Below are positions 1 through 64,000 of a DNA stretch of 64,000 nucleotides, one piece after another. Position 1 is the first letter of the stretch. Each line of letters begins with the position of its first letter. The stretch covers positions 64,001 through 128,000 of the IMG/VR virus record IMGVR_UViG_3300036773_000146; one strand, written 5' to 3'. The notes below the pieces were generated by a model. That model saw nothing but the letters and a program-made list of their open reading frames with translations, searched no databases and had not been told where the DNA came from. The position numbers were made by a program, and so were the translations under genes. Source of the DNA: a virus.

Positions 1-45
1 CCAGCAACAGCACGGCTCCGGTCAGGCCGAGGATCTCCCAGGCGG

Positions 46-321
46 TCACACCTGGCCCCGGAAGAGGTCTTCCGGCTCGGCCTGGGCAGTCGGCGGCCGC
101 GCGACATGGGCGAGCCGGGCCGTCAGGGCCTCGTTCTCCTGCCGGAGGACGGTGTTCTGGGCCGTCAGCTGGCCCACGAGCGTCATCAGCTCGTCGAAGG
201 CCTTCCGCTGCCGGGCGGCCGCCTCGAAGGCCGTCACGGCCGTTTCGTCGGCGAACACGGCGGGCAGCTCGGCCGAGCGCCCGGTCTTCTGCTGGTCGTG
301 CCAGCTCTGTGGCTGCGGCAT
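46..321 (-). CDS. hypothetical protein, coiled coil
   Basis: 91-aa ORF with GC3-rich codons, closely packed behind 325..546. Confidence 0.6.
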   Translation of the reverse strand: MPQPQSWHDQQKTGRSAELPAVFADETAVTAFEAAARQRKAFDELMTLVGQLTAQNTVLRQENEALTARLAHVARPPTAQAEPEDLFRGQV

Positions 322-324
322 GGG

Positions 325-546
325 TCAGTCCTCCGTGAGCAGGGCGATGTCCAGGCCGAGGATGTCGGCCAGGTGGCGGAAGTCCTCGGCGTCGGCGGCG
401 AAGTGGGCCAGCTTCTTCACGGCCGCCTTCTCCGTCTCGTGCCGGGCCACGACGTCGGCGGCATACTGCTCCAGCTCGGCATCGGACACCACGCCAAACA
501 GCGGGGACGTGTGATAGCCCGCCGTGGTGATGCGGTCGAAGCTCAC
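325..546 (-). CDS. hypothetical protein
   Basis: GTG start overlapping the upstream stop (GTGA); 3' part of track ORF 325..837. Confidence 0.6.
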   Translation of the reverse strand: MSFDRITTAGYHTSPLFGVVSDAELEQYAADVVARHETEKAAVKKLAHFAADAEDFRHLADILGLDIALLTED

Positions 547-773
547 GCGGCACCGTCCAGGGCGAGGGCTTCGACGGTCTCGGGCAGCCGGTCGTGGAAC
601 CCGCCGCGCTCGTCGAGCGGGTATCCGTGCCAGCCCCGGTCCCAGGCGCGCCAGCAGTTCACCGCCTGGCTCTCGTGGTACGGGTTCTCGGAGTCCGGCA
701 GGCCAAGCAGGTTGGCCGTGTCGCCCTGCCGCCAGGCAAGCTCGGTCGCTTCCGTGCGGGGAATGACTGTCAC
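543..773 (-). CDS. ribosome modulation factor (Rmf/CrpP-fold)-like small protein
   Basis: AWRQG..A...G....NPY......RAWDRGW pattern; RBS GAAGGGA before GTG at 773. Confidence 0.55.
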   Translation of the reverse strand: MTVIPRTEATELAWRQGDTANLLGLPDSENPYHESQAVNCWRAWDRGWHGYPLDERGGFHDRLPETVEALALDGAA

Positions 774-856
774 GTTGTGTCCCTTCAGTGTTGGACATGA
801 ACATGGAAGCGCCCTCCACCCGACGGCCCCAGGACATCCGCCGAGCAGAGGGTCGC

Positions 857-1225
857 TCATCCTGATTCGTGGTACCTCAGCGGCCCATGAACCAGGACGT
901 ACTTGGCAAGGACGTCCCGCGAGATCCGGCCGCGCTCGTTCACCTTGAGCCCCTGCTTGGCCGCCCACGCCCGGATGGCGAGGGACTCGGCCTTGTGGGC
1001 CTCCTTGGGCGTCATGCCCTCGGTGATCTGCAAGTCCATCACGGGCGTGGCCGCGTCGACGAACTCCTGCAGGCGCTGGCGCAGGTCGGTCGCGTTCTCC
1101 TTGCTCAGATCGATCATGTAGTTGATCCCGTCCAGGCCGAAGATGAGCTGCTCGTCGGCCACCACCTGGTGGCCCCGCGCGCGTTCGAGGTCGTCCACCT
1201 TCTGCCGGATGACCTGCTCTGCCAT
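857..1225 (-). CDS. lsr2: Lsr2-like nucleoid-associated protein
   Basis: VDDL..., FGLDGINYMIDLSKENA dimerisation domain; IRAWAAKQGLKVNERGRIS AT-hook domain; RBS GAAAGG. Confidence 0.93.
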   Translation of the reverse strand: MAEQVIRQKVDDLERARGHQVVADEQLIFGLDGINYMIDLSKENATDLRQRLQEFVDAATPVMDLQITEGMTPKEAHKAESLAIRAWAAKQGLKVNERGRISRDVLAKYVLVHGPLRYHESG

Positions 1226-1359
1226 CGTCTGCCTTTCGAGCGAGTTTCGCGTGTAATTTCCCAGAGTTCTGAGGAGATCCGAGCGTATCTCGATCACCTC
1301 TTTCACCGCAATGGCACCGGTATAAGCAGTGCCTTTTCGAGCTGATAAGAGTACTAATT

Positions 1360-1389
1360 GAGCCCGGGAGGAGTGGCCCTCCCGGGCTC
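1360..1389 (-). terminator. stem-loop terminator downstream of the endonuclease VII gene
   Basis: 12-bp inverted repeat GAGCCCGGGAGG/CCTCCCGGGCTC, followed by AT-rich sequence. Confidence 0.7.
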
Positions 1390-1394
1390 GGGGA

Positions 1395-2243
1395 CTACAG
1401 GCGCGAGCGGCACACCGGGCCGATCCCGGCCGTGTCCTGGAGGTACTTCAACAGCTTGGCCACACGGTCCGGGCAGTCAGCGACCATGCCAGCCGAAGAG
1501 TTGCACGCTCCGCACAGCAAGCCCCTGAACTCCCCGGTGGAGTGATCATGATCGACGTGAACCCGATTGCCCGGCTCGGGCGTCCCTTCCCACCCGCAGG
1601 CTTCGCAGCGATTGCCCACCTGCGCCAACCTGTCCAGCACCGCGTCTGCGTCCACTTTGAGCGTTCTGGCACTTTGCCGGAGAGCGCGGTAGAGCCACCT
1701 TTCTGGGTCGGCCTTCCACAGCTCCCGGTCTTTGTCCCTAGCCGCCTTCCTGCGCTCCTCGTACACGTCCGGGCTGTCAGCTTTTAGAGTGCGGAGCCGA
1801 TCCCTGGTCTCGCGAGCAGCGCAGTCCCGGCATCGGGACCGAAGCCTGGTACTCCCGTGCGTGGTCTTCCGCCACCCGAATTCCTCGACCGGCTTGGTCA
1901 ACCCGCAACCGGTGCACTCCTTCTCCGCCTTCGGCGGCTCGAAAGACTTCTCGTAGCAGATGGCGCAGACGTTGCTGCCCTTTCGCTTCTCCCGGCCGCA
2001 GGGGCAGGCATCGCTGCGCACCGACTGGTCGTAGTGCCGAGCGCAAAGGCCCTTGCTGCGCACCGGCTCTCCGCAGTCATCCAGCACGCAGACGCGCCCT
2101 TTGGCTGGCTGGTACTTCGGCAGTGTCGGCCCGACGTCCTTGCGACCGCTTCGGATCCAACGGTCGTAGTGGAGGGCGCAGAGCCCCTTGGTCCTCGGCG
2201 GCTCTGCGCATCCGCCCACTTCGCATTCTGTGGAATCTGTCAC
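1395..2243 (-). CDS. free-standing endonuclease VII-family (HNH) homing endonuclease with N-terminal Zn-binding repeats
   Basis: VHVDHDHSTGEFRGLLCGACN motif; two CxxxxC...KGLCxxHY repeats and a CxxC...CxxC finger. Confidence 0.88.
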   Translation of the reverse strand: MTDSTECEVGGCAEPPRTKGLCALHYDRWIRSGRKDVGPTLPKYQPAKGRVCVLDDCGEPVRSKGLCARHYDQSVRSDACPCGREKRKGSNVCAICYEKSFEPPKAEKECTGCGLTKPVEEFGWRKTTHGSTRLRSRCRDCAARETRDRLRTLKADSPDVYEERRKAARDKDRELWKADPERWLYRALRQSARTLKVDADAVLDRLAQVGNRCEACGWEGTPEPGNRVHVDHDHSTGEFRGLLCGACNSSAGMVADCPDRVAKLLKYLQDTAGIGPVCRSRL

Positions 2244-2821
2244 GAGAGGTTAGTGTAACAAGTCGGGCCGATGCCTCGGCTTCTGGACACCTCGTCGGTG
2301 AGCGTCCGGCCGCAAACGCCGCACTCGCCGATCTCCTTGCCGTAGCGGGCCGTCGCCTCCAGGACGCCATCCGACTCGATCTTCCGGAGCACGGAGCGGG
2401 CGACCACGAACGGCAGCTCGCGCTCCTCGTCCGAAGCCATCACCGCGACGGTGACGTAGCCGGTCTTGGACACCCGCACCCGGTAGAAGGCGGTCTCGCC
2501 GTCCTTGTTGTCCACGGCGTAGCGGCCGTCCGGCACCTCGGGCAGCTTTGGGCGCGGCGTGCGGTCCTCGCGAGGGTCGACCTGCTGGCCCAGCCGGTGC
2601 TCGTTGCGCTCGTCCTTCAGCGCGCTGATGGTGTCGCTGGCCTTGGCGGCGGTGAGCTGACCGGCCTGGTCCTGGGCGCGCAGCTCGAACCACAGCTGAC
2701 GGCCGCGCTCCACGTCGTACTCGGCGATCTGGGTAAGCAGGTCCGTCAAGAAGTCGATCTGGCCCTGGCTGCGCTGGCGCGGGGCGCTGGCGGTGCGGGG
2801 GAAGTTGCGGGTCGAGTTCAT
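2240..2821 (-). CDS. DUF6011-type Zn-finger protein
   Basis: C-terminal CGVCGRTLTDEVSRSRGIGPTC motif. Confidence 0.75.
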   Translation of the reverse strand: MNSTRNFPRTASAPRQRSQGQIDFLTDLLTQIAEYDVERGRQLWFELRAQDQAGQLTAAKASDTISALKDERNEHRLGQQVDPREDRTPRPKLPEVPDGRYAVDNKDGETAFYRVRVSKTGYVTVAVMASDEERELPFVVARSVLRKIESDGVLEATARYGKEIGECGVCGRTLTDEVSRSRGIGPTCYTNLS

Positions 2822-2857
2822 CGTGGCCTCCGGTGCGGCTGCGTGCTGACCTCGTTG

Positions 2858-2886
2858 ACACTACCCTTCCGGGTAGTCTTCGTCAA
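2858..2886 (-). promoter_or_regulatory. sigma70/HrdB-type promoter with palindromic operator
   Basis: TTGACG-17-TAGTGT on minus strand; ACTACCCTTCCGGGTAGT at 2860-2877. Confidence 0.75.
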
Positions 2887-3250
2887 CACTGATCATGATA
2901 GTCAGCTTGTCGGATCCCATCGGCTCGACCAGGAAGGACCGGCCCCAGTCGTTCGCCTCGGTGCCGATCCGGCGCTGCACGACGTCCACCCACACCCAGA
3001 ATGCGGCCCAGTCGCCGGGCCGGACCCGCGAGGAGATCTTCAGGTCCGCAAGCCACGGATACTGCTCGCAGACATGCCTATCGGCCATGTCGAGCAGGAG
3101 GCTCGGGAGGAACCGCGCGGGGATGGGCAGACCGGTCAGGTGGGTCATCAGCGCGGAAAGAGAACGCGTCTCGCCCGGCACGAGCAGGATCGTGCGCATC
3201 CGCAGGGCCAGCAGGTCGGCCAGGTGGAAACCGGCCTGCTCGCGGATCAT
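2861..3250 (-). CDS. hypothetical protein
   Basis: ATG overlapping upstream stop (ATGA); GC3-rich codons. Confidence 0.6.
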   Translation of the reverse strand: MIREQAGFHLADLLALRMRTILLVPGETRSLSALMTHLTGLPIPARFLPSLLLDMADRHVCEQYPWLADLKISSRVRPGDWAAFWVWVDVVQRRIGTEANDWGRSFLVEPMGSDKLTIMISVDEDYPEG

Positions 3251-3591
3251 GCCCGGCCCCAAGCCAGATCGACCACCTTCTCCAGCGGCTCGCCCGCGCG
3301 ATCGCGATCCAGCGCGGTATTGAGTGCGTCGATTCCCTCGGCGAGCGATTCGCCGACCCGCTCCTCGGTCACCCCGGGTGGCATCATGACCGTCCGGGAG
3401 TGCCAGTAACCGTCGATCGACACCGTCGGCGTGGCCACGTGCAGAACGGGGACGGAGATGACGCCACCGGGCGCCGACGGATTGGGCAGCATGGTCATGA
3501 AGACCGTCCAGTCGAGGTCGAAGGACGGCGGCTCGGCCTTCAGCCGGGCCCGGACGGACTCGCTCAGGGCGAGCACGGTTTCGCGGTTCAT
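3247..3591 (-). CDS. hypothetical protein
   Basis: RBS GAGGAGGA, 114 aa. Confidence 0.65.
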   Translation of the reverse strand: MNRETVLALSESVRARLKAEPPSFDLDWTVFMTMLPNPSAPGGVISVPVLHVATPTVSIDGYWHSRTVMMPPGVTEERVGESLAEGIDALNTALDRDRAGEPLEKVVDLAWGRA

Positions 3592-3592
3592 G

Positions 3593-3838
3593 TCAGTCCT
3601 CCTCGTCGTCGAACAGCAGGGTCTCCACTTGATCGAAGTTCAAGCGGACATGTCCCTTGCCGTCGCGGGTCGGGGCGACCACTTCCGGCTCGACCCCGAT
3701 CTCCCGCAACCAGGAGCGGATCTCCCGGGCGTGCTCGGCGTGCTGGCGGGCCTCGGGCGTGTCCGGCACGCGCTGTTCGCGCGCTGTGCGGACACGCTGG
3801 CGGCCACGCGGATATGCGGGATGGTCGACGCCACTCAT
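3593..3838 (-). CDS. hypothetical protein
   Basis: RBS GGAGGAGG before ATG at 3838. Confidence 0.6.
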   Translation of the reverse strand: MSGVDHPAYPRGRQRVRTAREQRVPDTPEARQHAEHAREIRSWLREIGVEPEVVAPTRDGKGHVRLNFDQVETLLFDDEED

Positions 3839-3914
3839 CGCTGCCTCCTCCAGTGCGGAATTCAACTACCCGTCATCCTCTCACACGGACGCGGCCAGCC
3901 ACGGTCACGCGAGA

Positions 3915-6731
3915 TCATCGGACGGCCGGACTGTTGCTCCAGTCGGCCGGGGCGGCCAGCGACTCGGGGTGCTCCGCAGCACGCTGGTGGCACAGGAACA
4001 GCTCCTGCATGAGTCCTTTTTGGTCCAGTGCCTTCTCGACGGCGTTCCTCGCGTCCCACCAGCCCTCGCCCTGCGGGCCGAAGGCGTCCGAGCGGTTGCT
4101 GTGCACGAACTCCCACAGCGCGCTGCCGTTCTGCGTCCGGTACGGCTCGGGCATCTTGAGGATGCCCTCGGCCATCAGGATGATCCCGTGCACCTCGTCG
4201 GCGAGTCCCTGGCCCTCGGGGAAGCTGGCCATGGACCAGTCGGGCAGGTCCGGCGGCCGGACGATCCAGGTCTCGGTCACCACGTCCCAGGCCGCGTACG
4301 GCCGGATCAGCCGGATGTCCCAGCCGAGCAGGTTGGCAAACCAGGTTTCGTCCCACACGCCCTCGATACCGGGAAAGCGCTTCTGCGGGTCGTTCAGCTC
4401 GGCGTGCATCTGCTGGGTCAGCCCGGTGGCGATCTGGTCGTCGGTGGCGCCCAGGAAGCTCGGATTACTCTCCCGGAAGCGCATGTAGTGGATCCCGATC
4501 GAGAGGTCGAAGTCGTTGTTCCCGTGCAGGGTCTTCGAGGTCCAGGTGGAGGCCTCTGATCCGAAGAACACGACCTTCGCCCAGGTCTCGTGACCGACGT
4601 AGCCGTGCCGCGTGCAGAACGCGTCGAAGGAGGCCATGATGTCGGTGCGCACCGGCTCCTTGAGCCGCGCGTCTTCCCAGATGCGGGTGTCCAGGCCGTA
4701 GGTCCGGCCGAACAGCCGCTCCCTGGGCGCGGTGTAGCGGGCCTCGTGCGGGATGGGGCTCCGCGTGAGCCGGGAGAAGGTTCCCGCCGCGTCCGGGCCG
4801 AGGTGCTGGTGGTAGAGCTGGTGCGCGGCCTGCTGGAACTCCGGCCCGTGGCCGCCCGCTCCCTCACCGGTGCCTGTGAGGATGTGGGCCATCTCGTGCA
4901 ACAGGGTCAGGTCGTTCGTGTGCTCGCCGGACAGCCCGATGTGGTTGAGCCCGTCCGTGGTGGCCTGGCCGGAGTCCGGCTTCCGCAGGTCCCAGTGTTT
5001 CGGGTGCACCTGGATGCCGCCGGGATGTCCATGCTCAGCCAGCACACCGTTGACGAACTCGTGCACAGGCCGGTGCGCCTCGGCGCGCGCGGGGTTGTCC
5101 CAATGCATGGCGGGCACGTGCCAATCCCGGCCCGCGTGCCCGGCGCGTTCCATGGCCTCCTCGGCCACCGACACGCGATCCTCGTCGGAGAGCACGGCGT
5201 TGCGCCGGATGCCCTGCTCATAGGTCTCGTCGTGGTTGCCCGCGCTGAGCACGTGCAGCTCGTCGCCGACGGTGCGGTGCACCACGCGGGTCTTGAAGTT
5301 GAGGTTGGTGGCCTGCCAGCCCTTCAGCGGCCCGTTGAGCGCGTGCGTGGACGCGTGGCTGTTCCCGCGCCGCAGGTCGTCCACGCGGTCGTGGTAGGCC
5401 AGCTGGACGGGCTTGGACAGACGCCGGAGGTCGGAGGCGACCTTCGGGTGTTCGGCTAGCGCCTTGAGCGGCGCGCCGATGGAGTCCCGGCCGGAACCCG
5501 GGGCCACGTCCGATGGTCGTCCCGCGTCCTCATCGTCAGCTCGGCGCGCCACGTCGGGTGCATCGTGACGTGGCTTGCCTTTGCCTGCCGTACGGCCATG
5601 GTTCTCCTCTTTGTGGCGCGGGTCCAGGTGCTCCCAGTGGTCCACCGTGACCGGGGTGTCGTGGAAGGCGATCGCCGACTTGTGGCTCTCCGGCCCCTCG
5701 TGGGAGTTGCCGTAGACGATCCCGTCGTGGCCCCGGTCCTTCAGGTGGGCCAGGAAGCCGTCGGAAATCGCGTGGCGCTTCGGGTGGTGCCCGAGCCACG
5801 TCTCTTTCTGGTGCAGAGAGGCGTCCTCGGTGCCGAACTCGTCGATCTCGTCCACGTTCGGGTCCGGGTGACGGCCGTGATGCAGGCCGCGATCCCGGGC
5901 CCAGCCGATCGCGTGGTCGGTCAGCTCGTGCTCGTTCTCGTAGTCGGCCGGGTTGGCCATGTGCAGCCGCGCGTGCGCGACCCGGCTGTCCGGCGAGGCG
6001 CCCTTGCGGATGGCGATCTGCTTGGCCACGTCGCGCAGGGCCGTGTAGTGGGTGCCGAGGTCGGTGGACCAGTTCTCCGCGTGAGCACCCTCGTAATCCC
6101 AGCGCGGCGACTTCGGCGCACCCTCGTACGGCGTCGCGGTGCCGTGGTACCAGTGCTTGCCCTCCGGGCCGCCAAGGCCGTGCCCGAGATCCGCGTAGGG
6201 GTTGGGGTGCGACGGCGGCACCTCGGCCGCCGCGCGGCTAAAACCCAGACGGCGGTTGGTGACGTCCAGGGATTCGACGCCATTCCGGTGGGCCATCCGA
6301 TCCGCGAGGATCCGGTGGTGCCCCCCCGCGATCCAGTGCTGGCCCTCGTGTTCCCAGGTGTGAGGCTCGCCCGGTCGGGGCCCGATTCCGCCCCCGCCGG
6401 TGTACGGATGGCGGATGTAGTGCTCCAGGCCACTTTTGTACAGCGTGTCCTGCGAGGTGTGCAACGGGACGTCCGGCCGATGGTGCACAGGGACGCCTTC
6501 GTGCTGGGGGACCGCGTGGTCGTCGTCGACCTCTCCGGCCTCCCAGGGGTCCTCGTCGTGCAGATGAATGTTGTGCTCGCGCATCAACTGCGCGGCGTCG
6601 CGGCCCTGGATCAGCTCGTCGAGGCCGTCCAGGCGGTACAGGGCATGCCGCTGCGCGTCGTCGAGCCCATCGGACGCCGTGACGTACCGGTGCAGCGCGG
6701 CCCGCCCGCGCTTGATCCTCATCGCCGCCAC
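3915..6731 (-). CDS. polyvalent protein: ParB/Srx-like + ADP-ribosyltransferase-like + RelE/ParE-like + SprT-like zinc peptidase + pol-beta nucleotidyltransferase (start may be ATG 6722)
   Basis: WIAGGHHRI; WYHGT..LGTHYT..GHDGIVYGNSHE; ASDLRRL..HALNGPLKGW..RVVH..GNHDETY; LLHEMAH..GHGPEF; FFGSEAS..NDFDL. Confidence 0.8.
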   Translation of the reverse strand: MAAMRIKRGRAALHRYVTASDGLDDAQRHALYRLDGLDELIQGRDAAQLMREHNIHLHDEDPWEAGEVDDDHAVPQHEGVPVHHRPDVPLHTSQDTLYKSGLEHYIRHPYTGGGGIGPRPGEPHTWEHEGQHWIAGGHHRILADRMAHRNGVESLDVTNRRLGFSRAAAEVPPSHPNPYADLGHGLGGPEGKHWYHGTATPYEGAPKSPRWDYEGAHAENWSTDLGTHYTALRDVAKQIAIRKGASPDSRVAHARLHMANPADYENEHELTDHAIGWARDRGLHHGRHPDPNVDEIDEFGTEDASLHQKETWLGHHPKRHAISDGFLAHLKDRGHDGIVYGNSHEGPESHKSAIAFHDTPVTVDHWEHLDPRHKEENHGRTAGKGKPRHDAPDVARRADDEDAGRPSDVAPGSGRDSIGAPLKALAEHPKVASDLRRLSKPVQLAYHDRVDDLRRGNSHASTHALNGPLKGWQATNLNFKTRVVHRTVGDELHVLSAGNHDETYEQGIRRNAVLSDEDRVSVAEEAMERAGHAGRDWHVPAMHWDNPARAEAHRPVHEFVNGVLAEHGHPGGIQVHPKHWDLRKPDSGQATTDGLNHIGLSGEHTNDLTLLHEMAHILTGTGEGAGGHGPEFQQAAHQLYHQHLGPDAAGTFSRLTRSPIPHEARYTAPRERLFGRTYGLDTRIWEDARLKEPVRTDIMASFDAFCTRHGYVGHETWAKVVFFGSEASTWTSKTLHGNNDFDLSIGIHYMRFRESNPSFLGATDDQIATGLTQQMHAELNDPQKRFPGIEGVWDETWFANLLGWDIRLIRPYAAWDVVTETWIVRPPDLPDWSMASFPEGQGLADEVHGIILMAEGILKMPEPYRTQNGSALWEFVHSNRSDAFGPQGEGWWDARNAVEKALDQKGLMQELFLCHQRAAEHPESLAAPADWSNSPAVR

Positions 6732-7147
6732 GTCCGGTGCTGCCAGTCGTCGCCGTCCCGGTCGTACAGCTCCGCCACATCCGGCGGCGGCTCCATCTCG
6801 TGGCTGACGACGAACCCGACGGGACTGCGCGCATCACCGGACCGTGGGTAGCGCTGGCGACCTTGTGCGTCCAGCTCCGGATCGGACTCCACATGATGGT
6901 CGCTGCCGATCGGGTGCACGGCGTAGACCCGGGGCCGCCCGGGACTCACGGGATCACGATCGGAATGCTGCCCATGTGCCTCGCTGGCGTACTCCCAGGC
7001 GTCCTGGAGGTTCGTGGTGGCGTAGGCGTAATTCGGGTCGGACAGGTGATGGTCGTGCAAGGTGCCCGCGCCGTGCTGCGTCGCCGGGAGGATGTGCGTC
7101 ACGTGCGGAACCGACGTGCCGTGGTAGTAGAAGTCCAGCTCCGGCAT
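6719..7147 (-). CDS. Arr-family (rifampin ADP-ribosyltransferase-like) NAD+-dependent ART
   Basis: FYYHGT, YAYATTNLQDAWEYA, PRVYAVHPIG..ESDP, RSPVGFVV.E motifs; RBS GAGGAG. Confidence 0.78.
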   Translation of the reverse strand: MPELDFYYHGTSVPHVTHILPATQHGAGTLHDHHLSDPNYAYATTNLQDAWEYASEAHGQHSDRDPVSPGRPRVYAVHPIGSDHHVESDPELDAQGRQRYPRSGDARSPVGFVVSHEMEPPPDVAELYDRDGDDWQHRTWRR

Positions 7148-7157
7148 ACCCGCTCCT

Positions 7158-7970
7158 CTACAGTCCGTGCCGCTGGCGCAGCGTGTCCAGCACCCACTTG
7201 CCGTCGCGGAATTGCCCGACCGGCCGACCGGCCAGCGGGGTCTCCTGCTTCGGCGTCGGCTGCTTGGCTGCCAGCTTCTCGCCCTTGGCGGCCCAGTGGG
7301 TCTTCTGTTCGTCAGTGGCCGGGTAAAGGTGCGCGAACGAGTGGTATCCCTCAGGCGGGTTCTCGCGTTCGTGCTCGGGCAGGTGCGAGTACTTCTGCTG
7401 CCAGCCGCCGTGATCCTTCATCGCATCCGGATCGAGCTTCGGGTGCAGGTACTTTTCCGAGAAGTCGTGCAGGTCGAAGTAGGCCTTTTGCCGCTGATCG
7501 ACGGCGAACTTGCGCACGTCGCCCTCGTCCTTGAAGTGCCTGCTGGCGTCGAGGTAGACCTTGTTCTCCGCGCGGTCGAGCCAGCCGCCCTGGTAGCTGT
7601 CCGGCTTGGCCAGGTGCTCGGCGGCGGCCTGCCGGTGCGCGGCGATGTGCTCGGGCTGGATGTCCTTCAGATCATGGACGGTGGCCATCCCCGAGCCCTC
7701 GGGCGCGTGGTAGGAGGCCATGAAGCCGGACGACGGAGCACCACCGCGCGCCGGGTGACTGGAGAAGCCGCCGTTGGCCACCAGGTCGTGCAGACGGCCG
7801 TGGTCGTACTCGTTACTGCCCGAGGGCGCGGTGGCCGTCCGATGACCGGCTGAGGCCCCCGCAATGGCATTCAGTGCCTCCTGCGGGTCATCCGGCAGGA
7901 ACAGGTGGACGAAGCGGCCGCCGGACTTGGCGGCCGTGTGCAGTCCCCACAGCGAGGGCTCGAAGGTCAT
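7158..7970 (-). CDS. hypothetical protein with possible SAM-lyase-like domain
   Basis: GGFS..GFMAS..GGWLD...KVYLDAS.....QKAYFDL pattern; ATG 7970 with GGGAG RBS. Confidence 0.55.
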   Translation of the reverse strand: MTFEPSLWGLHTAAKSGGRFVHLFLPDDPQEALNAIAGASAGHRTATAPSGSNEYDHGRLHDLVANGGFSSHPARGGAPSSGFMASYHAPEGSGMATVHDLKDIQPEHIAAHRQAAAEHLAKPDSYQGGWLDRAENKVYLDASRHFKDEGDVRKFAVDQRQKAYFDLHDFSEKYLHPKLDPDAMKDHGGWQQKYSHLPEHERENPPEGYHSFAHLYPATDEQKTHWAAKGEKLAAKQPTPKQETPLAGRPVGQFRDGKWVLDTLRQRHGL

Positions 7971-8005
7971 GGGGGCTCCCGAGGCAGAAGAGGCGGTCTT
8001 CGCCT

Positions 8006-8036
8006 GTTGGTGCGCCGAGGTCAGTCCTCGTGCAGG
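8006..8036 (-). promoter_or_regulatory. putative phage late promoter (variant)
   Basis: CCTGCA-N18-CACCAAC, same spacing as the motifs upstream of sheath, baseplate and lysis genes. Confidence 0.45.
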
Positions 8037-8647
8037 TGATGCAGGTGGTGGCCGACGGCCTTGATGGCCACGTAACCGCCGACGATGGCGCCGGTGGCGA
8101 TCAGCGCGTTGCGCCGCTCGATCCGCTCCTGGTCGGAGAAGAACTCGTCGAACCGGGCACCGAGCTGCTTGGTGTAGTCGACCTCGGCGGCCTTGCGGCG
8201 CTTGCGGCCGATCCACAGGGCGACGAACGGCAGGGCGAACCAGGTGTAGACGACCACCGGGCCGACGGCGCCGATCAGGCCGCACGAGAGCACGAGGTAG
8301 ATCCCCACCCAGCGCAGAGCGTAGGTCCAGCGCTTGGCGTCGGCGGCCGCGCGGCGCTCGAAGCGGGCGTTGATCCGGCGTGCGTTCTTCAGGCTCGGCA
8401 TGCCGTACTGACGGCCGTCGCGGCGATCGCGGTACCAGTACACGCCGTGGCTCTCGGCCTCGAAAACCAGGTGCTGGCGGGCGTCGGCCGCGCGGTGCGG
8501 GTAGGTCTCGTCCCACACCTGCCACTCCGGTGCTTCCTGCTCCGGCTCCTCGACGGTGAACTCGGCGTCCTCGATCGGGTGCTCGGCGCGGTGCATCGCC
8601 ATGACCTCGTCCCAGCTGAGCGGGCGGAAGTCGTTCGTGTCGGTCAT
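8021..8647 (-). CDS. membrane protein
   Basis: three hydrophobic stretches; RBS GAAGGG. Confidence 0.7.
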   Translation of the reverse strand: MTDTNDFRPLSWDEVMAMHRAEHPIEDAEFTVEEPEQEAPEWQVWDETYPHRAADARQHLVFEAESHGVYWYRDRRDGRQYGMPSLKNARRINARFERRAAADAKRWTYALRWVGIYLVLSCGLIGAVGPVVVYTWFALPFVALWIGRKRRKAAEVDYTKQLGARFDEFFSDQERIERRNALIATGAIVGGYVAIKAVGHHLHHLHED

Positions 8648-8919
8648 GCCGTTGCCCTTCGTTGTTCCAACCGGCTCACGGCCCGGAGGATGCTGTGCCA
8701 CTGCATGCCCATGCGGGCGACGATCTCGTCCTTGGTGCAGCCCTGCGACTGGAGTTCGCGCAGGTCCTGCTCCACATCCTCCGCCCGGTGCGACCGGCGG
8801 GGGAAGTCGACGTGCTGGCCCCGGTCGTAGAGGTAGCCGTAGCAGCGCAGGCACATCCCGCGCGCGGCGACGGGGCATTTCTTCCCGCACCGCGCGCAGG
8901 GGGCCTTCGGGCCGTACAT
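8644..8919 (-). CDS. Zn-finger + HTH DNA-binding protein
   Basis: CARC..RGMCLRCY followed by KDEIVARMGMQWHSILRAV. Confidence 0.65.
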   Translation of the reverse strand: MYGPKAPCARCGKKCPVAARGMCLRCYGYLYDRGQHVDFPRRSHRAEDVEQDLRELQSQGCTKDEIVARMGMQWHSILRAVSRLEQRRATA

Positions 8920-9107
8920 CAGGCCAGGTCCAGCTCGCGCTCGGCCAGGGCCTCGTCGAGCAGGCTGCGGAGGCTGGCCTTACCGGCGGCGCGGAGGCTG
9001 CGGCGGCTCTTGGCCTTGACCGAGGACGGCGCCATCGAGAGGCAGTCGATCCGGTAGTGCGAGAAGTGGCGGGCTTCGCGGTCACGGTGGGTGGCAATGG
9101 CGTTCAC
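8919..9107 (-). CDS. small basic hypothetical protein
   Basis: RBS AGGAGG before GTG at 9107. Confidence 0.55.
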   Translation of the reverse strand: MNAIATHRDREARHFSHYRIDCLSMAPSSVKAKSRRSLRAAGKASLRSLLDEALAERELDLA

Positions 9108-9145
9108 GAGGGACCTCCTGTGCGGTCTTCTTGGTGACACCACTG

Positions 9146-9174
9146 ATACTACCCGTCCGGGTAGTGACACGCAA
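9146..9174 (-). promoter_or_regulatory. sigma70-type promoter with palindromic operator
   Basis: TTGCGT-17-TAGTAT; ACTACCCGTCCGGGTAGT at 9148-9165. Confidence 0.75.
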
Positions 9175-9178
9175 GGGC

Positions 9179-11164
9179 CTATCTGCGGCCACGCCGATGG
9201 GCGTTGCGCGCCGGGTTCAGGCCGCCGCCGCGCACCATGTTCCGCACGGCCGGAGAGAGCTGATTGATCAGCGCCTGGTCCGGCGCCTGCTGCCGGGCGT
9301 ACGGGTTGAAGCCGCCCTGCTGGCCGAAGACCGGCTTCAGCTCGGAGAGCATGCCCTTGGACCAGGCCTGGACCTGGTCGGCCAGCAGGCGCCAGGTGAC
9401 CTCCATCATCGACTTGGCCACGTCGTCATGGACCACCGGGCCGGTGTCCTGGTGCACAACCCGGTTCGTCGTGGCCGTGGTCTTGAGCTGGAGGAACTTC
9501 AACTCCAGCTCGGCCGTCTCGTACTCCGGGGCCTCGACCCAGCCCTGGTTGATCGCGACCTTGAAGCACTCGGCCACCTGCCAGTTGTGCTGGGAGGTGG
9601 CCGTTTCTTCGTGGACGTCCATCCGCTTGGGCGCGCGGTGCTCGCGGACCCGGCGGACCAGGGTGGCGATCGGCATGGCGCTGTTGTGCTGGTCGAAGGT
9701 GAACTCGTCGACCTTGAACGCCCAGATCATGTCCCAGAGCCGATCAGTGACCTCCAGGTAGTCGATCGTGTTGTCCGGGAACTCCGACGGCATCCAGTGG
9801 TGGATCACGTCGAACCGGACCTTCATCAGGCCGGAGTCGTCGCCGAGGGGGACGGTGTGCGCGATGGCGAGGCCGAAATTGTCGTTGACCTTCGAGGGGT
9901 CGGCGTGGCCCGCGTATCGCATGGTCAGGTTCTCCGCCTCGGAGCGCATGGCCAGGTCCGGGTGGAAGATCGCCTCGACCTTGCGGGGATCCAGATAGGC
10001 GTCGACCACGGATTGCCACTGCGACCGGCGCTCGACGGCGAACGTGTCGGGATTCGAGCGCTCCAGCTTCTCCATGCGGTCGTCGAATTCCTGCACGGCG
10101 CCCTTGAGCGGCAGGAAACCCGGCTGCGCCTGGTCGACGTACTCATCGAGGTCCCCGCAGAAGTCCTCGGGGAACATCGGCAGCAGGTGCGCCTGGGCCC
10201 AGTCGTAGTAGATCTCCCAGCTGGTCAGCTGCAACATCATCATGTACGGGTAGACCGGCTCGTCGTCCTCGTCGGTCTCCAGGCTCATCTGCCAGTTCGC
10301 GTAGAACTGGCCGACCTGCTGCCAGGGCGAGCTGGGGTCGATGATGAAGCCGTCCAGCTTGAACTGGTCGAGCGACGGCGTGGCACTGGAGTACACCTCT
10401 TCGGCCGAGCGGTTGGCGCCGACGTTGACCACGTGCGCCATCTCGTCGAAGGCCAGCACGCAGGAGGCCGGGCCACGCGCGGACATCAGCGTGGCCTCCT
10501 TCGGCTGGATCGTGAAGGTCGCCAGGTCGCTCACGGTCTGGATGCCGCGCTTGGCGATCTTCTTCATCCGGACGAAGTCGTGCGGCGCGAAGACGGTGAG
10601 GTTCTCCCCCAGGGCCCGCGAGATGTACGGGGTGAAGCAGGGCGCGCCCCGGACGACGGCGACGACGTCCTTCCACAGGTTCTCCCGGGCCTGCTGCTTC
10701 TTGCCCGCGTAGACGAACAGCGCCAGCTGCTTGTCCCGGTCGATGCCGTAGTGGCCCTGCGGGTCGCCCTTGGCCATGAACTTCCAGAGCACGTAGCTCA
10801 TCGCCAGGGCACTGACGTAGCCCTTTCCGGCGCGGCGCCCGAGCACCAGCAGGACTTCGCGGAAGTAGTTGTAGCCCTGCAAGGCGAGGCTGGCCATGCG
10901 TGTCCGGATGCCAGGAGTGATGCCGTTGTTGCCGCTCTTGCGGAAGCTCTCCTCCCACTCGTCGAGCACCATGTGGTCGTACTCGGTGAGCAGGTCGTTA
11001 CGGAGGAAGATGACCTTGAGCAGAGTCGCCTGGCGCGGATACAGCTGCGGCCGGTTGCACCACTGCGGGCTGACCACGAATGTGATCGGGTCCGGGACGT
11101 CCAGCCCGGTAAAAAGCTGAAAGTCCAGCGGCTTGAGCTGCGGCAGCGCCAGGCGAGTCGGCAT
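9179..11164 (-). CDS. terL: terminase large subunit
   Basis: LYPRQ adenine-binding motif, Walker A GRRAGKG, Walker B LAFDEMAH, nuclease HADPS..D, FDQHNS, HDD. Confidence 0.92.
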   Translation of the reverse strand: MPTRLALPQLKPLDFQLFTGLDVPDPITFVVSPQWCNRPQLYPRQATLLKVIFLRNDLLTEYDHMVLDEWEESFRKSGNNGITPGIRTRMASLALQGYNYFREVLLVLGRRAGKGYVSALAMSYVLWKFMAKGDPQGHYGIDRDKQLALFVYAGKKQQARENLWKDVVAVVRGAPCFTPYISRALGENLTVFAPHDFVRMKKIAKRGIQTVSDLATFTIQPKEATLMSARGPASCVLAFDEMAHVVNVGANRSAEEVYSSATPSLDQFKLDGFIIDPSSPWQQVGQFYANWQMSLETDEDDEPVYPYMMMLQLTSWEIYYDWAQAHLLPMFPEDFCGDLDEYVDQAQPGFLPLKGAVQEFDDRMEKLERSNPDTFAVERRSQWQSVVDAYLDPRKVEAIFHPDLAMRSEAENLTMRYAGHADPSKVNDNFGLAIAHTVPLGDDSGLMKVRFDVIHHWMPSEFPDNTIDYLEVTDRLWDMIWAFKVDEFTFDQHNSAMPIATLVRRVREHRAPKRMDVHEETATSQHNWQVAECFKVAINQGWVEAPEYETAELELKFLQLKTTATTNRVVHQDTGPVVHDDVAKSMMEVTWRLLADQVQAWSKGMLSELKPVFGQQGGFNPYARQQAPDQALINQLSPAVRNMVRGGGLNPARNAHRRGRR

Positions 11165-11451
11165 CAGAGCAGACCGATCTCCGCGCCGTGCCGGGCGAGG
11201 AACTCGGGCCAGGACATCTCCACTCCGTCGGAAGTGCGCACCCGGCGCGGTGCCTCCTCGCCCTCGGGGGTCTCGACGAGGTCCCACGCCACGGCGAACA
11301 GCTCGCCGAGGCGCTTGCCGACCTTCTCCGCGCGGGCGATCGCGGCCGCCTTGTCGTCGGCCTTCACCTCGGTCATGCCGAAGGCGGTACCGCCGGGCAG
11401 GCCGGTGGTCTTCGAGGTGCGGCGATAGATCGCCGTCGCCTGGATGGTCAT
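11164..11451 (-). CDS. hypothetical protein
   Basis: TGATG coupling at both ends. Confidence 0.6.
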   Translation of the reverse strand: MTIQATAIYRRTSKTTGLPGGTAFGMTEVKADDKAAAIARAEKVGKRLGELFAVAWDLVETPEGEEAPRRVRTSDGVEMSWPEFLARHGAEIGLL

Positions 11452-11696
11452 CAGTGCTGGCGTCCCTTCATCACAGGCGGGTTGAGCCGGAACAGCAGGT
11501 ACGTAAAGGCCGCAACCGAGAGGAAGGCTGCGCCCGAAATCAGGTCCGACCTGAAGGCGTAATGCAGCGCACCGCTGGGGTCGCTCCCCTGGATATGGGA
11601 AAAATCCAGGACGGCCGAGTACAGCACGCCGCACCCCACCAGGAAGAAGACCTGCGCCAGGAGCAGCAATCGCGGCACGGAACGGAAGGCGCTCAT
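11451..11696 (-). CDS. small membrane protein
   Basis: two TM segments, TGATG coupling. Confidence 0.6.
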   Translation of the reverse strand: MSAFRSVPRLLLLAQVFFLVGCGVLYSAVLDFSHIQGSDPSGALHYAFRSDLISGAAFLSVAAFTYLLFRLNPPVMKGRQH

Positions 11697-12112
11697 CAGT
11701 GCTGGTGCCCCTTCGTCATCTCGCGGACGATCTGGTCGAGGTTCTTCTCCGCCTTGATCTGGCCGGGCTGCGCGCCCGGCAGCTGCAAGATGTTCGACTG
11801 CACCTCGTGGGCCATCTGCTCGTGGTCGAACTCGTGGGCATCGATCCGGCCGTTAACGGTGATGTCGAAGGACCAGAGGCCCTTGACCTCTTCCACCATC
11901 GGCTCGCGGGTGATCGGGTGGTAGCCCTTGACCTCGCCGGTGTAGAAGGTGTTCACGGCCACGTCGAAGCCGATTGCGGCGAACTTCTCCTTGGCCATGT
12001 CCACGAAGTCCTGCGGGTTCATCCGGGAGTCGCGTAGGGCGTTCAGCTCCCGGATCACCGCCTCCATCTTGAGGATCTCGGTGTCGTAGGGCATGGCGAT
12101 CGAGTGGGTCAC
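11696..12112 (-). CDS. hypothetical protein (packaging region)
   Basis: GTGA overlap, GC3-rich codons. Confidence 0.65.
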   Translation of the reverse strand: MTHSIAMPYDTEILKMEAVIRELNALRDSRMNPQDFVDMAKEKFAAIGFDVAVNTFYTGEVKGYHPITREPMVEEVKGLWSFDITVNGRIDAHEFDHEQMAHEVQSNILQLPGAQPGQIKAEKNLDQIVREMTKGHQH

Positions 12113-12798
12113 AGGGTCTCCTCGACGATCTCGGCGTCCAGCGGCTGCTGGGCTTCCTGACGGGTGCGGATGGACTTGAGCACGGGACTCGTGTTCAGGG
12201 CATGGCCGAAGGCCTGCCACTGATCGTCGGTCATGATCTCTCGGGCCTTCTCGAAGAACTCGGTGATCGCCTCGTCCCAGACGTCGCCGTCGACATCACC
12301 ATCACCGTCGCCCTTCACCGCCTGCAACAGCTTGGCCGCGTTGAGGCCGTCGGTGATGGTCGGGCGCAGGGAGCCGTCGGCGATGCCCAGCTGGGTCATC
12401 GCCACCACCTGCTCGGCCAGATTGAGGCCGTCGATGATCCGCTCGGTCTCCTGCTCGTAGTGCTCGGAGAGCGCCTTGGCGCGACGGTCGGTGATGTCCC
12501 GCAGCACGGCCGCCTCGACGGGCAGGTGCCGCTCGGTGTGGTGCCGCCAGATGGCCGTGTAGTCCAGCGTCGGGTAGGTCTTGGTCTCGCCGCGATCCTC
12601 GTACTCCACCCCGGAGTACTGCTCGGCGATCGTGCGGTAGGGCACCTGGGAAAGGATCTTGTGCTCGATCTCGATCCGGGCCGGGTGGGTGCAGGTCTTG
12701 CAGTTCGGCACCCGGCGGGCGTCGTAGGTGCGGCCCGCGATCTGCACCTGGATCAGGGAACCGCGCAGGGTGGTGACCTCACGGGATTCCTCAGCCAT
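12109..12798 (-). CDS. putative terminase small subunit / Zn-HTH protein
   Basis: CKTCTHP.R..IE.....YRTIA....IWRH...HL N-terminal Zn/HTH plus helical body, upstream of terL. Confidence 0.5.
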   Translation of the reverse strand: MAEESREVTTLRGSLIQVQIAGRTYDARRVPNCKTCTHPARIEIEHKILSQVPYRTIAEQYSGVEYEDRGETKTYPTLDYTAIWRHHTERHLPVEAAVLRDITDRRAKALSEHYEQETERIIDGLNLAEQVVAMTQLGIADGSLRPTITDGLNAAKLLQAVKGDGDGDVDGDVWDEAITEFFEKAREIMTDDQWQAFGHALNTSPVLKSIRTRQEAQQPLDAEIVEETL

Positions 12799-13186
12799 GG
12801 GTATCCGTGCCCGAGAAGCTCGTCATCGCGATGGACATGTCCTGCTTGGCCGCCGACTGGGCGATCCCGTCGCGGGAGTTGAGGTAGGGCTTGGCGCGGT
12901 TGAGCACCCGGCCGTACATCCCCTGGCGGATGCTGGAGTCCGGGAACCCCGCCGCCGTGTAGACCTCGTGCCCGATGCGGTTCTTTTCCTTCCAGGGCGT
13001 CAGGATGTCCGACTTTGCCTCGCGGCTGGTGATCTGCTTCAGATGTGCGAAGAGGATGGCGTCGGCCTCCTCCTCCAGCGCGAGACTCGTGCCGTAGCGC
13101 ACCCGGCCGCCGTGCCCCGCGATGAGTCGTGACTCGAACTCCTCCTCGTCGACCTGATCCGTGTCGTCGTCCCATACTGCCGTCAT
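12791..13186 (-). CDS. hypothetical protein
   Basis: RBS GGGAGG, ATGA overlap. Confidence 0.65.
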   Translation of the reverse strand: MTAVWDDDTDQVDEEEFESRLIAGHGGRVRYGTSLALEEEADAILFAHLKQITSREAKSDILTPWKEKNRIGHEVYTAAGFPDSSIRQGMYGRVLNRAKPYLNSRDGIAQSAAKQDMSIAMTSFSGTDTHG

Positions 13187-13887
13187 CGCTGCCTCCCGAT
13201 CGTGCCCGCGCCCGCACCCGCGCGCCTGAGCATCCCGTGTTCGAAGTTCACGCACGCCTGGTCGAACTCGTCCATCGCCTGATGGCAGACGGTATAGCCC
13301 GGCGGAATCATCCCCCGGTGCGCCACGTACGTGACGAGCAGCGGGTGGACGTAAAAAAAGCCCGACGCCGTGGCGCGGGACCTGAGTCGTATGCGGGGCT
13401 CTTGACCGGGTGCGGTGAGCGTGTAGCGCAGGCAGCCGTCCATCACCCGGGTCGTGCTGGTCTTGATTCTGCCTGCCAACGCGGCCATGCTGCCGATCGC
13501 CTGGTGGTAGTGCGCGTGCTGCCAGTCGTCGGTATGACTGCGGAACCGGGCAATGCCGCCGGTCTCGATGAATTCGACGAGCTTCCGCAATCCGAGCGTG
13601 GCGTACATGCCGACGGGATTAGTCGGCGAAACACCCATCAGCTGCGCGGCGTCCTGCTCACGATGATCTTGTACGAGGAAGAGCTTGATGGCTGTGTACT
13701 GAGAGTGAGTGAGCAGTCGCGGAGCCTGTTCGAAGAGATACTCCAGGTCCCAGAGCGACCACTCGCGACCGGACGGGGAGATGATCTCATCGATCCCCTC
13801 GGTCTCGTAGAGGCTGCGAAACTCCTGCAAATACCTGAACAAAACACGCAATTCCGACACTGCTGGCAAGGATTGACTGGACGTCAC
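13183..13887 (-). CDS. sigma region-4-like HTH regulator with C-terminal degenerate HNH/His-Cys finger
   Basis: LTHSQYTAIKLFLVQDHREQDAAQLMGVS..V; C-terminal GCL..Y...RGMIPPGYTVCH...CVNFEH. Confidence 0.6.
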   Translation of the reverse strand: MTSSQSLPAVSELRVLFRYLQEFRSLYETEGIDEIISPSGREWSLWDLEYLFEQAPRLLTHSQYTAIKLFLVQDHREQDAAQLMGVSPTNPVGMYATLGLRKLVEFIETGGIARFRSHTDDWQHAHYHQAIGSMAALAGRIKTSTTRVMDGCLRYTLTAPGQEPRIRLRSRATASGFFYVHPLLVTYVAHRGMIPPGYTVCHQAMDEFDQACVNFEHGMLRRAGAGAGTIGRQR

Positions 13888-13932
13888 GGTGGCGGAGCCC
13901 TTCGACCCTGGTGGCCCTGCCTGATATGGCAA

Positions 13933-13959
13933 GGCGGGCGGTCTGCTGGACCGCCCGCC
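13933..13959. terminator. intergenic stem-loop
   Basis: GGCGGGCGGTC-tgctg-GACCGCCCGCC. Confidence 0.55.
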
Positions 13960-14034
13960 ACCCATAGTGATCGAGAGTCACCCACTTGGCAAGAACACCG
14001 ACCCTGTGGGTGACAAACACGCATCTTATTCTCG

Positions 14035-14733
14035 TTAATTAGCCACGTGAATGTCCTTGATTCGCTGATTAAGTCTCTCCATTGAGCGGACGATTGCGTC
14101 GGCTTTTCGGGAGTAATAGGTCTTGAAAATGGCCAGGAACTGGTCCTCGGCAGCCACCATCTTGGCCCGCGCCGTCCGGCCCTCGATGGTGTCCTTGCTG
14201 CCCGAGGGCAGGTCATCGTAGCCGGAGGAGAACTGCTGCTCCCAGATGACCTTGGCGTACATGCTCTCGGCCCAGGCCTCGGCACCACGCTGCTCCCAGA
14301 CGATCATCCGGGTGGTGATCTGGTAGAGGAACCGTTCGCGTTCCTTGGCGTTGAGCCTGCCCCAGTCCTCCACGAAGTCACCGGTACCCTGCTTGCGCTT
14401 CCACTCGACCGAGCCATCGTGGTTGATGATCGGCTCGCCGTTGAGCATGGCAGGCGTGCGCACCAGAAGAAACAGCTCCTCCTGGAGCGCGAAGGCGTCG
14501 GCGAAGGCCTTCTTGAGCTGGTCGTCGATGTTGCGGTGCATGATCCGCACGAACTGGGCCTGCTCGCTGTTCCAGTCGGTCTTCATCCGGGAGAACCCGG
14601 TCGTCTGGAACCGGCGCTCGCGCTCGTCGGGCAGCTCGACGTTCGGCTGCTCGGTCAACTCCTTGGCCTGCTCGGCGGTGACTTCTTCGTTGGTGGTCTT
14701 GCCGCTGGCGCGGGTCTTGTCGTCATCAGCCAT
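14035..14733 (-). CDS. conserved-looking helical hypothetical protein (recombination operon)
   Basis: 232 aa, strong RBS, GC3-rich codons. Confidence 0.7.
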   Translation of the reverse strand: MADDDKTRASGKTTNEEVTAEQAKELTEQPNVELPDERERRFQTTGFSRMKTDWNSEQAQFVRIMHRNIDDQLKKAFADAFALQEELFLLVRTPAMLNGEPIINHDGSVEWKRKQGTGDFVEDWGRLNAKERERFLYQITTRMIVWEQRGAEAWAESMYAKVIWEQQFSSGYDDLPSGSKDTIEGRTARAKMVAAEDQFLAIFKTYYSRKADAIVRSMERLNQRIKDIHVAN

Positions 14734-15445
14734 GATCCTTTTCCTCCTGAAGCCTGCACGCCTTGCATGCGGTGACGATGGTGGTGGGGTTGGTCTTGCG
14801 GGCGATGGACCGGCCCCTGCGCAGACCGGTCTTGTGACCGCACTCCAGCCGGAGGACCGTCCGGTTGATCACTTGGCCGGTCTGGGTCTGGCCCATGGGA
14901 ACCTCTTCGAAGGCCACGCCGCACCGCTTGATCGTGTCGTCACGCTTCTTGCCGTCCGGCCGCGTGGGCACCTCTTGCTCGGTCAGAATCTGGCGCACCC
15001 GCGATTCGTTGACGAAGAAGAACTCGGCGATCCGGCTGGTCGACCAGCCCGCGAGGTACAGCCGGACGACCTCCTCAGAACTCAGGTATGAAGGCGGTGG
15101 CCCGGACCGCTCCCGCAGCGGAATATCGTGCTGCTCCAGTGAGGCCTTGACTCTCTGCAAACCCACACCCAGAGCGCTCGCCACGTCGATCATGCTGCGG
15201 CCCTGGCGCACGTACATCCGCTCCAGCAGCTCCTTGTTCAGCGGAGGCAGCGCGCGGCTCCCCGGCAGTGTCAGCCGGTGCCCGGCATTGTTCTTGAGCG
15301 GGATCTCCAGCCTGATCAGCGCGTTGCGCACGGTCGTCGGCATCACGCCGTGCGCCACGGCGATCTGGCCCATCGAGAGGCCCTGCTCGTGGTAAAGCCG
15401 CGTCAGCTCCTCGCGGGTCGGATCGAACTTGCGTCGGGCGCTCAC
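14726..15445 (-). CDS. triple-HTH repeat protein with C-terminal Zn ribbon
   Basis: three L.RLY..G.S...IA..GV....VR..L....IP.R repeats; LECGH..CKAC. Confidence 0.72.
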   Translation of the reverse strand: MSARRKFDPTREELTRLYHEQGLSMGQIAVAHGVMPTTVRNALIRLEIPLKNNAGHRLTLPGSRALPPLNKELLERMYVRQGRSMIDVASALGVGLQRVKASLEQHDIPLRERSGPPPSYLSSEEVVRLYLAGWSTSRIAEFFFVNESRVRQILTEQEVPTRPDGKKRDDTIKRCGVAFEEVPMGQTQTGQVINRTVLRLECGHKTGLRRGRSIARKTNPTTIVTACKACRLQEEKDHG

Positions 15446-16104
15446 GGCTTCTCCCGGCTCAGCTGGAAAACCGCGACAGAGAGCGCGTCGCGCAGGTCGG
15501 CGTTCGTGATGAGGTCCAGCCCCTGCACGCCCCAGCTGGCCGCCAGCGGCATGAGCACCGCGTGGTGGGCCTTCTTGTTGAAGCCCTTCTTCCGGGCGGC
15601 CGGGCCGCAGACGAAGGCCTTGTGCGTCTGCGGCTGGACCATCGGCTGACACCGTGGCGGGAGGTGGTCGTTGCGGTCCAGGGCGAACCGCAGGGCCGCG
15701 CCGCCGAGCAGGGTGGCTTCCGGCCGGATCAGGGATCCACCGCCGACCGGTGGGCCTTCGTGCACGAACTCGATGCGCGACGGGACATACCCGGCAGCGG
15801 CGGTGAACACCCAGTCCTCGATCAGGTGCGACAGCTCCAGCGTCTTGCGCAGGCTCTCCTCGTAACCTCCGGCGCCGTGATCGGAGGTGGTGAACTTCTT
15901 CGCCGCCAGCACCTTGAGCTGCGGCTTGCCCCAGACCAGGCCGAAGGTCAGGAGCACCCCGGCGCAGCCGGACAGCGACGGGTCGAAGGCGAAGACCTGG
16001 CGGCCGTAGTAGTCGCCGGGATCCATGCCTTCCAGCGTCGGCGGCGCCCACTCGGGCTTGGCCGGGCGTCCGGCGGCGAATGACTCCAGTGCGTCGGTGT
16101 TCAC
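15442..16104 (-). CDS. ruvC: RuvC-like Holliday junction resolvase
   Basis: FAFDPSLSGCA, FVHE, DLRDAL catalytic motifs. Confidence 0.78.
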   Translation of the reverse strand: MNTDALESFAAGRPAKPEWAPPTLEGMDPGDYYGRQVFAFDPSLSGCAGVLLTFGLVWGKPQLKVLAAKKFTTSDHGAGGYEESLRKTLELSHLIEDWVFTAAAGYVPSRIEFVHEGPPVGGGSLIRPEATLLGGAALRFALDRNDHLPPRCQPMVQPQTHKAFVCGPAARKKGFNKKAHHAVLMPLAASWGVQGLDLITNADLRDALSVAVFQLSREKP

Positions 16105-16907
16105 GTGAGGACCTTCCCGATCGGGCAGAAGCGTGCCGACGGGCACGTCTTGGACTCCTTGGATCCGATGCCGCAGCACGCTTCCGGCAGGGTGCCACGC
16201 GACGCGTGCTCGATGGCGGTGCGGTACTTCGCCCGCTGGGCCGCCTGGAAGCGCGGGTCCGCGTGCACCACGAACTCCTCCATCGGGAAGCCCGGGACCA
16301 TGCCGAGCACCAGGTATCGGGTCTTGGCCAGGCCGGTGACGGCGAGGTAGTCCTGGGTCTGCGAGTAGTAGCCGTACGGGTTCTTCTCCCGCAGGTAGGC
16401 CTCGCCGCCGTCGCGGTAGCTCTTGACGATCCGGTCGCTCGACGTGGTCTTGAACTCGAACAACTCGTCGTCGGCGGTGGCCATCCGGCCGTCGGCGTGG
16501 CCCAGGACGTTGTGGTGGGGGTCCCGGATCGGGATCTCGGCCTGCTTCTCGATCGGGTCCTTCCACTTGGTGCCCGGGTTGCGGCGCAGGATCTCCCCGC
16601 GCAGCAGGATCCGCTGGAACAGCTCATGCCAGAAGGATCCCTGGGTGACGGCGAGGACGAAGTGCACGTCCGGCCGCTCCTGCGGCATCTGGCCCCCGTG
16701 CATCAGGTAAAGGGCCAGCTGCCGGGCCGTCCAGGTGGCGTGGGTGGACGGGTGGAACCAGCCGTCGAACTCGCGCTGACCCTCCTGCCAGCCGCGCACG
16801 GTGACGTCGAAGCCCTTGAAGCCGGGGGCAGCCATCTCCGCGCGGATGTGCGGGACGATCACCTGCCCCTTGGCGGCGGCGGACAGGGTCCGCTGGAAGT
16901 TAGCCAT
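16101..16907 (-). CDS. Cas4-like PD-(D/E)XK exonuclease
   Basis: FHPS, GSFWHE, GHADG, FEFKT, QTQDY and C-terminal Cys cluster. Confidence 0.85.
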   Translation of the reverse strand: MANFQRTLSAAAKGQVIVPHIRAEMAAPGFKGFDVTVRGWQEGQREFDGWFHPSTHATWTARQLALYLMHGGQMPQERPDVHFVLAVTQGSFWHELFQRILLRGEILRRNPGTKWKDPIEKQAEIPIRDPHHNVLGHADGRMATADDELFEFKTTSSDRIVKSYRDGGEAYLREKNPYGYYSQTQDYLAVTGLAKTRYLVLGMVPGFPMEEFVVHADPRFQAAQRAKYRTAIEHASRGTLPEACCGIGSKESKTCPSARFCPIGKVLT

Positions 16908-17115
16908 CCGAGCCCCGCAGGTAGCCGCTGAGGACGTCGCTCAGCTCCGCGAGCGAGGTGGAGGCGTCGTCGGCCAGCTTCGCGATGTCGTCGCCTCCAG
17001 GCCAGCCTGAGGCCTCCGTTTCGAGGTCCTGGATGTTGCCGAGCGCGTCGTCCACGCGCTTCTGCGCGTAGATCACGTCCCGGAGCAGCTGGGCCTCGTC
17101 GATGGGGTCGCTCAC
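16900..17115 (-). CDS. small acidic hypothetical protein
   Basis: overlaps both neighbours. Confidence 0.55.
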   Translation of the reverse strand: MSDPIDEAQLLRDVIYAQKRVDDALGNIQDLETEASGWPGGDDIAKLADDASTSLAELSDVLSGYLRGSDG

Positions 17116-17549
17116 AGGAACTCACCCCAGTACTCCTCCGCGATGCTCTCGCCCTCGCTCTGGTGCTCGGCCTCGCGCTCCAGCGACTTCCGGTAAGCGC
17201 GAGCATCCGCGAGAAGCTCGGCAAAGTCGTTGGCCTCTATGGCGATGAGGTCCAGCTCCGGGCGCAGCGCGTTGCCCGGGGAGTACCAGCGCAGGGCCAA
17301 CACCGTGGTCAGGCCGTGACTCTGCTCGACGGCCTTGGCCCACATGTCCCGGGTCACGCCGACCGACTTGCCCCGGGTGGCCTTGCCGTCCCAGGCCAGC
17401 GGATGCGCCTGTTCGTGCCGGTCGTTCTTGCCGTCCATCTGGTCGGCGAACTGGTTGCCGGAGCCCTTAGTGCGGCGGCCGCCGAGCAGCTCGGCCAGGT
17501 AGATCTCGTGGCGATCACTGAGCTTGCGGGTGGTCGGGTCAGCGGCCAT
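17112..17549 (-). CDS. Hjc-like PD-(D/E)XK nuclease
   Basis: HE..LA..LGGRRT.GSG....MDG...WDGKAT. Confidence 0.65.
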   Translation of the reverse strand: MAADPTTRKLSDRHEIYLAELLGGRRTKGSGNQFADQMDGKNDRHEQAHPLAWDGKATRGKSVGVTRDMWAKAVEQSHGLTTVLALRWYSPGNALRPELDLIAIEANDFAELLADARAYRKSLEREAEHQSEGESIAEEYWGEFL

Positions 17550-17952
17550 GGACGATCGCCTCCAGGTCGCCGGGCTGACAGGACAGGCAGTTCTGGAAGC
17601 TGACCCCGAGCGGGAGCCGGGTCTGCTTGTTCAGCAGCGGGGTCTGCCAGAACCACTGGCCGGGCAGGATTTCCCGCTCGCAGGTCAGGCAGTGCATCGC
17701 GCTCTCGAAGTCCTCCGGCCGGTATTGCAGGCGTTCGGACTCGCCCCAGGCCGTGGTCGGCGCTCCGATGATCTGCGCCAGCGCACGGTCCATGATCCGG
17801 TGGTCCGGCAGCTCGACCTGGTCCGGCTCCTCAACGTCGACGACCGGGGGTGGAGTCATGTGCTTGCCGACGTTGCCGACGACGAGTGCGACGACCGCGA
17901 TCACAGCAATCGCCAGCGCGCCGATCAGCATCTCGACGGTGTTCGCGTTCAC
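17539..17952 (-). CDS. membrane-anchored protein with CxxC pairs
   Basis: N-terminal TM helix; CLTC...CLSC. Confidence 0.55.
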   Translation of the reverse strand: MNANTVEMLIGALAIAVIAVVALVVGNVGKHMTPPPVVDVEEPDQVELPDHRIMDRALAQIIGAPTTAWGESERLQYRPEDFESAMHCLTCEREILPGQWFWQTPLLNKQTRLPLGVSFQNCLSCQPGDLEAIVHGR

Positions 17953-19022
17953 CCTTCCTCCAGTGGGTTCGTGACGACCTCGTGCGCCTTGGTGGCCAGG
18001 GTCTTCTCCCGGATCGGGTCGACGGCGGCCGGGTTCTCGCGCAGGTAGGCCAGCACGGCGGCCTCACCGTTGTGCTCGGAGCCGTCGGGCAGGTCGTACC
18101 AGGCGCCGCGTCGTCCGAACACCCCCGCGCGTTTGGCCGTGGCGAACACATCAAACGGCACATCCAGGCCGACCGGACCGTACTTCTCGGTGACCTGGTT
18201 GTAGAAGGTCATCTCCGCCGTCCGGCGCGGCGGCGCGACCTTGTTCTTCTCGATCAGGACGGCAAGCTTCTGCCCGACCTGCTCCTCCTCGCCCTTGCCG
18301 CCGATCATGATCGGCTTGTCCGCACGGCGAAATTTCAACCGGTGCGTGGTCACGTGGGAGAGCGCGAAGCCGCCGGTGCGCGTGATGTCGCCGCCGTAGG
18401 ACAGGTTGGCCCGGACCTGATTGATGATCCACAGCATCCCGGCCGTCTGGTTCAGGTCGGCCGCCGCGATCTTCACCATGCGGGTGACGGTCTTGGCCAC
18501 CAGGGCCATCGTGGCCTCGTCGGCGGCCTTGTCCTTCTCCTGCTGGGGAATCATGGCGCCGACCGAGTCCAGGACGATCGGACCGAACATCGGCTCGTTG
18601 CCGTCCTTGGCGTTGATCAGCTCCTTGACCAGGTCGGCCGTCTCCTCGGCGTTGTTCGGCTGCACGAGCAGGAATCGGTTCGAGTCCAGGCTGACCCCGT
18701 GCGCACGGGCCCAGTCCAGATCGAAGGTGTTCTCCGCGTCGATCCAGCCGACCATGCGCTTCGGGTGCTGGCGCTGGTACTCGGCGACGGACCAGGTGAG
18801 CAGGGTGGACTTGCCGGTCTGCTCCGGGCCCCACAGCTCCGAGACGCGGCCCTTCACGAAGCCGCCGCCCATCGCATAGTCCAGAGCCAGGGAGCCGGTG
18901 GAGGCGAACTCGGGGCCGGGACCGGAGGTGTCGCGGATGTTCACTTCCTCGTGTCGCTTGGTGAAGCCGTCCATGAAGCGGCCCAGCGCGGCCGCACCGG
19001 GACCCTCGGTCTTCTTGGGCAT
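17949..19022 (-). CDS. recA: RecA recombinase
   Basis: STGSLALD, GPEQTGKST, IDAE, LDSV, INQVR, KNKVAPP. Confidence 0.96.
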   Translation of the reverse strand: MPKKTEGPGAAALGRFMDGFTKRHEEVNIRDTSGPGPEFASTGSLALDYAMGGGFVKGRVSELWGPEQTGKSTLLTWSVAEYQRQHPKRMVGWIDAENTFDLDWARAHGVSLDSNRFLLVQPNNAEETADLVKELINAKDGNEPMFGPIVLDSVGAMIPQQEKDKAADEATMALVAKTVTRMVKIAAADLNQTAGMLWIINQVRANLSYGGDITRTGGFALSHVTTHRLKFRRADKPIMIGGKGEEEQVGQKLAVLIEKNKVAPPRRTAEMTFYNQVTEKYGPVGLDVPFDVFATAKRAGVFGRRGAWYDLPDGSEHNGEAAVLAYLRENPAAVDPIREKTLATKAHEVVTNPLEEG

Positions 19023-19030
19023 GGCGCTCC

Positions 19031-22000
19031 TCATTCGGTGTCGTCGATCGGCAGATAGACCTTCAGGGTCTGGCCCCGGTCGGTCTTCAACATGCTGGTG
19101 TAGACCAATCCGCCCTTGCGGAATTGGGGGGAGAACTGCTCCCACTCGTCCGGGAAGCAGACGGCGGAAACGGTGCCGCGCGGAGTGGTGAGTTTGACGA
19201 AGCCCATGTCCTGACGGTTCTTCGCGTGGTAGTGATCTTGCAGCAGTGCGGCGACCATGTAGGTGCCGTTCGGGCCGGACTCGACGTCCTCGGCGGTGGC
19301 GAACTCCGCCAGGTCCTCGGCCGGGATCGCGTCGAACGGCGTGGAGGACAGGTAGATGCCGAGCATGTCCTGCTCGATCTCGCGGATCTGCTTGTCGGTG
19401 TAGGGCGCCACGGTGCCTACGGCATCATCCACCGTGATCGGCTGCCATTGGCGGCAGGCCTTCGAGCACTTCTTCGGCGGCGGCTTGCGCCGGACCTTCT
19501 TGCCGGTGGCTGCATTGACCTCGTCCGGCTCGGTGGCCCAGTCGTAGCCGCAGGGGATGGCCCAGTCGATCTTCTCGGGCTCTTGCGAGGCCCCGCGCTT
19601 GGGCGTGGGCAGCCAGACGACATCCGACGTGGCCGGTCCACGGTGGACGCACTTCTCAGCGTCCTTGATCGCTCCGTGCTCCAGCACCCGTTCCAGGTAC
19701 CGCCGGTTGGGCACCAGCGAATCCAGGGCGCCGATCCGGACGAGGGTCTTCACCACGCCGACGTTGGCGCCGGAGCGCTCACAGAAGTCCTCCCAGGACG
19801 CGTACGGCTGGCCACCCAGGATGCTCTCCACGGCGGCCGGGCCGACACCCTTGATCGAGTCAATCCCGAAGCGGATGTCGAGACCGGTGTCGCCGAGAGA
19901 GAAGCCACGCCCGGACAGGTTGATGTCCGGCGGCAGCACCTTGTACCCCATCCGCCGCGCCTCCTCGATGAAGGCCGGGTACTTCTCGGCGTCCACGATG
20001 GACAGTGCGGCGGTCAGGAAGTACAGCGGGTAATGGAATTTGAACCACGCCGTCCACACGCCGAGGATGGCATAGGCCAAGGCATGCGCATACCCGAACG
20101 AGTAGCGGGCGAACTCCTCCATCTGCTCCCAAAGGTCGCGCGTCACGTGCTCGGCGGTACCGTTGCCCATGGCCCGCTCGATGAAGTCGACGCCGAGCTT
20201 CTTGGCCTCCTCGACCTTCTTCTTGCCGAGCACCTTGCGCACCTTGTCGGCCTGCACGTCGTCGTAGCCCGCGAGCACCATGCACAGCTTCATCAGCTGC
20301 TCCTGGTAGATCATCGCGCCCCAGGTCTTGGCCAGCACGTCCTCCATACGCGGGTCGGCGTAGGAGACCTCCATTTCGCCCTTGCGGCGAGCCAGGTAGA
20401 GGTCGGTCAGCCCGGATCGCGACGGGCCCGGCCGGACCAGAGTGACGAGGTCGGCCAGTTCGTGCAGGTCCCTCGGCTTCATCCGGCGGGACATCGCGGT
20501 GCCGATCACCGAGCCGATCTGGAACAGCCCGAGGGTGTGGCCCTCGCTGATCTGCTCGTAGAGGTACGGGTCCTCCAGCTCGTCGACCCAGGCATAGGGA
20601 TTGATCACCTTGCCGGTGCGCTCGCGAATGAGGTCCATGGCCTTTTGCAGCATGTCCAGGTTGGAGATGTTGAGCAGGTCGAATTTCACGTAGCCGAGCA
20701 TCTCCAGCACCTTGAGGTCGAACTGGGCGATCATCTGCCCGTCCTCGCCCATCCGCAGGGGCAGGTTCTCGGTCAACGGCGCGTCGGGGTCGATGATGAC
20801 GCCCGCCGGGTGCTTGCCGTAGCTCTTCAGGCGGCCGTGGAACTGCTCGGCCAGCTCGAACACCTGCGGGTACTTGTCCGCGTAGGTCTGCAACAGCTCG
20901 CCTGCGCGATCCCACAGGTCATCCCAGGACAGCCCCAGACCGGCCGTGTCGCCCTCGGCGGCCTCGATGATGGCCGAGCACGCCTGGATGTCGATCCAGT
21001 GGTCCTCGGGCAGCTGAGACTTCAGCGCGCGGGCCACGGCCTGGATGGCCGACTTGCTCTTGAGTCGCATGTGCGTGCCGACGGTGGCGACATTGTCGGC
21101 GCCCCAGCGCCGCGCCACGTAGCCGTACATCTCGGACTTCTTGCTCGACGGGAAGTCGATGTCGAAGTCCGGCAGCTCGGTGCGACCCTTGGTCATGAAC
21201 CGCTCGAACAGCACGTCGTGCTCGACCGGGTCGATCTCGGTGATGCCGAGCAGGTAGGCCACCAGCGAGCCGCCGCCGGAGCCACGCCCCGGCCCGACCA
21301 GAATGCCGGTCTGCTTCGCGTAGCCGACCAGGTCGGCGACCATCAGGAAGTAGCCCGCGAAGCCCTTCTCGGCGATCAGGCCGAACTCGGTCTCGAACCG
21401 GGCCATGTAGGCGTCGGCGTCCAGCCGCTTGCCGAGGGTGCGCTCGTCCCAGCGGGTCAGGCAGTCGTCCAGCAGCCGGGTGATGTCCTGTTGGGCCGGG
21501 TCCGGAATCTCGGCGGTCTTCCGCGAGTAGACCGGGTTGTGGCTGGCCAGGGTGATCTCGGCGGTGCACCGGTCGGCGACGACCATCGTGTTGGCCACCA
21601 GCCGGTCGACGTGCGCGCCCAGGTAGGCCACCGACGCGCGGGCGTCGGCCTCGGTCATCAGGTGGTAGTCCTCGTCGCCCTCGAACATGGTCGAATCGGC
21701 CAGCTCGTCCAGCGTCTTGCCGATCGCGCTGGCCACCCAGACCTTGTGCGAGTGCTTGTCGTCCGGCATCGGGTAGTGCGAGTCGCAGGCGAGAATCGGC
21801 TCAATGCCGTAGGCGGTGGCCGCGTCGAGCAGCCACTGGTTGCCGCTGACCTGCTCGGGCGCGCTGCCCGGCTGGATCTCCAGGTAGAGCCGGTCGCCGA
21901 AGATCTCGTGCAGGCGCAGCAGATTGCTGGTGGCCAGCTCCTCGTCACCCCGGTTCAGCGGCTTAAGCACGGGGCCGCCGAGGCACGCGGTGGTGGCGAT

Positions 22001-22396
22001 GACGCCCTTGTTCAGGCGTTGCAGGGTGTCCCAGTCGAGCCGGGCGTACTTGCCCCACAGGCCGTCACGGTAGGACTCGGTGGACATGGACCACAGGTTG
22101 CGCAGGCCCTCGTCGTCCATGGCCAGCAGGATCAGGTGCCAGTAGTCGGACGGCTTCTTGCCCCCCTCCTTGCGCTCGAACCGGTCATCGACGAAGTAGG
22201 CCTCCAGGCCGAAGATCGGCTTGATGCCCTCGGCCTTGCAGGCCAGCTGGAAGTCCGGATGCGCCGCGCAGATGCCGTGATCGGTGATGGCGAGCGCGGT
22301 CTGGCCGTCGGCGGCCGCGAGCTTGGCCAGCTCCTTCGGTGTGGAAAGGCCGTCCAACGCGGAATATTCTGAGTGCACGTGCAAATGGGTGAACAT
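19031..22396 (-). CDS. dnaE: DNA polymerase III alpha subunit
   Basis: HLHVHSEYSALDG PHP domain, GPGRGSGGGSLV, PDFDIDF, KFDLL, YSFGYAHA. Confidence 0.97.
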   Translation of the reverse strand: MFTHLHVHSEYSALDGLSTPKELAKLAAADGQTALAITDHGICAAHPDFQLACKAEGIKPIFGLEAYFVDDRFERKEGGKKPSDYWHLILLAMDDEGLRNLWSMSTESYRDGLWGKYARLDWDTLQRLNKGVIATTACLGGPVLKPLNRGDEELATSNLLRLHEIFGDRLYLEIQPGSAPEQVSGNQWLLDAATAYGIEPILACDSHYPMPDDKHSHKVWVASAIGKTLDELADSTMFEGDEDYHLMTEADARASVAYLGAHVDRLVANTMVVADRCTAEITLASHNPVYSRKTAEIPDPAQQDITRLLDDCLTRWDERTLGKRLDADAYMARFETEFGLIAEKGFAGYFLMVADLVGYAKQTGILVGPGRGSGGGSLVAYLLGITEIDPVEHDVLFERFMTKGRTELPDFDIDFPSSKKSEMYGYVARRWGADNVATVGTHMRLKSKSAIQAVARALKSQLPEDHWIDIQACSAIIEAAEGDTAGLGLSWDDLWDRAGELLQTYADKYPQVFELAEQFHGRLKSYGKHPAGVIIDPDAPLTENLPLRMGEDGQMIAQFDLKVLEMLGYVKFDLLNISNLDMLQKAMDLIRERTGKVINPYAWVDELEDPYLYEQISEGHTLGLFQIGSVIGTAMSRRMKPRDLHELADLVTLVRPGPSRSGLTDLYLARRKGEMEVSYADPRMEDVLAKTWGAMIYQEQLMKLCMVLAGYDDVQADKVRKVLGKKKVEEAKKLGVDFIERAMGNGTAEHVTRDLWEQMEEFARYSFGYAHALAYAILGVWTAWFKFHYPLYFLTAALSIVDAEKYPAFIEEARRMGYKVLPPDINLSGRGFSLGDTGLDIRFGIDSIKGVGPAAVESILGGQPYASWEDFCERSGANVGVVKTLVRIGALDSLVPNRRYLERVLEHGAIKDAEKCVHRGPATSDVVWLPTPKRGASQEPEKIDWAIPCGYDWATEPDEVNAATGKKVRRKPPPKKCSKACRQWQPITVDDAVGTVAPYTDKQIREIEQDMLGIYLSSTPFDAIPAEDLAEFATAEDVESGPNGTYMVAALLQDHYHAKNRQDMGFVKLTTPRGTVSAVCFPDEWEQFSPQFRKGGLVYTSMLKTDRGQTLKVYLPIDDTE

Positions 22397-22430
22397 CTGG
22401 GCATCCTCTGGTACGGATGCGATGTGCGAG

Positions 22431-22462
22431 CGCCGGAGCCCCTACCTGGGCGAGGCTCCGGC
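22431..22462 (-). terminator. stem-loop after the SSB gene
   Basis: CGCCGGAGCC...GGCTCCGGCG. Confidence 0.6.
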
Positions 22463-22495
22463 GATCGGCTACATCGTATCGGACAGGTGAGTGGA

Positions 22496-23572
22496 TCAGT
22501 CCGCCGATGCGGTGGAGACGTTCTTGAGACGGGCCTTCATCGCTTCCATCCGGTCCCGGGTGGTCGAACCCGAGGAGGCGTCGCCCTCCTCCGGAAGAGC
22601 GCCCGCCATGTCGCCGTCGTGGCTGGAGTCGGGCTCGCTGACCGGCTCCGCGCGCTTGGCCACGCGCTGCTTCGGCGTGGCCTTCTGCTCGTCCTTGGAC
22701 TCGTCGTCGTCCTTGGTCCCGAGGACCGGGAACGGGTGCCGGGTGTCGAAGAACTTGTCGTAGTGGTTGTCGGCGGCCTGCTCCTCGATCACGGCTTCGA
22801 GGTCGAGGATCTTCGCGTACGACTCGCGCACCGCCGGGTCCTGAAGGGTGTACGGCTTGCCGTCGTCGTTGAAGATCTTGTCCAGGGGGACGATGTCGAA
22901 GTCGGTGTCCTTGCCGGAGCCCACCTTGGTGATCTTGTAGTCCCGGTCGAGGACCGTGCCGTAGGTCTCCGCGCAGGCCTGGAATTTCTGGAAGAAGTTG
23001 CTCATCGCCTGGTTGAGAACGATGACCTCCTTCTCCTTCTTGGTCTTGCCCGTCGACTCGCCCTTGACGTCGGTCTCCTCGATCTCGACCTCGCGGTCCT
23101 GGTAGCCGACCGGCAGTCCGACCTGGTACTCCTCGATCTCACCGCGCGCGAGCATGGCCTTCGTACCGATGATCTCGTCGCGCAGAACCGCGCGGGCCCA
23201 GACCCGGATCTGCGGGAAGTACTTGCCCCGCTTGTTGTTGGGGTTGGTCATCTCGTCGCAGATGAAGCACTCGCCGTCGAACTCGGGGAAGACCAGGTCG
23301 CCTTCCTTGGTCTTCGACTTGCGGCAGACGGCACCCATGGTCTCGGGCCACTTCTTGCCCGACTCGGACTTGAAGTCCGGCGGCGTGCCCTTGGTGGGGA
23401 CGAAGCTGTGCTGGTGGATCCAGATCCACTCTTCGTGATCGTCGACCAGCCGCACGATCGCGGACTCGTCCTCTGCCAGCCGGAGGTAGTTGGTCTTGCG
23501 GAAGCCGGAGCGGGCGGCCTGCTCTTTGACCGCTTCGCGGGCGGACTTGCCACCCTTGTTGAAATTCGCCAT
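22496..23572 (-). CDS. phage ssDNA-binding protein (gp32-like)
   Basis: LRL..DESAIVR, QH, C...CFIC Zn ligands, RDYKITKVGSGKDTDFDIVP, acidic tail; position between primase and polymerase. Confidence 0.75.
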   Translation of the reverse strand: MANFNKGGKSAREAVKEQAARSGFRKTNYLRLAEDESAIVRLVDDHEEWIWIHQHSFVPTKGTPPDFKSESGKKWPETMGAVCRKSKTKEGDLVFPEFDGECFICDEMTNPNNKRGKYFPQIRVWARAVLRDEIIGTKAMLARGEIEEYQVGLPVGYQDREVEIEETDVKGESTGKTKKEKEVIVLNQAMSNFFQKFQACAETYGTVLDRDYKITKVGSGKDTDFDIVPLDKIFNDDGKPYTLQDPAVRESYAKILDLEAVIEEQAADNHYDKFFDTRHPFPVLGTKDDDESKDEQKATPKQRVAKRAEPVSEPDSSHDGDMAGALPEEGDASSGSTTRDRMEAMKARLKNVSTASAD

Positions 23573-23639
23573 TTTCGTGCCATTTCCTTCGCGTGTGGTG
23601 TCGTATTTTTGTCGTGTAACGCGTGGAGGTGTCGTGTTT

Positions 23640-24476
23640 TTAGTTTCCGTCCAGGAGTGCGGCGGCCGCTGCGGCTGCCATGTCCTGGTCGGGTTCGTGG
23701 TCTTCCCGGAGGTAGGCCGTGCTCATACCGTACGTGCGGTGTACGACAAAACGTGAGTCCGTGCGGCTGCGCCCGCAAAATCCGACGCAGAAACGGATCG
23801 ACACCTCCTGTGCGGCGAGCTGACTGACGATCATCGACTGCCAGCGAGCCAGACGCCCGGTTTCCGGACACCCACTCGACCACCGGTAGTAGCCCCAGAG
23901 CCACGGCTGCTGATCGAGACCTTCATCATGCACGAGATCCGGCTCTTTGTCATCCCCTTCCGGGTAGTGGCGGGGTGACGAGTCACTCTCGGGCTCCAGA
24001 CCCATCTCACGCATGATCTCGTGCTGCGTGGCCCGGGTGTCCGGAGACGGATTCCGGCGCATCGCCTCGCGCTTGATCCGCTCTTCGAGCAGCCGCTTCT
24101 GGACGCGGTCGAGGTGCGTCTCGCCGAGCGGGGCCCGGTTGTAGGCCCGGCGGGCGTCCTCGTCCAGCAGCAGCTGGAACACCTCGGTCAGGTACGGGTC
24201 GTCCGGTCCCCCGGCGGCCGCGTAGTGCTCCCGCAGACTCCGGCGGGTGATGCCCTCGTAGGGGAAGGAGAACCCCAGCGCGCGGTAGTAGCCGTTCACG
24301 TCGAAGACGACCATGGGCACGATGGCCAGCACCGTGCACGAGGACGCCTCCAGAGGCCCGCTGCCCGCACGCCGGGGTCGGTCGTACCAGCCGGGCTCCA
24401 CGACCGCCTGCGGGGCAGCTGAGGGCCCGTACTGGTACCCGGAGAGATCCAGCGGCGGGCCGAATCCCCCGCTCAT
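23640..24476 (-). CDS. degenerate J-domain (DnaJ-like) protein
   Basis: GYYRALG...LREHY...LLDEDARRAYN; canonical HPD absent. Confidence 0.6.
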   Translation of the reverse strand: MSGGFGPPLDLSGYQYGPSAAPQAVVEPGWYDRPRRAGSGPLEASSCTVLAIVPMVVFDVNGYYRALGFSFPYEGITRRSLREHYAAAGGPDDPYLTEVFQLLLDEDARRAYNRAPLGETHLDRVQKRLLEERIKREAMRRNPSPDTRATQHEIMREMGLEPESDSSPRHYPEGDDKEPDLVHDEGLDQQPWLWGYYRWSSGCPETGRLARWQSMIVSQLAAQEVSIRFCVGFCGRSRTDSRFVVHRTYGMSTAYLREDHEPDQDMAAAAAAALLDGN

Positions 24477-24658
24477 GCGCCTTCGGGATCAGCGACGGAC
24501 CACTCCTGCGGCTCCTCGTCGTCCCAGTCGCCCGCCGGGGCGGCCGGGCGACCGTCGCCGGAGAGGCTGGCGCTCAGGGTGATGCCCTCGGGCAGCTCCT
24601 CGCCGCCCTCCTGCTGCTCCGCCTGGTGCTCGGTGCCGTACTTGCGCATGGCGATCAT
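24473..24658 (-). CDS. small acidic hypothetical protein
   Basis: RBS GAAGG, ATGA overlaps. Confidence 0.55.
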   Translation of the reverse strand: MIAMRKYGTEHQAEQQEGGEELPEGITLSASLSGDGRPAAPAGDWDDEEPQEWSVADPEGA

Positions 24659-26763
24659 CCTTCTTTCCATTCGGTGAGAGCCGTGGGCCGCTGCCAGAGC
24701 GACCAGGGCACGGCGGTCTTGACGAACCGATCCACCACGTCGTCGGGCAGGTCGGCGGGATCCTTCCCACGGTAGGGGAACTCGACTACCCGGACCGGCA
24801 CATACCGCGTCAGGGCACCGAGGAGTCGTTCGGTGCCCTCCCAGCCGCCGGGGTCCGGGTCGAACCAGACCGTCAGCGACCGGGCTCGTTGCAGGATGCG
24901 CACCTGCTCGTCGGTGACCACCTTGCCGAAGCTGGCGATCATCGGCTGGTGATGGCAGTGCCGCAGGACCGACATCGGGCTCTCCACGAGCACCTGGTCG
25001 AGGTTCGGGCCATCCCAGCCGTAGATGATCCGGTTACGCGGGCAGCCGACGGAGTTCCGGTACTTCTCCGGGTGCGCGTCCTGCGGGCGGATAGCGCGAG
25101 CCTGCCAGCCGACCAGACGGCCCTCCCACCGGATCGGGATGATGATCCGCTCTTGGGGGTCGCGCGGCACCGGCGATCCGTCATAGTCACGCAGAACCGC
25201 ACCGGCCTCGTCGCGCTCGTATCCCATCGGATAGTGCTCGGCGTAGCCGATGCCGAAGCGGCGGCAGTTCTCTTCTGGGATCCCCCGGCAGGTGATGTCG
25301 CCGTAGGTCGCCTCGTCGGTCATGTACGGGTGGACGTTGTCCCAGGTCCACGGGTCCATGGTGGAATCCGGATAGACGGGCATCTCCTCGGCGCGCAGGG
25401 CCTGTCGGTTGAAGATCGCGTCGAGCTGCTCCAGGATCTTCGTCTTGTCCAGGACGTGCCCGTCGAGGCCCGTCTGCTCACCCAGCCATGCCCGTGCCGC
25501 CGTGTGGTCGTGCTCGCCGCGCACCAGGGCGATGAACCACAGCATGCCGCCGCGCGCACCGCAGCCGAGGCAGTTCCCCGTGAGCACGTTCCCGGCGAGC
25601 ACGAAGGACTGCGTGGTCGGCACCTCGGCACAGTAGACATCCTCGATCCGGTCGGTCTCTTCCACAGAGACCACCCACCAGTGCGTCCGCTCGTATCGAC
25701 GTCGCTCCTTGGCCTCCTCGAACCGCACCCGATGTGCGGGGATGAGGAAAAATTCAGGAGTCAGCGTGGAGTTGCGGAACGACAGCGCAGAAAGCTGGCC
25801 CTCTCGGCCGTGGATTCCAACTCGTGTCTTGGTCGAGAGTGAATAGGTGGCGACTCCGAGGCGATCACAGAGTGCCACGATGAAACGCAATGTCTCTTCC
25901 GATGCGCAGCTCAAGGTGATATGCCCGTCATCTGCCACGCACCCGTCGGCCGCGAAGTACCCGGCCAACCAGCCCCAGAGGTAGCTTGCCCCCTCGTTCA
26001 ATGAAGGGAGGCTCTTCCAGGAGCGGGGAAGTCCTCGGGTGATCACAGATCGGTCAGAGTAGTGCTTCACCTCATGGCCTGCGAAGTGCGGCAACATGGC
26101 CGCATCTTTTGCTCCGAAGAAGTTCGCTCGTGCGCCGTGTTCGGTCTGCTGACCATCTCCGTAAACAAATCCGGCCATGATCCCGATGGGCGACAGTCCG
26201 GTGCGGCCCGTGCGCGTCATGGCCCACACTGACGGGATTCGCTGACGGGGTTTGAGCTGGACCGTAGTGGTCTCCACCAGCCTGCTTTCGCGCCCCTTGG
26301 GCCGGATGTACCAGCGATGCTCGCCCGTGGTCTCCACGACGCGCTGGACACCGTTGCGTGACATCGTGACGCGGTAGATCCGATCGCGCCCATAGTGCTT
26401 GACCGGCGCATCCACCCACTTGCCATTGCCGTCAAGCAGCCGCACAGTCTGCCCAGCCAGCTTCGCGATCGGCACCTCGCCGTCGTAGGTCTTCACCAGG
26501 GTGTCCCCGGTGAGGCAGTGAAAGGCGAGCTTTTTGTAATTAAGTGACGCCGAAGGGTTACGGTCACCGTGGGCATGCGCATCCGGCACCGGGCAGCTGT
26601 GCACGATCTCGCCACGCGCCGTCGGCTGGCGGATGTTCTGGGCCCCGATCTCGGCCAGCAGATCCAGGCAAAGCTGCTTCTTGGTCTCGTCGTCGAGCAG
26701 GCCTGCATCGAACAGTCCCGCGCCCTGCGGCAGCGTCGCGGCACCCCGGTTGAAGTTAGCCAT
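24655..26763 (-). CDS. dnaG: DNA primase (CHC2 Zn finger + TOPRIM) containing an intein
   Basis: CP...H...D.NPS...FH|C..CG..GG; RIIIPI, GWQAR, KYRNS, LVES, FDPDPGG, KDPAD. Confidence 0.9.
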   Translation of the reverse strand: MANFNRGAATLPQGAGLFDAGLLDDETKKQLCLDLLAEIGAQNIRQPTARGEIVHSCPVPDAHAHGDRNPSASLNYKKLAFHCLTGDTLVKTYDGEVPIAKLAGQTVRLLDGNGKWVDAPVKHYGRDRIYRVTMSRNGVQRVVETTGEHRWYIRPKGRESRLVETTTVQLKPRQRIPSVWAMTRTGRTGLSPIGIMAGFVYGDGQQTEHGARANFFGAKDAAMLPHFAGHEVKHYSDRSVITRGLPRSWKSLPSLNEGASYLWGWLAGYFAADGCVADDGHITLSCASEETLRFIVALCDRLGVATYSLSTKTRVGIHGREGQLSALSFRNSTLTPEFFLIPAHRVRFEEAKERRRYERTHWWVVSVEETDRIEDVYCAEVPTTQSFVLAGNVLTGNCLGCGARGGMLWFIALVRGEHDHTAARAWLGEQTGLDGHVLDKTKILEQLDAIFNRQALRAEEMPVYPDSTMDPWTWDNVHPYMTDEATYGDITCRGIPEENCRRFGIGYAEHYPMGYERDEAGAVLRDYDGSPVPRDPQERIIIPIRWEGRLVGWQARAIRPQDAHPEKYRNSVGCPRNRIIYGWDGPNLDQVLVESPMSVLRHCHHQPMIASFGKVVTDEQVRILQRARSLTVWFDPDPGGWEGTERLLGALTRYVPVRVVEFPYRGKDPADLPDDVVDRFVKTAVPWSLWQRPTALTEWKEG
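25573..26517 (-). mobile_element. 315-aa intein with LAGLIDADG homing endonuclease
   Basis: begins CLTGDTLV, block B TTGEHRW, AGFVYGDG and LAGYFAADG, block F DVYC, ends LTGN before Cys+1. Confidence 0.93.
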
Positions 26764-28072
26764 CGGTCGCCTCCGACAGGGCGCGGATGTCGCCGACCCC
26801 GAGGCGCCAGGCCATGTTCCAGGCGTTCGGCATGGGTTCCACACGACGGCCCTTGAGCTTCTGCCAGAGCACGCCGTCCTCGTTGTCCTCGGTCGGTTGC
26901 AGCATGGCGGTGTGCACGTGGTCGGCGCTGCGCTCGACCTCGGAGGACTCGGCGAAATCCTCCATGTGGTGCCGCCCGCCCTTGCGCGCGTTCTTGATGC
27001 CCTCACGGTTGATCTGGGCCATCACCATCAGCGAGAGCTTGTCCGCGCCCGAGGAGACCAGTCGCTTGAATCCGCGCATGATCTGCGCGACTTCCTCGTT
27101 GCGCTTGTAGGTGCGGGAGCCGGGCATCGGCTCGACGTGCGAGAGCTGGTCGACGATCAGCGACTCGGCCCCGACGGAGAGGGCCCGGCGGACGATGGCC
27201 ACGGGGTCGCGGTCGCCCTCGTCGGGCATGACCGCGATCGGGCCGTGCTCGGTGTCGGACACCTGGCGCCGTGCCACGTGGAAGCGCAACAGCGAGCCCT
27301 CGTCGAGCTTGCCTTGCTGGAACCGGGCGTAGGAGATGCCCGCCAGCACGCAGGCCATCCGGTCGTAGGTCATCTCCAGGTCGTTCTCCAGGGTGACCAG
27401 CATGCAGCGGCGCCCCCGGCGCCAGTCGGCCACGGCCGCCTTGATCGCGACCCAGCTCTTGCCGACGCCGGAGCCCGCGCCGAAGATGGCGATCTCGCCG
27501 GGCCAGATGCCCATCAGGTGCTCGTCGATCAGCGGCAGGCCGAAGGTCAGGCCTTTGACGTGGTTGCGCGCCGTGGCGCGCTCCTGGTAGCGGATCCAGG
27601 CGTCGTCCAGGCCGATGTCGGCGGCCATCTCCTGGTGATGGCTGGTGACCCGCTGAGAGAGGTCGTAGAGCTGCCCCGCATAAGTCCGGACCAATTCCGG
27701 CCGGTCGGGTGCCGGAGCGTCGGCCATCTCGACCGCCAGGGCCTTGACGAACACCTGCACCACGTGGTTGGCGTACTGGCTGCGCAGCTCCTCGACGGCC
27801 CACTGGATCGAGTCGTCGTCGTACTCGTCGTCCACGACCAGGCCGAGCCGCTCCATCTCGCGGCCCCAGGTGGTGGTGATGCCCTCTTTCGTGGGCGCGA
27901 GCTTGCGGCCGCTCTTGTGGTACTGGTCGAGTGTCCAGGCCACGAGATCGCGACCCAGCTCGGTGGGGATGCACTCGCGGTTGTGTTCGCTGGAGAAGCC
28001 CTCGCGGACGAGATAGTCCAGCGAATCGGTGGTGGTGAGGTTGTTGTAGAGGACTTCCTCGGCGTGGTTCAT
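26756..28072 (-). CDS. dnaB: DnaB-like replicative helicase
   Basis: GAGSGVGKS, TLEN, IVDQL, AQINR, ESSEVERSAD. Confidence 0.9.
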   Translation of the reverse strand: MNHAEEVLYNNLTTTDSLDYLVREGFSSEHNRECIPTELGRDLVAWTLDQYHKSGRKLAPTKEGITTTWGREMERLGLVVDDEYDDDSIQWAVEELRSQYANHVVQVFVKALAVEMADAPAPDRPELVRTYAGQLYDLSQRVTSHHQEMAADIGLDDAWIRYQERATARNHVKGLTFGLPLIDEHLMGIWPGEIAIFGAGSGVGKSWVAIKAAVADWRRGRRCMLVTLENDLEMTYDRMACVLAGISYARFQQGKLDEGSLLRFHVARRQVSDTEHGPIAVMPDEGDRDPVAIVRRALSVGAESLIVDQLSHVEPMPGSRTYKRNEEVAQIMRGFKRLVSSGADKLSLMVMAQINREGIKNARKGGRHHMEDFAESSEVERSADHVHTAMLQPTEDNEDGVLWQKLKGRRVEPMPNAWNMAWRLGVGDIRALSEATDG

Positions 28073-28165
28073 TGCGGCTCCGGTGCGCCTGTGCCTGTGG
28101 GCATGAACATGGTGCTGCTCCTGATCACTGCCCCCGCCCTGATGGAGCGGGGGCCCTCGGCGAGG

Positions 28166-28597
28166 TCAGAGCATGGACGAAATCCTGGCGGCGAACACGG
28201 GGTCACTGGTCTTGTGGAAGCGAGCCACCGAGACCGGCGCGCCGAGCCACTCGCCACCGGCCTGCTCGAAGGCGTACCGGGCGATGTCCATCCCCAGTCC
28301 CTCCCAGCGAGCGGCGAACCCCATGAAAACGGTGTTTTCCTTGCGGACGTCACGCGGGAACGGCCCGTGGACGGCCAGCAGCTGTTCGATCACGTAGTCG
28401 CGGACGTGTTCCCACTCGTAGGAGCCGGACGCGTCTACGTCATTCTTCGGGTCGTGGGCGGGCTCCTGGGGTGCAGGAGCGACGGCCGGGATGACCGTGA
28501 CCCGCTCCTGCACCATGGGAACCTCAGCCCGGACTGTCTGGACCTCTGCGGCTTGGGTCGTCCGCGCACGGTCCGTATCGGTCTGGAAGTTCAGCAC
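28166..28597 (-). CDS. hypothetical protein
   Basis: RBS GAGGAG, 143 aa. Confidence 0.65.
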   Translation of the reverse strand: MLNFQTDTDRARTTQAAEVQTVRAEVPMVQERVTVIPAVAPAPQEPAHDPKNDVDASGSYEWEHVRDYVIEQLLAVHGPFPRDVRKENTVFMGFAARWEGLGMDIARYAFEQAGGEWLGAPVSVARFHKTSDPVFAARISSML

Positions 28598-28647
28598 CGG
28601 TTCTCCTCATGGTCGAATGCTTATCTGCCCAGGTCAGAGCAGTCTTC

Positions 28648-29031
28648 CTAACGCCTGTCGAAGACGTTCTTGGTGATCCAGGTCCGGAACCGGATGATCA
28701 AGATATCCATCTCGCCCTTGAGGGGCTCCTGATCATAGGTGCGGTCCGTGTGGATCTCCAGGTGCGGGACACTGTCTCGAAGCAGGAGATGATGACGCAA
28801 GATCTGCTTCTCCTGTTGCGGGGTGTGCTCCGGCTGGAGGATGAACCAGCAATCGTCGTCGTATCCGGCGAAGTAGCCGGACACGCTGGCGGCCTCTGAA
28901 CCACGGATGTAAGCCGTGATCTTCTGGCCCCTGATCGTGGCCCGGCCGAGCTGACGGAGCATCGTCGTCGCGGTGTCCCGCAACGGTGTCAGCTCCTCGT
29001 CCGTGCCAGGATCGATCGGCGTGCTGGGCAC
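28648..29031 (-). CDS. hypothetical protein
   Basis: RBS AGGAGG before TTG. Confidence 0.6.
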   Translation of the reverse strand: MPSTPIDPGTDEELTPLRDTATTMLRQLGRATIRGQKITAYIRGSEAASVSGYFAGYDDDCWFILQPEHTPQQEKQILRHHLLLRDSVPHLEIHTDRTYDQEPLKGEMDILIIRFRTWITKNVFDRR

Positions 29032-29085
29032 AACGTCCTCCTGGTGTCATATCCCTGGGGCACCCATTGGGTGCTCCGGAAGTGG

Positions 29086-30036
29086 CTAGGGCTGGCTACC
29101 ACTCCTCTCCGCCCGGTCGCGGCGCAACGAATGCCCCGGCAGCCGGGTCTTGATCCAGAGCCGGTTCGCCTGGTGGCGGGCCAGCAGGGTGGTCAGTTCA
29201 TACCGGCGGAAAAAGATCTCCACCGGGTCACCCGGAGTGGCCTCGTCGTGCTGACGCAGCCGGGTGGGTTCGGGGGCGGGCAGGAGCGGCGTCGCCACGA
29301 GCAGGTCCACCAGTTCGACGTTCGTGAGGATCCGGTCCCGCTCGGAGGGGTATTCCTCCCGCAGGGCGCGGTCGAGATTCCAGTCGTACCGGGCCAGCAG
29401 GGCCAGGGCACGCTTGGGGCCGACCCCGGCGATACCGATGACATTGTCGGAGGAGTCGCCGCGCAGCGCGGTCACCAGCGGCCAGCGGCGGGGCGTGCAG
29501 CCCAGCTCGGCCTCGACCCGGTCGGCGTCCCAGTAGTCCGGGCCGGTACTCAGGTCGGGGAATCGCCGGACGATGGTGTGCCCGTCGAACGGATTCTGCC
29601 CGGCCAGCTGGAGCAGGTCCTTGTCCCCGGAGACGATGATGATCTCCTCTTCGCCGACGATGGAATTCCACCAGCCCGCGATGAGGTCATCCGCCTCCTC
29701 ATCCGGGCGCCAGGCGCTCTGGATACCCGCGCGGGTGAGGAAGTCCCGCATGGCCGCGAAGGTGGCGTCCTTGGCGAACTCAGGGGCCTCTTTCCGGTTG
29801 CCCTTGTAGCTCGCCGACAACGCGAGCCGCCGAACACTGCGGCCGTCCCAGGCCACGGCCACGTGGCTGGCGTCCTCTCCGCCGACGATCTTCGTGAGCA
29901 TGTTGACGAAGATCATCAAGGCACCGGTCGGCACACCGTCATCCGTGGACAGCGCCGTACCCGAGGCCGAGGCCGCATGCACGGCCCGCATGGCCAGATT
30001 GTTGCCGTCGATAAGCAGATACTTGCTCACGGTCAC
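29086..30036 (-). CDS. 5'-3' exonuclease / flap endonuclease (Pol I N-terminal type)
   Basis: LLIDGNNL, YKGNR, EADDLI, SGDKDLLQL, GDSSDNVIGIAGVGPKRA. Confidence 0.93.
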   Translation of the reverse strand: MTVSKYLLIDGNNLAMRAVHAASASGTALSTDDGVPTGALMIFVNMLTKIVGGEDASHVAVAWDGRSVRRLALSASYKGNRKEAPEFAKDATFAAMRDFLTRAGIQSAWRPDEEADDLIAGWWNSIVGEEEIIIVSGDKDLLQLAGQNPFDGHTIVRRFPDLSTGPDYWDADRVEAELGCTPRRWPLVTALRGDSSDNVIGIAGVGPKRALALLARYDWNLDRALREEYPSERDRILTNVELVDLLVATPLLPAPEPTRLRQHDEATPGDPVEIFFRRYELTTLLARHQANRLWIKTRLPGHSLRRDRAERSGSQP

Positions 30037-30443
30037 TCGCCTCTTTCCGGCTGGGCCAGCCCCGAAAGGACTTTCAGTGCGATGTGATTGAGCAGGTCCT
30101 GCAAGAGAACGGGCGCGGAATCACGCCGTTGCGGGCCGGTGCTGGGCAGCCGCTCGGACTCGTTGAGCCGCTCCAGGCACATCTCCAGGGCGCGGGACAG
30201 TTCCTCGCGGACGACGTCCTGCGGGTCCGGGCGCGGCCCGTGCACCGTCGGCGCGATGTGCTGGCACTGTGCGCACAGCGGGGTGCCGTCATGCGGGCAC
30301 TCGTAGAGCGCCTCGTACTTTTCACAGCTGGCGCAGATCAAACCCAGGTGCGCAGGGCACCGGTGCTCGTCGCCCTCGGGCATGCTCTTGCAGTACGAGC
30401 TGTCCCGCAGGCCGTAGCCGCAGATCCCTCGGTCGCCGGTCAC
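30033..30443 (-). CDS. Cys-rich Zn-binding hypothetical protein
   Basis: multiple Cys/His clusters, GTGA overlaps. Confidence 0.6.
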   Translation of the reverse strand: MTGDRGICGYGLRDSSYCKSMPEGDEHRCPAHLGLICASCEKYEALYECPHDGTPLCAQCQHIAPTVHGPRPDPQDVVREELSRALEMCLERLNESERLPSTGPQRRDSAPVLLQDLLNHIALKVLSGLAQPERGE

Positions 30444-31003
30444 TCGGACTCCTTGTCGTTCAGGAAGGTGATGTCGCGCTCGGCGCGCAGCAGGGCCGTG
30501 GAGGCCTTCTTGATGTCGGCGCCGTAGCTCGGCATCGGCCGGTCGTCGTCGGCGTGCTCCATCTGGTCCAGGACCAGGGTGATCACCTGGCGGCGCACCT
30601 GGGACGCGCCGTTCCAGTGCTTGACCAGGAATCCGCCGTCACCGATCTCGTACAAGTTCAGGATGGCCACGGCCTTGACCACACGGATGGTCATGGCGAA
30701 CTGCAAGGCGCTGATCGCCCGGTCGGCGAGCAGGATGTGCGCGAGGTTCTCGACGTCGTGCAGGCCGAAGCGGCGATGGCCGGAATCGGTGCGGGGCGGG
30801 TCGTAGGTACCCCGGCGCTCGACCAGCCGCTGACGCAACCACACGGTGCTCTTGCCGAAGAAGACGTGTGCGACTTCCATCGCGGTGAACGTCGGCTTCT
30901 GACCGGCGGCCAGGAACATCTCCTCGGTCACCCAGCGCGGTCTGTCCGGCGGAGTGAGGACGCCTTCGCCGGAGACGACGAACGGCTCGATCGGGTATTG
31001 CAT
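30440..31003 (-). CDS. MerR-like HTH DNA-binding protein
   Basis: FTAMEVAHVFFGKSTVWLR...PRTDSGHRRFGLHDV. Confidence 0.72.
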   Translation of the reverse strand: MQYPIEPFVVSGEGVLTPPDRPRWVTEEMFLAAGQKPTFTAMEVAHVFFGKSTVWLRQRLVERRGTYDPPRTDSGHRRFGLHDVENLAHILLADRAISALQFAMTIRVVKAVAILNLYEIGDGGFLVKHWNGASQVRRQVITLVLDQMEHADDDRPMPSYGADIKKASTALLRAERDITFLNDKESE

Positions 31004-31065
31004 GGGCCCTCCAGGCGAGGCGAAGGGCCGCCCGGCATCCCCCTGCGGAGCCGGGCGGCCCGAGA

Positions 31066-31740
31066 TCACTTCTTGTCGCGCAGTTGCAGCGCGGCGGTGG
31101 CGCGGTCGCGCTTGGCGGCCTTGGCCAGCGCCTCGGCGCGGCCCGGGTTCTTCCGGATCCAGGCCAGCGTCGCGGCCTCGTCCAGGACGCGTCGCGGCGA
31201 GGTCATCTCCAGGTATTCCTGGTGGGTGATCTCGCCGTCCGCCTCCAGCTGGCGCAGGCCGTCCTCGCCGAGGTTCAGCGAGCCCAGGCGCGGCTCGCGC
31301 ACGGCGTTGTGGTGGTCGCCCTCGATCACGCCCTCGGTGATCGCCCAGCCCTCCTTGGTGAAGAGGGTCTCCTCGGTGATCCGGCCGTTCGCGCGCTCGA
31401 CCTCATCGAGGTGGTTGAACAGGGTGGCCTTGAGCTGTGCCTCGCTGACCTTCAGGGCCTTGGCGACCGGCTTGAGCGAGGCCAGCGCGCCGACCACAGC
31501 CTTCTGCTCGGCCGGAGAGAGCTGACGGTGGCCGTCGGGCAGGGCCAGATTCGCCAGCTGGCTGGCCAGGTCGAGCAGTGCAGCCGAGGACGCGTTCAGC
31601 TCCGGGCTCTGCGGCAGCGGCGTGGTGGGCGCCTTTTCCGCGACCGGCTCGGGCAGCGCGGCCTTGAGCACGTCGGAGACGGTGGCCTTTGGCTTGGCGA
31701 GGGCCAGGCTCACGGACGGGGTCGGGACGAGTTCGGACAT
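31066..31740 (-). CDS. hypothetical protein
   Basis: RBS AGGAGG, GC3-rich codons. Confidence 0.7.
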   Translation of the reverse strand: MSELVPTPSVSLALAKPKATVSDVLKAALPEPVAEKAPTTPLPQSPELNASSAALLDLASQLANLALPDGHRQLSPAEQKAVVGALASLKPVAKALKVSEAQLKATLFNHLDEVERANGRITEETLFTKEGWAITEGVIEGDHHNAVREPRLGSLNLGEDGLRQLEADGEITHQEYLEMTSPRRVLDEAATLAWIRKNPGRAEALAKAAKRDRATAALQLRDKK

Positions 31741-31776
31741 CTGCGCCTCCTGTGCGGCTGTGGTGTCTGCCGAGTC

Positions 31777-31804
31777 AGCATAGCGCACTCACTCAGAATT
31801 TCAA
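31777..31804 (-). promoter_or_regulatory. sigma70-type promoter
   Basis: TTGAAA-16-TATGCT. Confidence 0.55.
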
Positions 31805-31811
31805 GTGAGGG

Positions 31812-33398
31812 TCAGTAGCCCAGGATCTCGCGGCGGTCGGCGGCGGAGACGTAGTTCTCCTCGCCGCCCTCGGTAGTGAGTGCGTCGTGGTCGCGGTTGC
31901 GGGTCAGCACCTTGCGCACGATGCCCTCCTCCACGGTGTTCTCGGCGATCAGGGTGTAGCAGGTCACCGACGGGTGACCGGAGCCGATGCGGTGCACCCG
32001 GTTGATCCGCTGCTCGCGCAGGGCGAAGGTCAGGGCGCTCTCGTACTCGAACACGTAGGAGGCGTTCTGGAGGTTGAGCCCGCGCGCGGCCGCGTCGGAG
32101 GCCAGCAGGATCTCGGCGCCGCCGCTGATGAAGGTGTTCTTCGCCTGCTCGTTGACCGCGACCGAGTTGCCGCCGTGGTACTCGACCACGCCGAACCCGG
32201 CCGCACGCAGGTCGTCGCCGAGGGCCCGGAGCACGGACTGGCCGTAGAAGGTGAAGACGATCGTCTGCGCGCCCTGCCCCTTGATCAGCGGCTTGAGCCG
32301 GTTGATCAGCTCCACGGACTTGGACGAGGGGATCGCGCGCAGGGCCTGCTCGCCAAGCGTCTCCACGATCAGTTTCGAGACGTCGTTCCCGGCGTGCAGG
32401 TGGCTGGCCGGGTGACCGGCGGTCATCCGCAGGACGGTGAAGGCGAGCTGCTCGGCCTGCTGCGCGGTCGGGCTGGAATAGTCGGGCGCGACCATCTCGG
32501 CGATGGCGTCGTAGAACTTCCGGTGCGCCTGGTCCAGCTCCACGTGGACGGCCTTCTCGACCTTCTGCGGGAACTGCGCGATGACGTCGGGGTCGGTCTT
32601 GTGCTTGATCAGCGCGTGCTGCTGGAAGACCTTGCCGAACCGGTCGCGGGCGTGCGGCTTGTAGCTGTACCGGCCGTACGGGTCACGGCCCCGGGTGTAG
32701 TCCTCCTCGAACGAGGCCACCGTGGGCATGGCGTCCGGGGTGAGGATCCGGGCGATGTTGTAGGCGTCCTCGATATCGGCCTCGGCCGGGGTTGCCGTCA
32801 GGCCGAAGGCCCGGACGTGGCCGGTCTTGCGCAGCTCGCCGAGGATGTAGGCGAACGCCTTGTGCCGCTGGGATCCCCGGCTCTTGAGCGCGGTCACCTC
32901 GTCGAAGATCACCATCACCCGCTGGCCGCGCAGGCTCAGGGTGTCCATCAGCGGGCCGTCGGCGAGCTTCTTGGACTTGCGGCCCGGCACCTCGACCAAG
33001 GCCGTCAGATCACGGCTCAGCGTCTCGTAGGTGGACACCAGCACCCGGGGACTTCCGGCCTTGGCCAGTCGCTTCTGGCGGCCCTGGCCGTGATAGAGAT
33101 GCGTGTCCAGCTTGGTGAACCGGGCGAAGTCGTCCCGCCAGTCGACGATCTTGTTCCGCTCGGCGGCGATGAGCACCAGGTCCACCGCGTCGTCCTCGAA
33201 CAGCAGCGAGGCCAGGGCCATGCCGAAGATGGTCTTGCCGATGCCGGTGGACCACAGCACGGCCAGGCCCTGCTCGGCGCCCGGTTCGGTGCGCAGGTAG
33301 GCCTCGGCGATGTCGTCGATCTGGAACGGGAACAGGCCCAAGGGGCTGTGGAACAACGGACCCTCGGGCAGTGCCGACTCCACGGTGGACGCGGTCAC
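31812..33398 (-). CDS. SNF2-family helicase
   Basis: LFPFQ, STGIGKT, FDEV, LTATP, SDAAARGLNLQ, QRINRVHRIG. Confidence 0.9.
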   Translation of the reverse strand: MTASTVESALPEGPLFHSPLGLFPFQIDDIAEAYLRTEPGAEQGLAVLWSTGIGKTIFGMALASLLFEDDAVDLVLIAAERNKIVDWRDDFARFTKLDTHLYHGQGRQKRLAKAGSPRVLVSTYETLSRDLTALVEVPGRKSKKLADGPLMDTLSLRGQRVMVIFDEVTALKSRGSQRHKAFAYILGELRKTGHVRAFGLTATPAEADIEDAYNIARILTPDAMPTVASFEEDYTRGRDPYGRYSYKPHARDRFGKVFQQHALIKHKTDPDVIAQFPQKVEKAVHVELDQAHRKFYDAIAEMVAPDYSSPTAQQAEQLAFTVLRMTAGHPASHLHAGNDVSKLIVETLGEQALRAIPSSKSVELINRLKPLIKGQGAQTIVFTFYGQSVLRALGDDLRAAGFGVVEYHGGNSVAVNEQAKNTFISGGAEILLASDAAARGLNLQNASYVFEYESALTFALREQRINRVHRIGSGHPSVTCYTLIAENTVEEGIVRKVLTRNRDHDALTTEGGEENYVSAADRREILGY

Positions 33399-33688
33399 GC
33401 GGCCATTTCTCCGGACAGCGACAGCTCGTAGGTGAGGTTGCTGCCGTGCGCGCCGCCGGACACGTCGCGGATCACGATGACGAACTCGTCACGCAGCCAC
33501 AGCTCGGCGAGGCCGCCACAGCGGGCCGGGACGTGGAAGCGGAAGGAGACGGCCTGGTCGGTGACCTCACGGTCGGCGGGGACCATGAGGGAGCCGGTGC
33601 GGACATACCACGGGCCCGGCTCGTACAGAGCGCGCTCCAGAGCGTGGATCTTGGTGATCGCTCGGGAGACCGCGAGTTCGATCGCCAT
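33395..33688 (-). CDS. hypothetical protein
   Basis: RBS GGAAGG before ATG at 33688. Confidence 0.6.
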   Translation of the reverse strand: MAIELAVSRAITKIHALERALYEPGPWYVRTGSLMVPADREVTDQAVSFRFHVPARCGGLAELWLRDEFVIVIRDVSGGAHGSNLTYELSLSGEMAA

Positions 33689-33826
33689 GCCGACCTTCCT
33701 GAGGTAGGAGTTCCCACCGCTATTCTCGCAGATGGCGGCCCTATTCTCAAGATATGAAGGCTCTATTCCCACGTTAATGACTGACGCAGTCGGGCCAAGT
33801 ATTGGGATTCTGGATAGTCGATCACA

Positions 33827-33866
33827 CACGAAGGGCCGCCCCTCCTCAGAGAGACGGCCCTTCGTG
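33827..33866 (-). terminator. stem-loop downstream of the lysis cassette
   Basis: CACGAAGGGCCG...CGGCCCTTCGTG. Confidence 0.65.
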
Positions 33867-33962
33867 ATCACACTCCCCCGCTGGCAGATCGTGATGATCT
33901 TACCTGCCGCAGCGGTGCACCGAACCTCGGGGGTCTGCGGACTTCGGGTGTTGCCAAGGATC

Positions 33963-34331
33963 TTACTGGGCGTTGCCGTTCGCATCGACCGGGGCGGTCA
34001 CCTGTGTGCGCAGGTAGAAGGCGACCCCGGCTTCCACGAGCACCATGATCCCGGACTGCACGTCGATCGAGAAGTGGAAATGCAGGGCCAGCGCCAGCGC
34101 GAGCAGCGCCTTGATGATGCCCGCGACCAGCGGCGCCGCCTTGTCCTTGGACACGGCCAGTGCGGTGAGGAAGGCGAACGCGGCGGTGAGGACCGCCAGG
34201 ATCGCGCCGGTGAGGTCCACCGACAGGTGCAGCAGCGGAGTCAGGAAGATCAGCAGGCCGGAGGCGAGGGCCAGCCACTGGACGGGCTCGCGACCGAACA
34301 GCTTGATCGTGGGCAGGGTGGGGGCGGTCAT
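33963..34331 (-). CDS. holin
   Basis: KLFGREPV..., four TM segments, RTQVTAP C-terminus, directly after the endolysin. Confidence 0.85.
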   Translation of the reverse strand: MTAPTLPTIKLFGREPVQWLALASGLLIFLTPLLHLSVDLTGAILAVLTAAFAFLTALAVSKDKAAPLVAGIIKALLALALALHFHFSIDVQSGIMVLVEAGVAFYLRTQVTAPVDANGNAQ

Positions 34332-34345
34332 CGTGGGGGGTCCCT

Positions 34346-35371
34346 TCAGGCGTTCTTGCGGTGGAGCGCGGCCTTGCCGCGCACGTCGTGGGTGACGTTG
34401 CCCTGGGCGTCGACCGGGTTGGCCAGCGACCAGTTGACCTCGGCGCCGATGACCTCGCCCTGGGCGCGAGCCAGGGTCAGGCCGTTGTTGCCCTTGCCGT
34501 CGTCGCCGACGCTCCACGGCCGGTCGGCGTCGACCCGCTGCGAGCCGGACGTGGTCCAGCGCCAGGAGACGCCGGTGGCCGGGCTGCGGCCGAAGAAGGC
34601 CACCTTGGTGATGGTGACGCTGGACCAGGGAACCTGGATGATCAGCTCGTCGGCGGCCGGATCGACGTCCAGGATCACCGACCCTGCGGGAGTCGGGTAC
34701 AGCTCCGCACTGTCCATGTCGGGAACGCCTTTCTTGGTGGGGGTTACCGGAGTGGAGCCGCCACCGCCGGAGAAGGGGTTGATGATCAGGATGCGGTCGG
34801 TCTGGATGCCGCCGACGAGGGGCTGGATGTTGTTGTCCTGCCACCCGTTGACCCAGCTGCGCACGGCCGAGCGGCCCCCGCACTGCACGAAGAAGTTCAC
34901 GTGCCCGCGCGCGGCGTCGGCCGCGTCGGAGAAGCCGTAGCCGCCCGCGCGGTCGCCGAGCACGGAGACCGCGCCGTCGAGGTAGGCCTGCCAGGAGGCC
35001 ACCGGGATCGTGACGTTCGGCGGGTTGTAGAGCCACCGATCGGCGCACATCAGGATCTTGCCGGTGAAGCCGAGGTAGTTCGCCCCGGCCAGGGCCCGGC
35101 GTGCGTACGCCTGGCCCTGCGCATAGCCGCCGAGCGGGTCGTTGGTGGAGACCTCCATGAACATCGCGGGCATCGCCACTCCGGCCGCTTGCAGCGACTG
35201 GTACTCGGCCCGGGTGACGTGCTTGGTGCGCACCAGGGACGGGTTGGTGATGTCGTCGATGTAGCGCAGGGCGCCGGTGGCGCGCTCGCCGTTGGGGCCG
35301 ACCGCCGCGTTGACGACGGTCGGACCGCTCAGGTGACCGGCGCTGTAGTCGATGTACCAGGTATCGGCCAT
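34346..35371 (-). CDS. endolysin, DUF1906/GH25-like glycoside hydrolase with C-terminal domain
   Basis: IDYS, ALRYI, GGYAQG..AR.A, YLDGA.SVLG.R.GGYG, WQ, D.I; Gly/Pro linker. Confidence 0.78.
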   Translation of the reverse strand: MADTWYIDYSAGHLSGPTVVNAAVGPNGERATGALRYIDDITNPSLVRTKHVTRAEYQSLQAAGVAMPAMFMEVSTNDPLGGYAQGQAYARRALAGANYLGFTGKILMCADRWLYNPPNVTIPVASWQAYLDGAVSVLGDRAGGYGFSDAADAARGHVNFFVQCGGRSAVRSWVNGWQDNNIQPLVGGIQTDRILIINPFSGGGGSTPVTPTKKGVPDMDSAELYPTPAGSVILDVDPAADELIIQVPWSSVTITKVAFFGRSPATGVSWRWTTSGSQRVDADRPWSVGDDGKGNNGLTLARAQGEVIGAEVNWSLANPVDAQGNVTHDVRGKAALHRKNA

Positions 35372-35372
35372 G

Positions 35373-36305
35373 TCAGAGCCCCTTGGTGTGGAGCCACTTC
35401 CTGGCTTCGTCGGCCACCAGGTGTGCCTGACCGAAGTGGTGCTCGGCCACCCACGGCTTCAGTGCGGCCGCCAGCCGCCGGTCGGCCTCGTCGCCGGGCT
35501 TGGGTGCCGGGACGGGCGCGGGACCCGGAGCAGGTGCCGGGCTCGGCAGCGGCAGCGCCTTGCCGGTCAGTTCCTGGTAGGCCTGCCCCAGGGCGGTGAG
35601 GTCGATGCCCTGCTCGAAGGCCGTGGTGCCCAGGTGCTCGGGCCAGATGACCACCCAGGCCTCCTGGACCTGGTTGCTCCAGAACGCGTTGGTGGCCTCG
35701 AACTTCTCCGCCCAGCTGATCAGGGCGACGTCGTCGGCGTCGTAGCCGAAGACGGGGACCGCGTGGCCGCCCCAGTCGCCCGAGCCCGAGACGTAGTCCC
35801 AGGTGCCGGTCTGGTTCTGCTGGGCCGTGGAAAGGTCCACGCCGAGCAGCAGCGAGCCGAAGATGGCCACGGCCGCGCGGATCTCGTCGGTCTTGGTCAC
35901 GTCGACCTTGGCGAAGGCCAGGGCCTTGGTGCCCGCGATGCCGCCGGAGTGGACGGCTTCGAGCATGGTCTGCATGTCGACGCCCTGGTCACCGGGACCC
36001 TCGGGGTCGGCCGGGTCGAAGTCCGGGTTGCCCGACCGCTTGTACAGGTCGAACACGTCGGTCTGGGTGGGCGAGACCTGCGTACCGGTCAGGTACTTGG
36101 TGACCTGGCGGCGGTCGTTGGCCACCGAGGTGGGTCCACAGTCGCCGTAGGTGTCGTTGTCGTAGAGGCCGTAGGTCGCTTTCGAGAGGTAGTCGACCGA
36201 GGCCGGATGCGCCGGGACCGCGCCGGTGAGGAACGCGCTCAGCTTCAGGGCCGGGGCGTTCTTCGGTGCGCGGCGGCCCAGCTTGCGGGCGGCGGTGTTC
36301 GTCAT
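35373..36305 (-). CDS. papain-like cysteine peptidase, first gene of the lysis cassette
   Basis: ND.YGDC, GGHAV..GYD, ISW motifs; Pro-Ala linker and short C-terminal domain. Confidence 0.72.
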   Translation of the reverse strand: MTNTAARKLGRRAPKNAPALKLSAFLTGAVPAHPASVDYLSKATYGLYDNDTYGDCGPTSVANDRRQVTKYLTGTQVSPTQTDVFDLYKRSGNPDFDPADPEGPGDQGVDMQTMLEAVHSGGIAGTKALAFAKVDVTKTDEIRAAVAIFGSLLLGVDLSTAQQNQTGTWDYVSGSGDWGGHAVPVFGYDADDVALISWAEKFEATNAFWSNQVQEAWVVIWPEHLGTTAFEQGIDLTALGQAYQELTGKALPLPSPAPAPGPAPVPAPKPGDEADRRLAAALKPWVAEHHFGQAHLVADEARKWLHTKGL

Positions 36306-36328
36306 GGTGGCAGTGCTCCCTTCCGTGG

Positions 36329-36359
36329 ATTGGGGAGCGCAGACATGCCCGGCGACCGG
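36329..36359 (-). promoter_or_regulatory. putative phage late promoter
   Basis: CCGGTC-N18-CCCCAAT. Confidence 0.55.
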
Positions 36360-36424
36360 GAACCGGGATGATCTACCGCGACCTTGACTTGCCCACAATG
36401 AGCCACCGTGTACAGTCATGAACC

Positions 36425-36616
36425 ATGACGGTAGAAATTGACGAATGGATGACGCGGCCGGAGGTGGCTCGATACTTCCGCGTGAGCATCGCGACCATCA
36501 AGCGCTGGGAGAAGACCCAGCTCCCGGTCTATCACGTCGCCGAGCACACGGTTCGCTACAAAAGGGACGATGTGCTCGCGCTGGCCAAGCGCACCGCACC
36601 GGCCTCGACGGAGTAG
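36425..36616 (+). CDS. excisionase/HTH_17-like DNA-binding protein
   Basis: WMTRPEVARYFRVSIATIKRW...VRYKRDDV. Confidence 0.85.
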   Translation: MTVEIDEWMTRPEVARYFRVSIATIKRWEKTQLPVYHVAEHTVRYKRDDVLALAKRTAPASTE

Positions 36617-36619
36617 CTG

Positions 36620-37915
36620 ATGAGCGCACGCCCTTTCCGGGCGATGCACTGGGCCGACGACATGCCCCCGATCCGCAACGACAAGGGGCACGTGGATCTG
36701 CTCGCGCATCGCGTGCTCGGCCACCTCGCGCGCCGGGCCAACAACGAGACCCTCCAGGCGTGGCCGACGGTCCAGCAAATGGCCATCCGCACCGGCTTCG
36801 AGCGCCGGGAGATCCGGCGCGCCCTGATGACCCTGGAGAAGCTGGGCATCATCGTCGACTACGGCGAGGCTGACAGCGGCGCCACGATCTGGTTTCTCGC
36901 CCTGAGCGAGCCCGGCCCGGTGGAGCATCTCCAGATGCTCGAAGCCCAGCGGACGGCCATTCTCACGAAATCCAACGCCGAACGGCAGTCGCGGCACCGC
37001 GCCCGCCGTAACAGCACTGGCGGCGTTACGGCGCATCCCGAGCCTGCGACCAGCGAGAGTAACAGCGGAGGCCCCGTTACAGTCCCTAAGGCTCCTGCGC
37101 CGAGTAACAGCGAGGAGCCCGTTATGTCACAGCGAGGAGCCCGTTACGTAACAGCGGAGACCCCGTTACGTAACGCCGCCAGTGCACCCCTAACTACTAA
37201 GGCTCAACTGCCCATGGTTGAACTACCCACGGTTGAACTGCCCACCCCCGCCGACCGCTCAGCCCATCCGACCGAGGAGGCACCCCGCATGCTGAGGAAC
37301 TTCAACGGGTACCGGCCACCCGAGGAACCGGCCAAGCCAACCAAGTCCCGGACGAGCCCGCCCACCGACGACCCGGACTTCGACCGGGCCTGGGAGTTGT
37401 ACGGCTACAAGACCGGGCGCGTGGCTGCGATCAAGAAGTGGGCCCAGGCGATGAAGATCGTGGACGCTGAGACGATCATCGCCGCCATCCCGGCCTACGT
37501 GGCCATCTCCCGCCTGCCCAAAGAGCCCGAGCGCAAGGGCGTGACCATCCGGGCACACTTCGCCACCTGGCTGCACGGCCAGCGCTGGGAGGACGAGATC
37601 GAACCGCCGAGGAAGGGCTATCAGGGCCAAGCCGGGTCCGACGCCCGGCCGCGCCAGGAGTACGAGGACGACACCAAGCACCTTCCGGTCCCGGCGCTCA
37701 TGCGCAAGAGCCCGTTCATCCTCAACCGGCAGGGCTGCTACGCGTGGTACTGGTACTGGAACCGCGACCAGGCCGACTGGGACCTGGACCAGCTGATCGC
37801 CTTCGGGAACACCCCCGACGACGCGCGGGTTCTCCACGAGGTCTTCCGCACCGGACCCCGCGAGGGCTGGGCCGATCTGCTGGCCACCGTCAACATCGAA
37901 ATGGAACGCCCGTGA
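36620..37915 (+). CDS. phage replication initiator (N-terminal wHTH; lambda O-like architecture)
   Basis: LARRAN...AWPTVQQMAIRTG..RREIRRAL..LEKLG; FDRAWELY..K.G..A..W; HFATWLHGQRWEDE; internal iterons; followed by a DnaC-like gene. Confidence 0.8.
   Translation: MSARPFRAMHWADDMPPIRNDKGHVDLLAHRVLGHLARRANNETLQAWPTVQQMAIRTGFERREIRRALMTLEKLGIIVDYGEADSGATIWFLALSEPGPVEHLQMLEAQRTAILTKSNAERQSRHRARRNSTGGVTAHPEPATSESNSGGPVTVPKAPAPSNSEEPVMSQRGARYVTAETPLRNAASAPLTTKAQLPMVELPTVELPTPADRSAHPTEEAPRMLRNFNGYRPPEEPAKPTKSRTSPPTDDPDFDRAWELYGYKTGRVAAIKKWAQAMKIVDAETIIAAIPAYVAISRLPKEPERKGVTIRAHFATWLHGQRWEDEIEPPRKGYQGQAGSDARPRQEYEDDTKHLPVPALMRKSPFILNRQGCYAWYWYWNRDQADWDLDQLIAFGNTPDDARVLHEVFRTGPREGWADLLATVNIEMERP
37008..37174. 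repeat. five 22-bp iterons GTAACAGC-N9-GTTAC (putative origin)
   Basis: units at 37008, 37059, 37104, 37126 and 37148, plus a partial unit at 37170. Confidence 0.85.
37206..37245 (+). repeat. 15-bp tandem repeat AACTRCCCAYGGTTG (x2.7)
   Basis: directly visible downstream of the iterons and an AT-richer patch. Confidence 0.7.
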
Positions 37916-38634
37916 CCGACATCTTGCAGACCAAGTTCGTCACGATCCTCCCGGAGGACGTGTACCCGGACTTCGACATCGACAACGAGCCGGATCCCGG
38001 CCCGCATTTCGATCCGGCCACCGGCGAGCACTCACCCGCGTACCTGGCCGATCGTGACCTGTGGGGCCTGGTGCGCCGGTACATCCGGATGCACTCGCGC
38101 AAGTACGTGCCCGAGCCGGAGTCGTACTCGATGCCCGAGCCGGTGCATGCCTGGGCCGAACGCTTCTGCACTGGAGAGCTGAGCGAGAAGCCGGTGCTGC
38201 TGCTGTACGGCCCCGTCGGGGTAGGCAAGACCTACTCGGCCAGCGCCCTGGCCTGCTACCTCGGTGCCTTCTGGCCGAAGATGTTCTTCACCGACGCGCC
38301 GACGATCGTGTTCAAGACCGCCAGCGTGCTGCTGCGCGAACTGAAGAACTTCAGCGCGAGCGAGAGCCGGGACCGGGCGGGCTTCGAGGTGACCCGGGCC
38401 AAGGTGCTGGTGGTCGACGACCTGACCCGATTCAAGGTCACCGACTACGACATGGAATCCCTGGGCGAAGTGATCGACTACCGGAACCAGCATGGCCAGC
38501 CGACGGTCATCACGATCAACAACATCACGAACCTGCCCGATCAGCTGCCCGAGATGCTGCCGGAGTTCCTGGCCAGCCGCCTGCTCGCGGGATACTCGAT
38601 CCCGATCTTCGGCCCGGATCGGCGGCGATCCTGA
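37912..38634 (+). CDS. DnaC/IstB-like AAA+ helicase loader
   Basis: LLYGPVGVGKT, LVVDDL, IDYR....PTVIT.N, ASRL, GPDRR. Confidence 0.88.
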   Translation: MTDILQTKFVTILPEDVYPDFDIDNEPDPGPHFDPATGEHSPAYLADRDLWGLVRRYIRMHSRKYVPEPESYSMPEPVHAWAERFCTGELSEKPVLLLYGPVGVGKTYSASALACYLGAFWPKMFFTDAPTIVFKTASVLLRELKNFSASESRDRAGFEVTRAKVLVVDDLTRFKVTDYDMESLGEVIDYRNQHGQPTVITINNITNLPDQLPEMLPEFLASRLLAGYSIPIFGPDRRRS

Positions 38635-38636
38635 GG

Positions 38637-38666
38637 TGGACAGCGAACTACCCGTTCTGGTAGTCT
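38637..38666 (+). promoter_or_regulatory. sigma70-type promoter with palindromic operator
   Basis: TGGACA-18-TAGTCT; ACTACCCGTTCTGGTAGT at 38647-38664. Confidence 0.65.
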
Positions 38667-38697
38667 CATCTTACCAGCCCGCACCGGAGGGAAAATC

Positions 38698-40659
38698 ATG
38701 ATCACTTGGGCCGAATTCGAGTTGCTCTGCGAGCAGCAGATGCCGGGCTACGAGCCCCGTCCGCAGCAGCGCAAGCTGGCCACGGCGATCGAGGACTCCC
38801 TCGCCACCGGAGAGGTCATCATCGGCCAGGGCGGCACCGGCGTGGGCAAGTCCTTCGCCAACCTGGTCCCGGCCGTGGCGCACAGCAAGCTCACGAAGCA
38901 GCCGGTCATCGTCTCCACGGCCACCAAGGCCCTCCAGTCGCAGTACGCGAACCAGGATGTGCCCCGGCTCCAGGAGATGCTCTCCGAGGAGGATGGCGTT
39001 CCGGGCTTCACCGCAGCCGTGGTCAAGGGCCGGGCCTCGTTCGTCTGCCACCAGAAGCTCAAGGAGCTGACCCCGGGCGACGTCGAGCGGATCGAGCAGC
39101 TGCGCGCCGAGGTGACCGTCGCGGGTCACACCGGCGACCTGGACGACGTCACGACCCCGTTGCAGCCCTACGAGCGCGGCAAGGTCGTCACCAGCTCCGA
39201 CGAGTGCCCCGGCAAGCGCGACTGCCCGTTCGGCGACATCTGCTTCGCCGAGGCAGCCAAGGCCCGCGCCCATTCGGCCAACATCGTGATCGTCAACCAC
39301 GCGGCCCTGATCACCGACCTGAAGCTCAAGATGGAGACCGACGGCAAGGCGGGCATGCTGCCCGACGCGTCGGCCGTGGTCATCGACGAGTCGCACGAGC
39401 TGAGCAACTACGCGACCAACACCCTGGGCGGCGAGGTCACCCACCGGGGGATCAAAAACGTCACGGGCGAGGTGGCCAACCTGACCGGTCCGGCCGGTGG
39501 CCCGGCCGTCGGCGCAGTCCTGCATGCCGCCGAGGAGTTGTTCGGCCACCTGGGCAACCTGGTGCAGCGCGAGCGCACGGTGAAGCTCACCGACGAGGCC
39601 ATCCTGGCCGCTGAGAACGTCATTGCGGGCTTCCTGGGCGCCATGGCGGGTCTGCACCGGGTCGTGGTGGGTTTCCCCGTCCACGGCGACGACAACGCCG
39701 CGATGAAGCGCAAGCGGCTGATGAAGAAGACCAGCGCCCTGTCGGGCAAGCTTTCCGAGATCATCACCGCCGACCCGGAGGACATGGTCCGCTGGATCGA
39801 GTCCGACGAGAAGCGCGGTGTGCTGCTCAAGTACGCGCCCCTGCACGTCGGCCCGTTCCTGCGCGAGATGATCTGGAACCGGACGCCCGCCGTGCTCACC
39901 TCGGCGACCGTGGCGATCGGCTCGGACTTCTCCTTCGTGGCCGAGCAGCACGGCATCGACGAGTACAACGCGGTCGACGCCGGAACCCCGTTCGACTACC
40001 CGAAGCAGGCCCGGCTGTACGTGCCCAAGGGCTGCGTGCCGGACGCGGCAGGCCGGGGCAACTGGGAGATGCAGTTGCAGATCACCGCCAGCGAGCTGAT
40101 CCCGGCGGCGGGCGGCCGGACGTTGCTGCTGTTCAGCTCGCGGACGTCGATGAACACCGCGCACCGCACCCTGACTCCGATGCTGCGCAAGCGCGGCTTC
40201 ACCATCCTGAAGCAGGGCGAGGACACCACCAAGGCCCTGGCGGCGAAGTTCAAGGCCGACGAGTCGTCGGTCCTGTTCGGGCTGGCCTCGTTCGGCACCG
40301 GTTTCGACGTGCAGGGCGACGCGCTGCGACTGGTCATCATCGACAAGATGCCGTTCCCGGTGCCGACCGACGTGATCTTCAAGGCCCGCTGCGAGGCGAT
40401 CGACAAGCACGCCCGGGGCTGGAACGACGGGGCGTTCATGAAGCTCTCGGTGCCGATGATGGCACTGTCGCTGTTGCAGTGGGCCGGTCGGCTGATCCGC
40501 TCGACCGGTGATGAGGGCCTGCTGGTGATCATGGATTCACGGCTGGACACCAAGGGCTACGGCAAGAAGGTCCGCGCCGCCCTCCCGGCCGCCGGTCGGC
40601 TCGGCAACCTCGGCGAGGCCGTGGACTACCTGGAAGAGCTTTCCTCCCGCCGCGACTAG
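38698..40659 (+). CDS. dinG: DinG/YoaA-family Fe-S helicase
   Basis: RPQQ, GTGVGKS, KGR..FVC, C....CPF...CF, IDESH, TSAT, GFDVQG, DKMPF, Q.AGRLIR. Confidence 0.93.
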   Translation: MITWAEFELLCEQQMPGYEPRPQQRKLATAIEDSLATGEVIIGQGGTGVGKSFANLVPAVAHSKLTKQPVIVSTATKALQSQYANQDVPRLQEMLSEEDGVPGFTAAVVKGRASFVCHQKLKELTPGDVERIEQLRAEVTVAGHTGDLDDVTTPLQPYERGKVVTSSDECPGKRDCPFGDICFAEAAKARAHSANIVIVNHAALITDLKLKMETDGKAGMLPDASAVVIDESHELSNYATNTLGGEVTHRGIKNVTGEVANLTGPAGGPAVGAVLHAAEELFGHLGNLVQRERTVKLTDEAILAAENVIAGFLGAMAGLHRVVVGFPVHGDDNAAMKRKRLMKKTSALSGKLSEIITADPEDMVRWIESDEKRGVLLKYAPLHVGPFLREMIWNRTPAVLTSATVAIGSDFSFVAEQHGIDEYNAVDAGTPFDYPKQARLYVPKGCVPDAAGRGNWEMQLQITASELIPAAGGRTLLLFSSRTSMNTAHRTLTPMLRKRGFTILKQGEDTTKALAAKFKADESSVLFGLASFGTGFDVQGDALRLVIIDKMPFPVPTDVIFKARCEAIDKHARGWNDGAFMKLSVPMMALSLLQWAGRLIRSTGDEGLLVIMDSRLDTKGYGKKVRAALPAAGRLGNLGEAVDYLEELSSRRD

Positions 40660-40673
40660 CAGGAGGATGCGAG

Positions 40674-40710
40674 ACGAGACCCCCGCGACCGGTGAGCGCG
40701 GGGGTCTCGT
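40674..40710. terminator. bidirectional terminator between convergent dinG and tail operon
   Basis: ACGAGACCCCCGCG...CGCGGGGGTCTCGT, 14-bp stem. Confidence 0.8.
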
Positions 40711-40714
40711 CGTC

Positions 40715-41368
40715 TCACCAGATGGCCAGCCACGGAGCCCGGGTGGTCGGCGCCAGACTCGTCATGGTCAGCGCCGAGGGCAGCGCGGTGAGCCCGGTCC
40801 CGTAGGAGGCCTGCCGGTAGATGCCCTGGGTGATCAGCTGACCGGAGCCGACTCCGGCGACCGACGGTGCCGAGCCGACCAGCGTGGGCATGACCGTGCC
40901 GACGATCAGCGCGGCCGCGTAGCAGGCGCCGGTGCCGTCCAGGGTCGCCGGAGTCAGCAGAGCCGGGCCGTACTCCCCGGGCGCCGTCAGCAGGGACGTC
41001 AGATCGGTCGTCTGGCCGAGCAGCATGCCGTTGATGTCGTAGAGGCCCAGGATGTTGCTCCCGGTCGTCAGCGTGCCGCTGGTGGCCAGCGCGAGGCTCA
41101 TCCCGGACACCGACTGGCCGTCCACCCACTGCGGGATCCGCTGGAGCATGAGCACGCCGGACACGGGGGTGATGGCCGGGGTGATGATGGCCGGATCGTG
41201 GCTCCAGCCGAGGTAGCCGTAATCGGCCGGGCCCGGGGTGGCCAGAGCCTGCATGGCCGCGCGGGACGCGCCCTGTACACCGGTCTCCAGGGTGGTCAGG
41301 CGCAGAGCGTTCACCGGTGTCTGCCCGGCGACACCGTCGATCCAGGTCTGCGGGTCGTAGACGGTCAT
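40715..41368 (-). CDS. minor tail/structural protein
   Basis: YDPQTWIDG...TPVNA.RL..LE.GV N-terminus typical of tail fibre/baseplate attachment segments. Confidence 0.65.
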   Translation of the reverse strand: MTVYDPQTWIDGVAGQTPVNALRLTTLETGVQGASRAAMQALATPGPADYGYLGWSHDPAIITPAITPVSGVLMLQRIPQWVDGQSVSGMSLALATSGTLTTGSNILGLYDINGMLLGQTTDLTSLLTAPGEYGPALLTPATLDGTGACYAAALIVGTVMPTLVGSAPSVAGVGSGQLITQGIYRQASYGTGLTALPSALTMTSLAPTTRAPWLAIW

Positions 41369-44300
41369 CAGGACACTCCCGGGTAAAGGGTCGAGGAGGG
41401 GAACATCAGCGGGTCGGGGTAGTTGGCCAGCGTGGCGTTCTGGTTCGCCGGAGGCAGGGCCTGCGCCCGCTGGATGATCTTGAACTTGTACCACCACCAG
41501 CGCGGCACCGGCTTGTTCCACACCTGGAACCGGGCGTCGGCGCGGATGTCGCCGTAGTCGTCGTAGGGCATGACGTTCGGCGACGAAGCCACGAGCCCAG
41601 CCCGGTGGTCGATGCCGCTCATCAGGCCGCCGTACCAGGGCCGGATCACCAGGGAGCTGATCGTGGAACCGGCCTTGTGGGAGACGGCCTTCCAGACCAG
41701 GGCGGTGCCCGGCTTCTGGTTCAAGTTGATCACCGGCAGTGTCTCCGGGAAGACCAAGACCCCCTCGGGGTTGTTGCGTACCTCGTAGGCCGGGAACCAG
41801 GTGAAGCCGCCGTCATTGGAGAAGCTCCACACGATCGGGTCGGCGAACAAACTGATCGTGTCCACGTCCCACTTGTCCGACGTCGGACCGCGCTGCACGA
41901 CCCGGGCCATGACCATCTGCGTGGTGCTGGGCTTCTGGGCCATGATCTGGCCGTAGGTCAGGGTGCCGTTCTTGGTCACCTGGCCCCAGGTCGGCGCGCC
42001 CGACGGATTGGCCAGCAGCAGGGCGTTGGGGCCCCAGTTGAACCCGGCGAAGCTGGTGTCGATGCTGTAGTTCGGGCCGTCCGGGCGGGTGACGCCGACG
42101 AACATCGAGCCCGCCACGCCGCGCTTCGTACCGGTGATCAGGACGCTGTTGGCGAGTAGCACCGTGCCGACGACCGTGCGCGAGACCAGGGTCTGCACCG
42201 TGCGCAGGCTGGGCAGCGCCGAGTTGTACTCGCGCTGGTTGAGGAAGGCGATCTGGATGTCGGTGTTCATCGGGAGCGGCGCGGGCACCAGCCCGGCCTG
42301 GATGATCGTGCCGTTCTGCACGAGGTTGCCGCTGGCGTCCAGGTAGATCCCGGCGTCGAAATCGAGGCAGGCCACGTTGCCGTAGACCGGACCGAACACG
42401 ATGTTGTCCAGGCCGAAGGTCGCGCCGGAGGCCAGGACGCCGGTGAGGTAGACCACCGCCTGGACCGCGTTCGTCGGCGCCAGGTGGTAGGTGGCCACGT
42501 TCACCCAGGCACTGGTGGTGGCGGTGACCGATTGCGTCGTGGTGGACAGCACCGTGCCGGACGTATTGCGCCACTCCACGTTCATCGTGAGCAGCGTGGT
42601 CGCCGCGCTGGGCTTGACGTCGGCCCGGAACTTGTAGACCGAACCGGCGACCAGGCCGGTGATCGCCGCCGAGGTGCCGACTCCGAAGGCAGCGCTGCTG
42701 GTCGAGGTCACCAGGCAATACGCGCTGCTGCTGTACGGGCCGCCGGTGGACTGCCAGGCCAGCGTCGCGCTACTGCGCCCGGCCCAGCCGGTCGTGTTGG
42801 TGGTGAAGCTCGGGTTGGGTGCGAGGTTGGCGGAAACCGCCAGGCTGCGCAGCCGCAGCGACATCACGCCTTCCCACTGGGCGACGTCCGTCCAGAAGAC
42901 CGCGTCGTTGCTGGACACCACCAGCGGCGGTTTCATGTCGTCGCGCCCGGCGGCCTCGACGCCGTTCGTGGCGTCCCAGCTCGCCAGCGGCGTGGTGGCC
43001 AGGTTGGACGAGCCCACCTGCCAGTTTGTCGGGCCGAAGGCATCCAGCCAGAGCTGCATCGTGGTTGCGTCGATCCAGCCGCCGTTGCCGTTGCGCGGTA
43101 CGCCGACGACTGCGTTGCCCTGTACCCGGCCGTAGTCGGCGGGAACCCAGGAGAAGCGGGTGAAGCGCTGGCCGAGGCGGCCCTTGATGCCGACGGTGCC
43201 GGGCAGGCCCAGGCTGTGGTTGCGGGTGCATTTCCAGACACCGTTCACCCAGAACATGTAGGCGTACTGGGCGTAGGGGCTCGGGCTGGGGTCCAGCTTG
43301 CCCGAGGGCACCTGGTCCGCTGGCAGGCAATCGATCCGGATCACGTCGCCCGCCACCACCGTGTACGGGGTGTTGTTGTTCGTGAGCACGTAGGCACGGG
43401 TGGGGTCCGGCACGCTCCCGCCGAGGTTGCCGAGGTAGCCGGTTTCGGTGATGAAGAGCGGGTTGGCCCGGATCAGGGCCACCGTCGAGGTCGCCGACGA
43501 GCCCATGGTGCCCACGGTGACCGTGAGCGTGCCCCAGGGCGATCCGGTGTTGACCCAGTCGTACTGGCCCTCCACGGTCGACTGGGCGGCGTTGGAGACG
43601 AGATCGAGTGACGACTCGTTGCCGGATCCGTCGACCGGCCAGTTCCAGGACTGACCGGTGTCCATCGGCGGCAGGGTGGTCTGGTTCGCCGCGCTGAAGC
43701 TCGCGACCATGCTCGGACTGGTGTAGCCGGTTGCGAAATCGCGGTAGAGCCAGGGCGTATTCGTCACGCCGTCGCCGACGGTGTAATCGGAGTACCACTC
43801 GACGATCTGGCCCGCCTTCACCACGGCGTCGCTCTCGGCCAGGATGGCCTGGGTCCCGGCGTCCACGATCTGCACGGACAACGGCAGCGTGAGGTCCTTC
43901 TGGGCGGTTACCCGGGCCGCGACATGCACCCGGCCCCCGGCGGGCAGTGCGATGGGCGTCGAGGAGATCCCGCCGTCCTCGCCGGGGACCTGGGAACCGG
44001 CCATGATCTGGCCGTAGGAGGCGTTCTGCGCGAGGAAGGCTCCGTAGGTGCCGTACCCGGCCGCGACGGCGCCCCAGGTCATCGGCGGTTCGGACCGGTC
44101 GATCCGGCGCGTCGAGTCCAGGGTCGGGTTCTGGCTGGAGGAGTCGGAGAGCACCGCGTCGCCGACGACCGTCCAGCTGGCCATGGTCGGGTCGGTCAGG
44201 TCCGGGTCGGCGAGCAGCTGTACCGGTTCGGACTGCTGCGCAGCGAACTGGACGGCCGACACGACACGGTTCGAGGGGAACGGCTGGCTCTTCACCTCGG

Positions 44301-46677
44301 AGTAGCTGCTCTGCCCGGACGTGAGCAGATGATCTTCGGTCAGTATCCAGTTGCCCTGCGCGGAGAGGTTCGCGGTGTCGTAGAACATTTCCACGTACTG
44401 CGGCGCGTCGTCGGTGGACACGTAGTTGAGCTTGTAGGCACCGACCGAGCGGAGCCCGACCATGTATCCGATCTTGGTGACCTGGGTGTAGTCGATCACC
44501 TGGTAGGTGTGCAGGCCGGTGGACTCGAAGCTCGGCGTCACGCCGGTGGTGTGCGTGGGCAGGAAGCTCCACGCCCAGTACGCCTCGCCGATGCGGGCTC
44601 GTGCTTCCTCGTCGTAGACGATGCGCGCCGTGGTCTTGCTCGACGTCGCCCCGGTACCGACGATGGCCGTCTGGCCGCCGTCGAGCGTCTGGGTCAGGGT
44701 GTTGACGGTGTAGACGTTGTTCTGGCCGGGGAAGAGGGCGCTCAGCCCGGCCGTAGAGACGTTCCCCGTGTCGCTGACGGCCCGCTGCCACATCGCCGAG
44801 GGGAAGACCTGCACGCTCTTCTGGACGGGCTTGTAGACCTCGTAGGGCTGCGGGCTGAGGTTGGTGAACTCCAGCTTCCAGTACTTGGCCCGCTGCGGGC
44901 TGAAGCTCATGTAGCCCTTGCGCAGGATGTAGCTGCGGGCGATGGGGGTCCACTCCATGTCCGCGTAGCGGTCCGGCGCGCCGCCGATCATCGCGGCCGG
45001 GAAGTCGACGGTGTAGAGGCTCGGGTGGTAGCGCACCAACGCGTTGTCCGTACGCGGGTCGTTGACGCCCAGGTAGGTCGAGCCCAGCACGTACGGGAAC
45101 GGATCGGTGAGGAAGTCCTCGCGGGTGGCGTCGTCCAGCACCGCGTCCTGCTTGATCACCAGCGCCTGCATGATGCCCTTGAACACGCCGGGGCTGGTGC
45201 CGAGCCAGCCGCCGATGCGGATGGTGGTGACGTCCTGGACGAACGCCACGCTGACCGCCTGGGAGCCGCTGAACTCGACCCGGCCGTAGCGGACGGCCAC
45301 GCCGAAGTCCGTGCCGTCATACCAGGCGGTGAAGTTCAACGGCGTGTTCGGATCGAAGCCGAGGAAGACCGGGTCCGGGTCGCCCAGCTGCGGGTCGGGA
45401 CCGGGGGTGGTGATGTCGGCCGCGCCCACACCCAGCGGCGCCGTCTGGGTGACCAGCAGAAGGGCATCGCCGAACTCGGTGGTCAGCAACGGCCCCTGCG
45501 GCGTCCAGGTCAGCGTGAAGGCTCCGCAATCGATGATCGGGTGGTCGTCGTTCTGAGTGCCGTGGGCGAACTTCCAGTTCAGCTGGCCGCCCACCCACCA
45601 GGGGCGCGACGGGTCGAAGCTGATGCCCCGGTTGTCGAGGTCGACGAAGCCGATCGCGTCGATCAGCGTCGGGTCGTTGAAGTGCAGGACGTCGCCGGTG
45701 ATGCCCTGGCTGTTGTTGACCTGGGCGATCGCGGGTGGGATCGGATCGGAGTTGGCGGTGAACGCACCGGTGGGCTCCGAGTTCGACCAGTAGAGGTTCA
45801 CCGTGGGCCCGTCGTAGAGCGGGTCCAGGTAGAGCCGGTCGAGAATCTGGCCCGCGCCGAGGGAATCCCGGCAGTCCAGGTAGTAGTTGACCACCGCCCA
45901 GGGGATCGGCTGCGGTTCGGATTTCCACACGGTGGTCAGGCCGTTCGAGCCGGAGGTCGTGCCGATGGCGTTGGTGGCCGCGTTGACGCGCACCGAGAAA
46001 TCGACGACCGAGCCGAACAGGTCGCTGGTGCTGGCGAAGGTGTCGCGCTGTTCACCGGTGCCCGGGGTCGTCCACGGCACGTCGGCCAGCTGCGTGATCG
46101 CGTAGGTGAGGTTCAGGTTGCGGATGGCCAGCGAGTAGGGAATGGCGACGGCCTGGGCGTTGGTCGGCGCGTTGCCCAGCGTGCTGCGCGAGAGCAGGAT
46201 GCGCAGGTTCTTCGTCGATACCGGCTTGATCGAGAAGCTGACCGTGCGCCAGTGGCCGGTGAAGCTGTGCTGCGGGTGCAGGTGACCACTGACCGACTGA
46301 GGCGAGGGCAGGACGCCGGGCACCGAGTCGCGCACGGCCGCCGAGATCGGCACCGGCGAGGCCGCGCTGGCGTCCAGGCATGCGGTCCAGACCTTCGTCT
46401 GGTCGTCGTAGAACTCGACGGTCACGTCCTGCGGGAAGATCGCGACATCGAACTCCAGCTGGTTGATCCGGCGCGCGGCCGCCAGGGTGATCTGCATGAC
46501 CTCCCGCGAGGTGTCCGTCGCCGCGCGGGCCGGAGTCGACCAGAAACGCTGTGTGTCCACGCTCTGCTGGGTCGAGCCGACCTGGTTCTGCTGGATGCCC
46601 TCGACGAGGTCGTCCAGGCTCATGCCGCCCGTCCAGGCACCGGCGACGGCGGAATTCGGGTCGGGCGTCGTCGTCAT
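41368..46677 (-). CDS. large (~1770 aa) baseplate/tail protein with carbohydrate-binding-like modules
   Basis: beta-rich; NLAPNPSFTTNTTGW...LDNIVF CBM-like domain; follows the wedge genes. Confidence 0.75.
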   Translation of the reverse strand: MTTTPDPNSAVAGAWTGGMSLDDLVEGIQQNQVGSTQQSVDTQRFWSTPARAATDTSREVMQITLAAARRINQLEFDVAIFPQDVTVEFYDDQTKVWTACLDASAASPVPISAAVRDSVPGVLPSPQSVSGHLHPQHSFTGHWRTVSFSIKPVSTKNLRILLSRSTLGNAPTNAQAVAIPYSLAIRNLNLTYAITQLADVPWTTPGTGEQRDTFASTSDLFGSVVDFSVRVNAATNAIGTTSGSNGLTTVWKSEPQPIPWAVVNYYLDCRDSLGAGQILDRLYLDPLYDGPTVNLYWSNSEPTGAFTANSDPIPPAIAQVNNSQGITGDVLHFNDPTLIDAIGFVDLDNRGISFDPSRPWWVGGQLNWKFAHGTQNDDHPIIDCGAFTLTWTPQGPLLTTEFGDALLLVTQTAPLGVGAADITTPGPDPQLGDPDPVFLGFDPNTPLNFTAWYDGTDFGVAVRYGRVEFSGSQAVSVAFVQDVTTIRIGGWLGTSPGVFKGIMQALVIKQDAVLDDATREDFLTDPFPYVLGSTYLGVNDPRTDNALVRYHPSLYTVDFPAAMIGGAPDRYADMEWTPIARSYILRKGYMSFSPQRAKYWKLEFTNLSPQPYEVYKPVQKSVQVFPSAMWQRAVSDTGNVSTAGLSALFPGQNNVYTVNTLTQTLDGGQTAIVGTGATSSKTTARIVYDEEARARIGEAYWAWSFLPTHTTGVTPSFESTGLHTYQVIDYTQVTKIGYMVGLRSVGAYKLNYVSTDDAPQYVEMFYDTANLSAQGNWILTEDHLLTSGQSSYSEVKSQPFPSNRVVSAVQFAAQQSEPVQLLADPDLTDPTMASWTVVGDAVLSDSSSQNPTLDSTRRIDRSEPPMTWGAVAAGYGTYGAFLAQNASYGQIMAGSQVPGEDGGISSTPIALPAGGRVHVAARVTAQKDLTLPLSVQIVDAGTQAILAESDAVVKAGQIVEWYSDYTVGDGVTNTPWLYRDFATGYTSPSMVASFSAANQTTLPPMDTGQSWNWPVDGSGNESSLDLVSNAAQSTVEGQYDWVNTGSPWGTLTVTVGTMGSSATSTVALIRANPLFITETGYLGNLGGSVPDPTRAYVLTNNNTPYTVVAGDVIRIDCLPADQVPSGKLDPSPSPYAQYAYMFWVNGVWKCTRNHSLGLPGTVGIKGRLGQRFTRFSWVPADYGRVQGNAVVGVPRNGNGGWIDATTMQLWLDAFGPTNWQVGSSNLATTPLASWDATNGVEAAGRDDMKPPLVVSSNDAVFWTDVAQWEGVMSLRLRSLAVSANLAPNPSFTTNTTGWAGRSSATLAWQSTGGPYSSSAYCLVTSTSSAAFGVGTSAAITGLVAGSVYKFRADVKPSAATTLLTMNVEWRNTSGTVLSTTTQSVTATTSAWVNVATYHLAPTNAVQAVVYLTGVLASGATFGLDNIVFGPVYGNVACLDFDAGIYLDASGNLVQNGTIIQAGLVPAPLPMNTDIQIAFLNQREYNSALPSLRTVQTLVSRTVVGTVLLANSVLITGTKRGVAGSMFVGVTRPDGPNYSIDTSFAGFNWGPNALLLANPSGAPTWGQVTKNGTLTYGQIMAQKPSTTQMVMARVVQRGPTSDKWDVDTISLFADPIVWSFSNDGGFTWFPAYEVRNNPEGVLVFPETLPVINLNQKPGTALVWKAVSHKAGSTISSLVIRPWYGGLMSGIDHRAGLVASSPNVMPYDDYGDIRADARFQVWNKPVPRWWWYKFKIIQRAQALPPANQNATLANYPDPLMFPSSTLYPGVS

Positions 46678-47984
46678 GCGTTTACTCCCGCGAGCGTCGA
46701 GGCCGTGTTCAGCGAGCTGCGGCCGGGTGCATAGGAGATCGAGGTCATCACGCCGTCGGTGACCAGCTCGGCGGCGGTGGCCTGGGCCACGGTCATCACG
46801 CCGTCCTTGGCCTGGTAGGACCGGTCGGTGCCGTCGGAGTAGGTGATCAGCTCGTCGTTGCCGGGCGTTACGTTGCCCATGTCGTCCAGCACCAGGCTCG
46901 TCACCGTGGTTACGTCGCCGTTGAGCGTCCACTCCTGGCCCTGGAAGCCCGAGAACACCGGGCGAGCCTGCGGGTAAACGGCCTGCTGGGCTGAGCCGGT
47001 CAGGCTGTTCGCGTAGGGGTTGAAGTTCAGGTTGGCGCTCGGCGTGACCTCGGAGACGATCTCCCAGCACTCCGAGCTGGCCGATACGGTCCGGATGGCC
47101 AGCGGCAGGCTCACCGTCAGGCCCTTGGGCGAGACGGTGAACTGGGTCCCGGCGGGCTTGAAGACGTTCAGCACCCGTACCACCTGGTACTGCTCGTCGG
47201 TGGAAAGCGCCCGCTTCGGGTAGATCACCCACTCGGACCGGTTGCGGGTGTTCGTCCGGCCGGAGAACAGCTGGCCCGCGCCGGACCAGTCGCCGTAGGT
47301 CTTCTGCGCCATGGCGCCGTAGGTCTTGACGTTGTCGCGCAGGAATCCCCAGGTGTAGGTGAGGATCCCGGAGCTGAAGCGCCCGGCGTTCTGCTCGTCG
47401 ATCCAGTTCCAGGACTCGTAGATCTCGACCTCGGTACCGATCAGCGCCTCGGCCATCAGTTTGAGCCCGGCGTAGCTGGCGCCGTACGGGATCGAGCGGG
47501 TGAACTTGATCAGCCGGTCGCGGTAACTGGCGTCGCGCGAGTGCAGGTCGTCCCACTCGGCCGGGGTCGCCGGATCGGTGTAGGGGTTGAACGCGAAGTC
47601 CGGCTGCAACTCGGCCTGGGTCCGCTGGATGCCGAAGAGGGCGCCATAGAAGCGGTCCAGGTCCAGGAAGTGCATGCCGGAGAAGGCGTTTTGCAGCCGC
47701 GCCACGGCCGTCTGCTTGCGCAGGCCGCCGACGCCGCTGGCGCCGAGCAGGACCTTGAGCAGCTTCATCAGGTTCGAGCTGTCGCGCAGATCGTAGAGCG
47801 TCGGGTCGAGGTGGCTCAGGCGGCTGCTGGTGAGCCGGTCCGGCACGATCGGGTCGGACACCTGGAAGACGCCCTGGGAGACGTCCGGCTGGCCGGGGGT
47901 CAGCTGCTGGGAGAGCAGGCTCTTCGTGGCGTCGCTATCGAAGCTCTGGAAGAAGCTGGGGTTGTCGATCCAGGTCCCGGCCAT
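46674..47984 (-). CDS. baseplate wedge protein (gpI-like)
   Basis: LDRFYG.LFGI.R, D.SYRDR, FKPAGT; follows baseplate J. Confidence 0.7.
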   Translation of the reverse strand: MAGTWIDNPSFFQSFDSDATKSLLSQQLTPGQPDVSQGVFQVSDPIVPDRLTSSRLSHLDPTLYDLRDSSNLMKLLKVLLGASGVGGLRKQTAVARLQNAFSGMHFLDLDRFYGALFGIQRTQAELQPDFAFNPYTDPATPAEWDDLHSRDASYRDRLIKFTRSIPYGASYAGLKLMAEALIGTEVEIYESWNWIDEQNAGRFSSGILTYTWGFLRDNVKTYGAMAQKTYGDWSGAGQLFSGRTNTRNRSEWVIYPKRALSTDEQYQVVRVLNVFKPAGTQFTVSPKGLTVSLPLAIRTVSASSECWEIVSEVTPSANLNFNPYANSLTGSAQQAVYPQARPVFSGFQGQEWTLNGDVTTVTSLVLDDMGNVTPGNDELITYSDGTDRSYQAKDGVMTVAQATAAELVTDGVMTSISYAPGRSSLNTASTLAGVNA

Positions 47985-49816
47985 CACGCCCCCGTCCGGA
48001 AGCTGTTCTTCGCGCGCTGGGAGATCTGCACGTCGAAGAAGACCGGGTACTGGTTGTCGGCGAAGGTCGCGTCGATGACCCGGCCGCCGCTCGCGTACAG
48101 GCTGATCTGGGTCGGCGTGGTCGCCCAGGCGCTCATCAGGGCCATGGCGTAGTTCGTGGCGTTGTCGCCGGAGGTCTGGAATCTGACGTTGTCCACGCCC
48201 GGCACGTTGTGCACGGCCTGGATCACGTCGGAGACCTGGAGCTGGTTGTTGAAGCCGACCCCGGCGCACAGGGTGGCCAGGGCCGTGGAGATGTTGGTGT
48301 TCACCGAGGACGGGTCGTACTGGCGGTCGTAGACGATCGCGAGGTAGAACCGGATCGGCATCGGGATGCCGCAGTGCACGCGCGCGTCGGTGCCGACCAG
48401 GCGCCACTGATCGACGTTCTCCTGGGCGTTGCGGGCCACGGTGTTGTAGTTGTAGGTGATCGAGAAGGCCGCGCCGTTGGCCGGAACCCGGGTGGTCTGC
48501 CAGAGGATGCCCTGGAGCGAGCGCGGCGACCGGCCGAAGGCGTCGTTGCGCCAGACCGCCCAGTAGTCGGTGCCCTGGGTGTAGGTCGTGCCGCCGATGA
48601 TCAGCGTGGTGGGCAGCGTCAGGATCGGCCCGAAGGCGAGTGGGATGAAGAAGTAGCCGATCGGCGGCGTCGGGCTGCTGGGGTTGCTCGTAGCGAACTG
48701 GCTGGCCTGGTACGGGCTGTTCAGGGTGGTGTTGAAGACCCGGCTGTTGGAGAAGACCACCGACTGGACGGCGGTCGTGCCGATCTGGCCGTTGATCCAG
48801 ATGTCGACCCTGTTGTTGATGCCGCCCAGGGCGAAGCGGGTGTTGCCCGGGTCGTTGCGGCTGGCCTGCGGCACGTATTCGATGTCGAGGTCGTAGAGGC
48901 CGTCGGGCATGTTCGCCGAGGTCGAGGTGATCACGGCCGTGGAGTTGGCGCCGGTGGTCGAGTTGGTGGGCGTGAAGGTGAAGTCCGTGCCCTGCGTGAG
49001 CATCGAGCCCGCGTCGATGTCGCGGCCGCAGTACATGTTGTCGGAGAAGATATAGGCGGCGTTCTGCACGGTGCTCGTCGCCGAGCCGGAGACGATCTGG
49101 ATCTGCTCGCGGTAACGCTTGGACGAGCCGAGCACGTTGACCTGGCTGACTGCGTTCACACCCGGCGTCGTCGGGTCCTGCGGCGTGGCCAGGGCGATGG
49201 CCTGGTACATGCTCTGGGTGCCCGCCAGCGAGCGGAAGACGGTCGCCTTGAACCGGGTGCGCAGGTCGGCGTCCGACTCCTGGTTCGAGCCGCCGGTCAT
49301 CGGTGCCGCGTTGATCACGCTGGTGACCCCGGAGAGGCCGGTGCCCATCGTGATCAGCAGACCGGCGGCCACGTTGCCCGACGCACCTGCTGCGACGGCC
49401 TGCACGGGGATGTCGCCGGTGAGCTGGCCGGGGTTGAGCACGGTCGAGACGGTGGTCTGCACGATCACCGGCGGGTTGGTCAGGGCGATCACCTGCGTGC
49501 CGGGCGGGATGACCAGGGCCGAGCCGGAGCTGAAGGCGTCCGAGGGCCGGGTGAAGGTCACCACGCCCTGCGCGCGGGAGGCGGGCAGGCGGGTGATGCC
49601 GAACAGCGAGCAGAAGTCGTCAAGATCGCCGCCGACCTTCGAATCGATGTCGTACTGGTAGTTGATCAGGTGCGAGTCCGAGTACGACTCGGCGATCGCC
49701 TCCGATACGGCGTCGAGGATCTTGCGCGTGGGCGTGCCGGGACTGGTGTCGAGGTCGGGGATGGACGCGTTGAGCGCGGCGACCATTTTCGCGGCGATGT
49801 CACCTGTTGACGTCAT
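47984..49816 (-). CDS. baseplate J / gp47-like wedge
   Basis: LDDF..LFGITR..A..A.G.VTF, IPPGT, V.AV.AG..GNV.AG, GG.NQESDADLR.R, VPGVDNV. Confidence 0.92.
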   Translation of the reverse strand: MTSTGDIAAKMVAALNASIPDLDTSPGTPTRKILDAVSEAIAESYSDSHLINYQYDIDSKVGGDLDDFCSLFGITRLPASRAQGVVTFTRPSDAFSSGSALVIPPGTQVIALTNPPVIVQTTVSTVLNPGQLTGDIPVQAVAAGASGNVAAGLLITMGTGLSGVTSVINAAPMTGGSNQESDADLRTRFKATVFRSLAGTQSMYQAIALATPQDPTTPGVNAVSQVNVLGSSKRYREQIQIVSGSATSTVQNAAYIFSDNMYCGRDIDAGSMLTQGTDFTFTPTNSTTGANSTAVITSTSANMPDGLYDLDIEYVPQASRNDPGNTRFALGGINNRVDIWINGQIGTTAVQSVVFSNSRVFNTTLNSPYQASQFATSNPSSPTPPIGYFFIPLAFGPILTLPTTLIIGGTTYTQGTDYWAVWRNDAFGRSPRSLQGILWQTTRVPANGAAFSITYNYNTVARNAQENVDQWRLVGTDARVHCGIPMPIRFYLAIVYDRQYDPSSVNTNISTALATLCAGVGFNNQLQVSDVIQAVHNVPGVDNVRFQTSGDNATNYAMALMSAWATTPTQISLYASGGRVIDATFADNQYPVFFDVQISQRAKNSFRTGA

Positions 49817-50244
49817 GCGGACACCTGCTGTGAGATAGTCACGGTTTGTCGGGCGAGGGTGGTCAGCGTGGCGGACAGGTAGATGGCGTCGAGTACCTGG
49901 GTCACGGTGACCTTGCCAACCGCCTGCACCACGTCGGAGGTGTCGTACCGGCCCTGGATGTCCACGGTGGTGTCCCTGATGACGTCGCTCTGCTGGATGA
50001 TCAAGTAGTTCTGCAACACCCGGTTGACCTCGGCACGCACCAGCTGCTGCATCTCGGGGGAGAGCAGCTGGCCGAGGTACTGCGTCAGCACGGAGCCCCA
50101 GGTCGGATGGAAGCGGTCAGTGCCGTACTCCTCACCCAGGGCCAGGGTCAGATCCTGCTTGATCCGGGGCGCGCCGGAGTACATCAGCATGCCGCCGTCG
50201 GTGCCGATGGCGATGTCCCCGTTGATGAGGGCTATCTGGCGCAC
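49813..50244 (-). CDS. gp25/GPW-like baseplate wedge (sheath initiator)
   Basis: IKQDL..AL....G...FHP.WGS.L. Confidence 0.8.
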   Translation of the reverse strand: MRQIALINGDIAIGTDGGMLMYSGAPRIKQDLTLALGEEYGTDRFHPTWGSVLTQYLGQLLSPEMQQLVRAEVNRVLQNYLIIQQSDVIRDTTVDIQGRYDTSDVVQAVGKVTVTQVLDAIYLSATLTTLARQTVTISQQVSA

Positions 50245-50267
50245 GTCTCCACCTCCTCGTCCTGCTC

Positions 50268-50298
50268 ATTGGGGCTCCGCGCTGCCTGCTGGAACAGG
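50268..50298 (-). promoter_or_regulatory. putative phage late promoter
   Basis: CCTGTT-N18-CCCCAAT. Confidence 0.6.
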
Positions 50299-50601
50299 TC
50301 AGGCGGGTGGCGCGTCGGTCGTGATGCCCCACTTGAACAGGACGTCCGTCGGGTACTCCTCCGGGTCGTACTGTTGCAGGAAGTCCTCGTTGCTGAGCAC
50401 GGTCAGGCCCCCGCCCCTGAGCCAGCTGCCGAGGGGCGCATGCGCGGTATAGCCGCTGTAGTCCATGTCCAGCGAGCTGTCCTCGGAGTTTTCGACAACG
50501 AGGCCTCCATTTGTATTAACGTAGGTCTCCACTTCGGCGAAGTTATCACCGGTCCAATGGATCATTTCTTCAGGAACGGGACGGCTGAAAAAGAGGGGCA
50601 T
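50299..50601 (-). CDS. small acidic low-GC protein
   Basis: 100 aa, RBS AAGGA, atypical codons. Confidence 0.6.
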   Translation of the reverse strand: MPLFFSRPVPEEMIHWTGDNFAEVETYVNTNGGLVVENSEDSSLDMDYSGYTAHAPLGSWLRGGGLTVLSNEDFLQQYDPEEYPTDVLFKWGITTDAPPA

Positions 50602-50616
50602 CTCGCTTTATCCTTT

Positions 50617-51417
50617 CTAGGGAACCGGCTTGAGTTCTGCATAAATCTTATTCAGCGGTCCACCATTGATCTGATATCCATTCGTACCACCGAACCTGCT
50701 GAGCGTGAGATGTACGGTACGAGACCCCGTCAGGGTGGCTAAAGTCGTCCCGCTGATCATGTAGGTAATGAACGCGGCGGAGTCTCGCAAAGAGCCACTG
50801 TTAATCAGGGCCGGGATCGAGTTCGGCGGGATCAGGTTGGCTCCCGTGTTCGAGCCATCGCGAGGAACGATGTCGAGGCCGATCTGGTTGTTGATCGACA
50901 GGCAGATGGATCCGGAGAACGCGATCTGGTAGGGCCACCCCGGATCGGGGATCGAGATGGTCACAGCCGTGAACGGCGAGGTCGACTGGGCGCCGGTCGC
51001 CGGGATTGAGGGGCTGGCCACGCGCAGGGGCGTCACACCGTGCCAGGAGCTGCCGTTGTAGACGTCCGTGAGGCCCGAGTCCAGGCGGATGACCATCTGG
51101 CCCGCCACCACGTCGGTCAGGGCGTCCCGGGCCGCCTGGGAAGCCACGGCGAGCACTGCGGGCCGAGGAGTCGGTGGCACGGGGGTCGTGGACGGCGAGA
51201 TGAGCAGTCCGAAGGACCAGACGTTGCCGAACTCTTTCGTGATCATCCAGACCTCGCCGGGCTGCGGCAGGTCGGTGCCCTTGGCACGCATCCAGTCCCG
51301 ACGCACCTGGAGCTGGCGGCCGAGCTGATCCTGGACGGCCGCCAGGTTGCCGTCGACCGACAGCACCTTGGCCTGGAGCGAGGACAGGCCGGTGGACGGT
51401 TGGTAGGGCGCGGTCAC
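50617..51417 (-). CDS. baseplate spike / minor tail protein with variable C-terminus
   Basis: OB-like N-terminus with P.PGEVW; G.MVIRLDSG...YNGS.W; low-GC 3' end. Confidence 0.6.
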   Translation of the reverse strand: MTAPYQPSTGLSSLQAKVLSVDGNLAAVQDQLGRQLQVRRDWMRAKGTDLPQPGEVWMITKEFGNVWSFGLLISPSTTPVPPTPRPAVLAVASQAARDALTDVVAGQMVIRLDSGLTDVYNGSSWHGVTPLRVASPSIPATGAQSTSPFTAVTISIPDPGWPYQIAFSGSICLSINNQIGLDIVPRDGSNTGANLIPPNSIPALINSGSLRDSAAFITYMISGTTLATLTGSRTVHLTLSRFGGTNGYQINGGPLNKIYAELKPVP

Positions 51418-51418
51418 A

Positions 51419-54070
51419 TCAGCCTCCCGGGATGGACGAGTTCACGGTGGATGAGCCGGACTTCGACGTGCTGTCCAGCCGGGTGACGTTGTATTTCTTC
51501 CCGCCGAGGGGCAGCAGGCCGAATACGTCGTTGTCCTGCTGGGTGATGCGGCTGGGCGCGACCACCGACACCGAAGTTCGGAAGAAGCCGTCCTTGCCCA
51601 TCTGGAACGAGTGCTCGACCTGAGTGATGTAGGCCTGGAAGTTGAATTCCGGCAGCCGCACGATCATGCCGGGCCACGCCTCGGGCATCCAGGTCATCGG
51701 AATGGATGCCGAGAACTGGTTGGCCCACTTGCGCATGAACAGGAACAGGGCCATGAAGAACTCCGGCATGCCCTGCTTCACCGTGGGGATGGTAACCATG
51801 TTCGGCCGGGCACCGAACCGGCCGAGGAAGCTGTCCAGGAACTCCTGGGTGGCGTCCTGGCCGAAAATGGCCCGGAAGATCTGCGGGAACTCCATGGTGG
51901 CGATGCCGCTGGTGGTCAGCTGCCAGGCCAGTCCGCTGGCGCCGTCGTCGCCGAGCGGGGAGGTCGCGCCGGACTGGTCGATGGCCACTGTCAGGGGCGT
52001 GCCGACCACGTACTGGTGGGTAACTGTCTGGAGGTCCGACCAGGTGACGGTGAAGTCCATCAGCTCGATCGGGTGCACGTCGAGCTTGGCCGTGATGCCC
52101 CACAGGTCGAAGTAGTCGGGGAACCAGGCCATGAAGTCGCCGTTGGGTGCGCTGCACCAGGACCGCATGGACGCGCCCATCAGATTGGCGATGAACGGCA
52201 GGATCGGCTGGTCGTTCATCAGGGCCCGGGGCCCGGCCAGCGCGATGGACTGCACGTTGGGGACGTAGCCCCAGGTGTAGATGTTGATCAATGAGTTGAA
52301 CACGTCCTGCGAGCTGACGCCCGTGCCGCTGCCGCCGGTGCCCTGGGCCGCGTCGACCGGGCTGCCGGTGCCGAACTCGTTCGGGTCGGTGACGTTGGCG
52401 CTGTAGCCCAGCTTGCTCTGGATCAGCTGGGCGGCCGCCGGGGTGGTGGCCGCATCCGAGTAGTTGATGCCCGGCAGCAGGCCGCCGCCATCGAAGCTGT
52501 TCCCGGCCGCCGAGACATTCACCTGGTTGGCCAGCGGCACGCCGTCGGTGTGCGCGGCGGCAGTGCTGCCGTTGCCCAGGGAAACCTCGACGTGGCCGGT
52601 GCCGATGAAAAGCATGGCGCCCTTGATCAGCTTGGCCGTGGTCGCGTCGATGGCCACACACTTCTGCCGGATCATGGCAGCCGTCGAGCGGGGGGAGTTC
52701 AGCGGCCGCCCGGCCGCGCGGTAGTAGGCCACGTCCACGAACGAGCTGCAATCGAGCGTGGTCGGGTCCGGGCTGTTGTAGGGATCGTCGCCGCCCTCGC
52801 GGTAGCGGATGTGGCCCGGCGGGTGCGAGACGATCAAGTTGTAGGCCTGCGCGGCCACGTTGCGGCCCGTGGCTCCCTGCGGCTTGCCCACGTTGGTGGC
52901 AGTACCGACGCTCGGTGTGCCACCCGCGCCGCCGACCACGTTGGTGGCTCCGCTCGTCGCGGCGGCCTGGATGGCGGCCACCATGGCCTCGGCCGGAGCT
53001 TCTTGCTGAGCGTATTTGTTCGGGAAGGCGCTGCGCTGCACGGCCTGGCAGGTGAGCCCGAAGTCGCCGGTCTGGTAGTTCGGCACCTTCACCAGTGCGT
53101 CGAAGAACTTCCCCGCCGCGTACTGCGGGTCTTGCAGCTGCGCGGGGGTGCCCCAGCCCTGGCTCGGCCGCTGCTGGAACAGGCCGACCGAGTCCCGGTC
53201 TCCGCTGGGGAGGTTGCGCAGGCCCGCCTCCACGATCGCCGTGGCGATGCCCTGCGCGGCGGCGCGACCGGCGAGAGCACGCCCGGCCGCCACGGAGTAG
53301 ATGATGGCCGCGTTGCTGGCCTGCTCGGCATTGACCTGGTAGCCCGCGTAGGTGCCGGGCGCGAGGTTGCCCACGACCAGCGGGCCGCCGGAAGTGCCGG
53401 TGCCGCCGGACATGCCGCTGCCCATCGAGCCGATCAAGTTCGAGTAGTCCGACGCCTTGATGATCTCGTCACCGACGTCGGTGGCGAACTGGAACCAGTC
53501 GTTCGGAATGGCGCCGATGTGCACCTTGGATGCGGGCCAGCCGACGACCTTGTCCAGGATCGCCAGGGTCAGGTCGCGCATGCCGCCATCGCCGGAGGTC
53601 TGGCCCGCGTTGGTGCTCGGCTGCGCGGCTTCCCCGCTGGGCGTGGTCGGCGTGCCGGAGGTACCGGAGATCTGCGCGCCCATCTGGTTGATCAGGGCGG
53701 CGGAGTCGGCGGCGCCGGAGTCCCAGTACCAGTACTGCAAGCGCTTCATCGTGCACGAGGCCGAGAGGGTCAGCACACGCGGCCAGACCGAGTAGACGGG
53801 CCCCACGTTCATGTACCCGGAGAAGACCCGCATCGGTGCGCCGATGCGCTGCATGGACACGATGATCCGGTCCATCGGCTTGATCTTGCCGTCGTACCGA
53901 CGCTGGGGATTTTGCAAGTTGAACTGGAAGGTGTGCACGCCCTCGGTGCGCAGAATCATGTCGCCGCTGGCGAGGTCCTCGGAGATGTCGATGACCTGCT
54001 GATTCTGGCCATTGGCATCACTGATGGAGATCAGCGCGGTCACCCGGGGCTGGTAGATCAATGTGGACAC
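51419..54070 (-). CDS. baseplate hub with internal lysozyme-like and NlpC/P60 domains
   Basis: VEAGLRNL..GDRDSVGLFQQRPSQGWG...QAVQRSAFP; LDCSSFV...GHVEV; hub C-terminus PEAWPGM...YITQVEH. Confidence 0.82.
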   Translation of the reverse strand: MSTLIYQPRVTALISISDANGQNQQVIDISEDLASGDMILRTEGVHTFQFNLQNPQRRYDGKIKPMDRIIVSMQRIGAPMRVFSGYMNVGPVYSVWPRVLTLSASCTMKRLQYWYWDSGAADSAALINQMGAQISGTSGTPTTPSGEAAQPSTNAGQTSGDGGMRDLTLAILDKVVGWPASKVHIGAIPNDWFQFATDVGDEIIKASDYSNLIGSMGSGMSGGTGTSGGPLVVGNLAPGTYAGYQVNAEQASNAAIIYSVAAGRALAGRAAAQGIATAIVEAGLRNLPSGDRDSVGLFQQRPSQGWGTPAQLQDPQYAAGKFFDALVKVPNYQTGDFGLTCQAVQRSAFPNKYAQQEAPAEAMVAAIQAAATSGATNVVGGAGGTPSVGTATNVGKPQGATGRNVAAQAYNLIVSHPPGHIRYREGGDDPYNSPDPTTLDCSSFVDVAYYRAAGRPLNSPRSTAAMIRQKCVAIDATTAKLIKGAMLFIGTGHVEVSLGNGSTAAAHTDGVPLANQVNVSAAGNSFDGGGLLPGINYSDAATTPAAAQLIQSKLGYSANVTDPNEFGTGSPVDAAQGTGGSGTGVSSQDVFNSLINIYTWGYVPNVQSIALAGPRALMNDQPILPFIANLMGASMRSWCSAPNGDFMAWFPDYFDLWGITAKLDVHPIELMDFTVTWSDLQTVTHQYVVGTPLTVAIDQSGATSPLGDDGASGLAWQLTTSGIATMEFPQIFRAIFGQDATQEFLDSFLGRFGARPNMVTIPTVKQGMPEFFMALFLFMRKWANQFSASIPMTWMPEAWPGMIVRLPEFNFQAYITQVEHSFQMGKDGFFRTSVSVVAPSRITQQDNDVFGLLPLGGKKYNVTRLDSTSKSGSSTVNSSIPGG

Positions 54071-54089
54071 TGCGTGCTCACCTCCTCAC

Positions 54090-54719
54090 TTATTGTGGCT
54101 GATGCAGGTTGGGGTTGTAGGTGGTCACCGGCTGGTTCGGGTTCGGTGCGGGCGCCGGAACGGGCAGGGGTGCCGAGTCGTAGAAGCTGTTCGCCGTGGC
54201 GTTCGGGTCATTGACCGAGGCGCTGACCGGGTAGAAGAACTTCGCCGCGTCGTCGGCCGGGGTCGAGCCCAGGTCCACGGAAGACGTGGTCGGGGTGGAG
54301 GTGTCCAGCGGGTCGGTGACCGACTCGAAGACGATCTGCGGCAGGAACAGGTTCGAGCCGGTCTGGTCCATGTCCATCACTCCGCCGGTCGGCACACCCT
54401 GGCGGAGAAAGTTGCGCGAGGGAACCTGCACGGTCATCGAGACCGAGCCCGCGCCGACCACGGAGTTCATGTAGCCGATCAGCCACTGCACGACCATCTG
54501 GTACTGCGTGTACCCGGCCAGCTCCAGGGTGATCGAAAACGGATCGACGGCGCGCTGGTGCGGGTAGAAGGCCCGGTGCCGACGGCCGGTGGACTCGCTG
54601 GCGATGACCGTGAAGCCGTGCTGGATGCCCCGGCAGCGCAGTTTGAGCGCGTACGGCGTCCCGGCGCGCGCGTAGGACAGCGTGCAGTTGGTGACGCCCG
54701 GCAGGGCCGTGGTGGGCAT
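54090..54719 (-). CDS. tail/baseplate structural protein
   Basis: position in tail operon; ATG 54719. Confidence 0.6.
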   Translation of the reverse strand: MPTTALPGVTNCTLSYARAGTPYALKLRCRGIQHGFTVIASESTGRRHRAFYPHQRAVDPFSITLELAGYTQYQMVVQWLIGYMNSVVGAGSVSMTVQVPSRNFLRQGVPTGGVMDMDQTGSNLFLPQIVFESVTDPLDTSTPTTSSVDLGSTPADDAAKFFYPVSASVNDPNATANSFYDSAPLPVPAPAPNPNQPVTTYNPNLHQPQ

Positions 54720-54720
54720 G

Positions 54721-54921
54721 TCAGTCCCGCTCCGGCACATCGAGCGGCGCGTGGGTGGGGAACAGGAACGTCTCCACGTCGCTCGTGGTGAGGTCGTGCA
54801 CGAGCCCGAAGCGGCCGAAGGCGAAGCCACCTCCGGCGGTGCGCACCGGCTCCTCGGCGGGCGGGATGGGCATCGAGACGGGCACGTCGGTGCCCCATGA
54901 GACATTCGTGCTGCTGGCCAT
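54721..54921 (-). CDS. small tail-associated protein
   Basis: tightly packed; RBS GGAAGG. Confidence 0.55.
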   Translation of the reverse strand: MASSTNVSWGTDVPVSMPIPPAEEPVRTAGGGFAFGRFGLVHDLTTSDVETFLFPTHAPLDVPERD

Positions 54922-54923
54922 GA

Positions 54924-55610
54924 TCAACCACCTTCCACGTTGCCGGACGCTGCGGTTGTGAACTGGGCCAGTACGTAGCTGTGGATGTCCGAGAAACCCT
55001 TGGAACTCAAGTACTTTTGCAGGTCGTCGATGGTCATGTCGCCGTTGTAGGTGGTCCGCTTCCAGCCCAGACCGGTGGACAGCCGGTCGATGAAGGAGTT
55101 CTGGGCGACGGTTTGCAGCTTGCCGGTGTTCTCCTGGACCACGAACAGCGTCAGCGTGTAGCCGTAGGAGTACTTGCCGGTGGTGTGTTCCATGGTCGCG
55201 GAGGCGGTCACGTCGCGCAGGGACTTGATGTAGACGTTGAAGTCCCAGTTGTGCACCGGGAGCCCGCGCCGGGTCGGGCTGGCGGAATCCTGGTAGGTGA
55301 AGCGGAATGTGGGGTGCATCGGGGTCGGGTCGCTGCCGTTGAGCTGGGCCATGGTCGGGCGCGCCGACTGCACGTCGATCATCCGGCCGATCGAGGTGGC
55401 GAAGTCCTCGGCCAGCTGCCAGGACTCCTTCTTGTTCGCCCGGTCCTGGCCGAACAGGCCCCGGATGGTCAGGTCGCCCCACGTCATGCCGTGCACCTGC
55501 ACGACCCGGCCGCCGACGGTGGGCGTGGTCGCGACGTTCATCGAGTAGTCGATGGCGACCTGGGACGGGTCGATGCGGAAGGTCAGGCCGCCCAGGTTGG
55601 CGCTGCCCAT
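54924..55610 (-). CDS. tail tube initiator-like baseplate protein
   Basis: FRIDPS...T.GGRVVQ....L.I.G.FG; follows tape measure. Confidence 0.6.
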   Translation of the reverse strand: MGSANLGGLTFRIDPSQVAIDYSMNVATTPTVGGRVVQVHGMTWGDLTIRGLFGQDRANKKESWQLAEDFATSIGRMIDVQSARPTMAQLNGSDPTPMHPTFRFTYQDSASPTRRGLPVHNWDFNVYIKSLRDVTASATMEHTTGKYSYGYTLTLFVVQENTGKLQTVAQNSFIDRLSTGLGWKRTTYNGDMTIDDLQKYLSSKGFSDIHSYVLAQFTTAASGNVEGG

Positions 55611-58117
55611 TACTTCGGTCCGGTGGACTGGTCGGCGGGCACTCCGGCCGAGGCCGAGCTGTTCAGCGAGACTGCGCCCGAGGTGGAGAAGGTGAACAGC
55701 TTCTGCGCCTCGGGGGAGAGCGACACGCTGATCGTGCCGCCGGTGCCGGATGAGGCCGCGTTGTTGTCGGCCTGGCTGCCGCCCTGGCCGGTGTCGGTGT
55801 TGGTCGCGCCGATCTCACCGGCCACCGTGCCGTAGTCCGAGCCGGACCAGCTGCTGGACGTGGAGGTGACCTTCGTGCCCGCGACGGTCCCGGCGATCGA
55901 GCCGACGCTCTGGCCGTTGAGGTCACCATTGGAGGAGACGATCTGGGCGGTGCCCGAGGACAGCTGGTCGGAGAAATTCTGGATGGCCTCGCCGAAGGTG
56001 ACGGCCTTGTCGCCGTCCTTCGTCTTGACCTTGAAACGGATGTTCGGGTCGTTGCCGTACTGGTTCAGCAGTTTCTCGATGACCGGATTGTTCTTCTTGT
56101 TGTTTTTCTCGTACGTGTTGTAGTACGTCGCGTTCGTCTGCCTCGTCACGGCCGCGTCACTCTGACTGCCGCCGAACAGGTTCGACCAGAAACCGGCGGC
56201 GCTGTAGTCCTTCTCGCCCTGCTGCTTCATATTCCAGGCGTAGTTGGAGAAGCCGACGCCCTTCACGCCGCCGTCGTTGATGTCCGGCGCCTTCTTGGAC
56301 TGGAACTCCTGCTGGCCGACGGCCTGCGGCTTGTTCGCGGCGGTCATGTTGGCCGCCTGGCTGGAGAGGTTGTTCCCGGCGCCCTGGTTGGCGATCCAGG
56401 CGGCGATCTGGTCGTCGGAGGCGTTGGCCATGCCGGGGTCGACGTACTGCATCATGGCGCGCACGGCGGTGACGTTGTAGCCGCCGGTCTGCATCAGCTG
56501 GCGGCCGACCTCCATCTGGAGGCCCGGGCTCTTGGAGACGGCCGCGCCGCCACCGTTCTGCTGGATGAGCTGGCTCAGCGAGCCCATGGTGCCGCTACCC
56601 AGGTAGGACTGCATCATCTTCTGGGTGGTCGCGCCGAGGGCGCCGGTCATCAGTGCCGGGTTGCCCTGCGAGCCCGCCTCCAGCTGCCCGGGCGTCATCC
56701 CTTGCTGGCTGGCGGCCATGTAGAGCATGGCCGGGTTGTTCAGCGCGCTGAGCTGGTTGGAGGACGTGGTGGCCCGTCCGCCCGCCGCCGCGACGTTGGT
56801 GGCGGCACTGGCGATCTGGCCCGCTCCCTGGCCCATGCCCGACTGCAAGGCCTGGGCGTAGTTCTGGGTGAAGGCCGCCTGGACCGACTGCGCGCTCAGC
56901 CCCGTCTGCTGAGCGGCCTTGGTGACGTTCTGCAACTGAGTGGCCAGGCCCGCGAGACTGCCCTGCGCGTGCTGGGCGCTCAAGGTGATCAGCTGCATGG
57001 ACTGCTGCTGATTCATCCCGAGGCTCTGGTAGTTGCCGGTGGCGAAGTTCAGTGCGCCGGAACGTCGGTCACCCGTATAACCCAGGGCCGAGACGCCCTG
57101 GAACAAGGCCCGGGAGTCGGCATCATTCATGCCGCCGCCGGTGAAGCGCTGGCCGAGCGAGAAGCCCTCTTCGGCCATCCGGTTGCCCAGGCCCGTGGTC
57201 GAATTCGAGTCGCCGCCGGAGAAGAACTGGCCGAGGTCGCCGAACAGGCCCGGCACGTCGGTCTCGCTGGCCATGCCGGTGTTGCCGCCGCCGTAGATGC
57301 TCTGGTAGGGCGCGTTGGCCGCGCGCTGGTCGGTCAGCCACGTGGCTGCCTTGTTGACCGACTCCCCCGCCGCGATCGCCGCACCCACGTACGGCACACG
57401 GCTCAGGGCCGAGCCGACACCGCCCTGCGCGAGACCTCCGGCGATGTTGGTCACGGCGGCCGCCTTCCGCAGCCTGCCGGGGTTGGTGGCGCCCTTGGGC
57501 AGACCCGCCGTGCCGTGCGTGTTGGCCAGGTAGTTCGCCGCGCCCGCGCGCATGCGCTGACCGAGACTGCCGTAGGACTGGTAGCTGCCGTTCTGGGGGT
57601 TGTAGCCCATGCCACCGTGGCCGCCGCCACCATGACCACCCGAGCCGCCGCCGGTGCCGCCGCCTCCGAGCCCGCCGTTCATCGTGAGGACCTGGATGAG
57701 CTGGGTCATCTGGTCACGGTCCTGCTGGCGTTGCTGGGCGAACTGGCCGCTCATCTGCGTCATCATGGTTGCGCTGGAGGACTGAAGATCACGGATCATC
57801 GCCGCCGTGGCCTTCATCTCCTGGGTGATGTCGTGGGCCGCCTGAGTCATGGCCTTCTGGCTCTGGATGATCGCGTCGAACTGGTTCTTGCCGCCCGCCT
57901 GGCCGCCGCCGGACTGCCCTCCGCCGACGAAGTTCTTGAGCTGCTCGAAGAAGTCGTCACCGACGATCTGGACCTTCTGGATCTTGCCCGGGTCCGGGGT
58001 GCCGCCCTGCGGGTTGTTGAAGGGGATCTTGCCCGCCGCGATCATCTCGTCCTGCGTCGGGCGCCGCTTGTCCGAGCCGTCGCTGGAATCGCCCTGGGAC
58101 CGGTTCTTCTTCGGCAT
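55610..58117 (-). CDS. tape measure protein
   Basis: 835 aa, G/A/Q/M-rich and helical, downstream of the frameshifted chaperones. Confidence 0.8.
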   Translation of the reverse strand: MPKKNRSQGDSSDGSDKRRPTQDEMIAAGKIPFNNPQGGTPDPGKIQKVQIVGDDFFEQLKNFVGGGQSGGGQAGGKNQFDAIIQSQKAMTQAAHDITQEMKATAAMIRDLQSSSATMMTQMSGQFAQQRQQDRDQMTQLIQVLTMNGGLGGGGTGGGSGGHGGGGHGGMGYNPQNGSYQSYGSLGQRMRAGAANYLANTHGTAGLPKGATNPGRLRKAAAVTNIAGGLAQGGVGSALSRVPYVGAAIAAGESVNKAATWLTDQRAANAPYQSIYGGGNTGMASETDVPGLFGDLGQFFSGGDSNSTTGLGNRMAEEGFSLGQRFTGGGMNDADSRALFQGVSALGYTGDRRSGALNFATGNYQSLGMNQQQSMQLITLSAQHAQGSLAGLATQLQNVTKAAQQTGLSAQSVQAAFTQNYAQALQSGMGQGAGQIASAATNVAAAGGRATTSSNQLSALNNPAMLYMAASQQGMTPGQLEAGSQGNPALMTGALGATTQKMMQSYLGSGTMGSLSQLIQQNGGGAAVSKSPGLQMEVGRQLMQTGGYNVTAVRAMMQYVDPGMANASDDQIAAWIANQGAGNNLSSQAANMTAANKPQAVGQQEFQSKKAPDINDGGVKGVGFSNYAWNMKQQGEKDYSAAGFWSNLFGGSQSDAAVTRQTNATYYNTYEKNNKKNNPVIEKLLNQYGNDPNIRFKVKTKDGDKAVTFGEAIQNFSDQLSSGTAQIVSSNGDLNGQSVGSIAGTVAGTKVTSTSSSWSGSDYGTVAGEIGATNTDTGQGGSQADNNAASSGTGGTISVSLSPEAQKLFTFSTSGAVSLNSSASAGVPADQSTGPK

Positions 58118-59106
58118 CTACATCCACCCCCCGTCGTCGGCGTGCAGGTCGGTACCACTCAGTGACCCGGAGGTCAGGCCGCCGATCTGCTGCATGAGCT
58201 GCTCGTACTCCTCGATCGCCTCGCTGCCCTTGAAGTCCACGCCCGAGTAGTCCACGCCGAGCTTGCCCTCCTCGGTTTCCACGTCGAGCGACCCGACGGC
58301 GTCGGCATCCACGTGTTCACTCGTTGGGGCGGCGATCCGGTCCGGCAACAGGTCCCAGGGCACCCAGACCGGGTCGTTACGGGAGACCAGCGCGAGCTTG
58401 ACCTGCTCGGTCATCCGCTTGCCGGACTCCAGATCCTCGGCCCACTGCAAGATCTGGGTGGCCTTGAACTGGACATGGCTCAGCCCGGCGCCGGTGAGCA
58501 GGCCCTGGCGTTGGGCCAACCGCAACTCCCCGAGCATCGTCGGGTCGATCTCGGTCAGCCCGACGCTTTTCCCATGTCGTCCAGCACCTCGTCGACCTTG
58601 CCCTCCAGCGTGAGGACCTTGTCGAACAGGGCCTCGACCACGGGTCGGCGCAAGTTGGCCTGGACCCAGGTGAACCGGCCGGGCAGGCCCGAGTCCTTCG
58701 GCCCGATGGGCAGCGGCAGCGGCAGGTCGTCCACCTGGCGCAGGTAGGCGGCCACCAGCATGGCCTGGTAGGCGATCTGGCCGGTCGGAGTGCCCTGGTA
58801 CGGCGCCAGCAGCGGCCCCATCTCCAGCCGCTCGCCGGTGGTCGGGGTGACAATCTCGAAGGAGTGGCCGAACAGCACCAGCTGTTCGGTGAGGTGCCCG
58901 ACCCAGAGCAGGCCGGTGAACACGTCGCGATGCCGAGGATCGAACTCCAGGACACCCTCCACGGACGGCGGCGCGGCCGGTTCCGGGGGCTGTGCGGCCT
59001 CCTGGGCGGCCGGGTGCTCCTGCCGGGTCTCCTCGGCCGGTGGCGGCGTCGGAGGCAGCTGAGCGAGCGCCTGGGCGGCCGCGTCGTCGGCGAAGAACTC
59101 CGTCAT
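58118..59106 (-). CDS. tail assembly chaperone, long (-1 frameshift) form
   Basis: G GGA AAA at 58573-58567 joins to the open -1 frame GKSVGLTEIDP... ending at 58118. Confidence 0.8.
58555..59106 (-). CDS. tail assembly chaperone, short form
   Basis: between tube and TMP; ends MGKASG. Confidence 0.82.
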   Translation of the reverse strand: MTEFFADDAAAQALAQLPPTPPPAEETRQEHPAAQEAAQPPEPAAPPSVEGVLEFDPRHRDVFTGLLWVGHLTEQLVLFGHSFEIVTPTTGERLEMGPLLAPYQGTPTGQIAYQAMLVAAYLRQVDDLPLPLPIGPKDSGLPGRFTWVQANLRRPVVEALFDKVLTLEGKVDEVLDDMGKASG

Positions 59107-59132
59107 GAAGGCTCCCTGGTCCTGGTGCTGAG

Positions 59133-59166
59133 TCGAGCCCGGCCCGCGCTGGCAGACCGGGCTCGA
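59133..59166 (-). terminator. stem-loop between tube and chaperone genes
   Basis: TCGAGCCCGG...CCGGGCTCGA. Confidence 0.6.
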
Positions 59167-59180
59167 TAATGATGATCTTG

Positions 59181-59669
59181 TCAGACGGCCGTCGAGTGCG
59201 TGTAGGCCACAACGATGCCCTTGGCCACGGCCAGGGCGCCGACGGTGATCGTGTCGTTGTCGGCGATGTCGACGACCACGCAGTTGTGGTAGACCTTCCC
59301 GCGCGGCCGGGAGCCGTCCGGCGGCTGGATGACCGTCTGGCAGGTCACGTAGGCCGGGTTGGCCGCCAGCGCGTCGTAGATGTCGACGATGTTCGTGGTG
59401 CCTTGCAGGCCCGAGAGCTGGTTCCAGATCGGGGCGTTCCACAGCTCGCGAATGGTCAGGTTGAGGGTGCCGCCCGCGAGTACACGGGACGTGGCGATCT
59501 CGACCGGGTGCCGCGAGCCGAGCGGGTGGATGAACTGGTACGACTGACCGGCGTCGGAGAACGCGCGCTGGCCGCTGTCCTCGACTCCTTCCAGGAATGC
59601 GATAGGCTGTCCCTGGTACGAAAAAGTCGAGAAGCCTGAGCCGACGACCCTGACCTGCGTATTTGGCAT
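59181..59669 (-). CDS. tail tube protein
   Basis: 162-aa beta-rich protein downstream of sheath; I.PLG...P.EI, Y.NCVV. Confidence 0.82.
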   Translation of the reverse strand: MPNTQVRVVGSGFSTFSYQGQPIAFLEGVEDSGQRAFSDAGQSYQFIHPLGSRHPVEIATSRVLAGGTLNLTIRELWNAPIWNQLSGLQGTTNIVDIYDALAANPAYVTCQTVIQPPDGSRPRGKVYHNCVVVDIADNDTITVGALAVAKGIVVAYTHSTAV

Positions 59670-59728
59670 TGTCAGTGCCCTCTCTGTGTAGAGCCTACCA
59701 CAGAAGAAAGCGTGGTAGCATGGCTTGC

Positions 59729-60622
59729 ATGGAAGAGAAAAAGCTCATCGAGCTGTGGCCAGCCATGCTGGCCTACGACAACCGGTTGACCATCGAGGCC
59801 GAGTTGCAGGCTGCCAAGGATGAACGAGAACGTGTCCTGAGAGACCTGGACAGCCGTATCGCAGGACTGACTGCCCAAAGGGACAGGCAAGAACGCATTG
59901 TCGCCCCACTGCACTCGCTGGGAGTTGCAGATGAGGAGATCAAGTTCTGGTCGCGAGTACGCATCCTCGGCGATGGAGACTCTTGTTGGGAGTTCACCGG
60001 TTCGACGAGAGACCGCAAGAACGAGAACTACGGGAACATCCGCTTCCAGGGCAAAATCCAGTTGGCTCACCGAGTCGCGTTCCAACTCGCGCATCCCGGA
60101 GAGCCGATGCCCGCCGCCGTGATGCACTCCTGCGACAACCCGCCTTGTTGCCGACCGGGACATCTGCGCGGAGGCACGCAAGCAGACAACGTCATCGACG
60201 CTGCCAGCAAGAAGCGGATGCGCGGGAAGGCAAACCAGCGAGGAGAAGCCAACGACTGGGCTCGTCTGACCGATCAGATCGTCCTGGAAGGACGCCGCCG
60301 GTACCGTTTGGGAGAAAGTATCGGCCAGCTCGCCCAACACTTCGACGTACCCTTGGGGACACTCCAAGGGGCGCTCAACGGCAAGACGTGGACCCACCTC
60401 AATGCCATCGAGCCGCCTATCGAAGGCCGCCGTAGCGGAACCAGGTTCACCGAAGACGACATTCGAGCCATCCGGGCCGACTACGCCCGGAAGCTGGGAG
60501 AGAATCCGCCCAGGGGCCTGCATGGCCGACTCTGCGAGGAGATCGCGCGACGACACGGCGGCATGACTGCCGCCAACATCAACGCGATCGTCCGTCGCAA
60601 GTCGTGGGCACATGTCGAGTGA
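59729..60622 (+). CDS. free-standing HNH homing endonuclease (antisense, between sheath and tube)
   Basis: CWEFTG..YG..LAHRVAF..VMHSCDNPPCCRPGHL..GT..DN; two C-terminal HTH repeats; lower GC. Confidence 0.9.
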   Translation: MEEKKLIELWPAMLAYDNRLTIEAELQAAKDERERVLRDLDSRIAGLTAQRDRQERIVAPLHSLGVADEEIKFWSRVRILGDGDSCWEFTGSTRDRKNENYGNIRFQGKIQLAHRVAFQLAHPGEPMPAAVMHSCDNPPCCRPGHLRGGTQADNVIDAASKKRMRGKANQRGEANDWARLTDQIVLEGRRRYRLGESIGQLAQHFDVPLGTLQGALNGKTWTHLNAIEPPIEGRRSGTRFTEDDIRAIRADYARKLGENPPRGLHGRLCEEIARRHGGMTAANINAIVRRKSWAHVE

Positions 60623-60629
60623 TCCCCGT

Positions 60630-62138
60630 TCAGGGCGTGGTGGTGGTGTCGGTGACCGAGCCGTTCGACGTGTCGACGGTGAAGCTCACCAGGATGTAGT
60701 TCAGCGGCCAGGACGGCTTGTAGGCGAAGCGCACCTCGATCACCGTCGGATCGCCGCTCGGCGGCGACTGCTCACGCACCTGCAACGAGTTGTAGTCCAC
60801 GATCAGCCCGACGGTGGCCGACTTGGCGTTCTCCAGGGCACCGGCCACGATGGACTTGACGTTCAGGGCCGTGCCCGCGTCGATCGGGATGCCGATCAGG
60901 CCCGAGGACTCCATGGTCTGCTGGAGCAGGTCGTAGAGCGCATCCTGGGCGCGAACCAGGGAGATCTCCCGCAGCAGCACGCCACCCGCGTAGTTGGTCG
61001 TCAGGCCGTGCCGGACGCGCAGCTGGCTCTGGCGGTTCGGCTCGACCACCATCACACCGGACTTGGCCATGGTGTCCTTGTTCGTCGGGGTCATCGCCCG
61101 CGACACCGCAGCCGGGAAACCGGAGAAGCCCGAGACCACCTTGTTCGTCAGCGGCATCTGCGGCTGCTGGGCAACCAGGATCCCGGCGCATCCGGCAGCC
61201 AGGTAGTAGCCGTCCACGGTGATGGTGGTGTTCGTGACGCCGTTGAAGAAGTTCAGCTGGTTCGGGTAGGCCAGCACGATGCGCGAAGAGCTGATCCCGC
61301 TTGCCAGCGCGGCCACACCGGACGCCGATCCCGCATAGGCCTTGTCCAGGCCGACCATGGCCATCCGCAGGACGCCCTTGTTGGCGTCCTGCATGAGGGC
61401 CGCGTTCAGCGTGGCGAACATGCCTGCGAGCGCGGCCGGATCGGTTACCCCGGAGAACAGGGGAACCACCACGTTCACATCCGAGTTGGCGGCCGAGAGC
61501 GTCTGGTAGGCGTCGGCGAACTGCTGGCTGATGGTGCCGATCGCCGGGTCGACCGCCAGGGTGTAGATCTGGTTCGCACCGTTGGTGATGGCCGTCTGGG
61601 CCGCGAAGGTCAGGGGGCTGACGAGCGCGCCGGTCGAGGGATCCAGCGACGGACCGTAGGTGTCGGCGATCGAGGCGAAATCTTCGAAGAAGTTCAGCGC
61701 GAAGTACGAGGCGTCGGTGTACTGATAGCTGACCGTCACCTGCGGGTAGGCGTCCTCGATCTTGCCGCCCGAGGAGCGGTTGATCGTGGTGACCGAGTTC
61801 TCCGTGCCGCCGCTGGTGTTCGCACTCAGCGAGTAGTCGTGCGGCGTGCTGGTGGCGTCCTTGGTGAAGGTGTAGGGCACCGACTGGCCCGAGGCATTCG
61901 GGTCGGTGATGTAGCCCTTGACCACGACCGACGCGAGGTTGATGCCCTTCTGCGTCAGGGTCACCGCCGTGACGCCGCCTGCGAAGGAGACCGTCTCGGA
62001 GTAGGTGTGGTAGCCGATGCCACTGCCGACCAGGCACACGACCGTAGGGGCGACCCCGGACACGGCGACGGTCGGACTGGAGCCTGCCTCGACGTACACC
62101 CCCGGGTGGAGGTAACTACCGAAATTGGGGCCGGTCAT
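60630..62138 (-). CDS. tail sheath protein
   Basis: YLHPGVYVE N-terminus; YLAA..AG, VRHGLTT, REISLVRAQD, YKP.WPLNYI.V.F. Confidence 0.93.
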   Translation of the reverse strand: MTGPNFGSYLHPGVYVEAGSSPTVAVSGVAPTVVCLVGSGIGYHTYSETVSFAGGVTAVTLTQKGINLASVVVKGYITDPNASGQSVPYTFTKDATSTPHDYSLSANTSGGTENSVTTINRSSGGKIEDAYPQVTVSYQYTDASYFALNFFEDFASIADTYGPSLDPSTGALVSPLTFAAQTAITNGANQIYTLAVDPAIGTISQQFADAYQTLSAANSDVNVVVPLFSGVTDPAALAGMFATLNAALMQDANKGVLRMAMVGLDKAYAGSASGVAALASGISSSRIVLAYPNQLNFFNGVTNTTITVDGYYLAAGCAGILVAQQPQMPLTNKVVSGFSGFPAAVSRAMTPTNKDTMAKSGVMVVEPNRQSQLRVRHGLTTNYAGGVLLREISLVRAQDALYDLLQQTMESSGLIGIPIDAGTALNVKSIVAGALENAKSATVGLIVDYNSLQVREQSPPSGDPTVIEVRFAYKPSWPLNYILVSFTVDTSNGSVTDTTTTP

Positions 62139-62184
62139 CGCTGCTCCTCTTCGCTGGCCGGGGCCAGAAGACGCTCGTTCACTG

Positions 62185-62215
62185 GTTGTGGCGTGTGTGC
62201 TCTGGCTGGAACAGG
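62185..62215 (-). promoter_or_regulatory. putative phage late promoter
   Basis: CCTGTT-N18-CCACAAC. Confidence 0.6.
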
Positions 62216-62217
62216 AA

Positions 62218-62877
62218 TCAGGTCCACTGCGTCCGGTTCCAGTTCCCGGCGTTCAGCGGCTGCTCGGCGGGATCCGACGGCGGCGTGGTCCCGTCCACCC
62301 AGGTGACGAACTCGACCTTGCTCAGGGGCAGCAGGGAGCCGGTGTGGACGTCGGTGAGGAACTCGCCGATCACGTCGAAGCTGGCCGACGTCTCGTAGAC
62401 CACCTCGTCGGTGCCCCACGGCGTGCCCTGACCGGCCGAGTCACCGAAGGGCTGGAGGTCGTCGAAGTTCGCGTTCATGGCGATGAACGGATTCTGCTCG
62501 ATCTGTGCGCGGAAGGCGGCGAGTGCCGGGTTGAACTTCGAGCTGATGAAGATCTCCACGAACAGGTCGAACAACCGATCGCGTTGCAGGGAGGTCAGGG
62601 CGACGACGGTCAGGGACACCGACCCGGAGAACTTCCAGCGTGAGCACTGCGTGAGGGCACCGCCCACCACGGCCGACTCGACGTGCCCGATGCCCGCGAT
62701 GGAGATCTCGGCGTTGTCGGCGTACTGCACCCACACGCCCGGGTAGGCACTCTGCTGCACCGGGAATTCCACCGACACCAACGGCGCGTTGTCGCCGGAG
62801 AAATCCGGGTCGGCCACGGCCGCGAACCCGGCCTGCAAGGCCACGGTCACGGCCGTCTTCAGGTGTGTCCGGTACAT
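62218..62877 (-). CDS. tail terminator / sheath stabiliser
   Basis: EFP....YP.V.V, V.L.VVALTSLQRDRL.D; immediately upstream of sheath. Confidence 0.65.
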   Translation of the reverse strand: MYRTHLKTAVTVALQAGFAAVADPDFSGDNAPLVSVEFPVQQSAYPGVWVQYADNAEISIAGIGHVESAVVGGALTQCSRWKFSGSVSLTVVALTSLQRDRLFDLFVEIFISSKFNPALAAFRAQIEQNPFIAMNANFDDLQPFGDSAGQGTPWGTDEVVYETSASFDVIGEFLTDVHTGSLLPLSKVEFVTWVDGTTPPSDPAEQPLNAGNWNRTQWT

Positions 62878-62879
62878 GG

Positions 62880-63572
62880 CTACAGCCCTCCTCGGTTCAG
62901 GAAGTACTCCCACTCGGCGCCGGTGGTGGCGTAGATGGTCGTGAGCGGGACGTTCGCTTCCCAGGCGGCCTCGGCGAGGGCGCCGTTCAGGTATTGGAGG
63001 GCCCGCAGGCCCGGGTGCCGCCAGCGCACGCCGACATTGCCGCCGCCGATCTGGCCGTTCGAGCTGCGCTGGGAGATGCGCCCGGGAGCGCCGGGGTAGC
63101 TGGCCACCGTCCAGGTCAGTTCCATCTGGCCGGTGTCCTTGTTCCGCTTGCGGACCTGGCGCCGCTCACCGATCCGGGCCGCCCTTCGGAAGATCAGCAC
63201 TTGCGTCCGGCCGTCCTCGGTATGCCGGACCTTGATCTTCGGGTTCTTCGCCCGCAGGGATCCGTCGGCATCCGCGACCCACATCGGGATGAGCTTGCCC
63301 GCCAGCGAGCGCATGGTGCGCGGCGCCGTGCCGTGCTCCATGAACCATGCCTGCGGGTCGGGGAAGTAGATCCCGAACCACCCCTCGCCGTAGAGCGGCA
63401 CGAGCCGGTTGGCGGTGGCACCGGTGACGCGCGGCATCGTCTGGCGGGCCCGGTGCACGGCGTCGATGGCAAGGTATTTGGCCTCGTCGTCGTTGATGTC
63501 CGGAGCCCGCAGGACCATCCGGTCCGGCGTGCCGCTGCCCAGCACCAGCTGCGGCGCGGTGACCGGGGCCAT
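62880..63572 (-). CDS. neck / tail completion protein (HK97 gp10-like)
   Basis: MPRVTG.TA..L, AWFMEHGT.P, WRHPG....YL. Confidence 0.65.
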   Translation of the reverse strand: MAPVTAPQLVLGSGTPDRMVLRAPDINDDEAKYLAIDAVHRARQTMPRVTGATANRLVPLYGEGWFGIYFPDPQAWFMEHGTAPRTMRSLAGKLIPMWVADADGSLRAKNPKIKVRHTEDGRTQVLIFRRAARIGERRQVRKRNKDTGQMELTWTVASYPGAPGRISQRSSNGQIGGGNVGVRWRHPGLRALQYLNGALAEAAWEANVPLTTIYATTGAEWEYFLNRGGL

Positions 63573-63853
63573 CAGCACTCCTCCCAGCAGAGGATCGAGG
63601 GCTCGACGTGCAGCGGATCCAGGGAGTGCAGCTGCCAGACGGCCCGGGTGTGGCCCTGGTTCTCCGGGACGTCGAAGTTGACTCCGCCAGCGCAAGGCTC
63701 GCCCTCGGGTATGTGGTTGCCGCCCGCCGAGGGATGCACGTGGAAGAAGCCGACCTTGGCCTCGTCGCGGACGATGAAGCGCGCCCAGTGCCCGCCGCCG
63801 AGGTCCACCGCCCCGTCGCCGAGCAGGTCCAGCAGGTAGTCCGTGCGGGCCAT
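63572..63853 (-). CDS. small Cys/His protein (DUF6527-like, C-terminally short)
   Basis: H...C.G...W....DPL.VEPSILC. Confidence 0.5.
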   Translation of the reverse strand: MARTDYLLDLLGDGAVDLGGGHWARFIVRDEAKVGFFHVHPSAGGNHIPEGEPCAGGVNFDVPENQGHTRAVWQLHSLDPLHVEPSILCWEEC

Positions 63854-64000
63854 CAGTCGATCACCCCGTCGGTCGGGATCAGCGGAGCCCGGATCAGCTC
63901 GATCGCCGGGAACGACTGCGGCGTGTACGAGCGCTGGGTGAGCACGGTGTGGAGGGTGACCTTGTCCGTGGGGGTGAGCAGGTACGCCACGGTGCCGGGT
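63853..64000 (-). CDS. 3' end of an upstream head-tail structural gene (partial)
   Basis: open frame PGTVAYLL...IELIRAPLIPTDGVID*, TGATG-coupled to the next gene. Confidence 0.55.
   Translation of the reverse strand, partial: PGTVAYLLTPTDKVTLHTVLTQRSYTPQSFPAIELIRAPLIPTDGVID

Follow-up and report, generated by a model that had tools for sequence, protein, structure and literature searches.

An endonuclease VII-motif gene inserted within the 3′ end of a DUF6011 gene in an uncultured actinophage

Organization of the DUF6011 locus

The DNA analyzed here (the window) is a 64,000-nucleotide stretch corresponding to bases 64,001-128,000 of a 149.7-kb contig (149,735 bp) in IMG/VR, which is complete with direct terminal repeats and has a G+C content of 67%. 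Phages of Mycobacterium, Gordonia and Streptomyces hold homologues of the window's genes, and the contig is that of an actinophage; the phage itself is uncultured. All genes of the stretch lie on the minus strand, in the order DUF6011 gene, nuclease gene, hairpin and Lsr2-like gene (Table 1). The DUF6011 domain (Pfam PF19474) is complete, with profile positions 2-36 of 37 matched by the last 35 residues of the protein. The DUF6011 stop codon overlaps the nuclease start codon in the sequence GTGA; this overlapping GTG suggests that the nuclease is translated by coupling to the upstream gene, probably with no promoter of its own, and a scan found no promoter-like site belonging to it. A public gene call for the nuclease ORF is shortened to 230 aa.

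The hairpin that follows the nuclease stop codon has no U-run and was therefore missed by a simple terminator scan. Hairpins are present at the same position in three related loci described below (L097, L083 and L084), and the base changes there preserve pairing.

Table 1. Features of the DUF6011 locus (window coordinates).
Feature	Coordinates	Strand	Evidence
DUF6011 gene, whole ORF, 193 aa	2240-2821	-	PF19474 at residues 158-192, E 5e-14; phrog_636
DUF6011 native body, codons 1-179	2285..2821	-	P0001 175/180 identical; 8/179 codons A/T-ending
DUF6011 replacement tail, 14 codons + TGA	2240..2284	-	Diverges from P0001 and L097 at codon 180/181 on
Nuclease ORF, 282 aa, GTG start	1395-2243	-	PF02945 Endonuclease_7 at residues 208-269, E 4e-16
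Nuclease ORF, inserted part	1433..2243	-	PF02945, endonuclease VII/HNH PHROGs; absent from L083, L084, L097
Nuclease N-terminal Cys/His-rich repeats, residues 1-105	1929..2243	-	C...C...GLCxxHY repeats conserved in homologue alignment
Nuclease catalytic Endo VII motif, residues 208-269	1437..1622	-	PF02945; CxxC, DHDH, R, CxxC, N
Displaced native DUF6011 tail, ~12 codons + native TAG	1395..1432	-	Collinear with L097 DUF6011 3′ end
Native hairpin of DUF6011 gene, putative terminator	1360..1389	-	-29.8 kcal/mol, z -5.0
Lsr2-like gene, native downstream neighbour of DUF6011 gene	857..1306	-	PF11774, PF23359 matches

Related loci lacking the nuclease

Presence of the nuclease gene is polymorphic at this syntenic locus, which is occupied in the window and empty in L083, L084 and L097. 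L083 (a 49-kb contig) and L084 (a 155-kb contig) are syntenic relatives from a profile scan of IMG/VR, and both have the order 133/143-aa gene, DUF6011, hairpin, Lsr2, 72-aa gene, with no nuclease. L097 is a 1,233-bp JGI contig from a metagenome scan whose DUF6011 gene ends ...AAGIGPVCSSRL and is followed directly by the same hairpin and Lsr2, also with no nuclease; that of L083 ends ...GIGPVCASKF. A reading of the window made without database searches (the sequence-only reading) had predicted that endonuclease-free loci would end in this way, and on alignment both L097 and L083 have a ...GIGPVCxxx ending with its stop codon directly before the hairpin.

The right-hand boundary of the insertion is given by L097, which is identical to the window minus strand at 489 of 500 nt (97.8%) without gaps, starting one codon before G-I-G-P and extending through the last 12 DUF6011 codons, the stop codon and the hairpin to the start of Lsr2. 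The homology breaks exactly at window position 1432/1433, inside the nuclease ORF, with the ...K-Y-L-Q-D codons of the nuclease on the window side of the break. The final codons and stop codon of the nuclease ORF are thus collinear with the 3′ end of the L097 DUF6011 gene, bearing out the proposals that an element was inserted within the DUF6011 gene and that the nuclease uses the original tail and stop codon of that gene as its own. Judged by sequence alignment, the three empty alleles reveal an insertion, and L097 fixes its right-hand breakpoint exactly and identifies the absorbed tail as native.

Upstream of the DUF6011 start L097 and the window are 93% identical, whereas the DUF6011 body is only 75% identical. 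Because L097, the sole near-identical empty allele, is near-identical on the right flank only, the left breakpoint rests on P0001, the closest orthologue of the DUF6011 protein, which is identical at 175 of its first 180 residues but at only five of the last 12, and has the native-type ending ...AAGIGPVCASRM. The breakpoint in the empty allele and the switch in the tail relative to P0001 therefore place the inserted block at ~1433-2284, a net gain of 848 nt. An assembly artefact is unlikely, because the ORFs are intact and the layout is also present in an independent contig (L003) and implied by the tail of a third nuclease (P0036), both described below.

The two DUF6011 tails

The DUF6011 ORF ends ...SRSRGIGPTCYTNLS, encoded by AGA AGC CGA GGC ATC GGC CCG ACT TGT TAC ACT AAC CTC TCG TGA. 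Five of the 14 tail codons end in A or T (AGA, CGA, TGT and ACT twice) compared with 8/179 elsewhere in the gene (Fisher p 0.0009), and their shares among synonymous codons genome-wide are 2% for AGA, 4% for ACT, 7% for CGA and 10.5% for TGT. The atypical codons reported in the sequence-only reading are thus real, although the oddity is moderate and by itself not decisive: the 14-codon window falls at the 3.8th percentile of 37,083 genome windows, and at the 8th percentile among gene-terminal windows. GC3 is 0.955 in the DUF6011 body, 0.64 in the new tail, 0.78-0.81 in the nuclease and 1.0 in the old tail, such that the inserted block is lower than the native flanks on both sides; the genome gene mean is 0.886.

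The same reading had proposed a recoded, synonymous replacement tail. A replacement tail is indeed present, but it is not synonymous, as approximately seven of the 12 aligned residues differ and only the G-I-G-P-x-C core is kept. The retained native C-terminus and the sequence downstream of it are 97.8% identical to L097, whereas outside G-I-G-P most positions of the new tail have diverged. Within the G-I-G-P core the new and native tails differ by a single base, and a short direct repeat of nine exact bases is common to the two. A tyrosine following the motif cysteine is found only in the window DUF6011 protein and P0012 among 150 DUF6011 tails. The motif cysteine codon is TGT in both occupied alleles (the window and L003) and TGC in 19/19 loci without the nuclease (Fisher p 0.005).

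The nuclease

The catalytic residues of the nuclease are C213-x2-C216, D231-H232-D233-H234, R240, C244-x2-C247 and N248. Across 29 homologues C213, C216, D231, H232, H234, R240, C244 and N248 do not vary and C247 is conserved in at least 90%, and the catalytic motif is intact; D233 is not listed as conserved in alignments of seven and 29 homologues. The AlphaFold model (mean pLDDT 87.3) has a predicted beta-beta-alpha-metal fold like that of T4 Endo VII and Hpy99I, with Hpy99I (E 4e-5) and T4 Endo VII (E 0.01-0.03, rmsd 4.2-4.5 Å, 90 columns) as the top Foldseek matches. Residues 1-128, which include the Cys/His-rich repeats, match the HNH-endonuclease PHROGs 5351 and 1271; the repeats are presumed to be DNA-binding modules, and the N-terminus of the full-length protein is conserved in P0036 and others.

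The DHHRN family is defined by CX2-4C, DHDH, R, CX2C and N, is typified by F-CphI of cyanophage S-PM2, and has the motif at the C-terminus in its endonuclease clade (PMC6083498). The window nuclease has the same catalytic signature, likewise situated toward the C-terminus (208-269 of 282) behind a separate N-terminal region, and the signature match would place it in the Endo VII-motif DHHRN family as an F-CphI-like member. It is also free-standing and phage-borne like F-CphI, and its predicted fold agrees with the family in matching Hpy99I and T4 Endo VII; the sequence likeness to F-CphI is one of the catalytic motif. In contrast to F-CphI, which adjoins an intron-bearing gene and cuts the intron insertion site, the window nuclease has no associated intron and is located inside the coding end of its host gene.

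The nuclease ends ...QDTAGIGPVCRSRL, and the earlier description of this ending as written in normal codons is accurate, in that all its codons are GC3 and the hairpin at 1360-1389 follows the stop. Its last 13 residues lie outside the domain, because the PF02945 match stops at residue 269; their pLDDT is 57 and then 47, whereas the remainder of the protein averages ~90, and the captured tail is predicted to be unstructured. Splicing was correctly excluded in the sequence-only reading: no group I or group II intron RNA family is matched in 1000-3200 (Rfam, E<=1), the DUF6011 ORF has its own stop codon, and the nuclease ORF begins at its own start codon, which overlaps that stop. The possibility that the nuclease is carried by a group I intron or an intein was rejected on the Rfam result.

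Recurrence in other nuclease genes

A second occupied locus is present in L003, a 69.5-kb IMG/VR contig encoding a 223-aa nuclease with 48% identity to that of the window. Its host gene (P0201, called as 312 aa) is a different and longer DUF6011-type gene, which overlaps the nuclease gene in the sequence TAATG, so that at both occupied loci the host stop codon and the nuclease start codon share bases. Codons of the L003 host-gene tail include ATA, TGT, AGA, GCA and TAA. The L003 nuclease ends SGRLG, and P0202, the closest orthologue of the host gene, ends ...GIGPVCSGRLG; the L003 nuclease therefore also terminates in a native tail and native stop codon, and because the piece kept there is shorter, either the junction was different or the repeat has since eroded.

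An exhaustive, profile-free search of 1.84 billion representatives yielded 52,976 relatives of the nuclease, and we inspected the tails of the best 150 of these together with earlier matches, 161 in all. A GIGPxC-type tail is present in 5/161, including the window nuclease, and absent from approximately 155; the closer relatives P0049, P0050 and P0038 stop a few residues past a conserved Y-L. This rarity upholds the view that GIGPxC is not an endonuclease VII feature. The other tailed nucleases are P0036, P0056, P0068/P0197 and P0129, and their four tails all differ (GIGPVCAAK, GMGPDC..., GLGPDCAAK and GIGPDCAGRLGL). The sequence-only reading had counted related nucleases ending in GIGPVC as evidence against capture, and formally these four are of that kind. 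We nonetheless read these cases as native tails captured repeatedly at sites of one kind, not as a family motif, because the tails vary in step with DUF6011 tail diversity and closer relatives are tail-free.

Among these, P0036 is 60% identical to the window nuclease and has the same M-T-D-S-T start. The longest contig is 82,877 bp for both P0036 and the DUF6011 protein P0012, which makes it probable, although not proven, that they are adjacent. The tail of P0012 itself resembles the new tail in the window, and the captured tail of P0036 matches the tail of P0011, to which P0012 is most closely related (57% identical).

Direct evidence that the arrangement recurs at DUF6011 loci comes from the window and L003 only. 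Single-protein scans of IMG/VR with the window DUF6011 protein and nuclease gave no matches, and a scan with the L003 DUF6011 gene returned only itself. A scan of genome contigs with P0197 gave only a distant Rhodococcus relative; P0197 was not found in 401 sampled genomes of that class or in plasmids, and P0129 was not found among cultured phages. In IMG/VR, 52 sites matched a degenerate DNA pattern encoding Y-L-(1-5 aa)-G-I-G-P-x-C, none of them in a nuclease gene.

Comparison with known elements

The closest parallel in organization is with the mobile endonuclease ORFs (mORFs) with C-terminal duplication of Allomyces macrogynus atp6 and of Glomus sp. atp6, atp9, cox2 and nad3 (PMC3630166). 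As in these, an endonuclease ORF is located in the 3′ part of the host gene with neither intron nor intein, a foreign and diverged copy of the C-terminus ahead of the endonuclease completes the host ORF (the tail at 2240-2284), and the native C-terminus is left downstream, much closer to its relatives than is the inserted copy. The mORFs are mitochondrial and encode LAGLIDADG or GIY-YIG enzymes, whereas the window element is in a phage and encodes an Endo VII-motif (PF02945) protein that is not a member of those lineages. The duplicated segment is also very short in the window (~12 codons), the nuclease start overlaps the host stop, and the native tail is no dead remnant but is read in frame as the nuclease C-terminus and supplies the stop codon and terminator.

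Free-standing phage homing endonuclease genes located in coding regions without a splicing element include the gene-splitting HNH endonucleases T4 mobA, in topoisomerase gene 39/60, and Aeh1 mobE, in nrdA (PMC2988022). The window nuclease resembles these in lacking an apparent promoter of its own and in overlapping the upstream ORF. However, insertion of mobA or mobE leaves the host protein made as two polypeptides, which have to reassemble, whereas the supply of a substitute ending keeps the DUF6011 protein whole. The Seg and Mob enzymes, with their 'intronless homing' in T-even phages (PMC2988022), share presence/absence polymorphism between related phages with the window nuclease, and spread by double-strand-break repair with co-conversion of the flanks would likewise be expected here; they sit between genes and target a neighbour gene, whereas the insertion point and probable target of the window nuclease are both within the last codons of the host. 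An incomplete search of the literature found no description of DUF6011 or of such an arrangement in phages, and a full-text search for 'DUF6011' returned none.

Interpretation and alternatives

The arrangement is best explained by a free-standing, homing-type Endo VII-motif endonuclease gene situated inside the DUF6011 3′ end, bringing a substitute tail for its host gene and reading through the native tail to the native stop codon; we assign this a probability of roughly 0.8. The structural parts of this explanation are supported, and homing and immunity are plausible.

A one-off illegitimate insertion is an unlikely alternative account, in which non-homologous or microhomology recombination delivered the nuclease together with a piece of the DUF6011 3′ end of another phage, with plain inheritance thereafter, and the nuclease is not a homing enzyme for the site. 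Homing and cleavage activity are predicted here from sequence features, phages have mosaic genomes (between the window and L097 the DUF6011 body is 75% identical and the flanks 93-98%), and Endo VII-motif proteins include resolvases and restriction enzymes, which are not homing enzymes (PMC6083498). Under a single insertion, the nuclease might serve in defence or anti-defence, or be related in function to resolvases. However, the same layout is present in L003, with a nuclease of 48% identity in a different DUF6011-type host gene, the host stop is overlapped by the nuclease start at both occupied loci, and at least four further diverged nucleases have C-termini formed by lineage-specific DUF6011 tails. 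Moreover, a C-terminal motif behind DNA-binding-like repeats is the arrangement of the endonuclease clade and not of the resolvase clade.

It is very improbable that the occupied state is ancestral and that the empty alleles arose by precise deletion through recombination between the tail copies. The 9-base direct repeat in the G-I-G-P codons of both tails speaks for it, and recombination there would regenerate an intact gene, making occasional loss plausible. Against this, the nuclease is absent from hundreds of DUF6011 genes of cultured actinophages (453 records, with Serendipitous and Archimedes checked as examples) and from 19 fetched DUF6011 loci, the native tails of the empty alleles are uniform in codon style (Cys is TGC in 19/19), the GC3 of the inserted block looks foreign, and only a small minority of nuclease relatives have a captured tail. 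It is also very improbable that the GIGPVC ending serves the nuclease itself as a functional module, such as a shared DNA- or metal-binding motif, and is not a captured remnant. Five related nucleases among 161 do end in GxGPxC, but ~155/161 relatives lack the ending, including the closer P0049, P0050 and P0038, and the tail with the next 460 nt is 97.8% identical to the L097 DUF6011 3′ end and downstream sequence. Furthermore, of the 37 residues of the DUF6011 domain the nuclease contains just the final third, lacking the CxxC part, and the tail has a pLDDT below 60. The tail as a nuclease-family motif was accordingly rejected on the L097 match and its occurrence in 5/161 homologues.

Proposed mechanism

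The homing-type endonuclease gene is inserted about two codons upstream of the conserved G-I-G-P-x-C codons. The inserted block opens with a diverged copy of the last 13-14 codons of DUF6011 and a stop codon, and because it supplies these the DUF6011 protein stays complete; the nuclease ORF then runs in frame into the displaced native tail and ends at the native stop, before the native hairpin. We propose that the enzyme recognizes the highly conserved DNA encoding S-R-A-A-G-I-G-P in DUF6011 genes that have not been invaded, cutting it at or close to the junction, and that during co-infection repair from the occupied genome would copy the block in. The carrier may be protected because its target is split by the insertion and the flanks of the new tail are altered, including TGT for TGC as the Cys codon. 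Any such immunity would depend on these flanks, because a single base separates the new core codons from the native ones; were recognition confined to the G-I-G-P core, the new tail on its own would remain open to cleavage.

The evidence is evenly poised on the broader proposal that an Endo VII-motif lineage is specialized on DUF6011 G-I-G-P-x-C 3′ ends across actinophages, each member carrying a portable substitute tail that mends the host gene and shields the carrier from cleavage, and capturing the local tail, stop codon and terminator to express itself. If true, such a lineage would give the mitochondrial C-terminal-replacement elements their first counterpart in phages, and would be a natural system in which the immunity determinant is cut down to a dozen codons.

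Implications

The locus suggests that a selfish nuclease can colonize coding sequence with no intron, intein or split of the host protein, by means of a short replacement ending. The layout is one known from fungal mitochondria, here in a bacteriophage, and with both states of the site known the target, the breakpoint and the candidate immunity changes are directly readable. For annotation, short conserved C-terminal motifs of phage nucleases can be captured remnants of a neighbouring gene. Nucleases of at least three families appear to use the DUF6011 3′ end as a recurrent landing site, in keeping with the idea that the limits of genetic exchange between phages are marked by nuclease genes (PMC10448857).

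A mosaic boundary and a conserved hairpin at the DUF6011 gene

The body of the DUF6011 gene (window 2285-2821) is only 75% identical to its counterpart in L097 (205-733), a 1,233-bp metagenome contig that carries the syntenic locus without the nuclease, and identity drops to about 60-65% in the second half of the body. The flanks match far more closely, with 93% identity just upstream and 97.8% downstream, and the sharp mosaic boundary revealed by this alignment coincides with the nuclease-bearing site. The hairpin that follows the DUF6011 gene is conserved in position across the four loci compared (the window and the empty alleles L097, L083, and L084), with stem substitutions that keep pairing and predicted stabilities of -26.6 to -33.5 kcal/mol; a simple terminator scan shows that it has no U-run. 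The syntenic DUF6011 orthologue in L084 has G-I-G-D-E-C in place of the otherwise near-invariant G-I-G-P-x-C, and is a natural variant at the presumed nuclease target.

Features at and near DUF6011 gene ends
Feature	Coordinates	Strand	Remarks
Hairpin	window 1360-1389		same position in L097, L083, L084, just past their DUF6011 stop
Window nuclease ORF	window 1395-2243	-	public gene call P0035
DUF6011 orthologue	L084:3459-4043	+
Gene after second Endo VII-type nuclease	L003:3660-4004	+
HNH_3 nuclease ORF	L102:479-955	+	PF13392, E 3e-6; overlaps DUF6011 tail ending at 513
HNH/NUMOD3-type endonuclease gene	L100:2806-3387	+	~170 nt past DUF6011 stop at 2639

Nucleases at DUF6011 3' ends

The public call of the window nuclease is 230 aa long and takes as its start a GTG within the ORF, at residue 53. 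Residues 1-52 are conserved in the homologue P0036 and five further homologues; this is evidence for the 282-aa form, in which the start codon overlaps the stop codon of the preceding gene. In L003, the second occupied locus, the gene following the nuclease apparently has a GTG start codon that overlaps the native stop at which the nuclease ends, giving GTGA here too; a further effect of retaining both native tail and native stop may therefore be that translational coupling to this gene is preserved.

An HNH/NUMOD3-type endonuclease gene lies shortly downstream of another DUF6011 gene, in L100. In L102, a nuclease ORF of a family other than the Endo VII type overlaps the last ~35 nt of the DUF6011 gene, whose tail has many A/T-ending codons (GCT, GGA, ATT, GGA, GTA, AAA) in a contig of 68% G+C; together, overlap and codon usage suggest that this gene end has been invaded a second time, independently. 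Nucleases of three families (Endo VII type, HNH_3, and HNH/NUMOD3) are thus found at the DUF6011 3' flank.

Follow-up and report, generated by a model that had tools for sequence, protein, structure and literature searches.

The source of this sequence is an uncultured actinobacterial phage of ~150 kb (its genome, analysed here as G000, is 149.7 kb) that belongs to a new group of ~150-kb actinobacteriophage myoviruses and is probably lytic. In the window, the whole 64,000-nucleotide stretch of DNA that was analysed, three co-oriented genes recognized in an earlier, sequence-only reading form a real and tight minus-strand operon, with a 10-nt gap between genes 1 and 2 and an ATGA stop/start overlap between genes 2 and 3. 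The features of the locus, in the direction of transcription, are as follows.

9108..9178, minus strand: early-type promoter unit, with sigma70-like -35 and -10 elements, a 16-bp palindrome and the CGCACNGGAG leader
8021..8647, minus strand: conserved gene for a 208-aa membrane-type protein, 41% identical to a 202-aa gene of the related phage L003
8000..8036, minus strand: promoter-like motif of class L (see below), degenerate copy CCTGCAC-N-CACCAAC, PWM score 16.0, rank 12 genome-wide
7158..7970, minus strand: gene 1, 270-aa His-rich protein; core domain aa 48-172 (nt 7455-7829)
7833..7841, minus strand: RTA at aa 44-46 of the 270-aa protein, in a loop disordered in the model
6719..7147, minus strand: gene 2, 142-aa Arr-like ADP-ribosyltransferase; invariant H9, Y42 and E87/D89
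3915..6722, minus strand: gene 3, 935 aa from ATG (938 aa from GTG), modules M1 to M5
6213..6722, minus strand: M1 (aa 1-170), ParB/Srx-like by motif alone; invariant G-H-H-R; the module recurs in 8 homologues
5580..6212, minus strand: M2 (aa 171-381), probable ART-PolyVal-type ADP-ribosyltransferase, from conserved motifs and homologue P0035
5586..5594, minus strand: R-T-A (aa 377-379), candidate processing site in the conserved disordered M2-M3 linker
5214..5474, minus strand: M3 (aa 417-503), RelE/YafQ/YoeB-fold ribonuclease-type toxin domain, by fold comparison
4743..5204, minus strand: M4 (aa 507-660), SprT-like zinc metallopeptidase; HEMAH (aa 609-613) and G-H-G-P-E-F (aa 624-629)
3915..4742, minus strand: M5 (aa 661-935 and stop), constant C-terminal Pol-beta-type nucleotidyltransferase (NTase); G721-S722 and D737-x-D739
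3839..3914, minus strand: downstream border, intergenic; the conserved gene that follows has its early-type CGCACNGGAG leader here

What kind of site do these genes occupy? The upstream border is fixed by the 208-aa membrane-type gene, whose last codons contain the -35-like half of the virion-type motif; on the 3' side lie conserved small genes, after which relatives carry Lsr2 and WhiB. Comparison of five phages shows that the flanks of this slot are conserved and its contents differ. Most module sets are carried as one polyvalent protein on a constant C-terminal NTase, and some modules are separate genes, here the 270-aa protein and the Arr-like enzyme. We conclude with confidence that the slot is a hypervariable effector site holding a polyvalent protein. 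It stands at the head of the early-type region, among early-type units and outside the structural module and head gene block.

The large protein, taken in the sequence-only reading for a multi-enzyme product, is indeed polyvalent and comprises five collinear modules. M1 gave no Pfam or PDB profile match. M2 contains YHGT (aa 192-195) and a Y-G-N-S-x-E motif ending at the invariant E342, and P0035, 45% identical over M2, matches PF18760 with an E of 1.7e-5, under the Pfam cut-off; M2 is probably an ART-PolyVal ADP-ribosyltransferase. Its ART core is modelled with low confidence, and pLDDT is below 50 over aa 333-415. The full fold of the RelE, YoeB and YafQ type II toxins superposes on M3 with an rmsd of 1.6-2.0 over 80-85 residues, and a conserved C-terminal H-x-x-x-Y-type segment is shared. 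M3, a predicted RNase, is unlike these toxins in being embedded in the 935-aa protein and in having no antitoxin gene or domain nearby. M4 matches the Pfam SprT-like family (E 3.1e-5, 24.2 bits versus a cut-off of 25.6) and TIGR04338, which includes HExxH (E 1.7e-4); model confidence is low in this region.

The Arr-like label of the 142-aa protein holds. Pfam Arr-ms is matched by all six family members (6/6; best E 2e-6, query 0.11), and Arr is also the best PDB match of the family profile (9iaf and 2hw2, E 0.09). Arr (rifampin ADP-ribosyltransferase; PF12120) is likewise ~140 aa long and carries H-G-T, Y-x-T and acidic-D-P motifs in equal order and spacing. The similarity is weak, the query falling under the Pfam cut-off; in contrast to Arr, the protein is phage-encoded and His-rich, and its substrate need not be rifamycin.

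Could the cassette counter a chemical defence? Actinomycete hosts produce anti-phage antibiotics, and Arr-like ADP-ribosyltransferases, GNAT acetyltransferases and nucleotidyltransferases are classic antibiotic-modifying families, so that the cassette might inactivate small molecules of the host and not macromolecules. The Arr-like protein, the presence of GNAT in 22 of 49 polyvalent family members, and the weak resemblance of M5 to the aminoglycoside adenylyltransferase AAD(9) (rank 46, E 0.045) fit this idea. We nevertheless consider it most unlikely: the likeness to resistance enzymes is confined to the superfamily level, and the modules that share these proteins (RelE-fold RNase, zincin peptidase, ParB-like and glutamine-deamidase) suggest action on macromolecules.

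The 270-aa protein had been labelled SAM-lyase-like, a label that found no support: no SAM-lyase similarity was detected, and the confident AF2 fold (pLDDT 84) has no PDB neighbour in our search. The protein has 22 phage matches in BFVD, and its domain has 372 representative homologues, either standalone or within multi-domain proteins of 1000-2400 aa. The core corresponds to the C-terminal domain of Colt gp97 (hhalign 99.1%), whose N-terminal part is homologous to E3 gp205, annotated 'structural protein'; in Bixzunavirus mycobacteriophages the core is fused to a homologue of this phage E3 protein. We counted this relationship for the overall proposal developed below.

Across 48 relatives the N-terminal modules are reshuffled (GNAT, ART, RelE, peptidase and deamidase) and the C-terminal NTase is constant. 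Polyvalent proteins of phages and conjugative elements were described by Iyer, Burroughs, Anand, de Souza and Aravind (2017, J Bacteriol, PMC5512222), who predicted packaging and DNA-linked delivery, and peptidase release of the modules. The family of the 935-aa protein resembles them in joining many unrelated enzymatic domains in one polypeptide, in its zincin-like metallopeptidase hub, in the ART, GNAT and ParB-type domains, and in the adjacent solo domain versions and combinatorial shuffling. Several features set it apart. A C-terminal Pol-beta nucleotidyltransferase that does not vary carries all the modules; RelE/YafQ-fold modules are frequent, and the variable modules show a strong His bias. 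The slot keeps to one place, bordered by conserved genes and away from the structural module, and the tripeptide at the junctions also occurs in head-assembly proteins.

How is the cassette expressed? The motif CCTGCA-N18-CACCAAC had been described as otherwise present only before sheath, baseplate and lysis genes. A single exact copy is present in the window, as in the 149.7-kb genome as a whole, and as written the motif thus does not recur before other genes. What survives is a looser motif class, class L, of the form CCTGTTC(C)-N15-17-(G)CCCAAC (in short, CCTGTTC-N17-CCCAAC), which precedes the sheath gene, the baseplate block, several head genes and the operon ending in the portal gene. 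With a PWM trained on nine sites in G000, the training sites score 22-31, the cassette site 16.0 and the best background match 15.6, so that the site is marginal taken alone. In four related phages the motif recurs at the identical position, in the last codons of the upstream membrane-protein gene and as the sole match per locus (PWM scores of 17.8, 14.1, 22.2 and 20.8 in L003, L004, L005 and L006). In G001, an independent 155-kb relative, the pre-cassette site ranks second genome-wide, and the other top matches coincide with orthologues of the G000 class L sites. We therefore regard class L co-regulation of the cassette with virion genes as probable and its late co-expression as likely. The degenerate copy in G000, at the top of the background range, and the failure of our search to find a phage sigma factor were counted against the proposal developed below.

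Expression that is late only, as first supposed, is not supported, given the early-type sigma70-like promoter 1.1 kb upstream. This unit drives three small genes 5' of the cassette, it is kept at this position in L003-L006, and a scan of the 1.1 kb between it and the cassette found no terminator-like site; early read-through into the cassette is thus possible. The ~25-28 copies of the early-type unit are confined to 11.7-73.2 kb of the genome, plus one plus-strand copy. The slot itself is an island without early-type signals, as the early leader (40 copies) and the palindromic early promoter both occur on the flanks of the cassette and not within it.

These observations bear on a reading in which the toolkit is unpackaged and acts inside the infected cell, made early by read-through from the promoter at 9108-9178 and perhaps once more at a later stage. 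The polyvalent protein would remain whole or be self-cut by the SprT-like peptidase at the junction motifs, and the modules would stop host translation and modify host proteins or nucleic acids in takeover. Besides the upstream promoter, the place of the cassette near the Lsr2 and WhiB genes of relatives, a domain search that turned up neither MuF nor portal nor any other known capsid anchor, and the zincin within the protein (self-processing is one option in Iyer et al., PMC5512222) are consistent with such a role. Its absence of the neighbours' early leader and its position-conserved class L motif, otherwise tied to virion genes, are not, and neither are the junction motifs, which occur in many family members that lack any peptidase module and use a tripeptide over-represented in head-block proteins, scaffold and capsid among them. 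On balance, we find an unpackaged toolkit possible but doubtful.

The products are as His-rich as first noted: at 7.8-9.9% His versus 2.7% genome-wide, they rank 1-3 among 141 proteins of at least 100 aa. The bias is kept in lineage homologues; it is common to large head-block proteins and absent in tail and capsid shell proteins. The proposed N-terminal leaders ending in basic-x-Ala fare less well, as the strings are present, but are not conserved and are missing in most homologues, and only one, RTA at residue 44 of the 270-aa protein, fits [KR]-T-A. This tripeptide is the part of the candidate processing motif that stands, being enriched in head-assembly proteins and at module junctions. 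An a-priori head/assembly block with 15.6% of residues holds 23 of the 48 [KR]TA sites of the proteome (p 1.5e-7), including likely head-protease sites in the scaffold, the capsid N-terminus and other head proteins; control [KR]xA tripeptides show no head-block enrichment. The polyvalent family has 57 sites where 18.5 are expected, in at least 12 distinct junction contexts, and GKGKP linker homologues carry one at the M2-M3 point in 14 of 29 cases. The 935-aa (p 0.38) and 270-aa (p 0.13) proteins have one exact copy each, non-significant per protein, both within disordered segments; the 142-aa protein has none. G001 retains basic-[Q/S]-Ala at the orthologous positions; in its head block the motif is less strict ([KR]QA, p 0.03), and the conserved linker of its polyvalent protein reads R-I-A.

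The conserved linkers could also be recombination joints instead of protease sites. Extended to both signals, this becomes the view that the motif is no promoter but a conserved joint, or the 3' end that the membrane-protein gene happens to have, with the [KR]TA linkers serving as micro-homology for DNA-level module swapping. Frequent recombination at the slot is clear, the -35-like half of the motif falls within a coding region, and some linkers, for example that preceding GKGKPR, show extended conservation. We judge this view very unlikely, because the motif lies 11-47 nt 5' of the start codons of unrelated virion genes in G000 and G001 (~55% protein identity), the contexts downstream of [KR]TA are unrelated in at least 12 cases, and the enrichment of [KR]TA extends to unshuffled head proteins.

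Because the signal in front of the cassette and its candidate cut sites are of the kind seen in the phage head genes, the virion may carry the enzymes. The best overall explanation, to which we give about an even chance, combines a variable effector slot, virion-type control, and packaged and processed enzymes. We propose that the cassette is co-transcribed with virion genes via the class L motif and that its products enter the prohead, where the head maturation protease would cut the polyvalent protein at [KR]-T-A junctions, perhaps with some cutting by the SprT-like peptidase. The freed modules (RNase, ADP-ribosyltransferases, peptidase and nucleotidyltransferase) would be ejected with the DNA and disable host functions or defences. 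Packaging plus head-protease processing is tentative, and we place it slightly below an even chance; the want of a capsid-anchoring domain and the setting among early-type units were counted against the overall explanation. Storage as inactive precursors and injection, both supposed in the sequence-only reading, are likewise tentative.

The prohead proteases of T4, phiKZ and SPN3US recognize L/I-x-E or A/S/G-x-E, unlike the candidate basic-T-Ala motif. As far as the cited accounts describe them, T4 Alt and the internal proteins, and the ejection proteins of phiKZ and SPN3US that the prohead protease cuts, are late-made enzymes or cargo proteins that enter the prohead and leave with the DNA into the next host, cut at a short motif also found in head-assembly proteins (PMC5694885, PMC7411985, PMC10052503), and in these respects resemble the proposed cassette. 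Here, by comparison, no conserved N-terminal capsid-targeting peptide was found, and the cassette lies outside the head gene block. Finally, relative to the MuF-anchored polymorphic toxins (SPP1 gp7 family fusions of temperate phages), the polarity is reversed, the constant part being a C-terminal NTase and not MuF, the phage probably has a lytic lifestyle, and the portal gene is not adjacent to the cassette; the two arrangements are alike in displaying variable toxin-type domains on a constant phage part, with warheads that differ between phages.

What occupies this locus, and how is it organized? The sequence-only reading had described three co-oriented genes, and these stand as a tight minus-strand operon in which the ATG of the third gene overlaps the preceding stop codon as ATGA:

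7970-7158, minus strand: gene for the 270-aa protein, first in the operon
7147-6719, minus strand: gene for the 142-aa Arr-like protein, second in the operon
6722-3915, minus strand: gene for the 935-aa polyvalent protein (938 aa if a GTG start is used)

The operon fills a slot whose borders are kept in relatives: a 656-aa protein, small genes and a 202-aa membrane protein upstream, and small genes, DUF6011, Lsr2 and WhiB downstream. The content of the slot varies from phage to phage. It is a lone 854-aa, a lone 565-aa or a lone 719-aa protein in some relatives, an Arr-like gene with a 476-aa RelE-NTase protein in another, and the set of 270, 142 and 935 aa in the present genome. The variable slot is a well supported feature, and a fixed position with different contents in every relative examined is an arms-race signature.

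The virus record is complete (149,735 bp, direct terminal repeats, 67% G+C) and carries nearly all of its genes on the minus strand. PHROG matches identify its main modules:

window 60630-62138: sheath
tail: baseplate wedge protein, tail protein with lysin domains, 1769-aa tail protein
replication: DnaE-type polymerase and further replication genes
head: major head protein, head-protease fusion, and portal (genome 61-2166)

The nearest cultured phages are the Bixzunavirus mycobacteriophages and Rhodococcus/Gordonia myoviruses and, since sheath identity to them is only ~33%, the lineage is a new one known from metagenomes only. The cassette had no match in a nucleotide search of GenBank phages and PLSDB plasmids, nor did tblastn of the 270-aa and 142-aa proteins match GenBank phages. 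Near the cassette, at the end of the replication block, a 661-aa protein (window 9179-11164, minus strand) has a weak match to phrog_2, terminase large subunit (E 3.6e-11), the sole such PHROG match among the 29 larger proteins scanned. It has no Pfam match, its relatives show a weak MJ0330_N match, and a single-protein query of IMG/VR loci found no relatives of it. The head maturation protease is fused with DUF7178 and zinc-ribbon segments in an 804-aa protein (genome 140196-142610, minus strand; 196-2610 of locus L019 of this genome); the homologous region is three separate ORFs, by our own ORF calls, in the independent relative genome G001.

The 935-aa protein has 48 relatives among the 5.8 billion proteins searched, many of them on 150-157-kb contigs. 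BLAST mapping divides it into five collinear modules, each independently present or absent among the relatives:

M1: aa 7-170
M2: aa 165-381
M3: aa 372-507
M4: aa 507-660
M5: aa 660-935, kept in almost all relatives

Across the 49-member family the module sets are collinear but differ, with GNAT in 22 members, SprT in 5, ART-PolyVal in 3, and Gln_amidase (a papain-fold glutamine deamidase) and ParB_N in 1 each. The AlphaFold model, built on the alignment of relatives, is confident only at aa 260-330, 415-500 and 680-935. M3 superposes as a whole domain on the RelE/YoeB/YafQ toxin fold; its alignment consensus shows conserved basic, His and Tyr residues, which may correspond to the catalytic residues for ribosome-dependent mRNA cleavage. 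M4 contains HEMAH and a downstream His motif and matches Pfam SprT-like at E 3.1e-5 and 24.2 bits, just below the 25.6 cut-off, in a region modelled with low confidence. M5 shows the Pol-beta-type NTase motif and fold, its first two strands bearing invariant G-S and D-x-D; in the ESM Atlas it lies nearest to clusters of viral nucleotidyltransferases (TM 0.63-0.73), and its PDB matches are weak.

M2 is probably an ART-PolyVal domain, because its Y-H-G-T, T-x-x-G-x-H and Y-x-N-x-x-E motifs are invariant and a homologue, P0035, with 45% identity over M2 matches PF18760 below threshold (E 1.7e-5, 26.1 bits against a cut-off of 31.2) inside the homologous region. The 935-aa query itself gave no match to PF18760, and the ART core is not confidently modelled. 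The likeness of M1 to ParB/Srx lies in an invariant G-H-H-R motif alone; M1 has a low-confidence model and neither a Pfam match nor a PDB profile match. A first look through the genome for PF18760 and PF02195 gave no candidates, a weak negative. PDB sequence and profile searches returned nothing for the 935-aa protein or its M1-rich and M2-rich sub-alignments, and in a further PDB structure search of the model RelE matches filled the list, with nothing on the remaining modules. A specific kinship between the Arr-like ART and the M2 ART was rejected: hhalign of the two families aligned Y-H-G-T only, with a probability of 2%.

The multi-enzyme character proposed earlier for the large protein thus holds, with a RelE fold, a SprT-like HExxH, an NTase and two further conserved modules, at least two of these domains unrelated, in one phage polypeptide of 935 aa. 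Its architectures are combinatorial and solo versions occur, the solo Arr-like and 270-aa genes adjoining the 935-aa gene. The polyvalent nature of the protein is well supported, and the way it is built agrees with the polyvalent proteins described by Iyer et al. 2017. MuF-anchored polymorphic toxins differ in carrying a MuF (SPP1 gp7-like) domain in the same protein; Phage_Mu_F had no match in the 935-aa query or any of the 49 family members at E 0.01.

The earlier Arr-like label of the 142-aa protein is likewise sustained. The protein and its five relatives all match Pfam Arr-ms (PF12120; best E 2.1e-6), while the 142-aa query alone reaches E 0.11 and 13.1 bits against a cut-off of 25, and the top PDB matches of the family profile are two Arr structures, 9iaf and 2hw2 (E 0.09). 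H9, Y42 and E87/D89 do not vary among the 6 aligned sequences and line up with the H-G-T, Y-x-T and D/E-D-P motifs of Arr; we take them to be the catalytic positions, as in Arr. "Arr-like" is a fair label, short of family membership.

The 270-aa protein has 372 representative relatives by exhaustive HMMER search, and its core (aa 55-170) occurs either solo or within 1000-2400-aa proteins beside GNAT, SprT-like and LigT domains. BFVD holds 22 phage matches, some of them fusions annotated as zeta-toxin domain or XkdF. The core is the C-terminal domain of mycobacteriophage Colt gp97 (hhalign 99.1%, E 1.7e-18), whose N-terminal part is homologous both to a 921-aa intein-bearing protein of the present genome, encoded two genes before the portal, and to Rhodococcus phage E3 gp205, annotated "structural protein". 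We found no direct kinship between the 270-aa and 921-aa proteins; they are linked via the fusion proteins of other phages. The 921-aa protein (genome 2516-5281, minus strand; same coordinates in locus L017) has an intein at about aa 500-764 (LAGLIDADG_3 E 8e-9, and a weak intein-splicing match), and its N-terminal part matches phrog_3170 and is 51% identical to E3 gp205. PDB sequence and profile searches returned nothing for the 270-aa family. The SAM-lyase-like label given earlier drew no clear support from a comparison, in fold and sequence, with solved phage SAM lyases of the T3 SAMase type. Here, then, is a widespread domain that has a confident model but belongs to no Pfam family and lacks any relative of solved structure.

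How is the cassette expressed? The sequence-only reading had placed a virion-gene motif before it that recurred before other genes. As a literal motif it is unique in the genome, with no meaningful near copies at spacings of 16-20 and one mismatch per half; a PWM was then used in place of the literal motif. Listing all intergenic regions yielded two signal classes. Class E, an early-type unit, consists of a sigma70-like promoter, a 16-bp palindrome and a CGCACNGGAG leader (about 25-28 palindromes, 40 leaders) and is confined to the small-gene and replication regions, with none in the structural modules. The cassette has one such unit 1.1 kb upstream, at 9108-9178, and a leader directly downstream, at 3848; there is none inside it. 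Class L, CCTGTTC(C)-N15-17-(G)CCCAAC, sits 11-47 nt ahead of a start codon or within the end of the preceding gene. Genes with a class L site in front are the one that comes first after the terminal repeat, several head genes, those for the sheath and the 835-aa tail protein, the baseplate block, and the 447-aa gene with which the portal operon begins.

With a PWM from nine sites, the cassette site ranks 12 with a score of 16.0, only narrowly over all background (best 15.6), since the -35-like half of this site is degenerate. The comparative data are decisive for a class L motif at the cassette. In four related phages the motif occupies the same position, within the final codons of the membrane-protein gene, and is the only match scoring at least 14 in each 12-16-kb locus. 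In G001, which spans 155 kb and shares 125 of 256 genes at ~55% identity, the cassette site ranks second, and further top matches precede orthologues of class L genes of the present genome. From this conservation of position and rank we conclude that class L is a genuine signal, associated with virion genes, and is present at the cassette. The class assignment of the earlier reading thus survives, and its "late only" part does not: a scan found no terminator-like site between the class E promoter at 9108-9178 and the cassette, so early read-through into the cassette is possible. We infer "late" expression from gene content. The main rival explanation of the cassette is that its enzymes act intracellularly during infection, whether or not the SprT-like module cleaves the protein it belongs to.

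Several further features concern regulation. The 16-bp palindrome, of CTACCCGATCGGGTAG type, lies in the ~25-28 sigma70-like promoters over genome ~11.7-73.2 kb, with window copies at 9150-9163, 2862-2875 and 38649-38662. The CGCACNGGAG leader precedes the start codons of 40 genes. Both elements are kept in related phages, and together they look like one regulon under the control of an operator. In the replication block (window 13618-15397, minus strand), genes show weak matches to a sigma70 region-4-like HTH (best E 0.005, below cut-off), and no region-2 match to a phage sigma factor was found anywhere in the genome.

Are the proteins processed? The tripeptide [KR]-T-A is a candidate processing site: 23 of its 48 occurrences in the proteome fall in a head block defined a priori (the 447-aa gene through portal, and the first gene through the capsid gene; 15.6% of residues), giving p 1.5e-7, and the tail block is depleted. 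Control [KR]xA tripeptides showed no head-protein enrichment, here in a set of seven head-module proteins picked after seeing per-protein counts rather than the a-priori block. Among the sites are one at capsid residue 17, four within the scaffold-like protein and five within a 755-aa protein; orthologous positions in G001 retain basic-[Q/S]-Ala, in a looser pattern. Across the polyvalent family [KR]TA is observed 57 times against 18.5 expected, the top ratio of any [KR]xA, and precedes at least 12 unrelated module starts. Of the cassette proteins, the 935-aa one has one exact RTA (aa 377-379), within the conserved and disordered linker that joins M2 and M3; the 270-aa one has one exact RTA (aa 44-46), in a disordered loop; and the Arr-like protein has none. 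Per-protein counts in the cassette proteins are not significant, and in G001 the junction tripeptide shows no clear co-variation with the head-protein sites.

The N-terminal leader peptides proposed earlier did not hold up, the first 13-17 residues being variable or absent in homologues of the 935-aa and 270-aa proteins. The cassette proteins differ in this from the T4 Alt/IP and phiKZ/SPN3US capsid cargo, which has a conserved N-terminal capsid-targeting peptide. Such cargo also shares a cleavage motif with the head-assembly proteins of its phage; here [KR]TA is a candidate for such a motif. The Myrna capsid paper contains no cleavage-site data.

The products are His-rich, as had been noted: at 9.9%, 8.4% and 7.8% His against 2.7% genome-wide, the three cassette proteins rank 1-3 among 141 proteins of at least 100 aa. 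The bias sits in the variable modules (6.6-12%), with 3.3% in the NTase domain; lineage homologues keep it, but distant relatives of the 270-aa core lack it. Tail proteins and capsid shell proteins are poor in His, and the remaining His-rich large proteins, of 767, 755 (NUDIX), 921 and 804 aa (protease), are all encoded in the head block. The His-rich 767-aa and 755-aa proteins are the products of the first two genes after the terminal repeat (genome 145049-149619, minus strand; L019:5049-9619). The latter has a NUDIX domain (E 1.2e-12) and its five [KR]TA sites compare with 0.5 expected. Both are candidates for head-internal multi-domain cargo.

Four indirect lines support packaging of the cassette proteins in the virion and their cleavage by the head protease: the class L signal before the cassette, the tripeptide common to module joints and head proteins, the His bias common to head-block proteins, and the occurrence of the 270-aa domain, in other phages, fused to a homologue of a virion protein. 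We put forward, tentatively and as something we judge rather unlikely, a capsid-delivered, plug-and-play polyprotein in which [KR]-T-A is the head-protease site that punctuates swappable modules on a constant NTase, His marks the cargo and the 270-aa protein is a new effector fold. A newly captured enzyme would be made together with virion genes, loaded into the prohead, freed there by cleavage at [KR]-T-A and then injected; the effector fold of the 270-aa protein would be one that other actinophages fuse directly to a virion protein.

To our knowledge, few polyvalent proteins have been tied to a regulatory class or processing mechanism. The polyvalent concept and the packaging hypothesis are themselves not new: Iyer et al. 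2017 (PMC5512222) predicted polyvalent proteins to be pre-made weapons delivered with the invading DNA, so the earlier reading overstated its novelty. New and testable are the specific links to regulation and processing, the NTase as a constant anchor, and the 270-aa domain without known fold. The locus offers a candidate late-promoter class of a new actinophage lineage and a candidate head-protease recognition tripeptide that doubles as a mark of effector-module joints. If packaging is true, the phage adds or exchanges injected effectors without re-evolving a packaging signal every time; if it is false, the cassette still offers a compact catalogue of enzymes that are candidates for host takeover or for countering defences in actinobacteria.

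Finally, M5 also turns up apart from the other modules. In two IMG/VR contigs of 151.6 and 123.8 kb (loci L007 and L008), tblastn matches to the 935-aa query are restricted to its M5 part, at 64% identity over aa 660-934 and 33% over aa 666-908; promoter scans of these loci found no class L motif and one stray palindrome-pattern match, in L008. M5 alone is likewise matched in Streptomyces phages, including BRock and GiJojo, by genes annotated "hypothetical protein".

Follow-up and report, generated by a model that had tools for sequence, protein, structure and literature searches.

A predicted five-module polyvalent protein encoded near the terminase gene of a myovirus of actinobacteria

Introduction

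T4 Alt and the internal ejection protein of cyanophage A4 carry ADP-ribosyltransferase (ART)-fold domains that reside inside the capsid and enter the host together with the DNA. The ART domain is not discussed in the cyanophage A4 paper. A second group of related systems is formed by the polyvalent proteins, in which domains such as zincin peptidase, ART, GNAT, Pol-beta nucleotidyltransferase (NTase), ParB-like and RelE-fold (BECR) RNase occur in combination; this class has been proposed to act on the host soon after infection begins (PMC5512222). Among them, the fusion of a minimal NTase of firmicutes to ArdC-N has been described (PMC5512222), and an argument for packaging has been made for ARTs that are encoded adjacent to terminase genes (PMC9503650).

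Here, a gene is characterized that lies in a 64,000-nucleotide stretch of viral DNA (the window) and that a preliminary description had read as encoding five enzymes in one chain, i.e., ParB/Srx, ART, RelE, SprT peptidase and nucleotidyltransferase. Each of these domain calls was supported by independent tests. The domain combination had been thought unfamiliar, and the exact five-module string is indeed rare; the class has already been described (PMC5512222), so that the combination is new and the kind of protein is not.

Results

The gene and its genomic context

The record is that of a virus and comprises 149,735 bp with terminal repeats, and its genes include those for tail sheath, baseplate, DNA polymerase, DnaB, UvsX and terminase. 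The phage is a myovirus of roughly 150 kb that infects actinobacteria, probably of the Streptomyces type; in tblastn its terminase was 32% identical to those of Rhodococcus phage E3 and of the Mycobacterium cluster-C type. Three genes of the locus are relevant here:

3915..6722, minus strand: polyvalent protein gene, 935 aa from the ATG at 6722, stop codon at 3915-3917
6719..7147, minus strand: upstream gene P0184, 142 aa, translationally coupled, Arr-like small ADP-ribosyltransferase
9179..11287, minus strand: large terminase subunit gene, 2.4 kb upstream, same strand

The single open reading frame at 3915-6731 on the minus strand would encode 938 aa if translation started at the GTG at 6731, whereas the database gene call (P0002) uses the ATG at 6722 and yields 935 aa. 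This ATG, which overlaps the stop codon of the upstream gene as ATGA, is the likely start. The GC3 of 0.91 is typical for coding DNA in this genome (GC content 67%), and it is confirmed that 3915-6731 on the minus strand is one real gene. The histidine content of the encoded protein is 8.4%. Scanning positions 1000-12000 for promoters and terminators gave nothing informative, and a 455-aa open reading frame at 7158-8525 was rejected, its first approximately 185 residues being an Arg/Pro-rich out-of-frame translation; the real gene is located at about 7158-7970.

The profile of the coupled upstream gene (A8) matched only rifampin ADP-ribosyltransferase (2hw2/9iaf) in the PDB. The proteins are of similar size and the H, Y and D positions align, although the match is weak (E 5e-3) and a Pfam match is lacking. 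In P0008, P0011, P0015 and P0101 the Arr-like module is fused into the polyvalent protein.

In 14 related viral loci, and likewise on pRLB1-9.1, a 154-kb circular plasmid of Streptomyces sp. RLB1-9 with an equal terminase-plus-polyvalent layout, TerL lies upstream of the polyvalent gene in the same orientation. Head genes are not adjacent to the locus, and because the terminase gene lies apart from the head genes in this type of phage, its closeness says less in favour of late co-expression than it would in other phages.

Modular architecture

BLAST comparison with 47 homologues delimits five modules within the protein that are shuffled independently of one another (A, 1-170; B, 165-385; C, 375-512; D, 505-665; E, 660-938). 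The modules and the linker between B and C were delimited as follows:

6237..6674, minus strand: module A (aa 20-165), conserved N-terminal extension and predicted ParB/sulfiredoxin-fold core (aa 75-165)
5607..6224, minus strand: module B (aa 170-375), predicted ADP-ribosyltransferase fold with a helical insert
5460..5606, minus strand: flexible B/C linker (aa 376-424), low complexity, starting with H-G-R-T-A-G-K-G-K-P-R-H
5196..5459, minus strand: module C (aa 425-512), predicted RelE/YoeB/YafQ-type RNase domain
4752..5195, minus strand: module D (aa 513-660), predicted SprT-type zincin with H612-E613-x-x-H616 and G-H628-G-P-E-F
3918..4751, minus strand: module E (aa 661-938), predicted Pol-beta-superfamily nucleotidyltransferase core and C-terminal helical lobe

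Among the 47 homologues, the full string of five modules is present only in the query and in the 96% identical P0003. Module E forms the C-terminus of about 43 of the 47 close homologues and is found in proteins as long as 3,306 aa, while the relatives contain extra modules, namely GNAT (21/47), Arr-like ART, 2H phosphoesterase and additional ART copies. The domain strings of the orthologues thus show cassette-like shuffling around a fixed C-terminal nucleotidyltransferase.

The motifs listed in the preliminary description were all found in place:

6312-6326: GGHHR, aa 136-140
6138-6152: WYHGT, aa 194-198
5697-5732: GHDGIVY..E, aa 334-345
5220-5240: GNHDETY, aa 498-504
4884-4898: HEMAH, aa 612-616
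4836-4853: GHGPEF, aa 627-632
4506-4562: GS...DFD, aa 724-742

Chance does not account for them, as they are invariant or nearly so in the alignments of relatives. Failure of the segments to match the proposed folds, or loss of the catalytic residues, had been named as grounds for abandoning the five-enzyme reading; instead, five folds are supported and the signature residues are kept.

Searches with larger units were less productive. No match to the gene was obtained by megablast among cultured phage genomes, and in tblastn module E alone was matched, in four Streptomyces phages. With the whole protein, Pfam and PHROGs returned a sub-threshold SprT match only, NCBIfam added solely TIGR04338, and the profile of the whole-family alignment had no match in the PDB. 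Single-module scans of viral contigs with C, D and A gave at most one locus, which was already known. Foldseek against the PDB had no match at E <= 0.001 for either predicted model; for A, B and E, the fold is assigned from VIA Z-scores and from the consistency of the hit lists.

Modules A and B

For the model that covers module A (md6227d2a7f74, pLDDT 82.7), the VIA comparison retrieved sulfiredoxin (6ky4, Z 5.9 over 78 aligned residues; 1yzs, Z 5.2), SerK (5x0b, Z 5.1), SbnI (Z 4.8), PadC (Z 4.7) and KorB (Z 4.2), and seven chains with the ParB/Srx fold match aa 75-165 at Z 4.0-5.9. The core motif is W-I-A-G-G-H-H-R (aa 133-140), and G137, H138, H139 and R140 are invariant in the family, which is narrow (12 proteins). 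The invariant G-G-H-H-R parallels the G-G-C-H-R motif of sulfiredoxin. The query had no match to Pfam ParB_N, so that the ParB/Srx assignment is made at the level of the fold only. The modelled structure supports a ParB/sulfiredoxin superfamily fold, and module A is predicted to be an NTP-dependent enzyme or a nuclease.

Nearly all VIA rows for aa 168-376 are ARTs, among them 9k3a_B (Z 8.7, 161 residues aligned), diphtheria toxin (Z 7.1), PARP-1 (Z 6.7), MbcT (Z 6.6) and ParT (Z 6.0), and the Foldseek list is likewise dominated by ARTs. Conserved residues in alignment A4 are H196 (WYHGT), H228 (GTHYT), H253, G334-H335-D336-G337 and E345. With respect to the H-Y-E/D triad, H196 and E345 are conserved, and the Tyr position seems, from an alignment of the motifs by eye, to be taken by His228, which is invariant in A4. 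The query did not match PF18760 (ART-PolyVal), and its homologues reached at most 26.1 bits versus the gathering cut-off of 31.2 bits; nevertheless, this was the commonest family among module-B sequences (3/17, below the cut-off). The module B profile had no match in the PDB. The models thus support an ADP-ribosyltransferase fold and a putative NAD-dependent enzyme.

Modules C and D

The assignment of module C as a predicted RelE/YoeB/YafQ-type RNase domain is supported by sequence profiles. The six-sequence profile A9 matched YoeB in the PDB (6l8e, E 3.9e-5; 7bwf, E 4.7e-5), followed by RelK, YafQ, HP0892/0894 and RelE; all nine matches belong to the RelE/YoeB/YafQ superfamily and are full length, the match to YoeB spanning residues 5-81 of 92 versus 5-87 of 88. 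T462-H463, T475, R482, H485, H500-D501 and Y504 are conserved. Antitoxin families were not detected in the neighbouring open reading frames with Pfam and PHROGs, and therefore module C is not one half of a toxin-antitoxin pair. A RelE-type domain without antitoxin had been regarded as notable at the outset. However, BECR-fold RNases are present in up to 26% of polyvalent proteins (PMC5512222), so that such an RNase is not unusual for the class; less usual is its grouping by sequence with classical YoeB/YafQ.

PF10263 matched module D alone with 26.7 bits, above the cut-off of 25.6, and the whole protein with 24.2 bits, slightly below it. The module D profile matched human Spartan (6mdx/6mdw, E 2e-3) across the metal-binding motif, with HEMAH and GHGPEF aligned, and TIGR04338 matches the same module (E 1.5e-5). 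These profile matches support the prediction of an SprT-type zincin metallopeptidase.

Module E and the linkers

The predicted model of module E (m63dc252d5a7e) has a pLDDT of 93.8, and its strands 59-64 and 81-88 carry the GS and DxD motifs. The respective positions, G724-S725 and D740-x-D742, are invariant or at least 90% conserved in alignment A2 (82 sequences); P811-Y812, H877 and R880 are also invariant, and D805 is a candidate for the third acidic residue. VIA ranked minimal NTases first (1ylq, Z 5.8, then 8xeh and 1no5), followed by CCA enzymes; it should be noted that the structural Z-scores of modules A and E are all below 8. Nearly all of the best 50 Foldseek matches in the PDB are NTases (E >= 0.016), BFVD contributed 11 matches at E <= 1e-3, one of them named NTase, and Atlas matches had TM values of 0.64-0.74, with one cluster consisting to 85% of PF01909. 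PF01909 itself did not match module E, and neither did the module E profile match anything in the PDB. A Pol-beta-type nucleotidyltransferase is a supported prediction, and this constant C-terminal module lies outside every Pfam/NCBIfam model.

The start motif of the B/C linker recurs in the family. Short Arg-x-Ala junction motifs are present in the flexible linkers; the pLDDT is below 50 at aa 377-385, and the junction motifs sit in such stretches. The generic R-x-A occurs 12 times in the protein, not clearly more often than expected, whereas the longer form G-R-T-[AIVL]-[AGS] is enriched, an enrichment that is inflated by the kinship of the sequences.

Discussion

Membership of the protein in the polyvalent class as defined by Iyer et al. 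2017 is very probable. The class is characterized by at least two disparate activities on one polypeptide, an origin from a phage, plasmid or conjugative element and a virion or packaging gene context; the present protein has five modules with five folds, it is encoded by a virus with terminal repeats, terminase, tail sheath and baseplate, and the terminase gene is 2.4 kb upstream. The best overall explanation, which is probably correct, is a five-module polyvalent effector. Such an effector would be expressed together with the packaging genes, incorporated into the capsid and passed to the host along with the DNA, or would at least be active as infection begins. The SprT peptidase would then cut the flexible Arg-x-Ala linkers and set the modules free. 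Cleavage would keep the RelE-type RNase harmless until it is freed, because toxins of the RelE family have to be accommodated in the A site of the ribosome. Once released, the enzymes would modify host proteins, nucleic acids and mRNA, and would thereby blunt the defence and take over the cell. Delivery with the DNA is put forward tentatively, at not quite even chances, and self-processing by the zincin is possible but somewhat doubtful.

Alternatively, the five enzymes might not be packaged at all, but be made and act in the infected cell, for example, in host shut-off, in the exclusion of rival phages or plasmids, or in late protection of phage DNA and RNA. This would fit the failure to detect MuF, portal or any other virion-anchoring domain in the protein with Pfam and PHROGs, the placement of the gene outside the head and tail genes, with the terminase gene on one side and an endonuclease VII/DUF6011 cluster on the other, and the stand-alone copies of module E in Streptomyces phage GiJojo, which adjoin endolysin and hydrolase genes. 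Nevertheless, it is less likely in view of the terminase linkage retained in 14 loci, the resemblance of module B to a domain of an ejection protein, and the class-level argument for co-delivery with DNA (PMC5512222, PMC9503650). If the protein served a phage-plasmid for addiction or exclusion, with its RelE and ART modules killing cells that lose the element or are superinfected, this would agree with the arrangement on the Streptomyces plasmid and with the fact that the toxin folds of the modules are those of toxin-antitoxin systems. However, an antitoxin-like neighbour was not detected with Pfam and PHROGs, terminal repeats and replication genes of the lytic type are present in the genome, and the fusion to three non-toxin enzymes would be unaccounted for, so that this explanation is very improbable.

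Could the targets be antibiotics instead of host macromolecules? The Arr-like ART, the ANT-like NTase and the GNAT module of relatives would then inactivate anti-phage compounds of actinomycetes such as rifamycins and aminoglycosides. The only PDB match of the upstream module is a rifampin ADP-ribosyltransferase, the top Foldseek rows of module E are ANT(4'), AadA and AAD(9) with an equal two-lobe layout, and 21 of the 47 relatives have GNAT, the fold to which aminoglycoside acetyltransferases belong. Yet the ANT matches are not significant (E >= 0.016, TM about 0.25), VIA puts minimal protein-modifying NTases first, and the RelE, ParB and SprT modules would have no role in such a scheme; a family directed against chemical defence is thus very unlikely. 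The same low probability is assigned to a combined version, i.e., a capsid-delivered pro-enzyme polyprotein in which the Arg-x-Ala motifs are cleavage or loading tags for its own SprT peptidase and in which the Arr-like ART, the ANT-like NTase and GNAT neutralise actinomycete antibiotics. If true, it would be the first case of a phage countering chemical defence. Because a relative resides on a plasmid of a cultured Streptomyces, packaging, processing and the enzymes are directly testable.

The five-module effector, as the preferred explanation, leaves the existing knowledge of the polyvalent class unchanged and adds to it an actinobacterial, terminase-linked branch with clean module boundaries. 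Like the proteins described by Iyer et al., it has several disparate enzymes per chain drawn from an equal domain vocabulary, its orthologues are mosaic, and it is phage-borne near packaging genes. In contrast to that class, it is devoid of a MuF, portal or RNAP module, its peptidase scores as SprT-like and not with the MPTase-PolyVal model, its ART has, according to the motif alignment, a His at the usual Tyr position, its RNase groups by sequence with YoeB/YafQ and not with the PBECR families, and its NTase of approximately 270 aa is a two-lobed, constant C-terminal anchor, whereas the NTase described by Iyer et al. is minimal and fused to ArdC-N.

With regard to the individual modules, module C has the fold and length of YoeB, YafQ and RelE, it keeps a His at the position of YafQ H50 and YoeB E46, and a C-terminal His is followed four residues on by an aromatic residue, as in YafQ H87/F91. 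It differs from YoeB in that the R65 position is not conserved, and from type II toxins in that it is embedded in a 935-aa chain without a cognate antitoxin gene. Module D shares the HExxH and the GHGPEF third-ligand motif with SprT/Spartan, but not the DNA-binding or ubiquitin-related regions, so that the likeness is limited to the catalytic core. In structural comparison, module B comes closest to a domain of the solved internal ejection protein of cyanophage A4 (9k3a, chain B), whereas T4 Alt belongs to the R-S-E clade, unlike module B; both of these capsid-internal proteins lack the other four modules.

Results

Gene context of the polyvalent protein

The virus record (149,735 bp, with direct terminal repeats) was judged to be complete; the window corresponds to its bases 64001-128000. 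The window has a GC content of 65-70% and codes for a tail sheath, a baseplate wedge, a large tail protein, a DNA polymerase, a DnaB-type helicase and a UvsX-type recombinase, as well as for the following genes:

3915-6731, minus strand: polyvalent protein, single ORF, 938 aa
6719-7147, minus strand: upstream gene, 142 aa, Arr-like, ATGA overlap with the polyvalent start
9179-11287, minus strand: large terminase gene, about 32% identity to the terminases of Rhodococcus phage E3 and ~155-kb Mycobacterium myoviruses

The GC content at the third codon position of the polyvalent ORF is 0.91, and all the motifs that a preliminary description had read from the sequence are present in the protein where they had been placed. 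The public gene call (P0002, 935 aa) begins at Met4, an ATG that shares bases with the stop codon ending the upstream gene. In the PDB, the family profile of the 142-aa upstream protein matched only rifampin ADP-ribosyltransferase (Arr; E 5e-3), with His, Tyr and Asp positions aligning between the two. Because the same Arr-like module is fused into the polyvalent chains of four homologues (P0008, P0011, P0015 and P0101), the 142-aa gene is a detached member of the polyvalent module pool, translationally coupled to the polyvalent gene.

The ORF 7158-8525 (minus strand) was rejected as over-called, its first ~185 residues being Arg/Pro-rich out-of-frame text; the true gene is likely 7158-7970 (270 aa), which is conserved in the related locus L005 and gave no family match. 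Downstream of the polyvalent gene, the region 1395-3865 (minus strand) contains three small ORFs, a DUF6011 protein and an endonuclease VII/HNH gene; the small ORFs of 90 and 133 aa are both conserved in relatives.

A terminase gene placed upstream of the polyvalent gene, at a distance of a few kb and on the same strand, is shared by 14 related viral loci. The arrangement recurs on pRLB1-9.1 (NZ_CP041653.1), a 154-kb circular plasmid of the cultured Streptomyces sp. RLB1-9, where two polyvalent genes, together coding for a nucleotidyltransferase module, two RelE-type modules and an ADP-ribosyltransferase module, come after a terminase gene with 49% identity. Probably a phage-plasmid of this same group, the element points to Streptomyces-type hosts and provides a cultured system.

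Modular architecture

BLAST comparison with 47 homologues, found on metagenomic contigs that in many cases measure 150-157 kb, revealed five blocks that are gained and lost independently: A (ParB/sulfiredoxin fold, aa 1-170), B (ADP-ribosyltransferase, ART, 165-385), C (RelE/YoeB/YafQ-type RNase, 375-512), D (SprT-type zincin, 505-665) and E (Pol-beta-type nucleotidyltransferase, 660-938). In about 43 of the 47 close homologues the chain ends with module E; a GNAT is added in 21 of the 47, and further units in relatives include extra ART copies (up to three per locus), a small Cys/His unit, a 2H phosphoesterase and the Arr-like ART. When 1.84 billion representative proteins were searched exhaustively, 492 matched at E <= 0.001, the majority via module E, which was found both within chains as long as 3,306 aa and as stand-alone proteins of ~300 aa. 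Stand-alone copies occur in cultured Streptomyces phages; gene 178 of phage GiJojo, a 329-aa hypothetical protein between endolysin and hydrolase, consists of module E alone.

Histidine makes up 8.4% of the protein, as against 1.7% of ten further large proteins that the phage encodes, and reaches 10.6-11.8% in modules A, B and D, with the maximum in B. The only two cysteines are both in module E.

Folds and signature residues of the modules

Modules A and B were modeled with AlphaFold2 on aa 1-385 from 37 sequences (mean pLDDT 82.7). In an exhaustive structural comparison, aa 75-165 matched proteins of the ParB/sulfiredoxin fold, namely sulfiredoxin (Z 5.9, plant; 5.2, human), the serine kinase SerK (5.1), SbnI (4.8), PadC (4.7), KorB (4.2) and Atu1540 (4.0). 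The invariant G-G-H-H-R occupies the site of sulfiredoxin's G-G-C-H-R. The module A family is narrow, comprising only 12 proteins.

In the same comparison, aa 168-376 matched ADP-ribosyltransferases almost exclusively: after chain B of the cyanophage A4 pre-ejectosome (PDB 9k3a_B; Z 8.7, 161 residues aligned) came diphtheria toxin (7.1), PARP-1 (6.7), MbcT (6.6) and ParT (6.0), and, lower, RES, NatT, exotoxin A, the AcrIF11-type 6kyf, DarT and Arr. Foldseek retrieved the same families, with 9k3a_B on top (E 1.1e-3), and Pfam ART-PolyVal matched several homologues of the module, each time under its cut-off. Conserved residues are H196 (WYHGT), H228 (G-T-H-[YF]-T), H253, G-H-D-G (334-337) and E345; as compared by eye, His228 would stand at the position of the triad tyrosine in the G-x-Y-F-[AST] strand of PARP and diphtheria toxin. 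Two or three copies of module B are present per locus in the related loci L014, L008, L010, L011, L013 and L041, with the sequence subtypes QGHDG and QGHHG/QGHRG. The text of the cyanophage A4 paper makes no mention of ADP-ribosylation; given that a domain of 9k3a chain B, an internal ejection protein of solved structure, is the best match, the protein may contain an unremarked ART-like domain.

A profile from six excised C modules (aa 425-512) matched only RelE-superfamily toxins in the PDB: YoeB over its full length (E 3.9e-5 and 4.7e-5), followed by RelK, YafQ, E. coli YoeB, HP0892/HP0894 and RelE; a four-sequence profile gave the identical list. The invariant residues include T-H, which falls at YoeB Glu46 and YafQ His50, and the C-terminal H-D-x-x-Y, which parallels YafQ His87/Phe91. 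The position equivalent to YoeB Arg65 is not conserved.

Module D (aa 513-660) alone exceeds the Pfam SprT-like cut-off (26.7 versus 25.6 bits), the whole protein scoring 24.2 bits. Its eight-sequence profile matches human Spartan (E 2e-3), with HExxH and GHGPEF aligned, and in NCBIfam it matches the HEXXH_Rv0185 family (E 1.5e-5).

Sequence profiles of module E (aa 661-938) found no match in the PDB or Pfam. In its model (pLDDT 93.8), the N-terminal lobe resembles minimal nucleotidyltransferases and CCA-adding enzymes (Z 5.0-5.8). The best 50 Foldseek rows, none significant, are nearly all Pol-beta-superfamily enzymes (ANT(4'), AadA, AAD(9), CCA enzymes, Cid1, CD-NTases and MNT). BFVD gave 11 significant viral matches, one named nucleotidyltransferase, and viral clusters in the ESM Atlas matched at TM 0.64-0.74, including a cluster that is 85% PF01909. 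In an alignment of 82 sequences from excised viral loci (module residue 1 being aa 660), G65, S69, D81, T137, P152, Y153, H218 and R221 are invariant, and S66 and D83 are kept in at least 90%; in protein numbering, the signature is G724-S725...D740-x-D742. In our reading, module E represents a family of divergent nucleotidyltransferases with two lobes that is found in tailed phages.

Discussion

What the analysis shows is the modular make-up of the polyvalent protein, the folds of its modules (that of E being a probable assignment), their signature residues and the gene context. The protein would be co-expressed with the packaging genes and delivered together with the DNA, whereupon the SprT peptidase might free the modules by cutting at exposed linkers; the RelE-type RNase would be sterically masked until its release, and the freed enzymes would act on host proteins, nucleic acids and mRNA. 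Short Arg-x-Ala-type motifs mark every module junction as well as the N-terminus:

aa 8-14: KRGRAAL
aa 164-169: FSRAAA
aa 378-385: HGRTAGKG
aa 507-513: GIRRNAV
aa 662-669: EARYTAP

Three of them (aa 8-14, 164-169 and, as H-G-R-T-A-G, 378-383) lie in stretches of the model with pLDDT < 50, which lends modest support to exposed linkers. Across 184 family proteins, 37 occurrences of G-R-T-[AIVL]-[AGS] were counted (3.2 in shuffles), a number inflated by shared ancestry; they are placed after the GNAT, before C, on both sides of B and after E. The motif could be a cleavage site, a loading tag or a recombination joint, and the present data fit these alternatives equally.

By definition, polyvalent proteins come from phages and plasmids and combine 2-15 disparate domains; the defining study also proposed their delivery along with the DNA (Iyer et al. 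2017, PMC5512222). There, zincin peptidases are processing hubs, ARTs are the commonest protein modifiers, RelE-fold (BECR) RNases occur in up to 26% of the proteins, and GNATs, Pol-beta nucleotidyltransferases and DdrB-like ParB domains are also listed. A later survey argued for the packaging of ARTs encoded beside terminase and portal genes (PMC9503650). The protein described here fits the class in every testable respect and differs only in detail, and is therefore placed in this already described class. The differences are that its RNase is a classical YoeB/YafQ-like one instead of a PBECR family member, that its nucleotidyltransferase is a large, constant C-terminal module instead of the minimal firmicute one, and that it carries no MuF or portal module.
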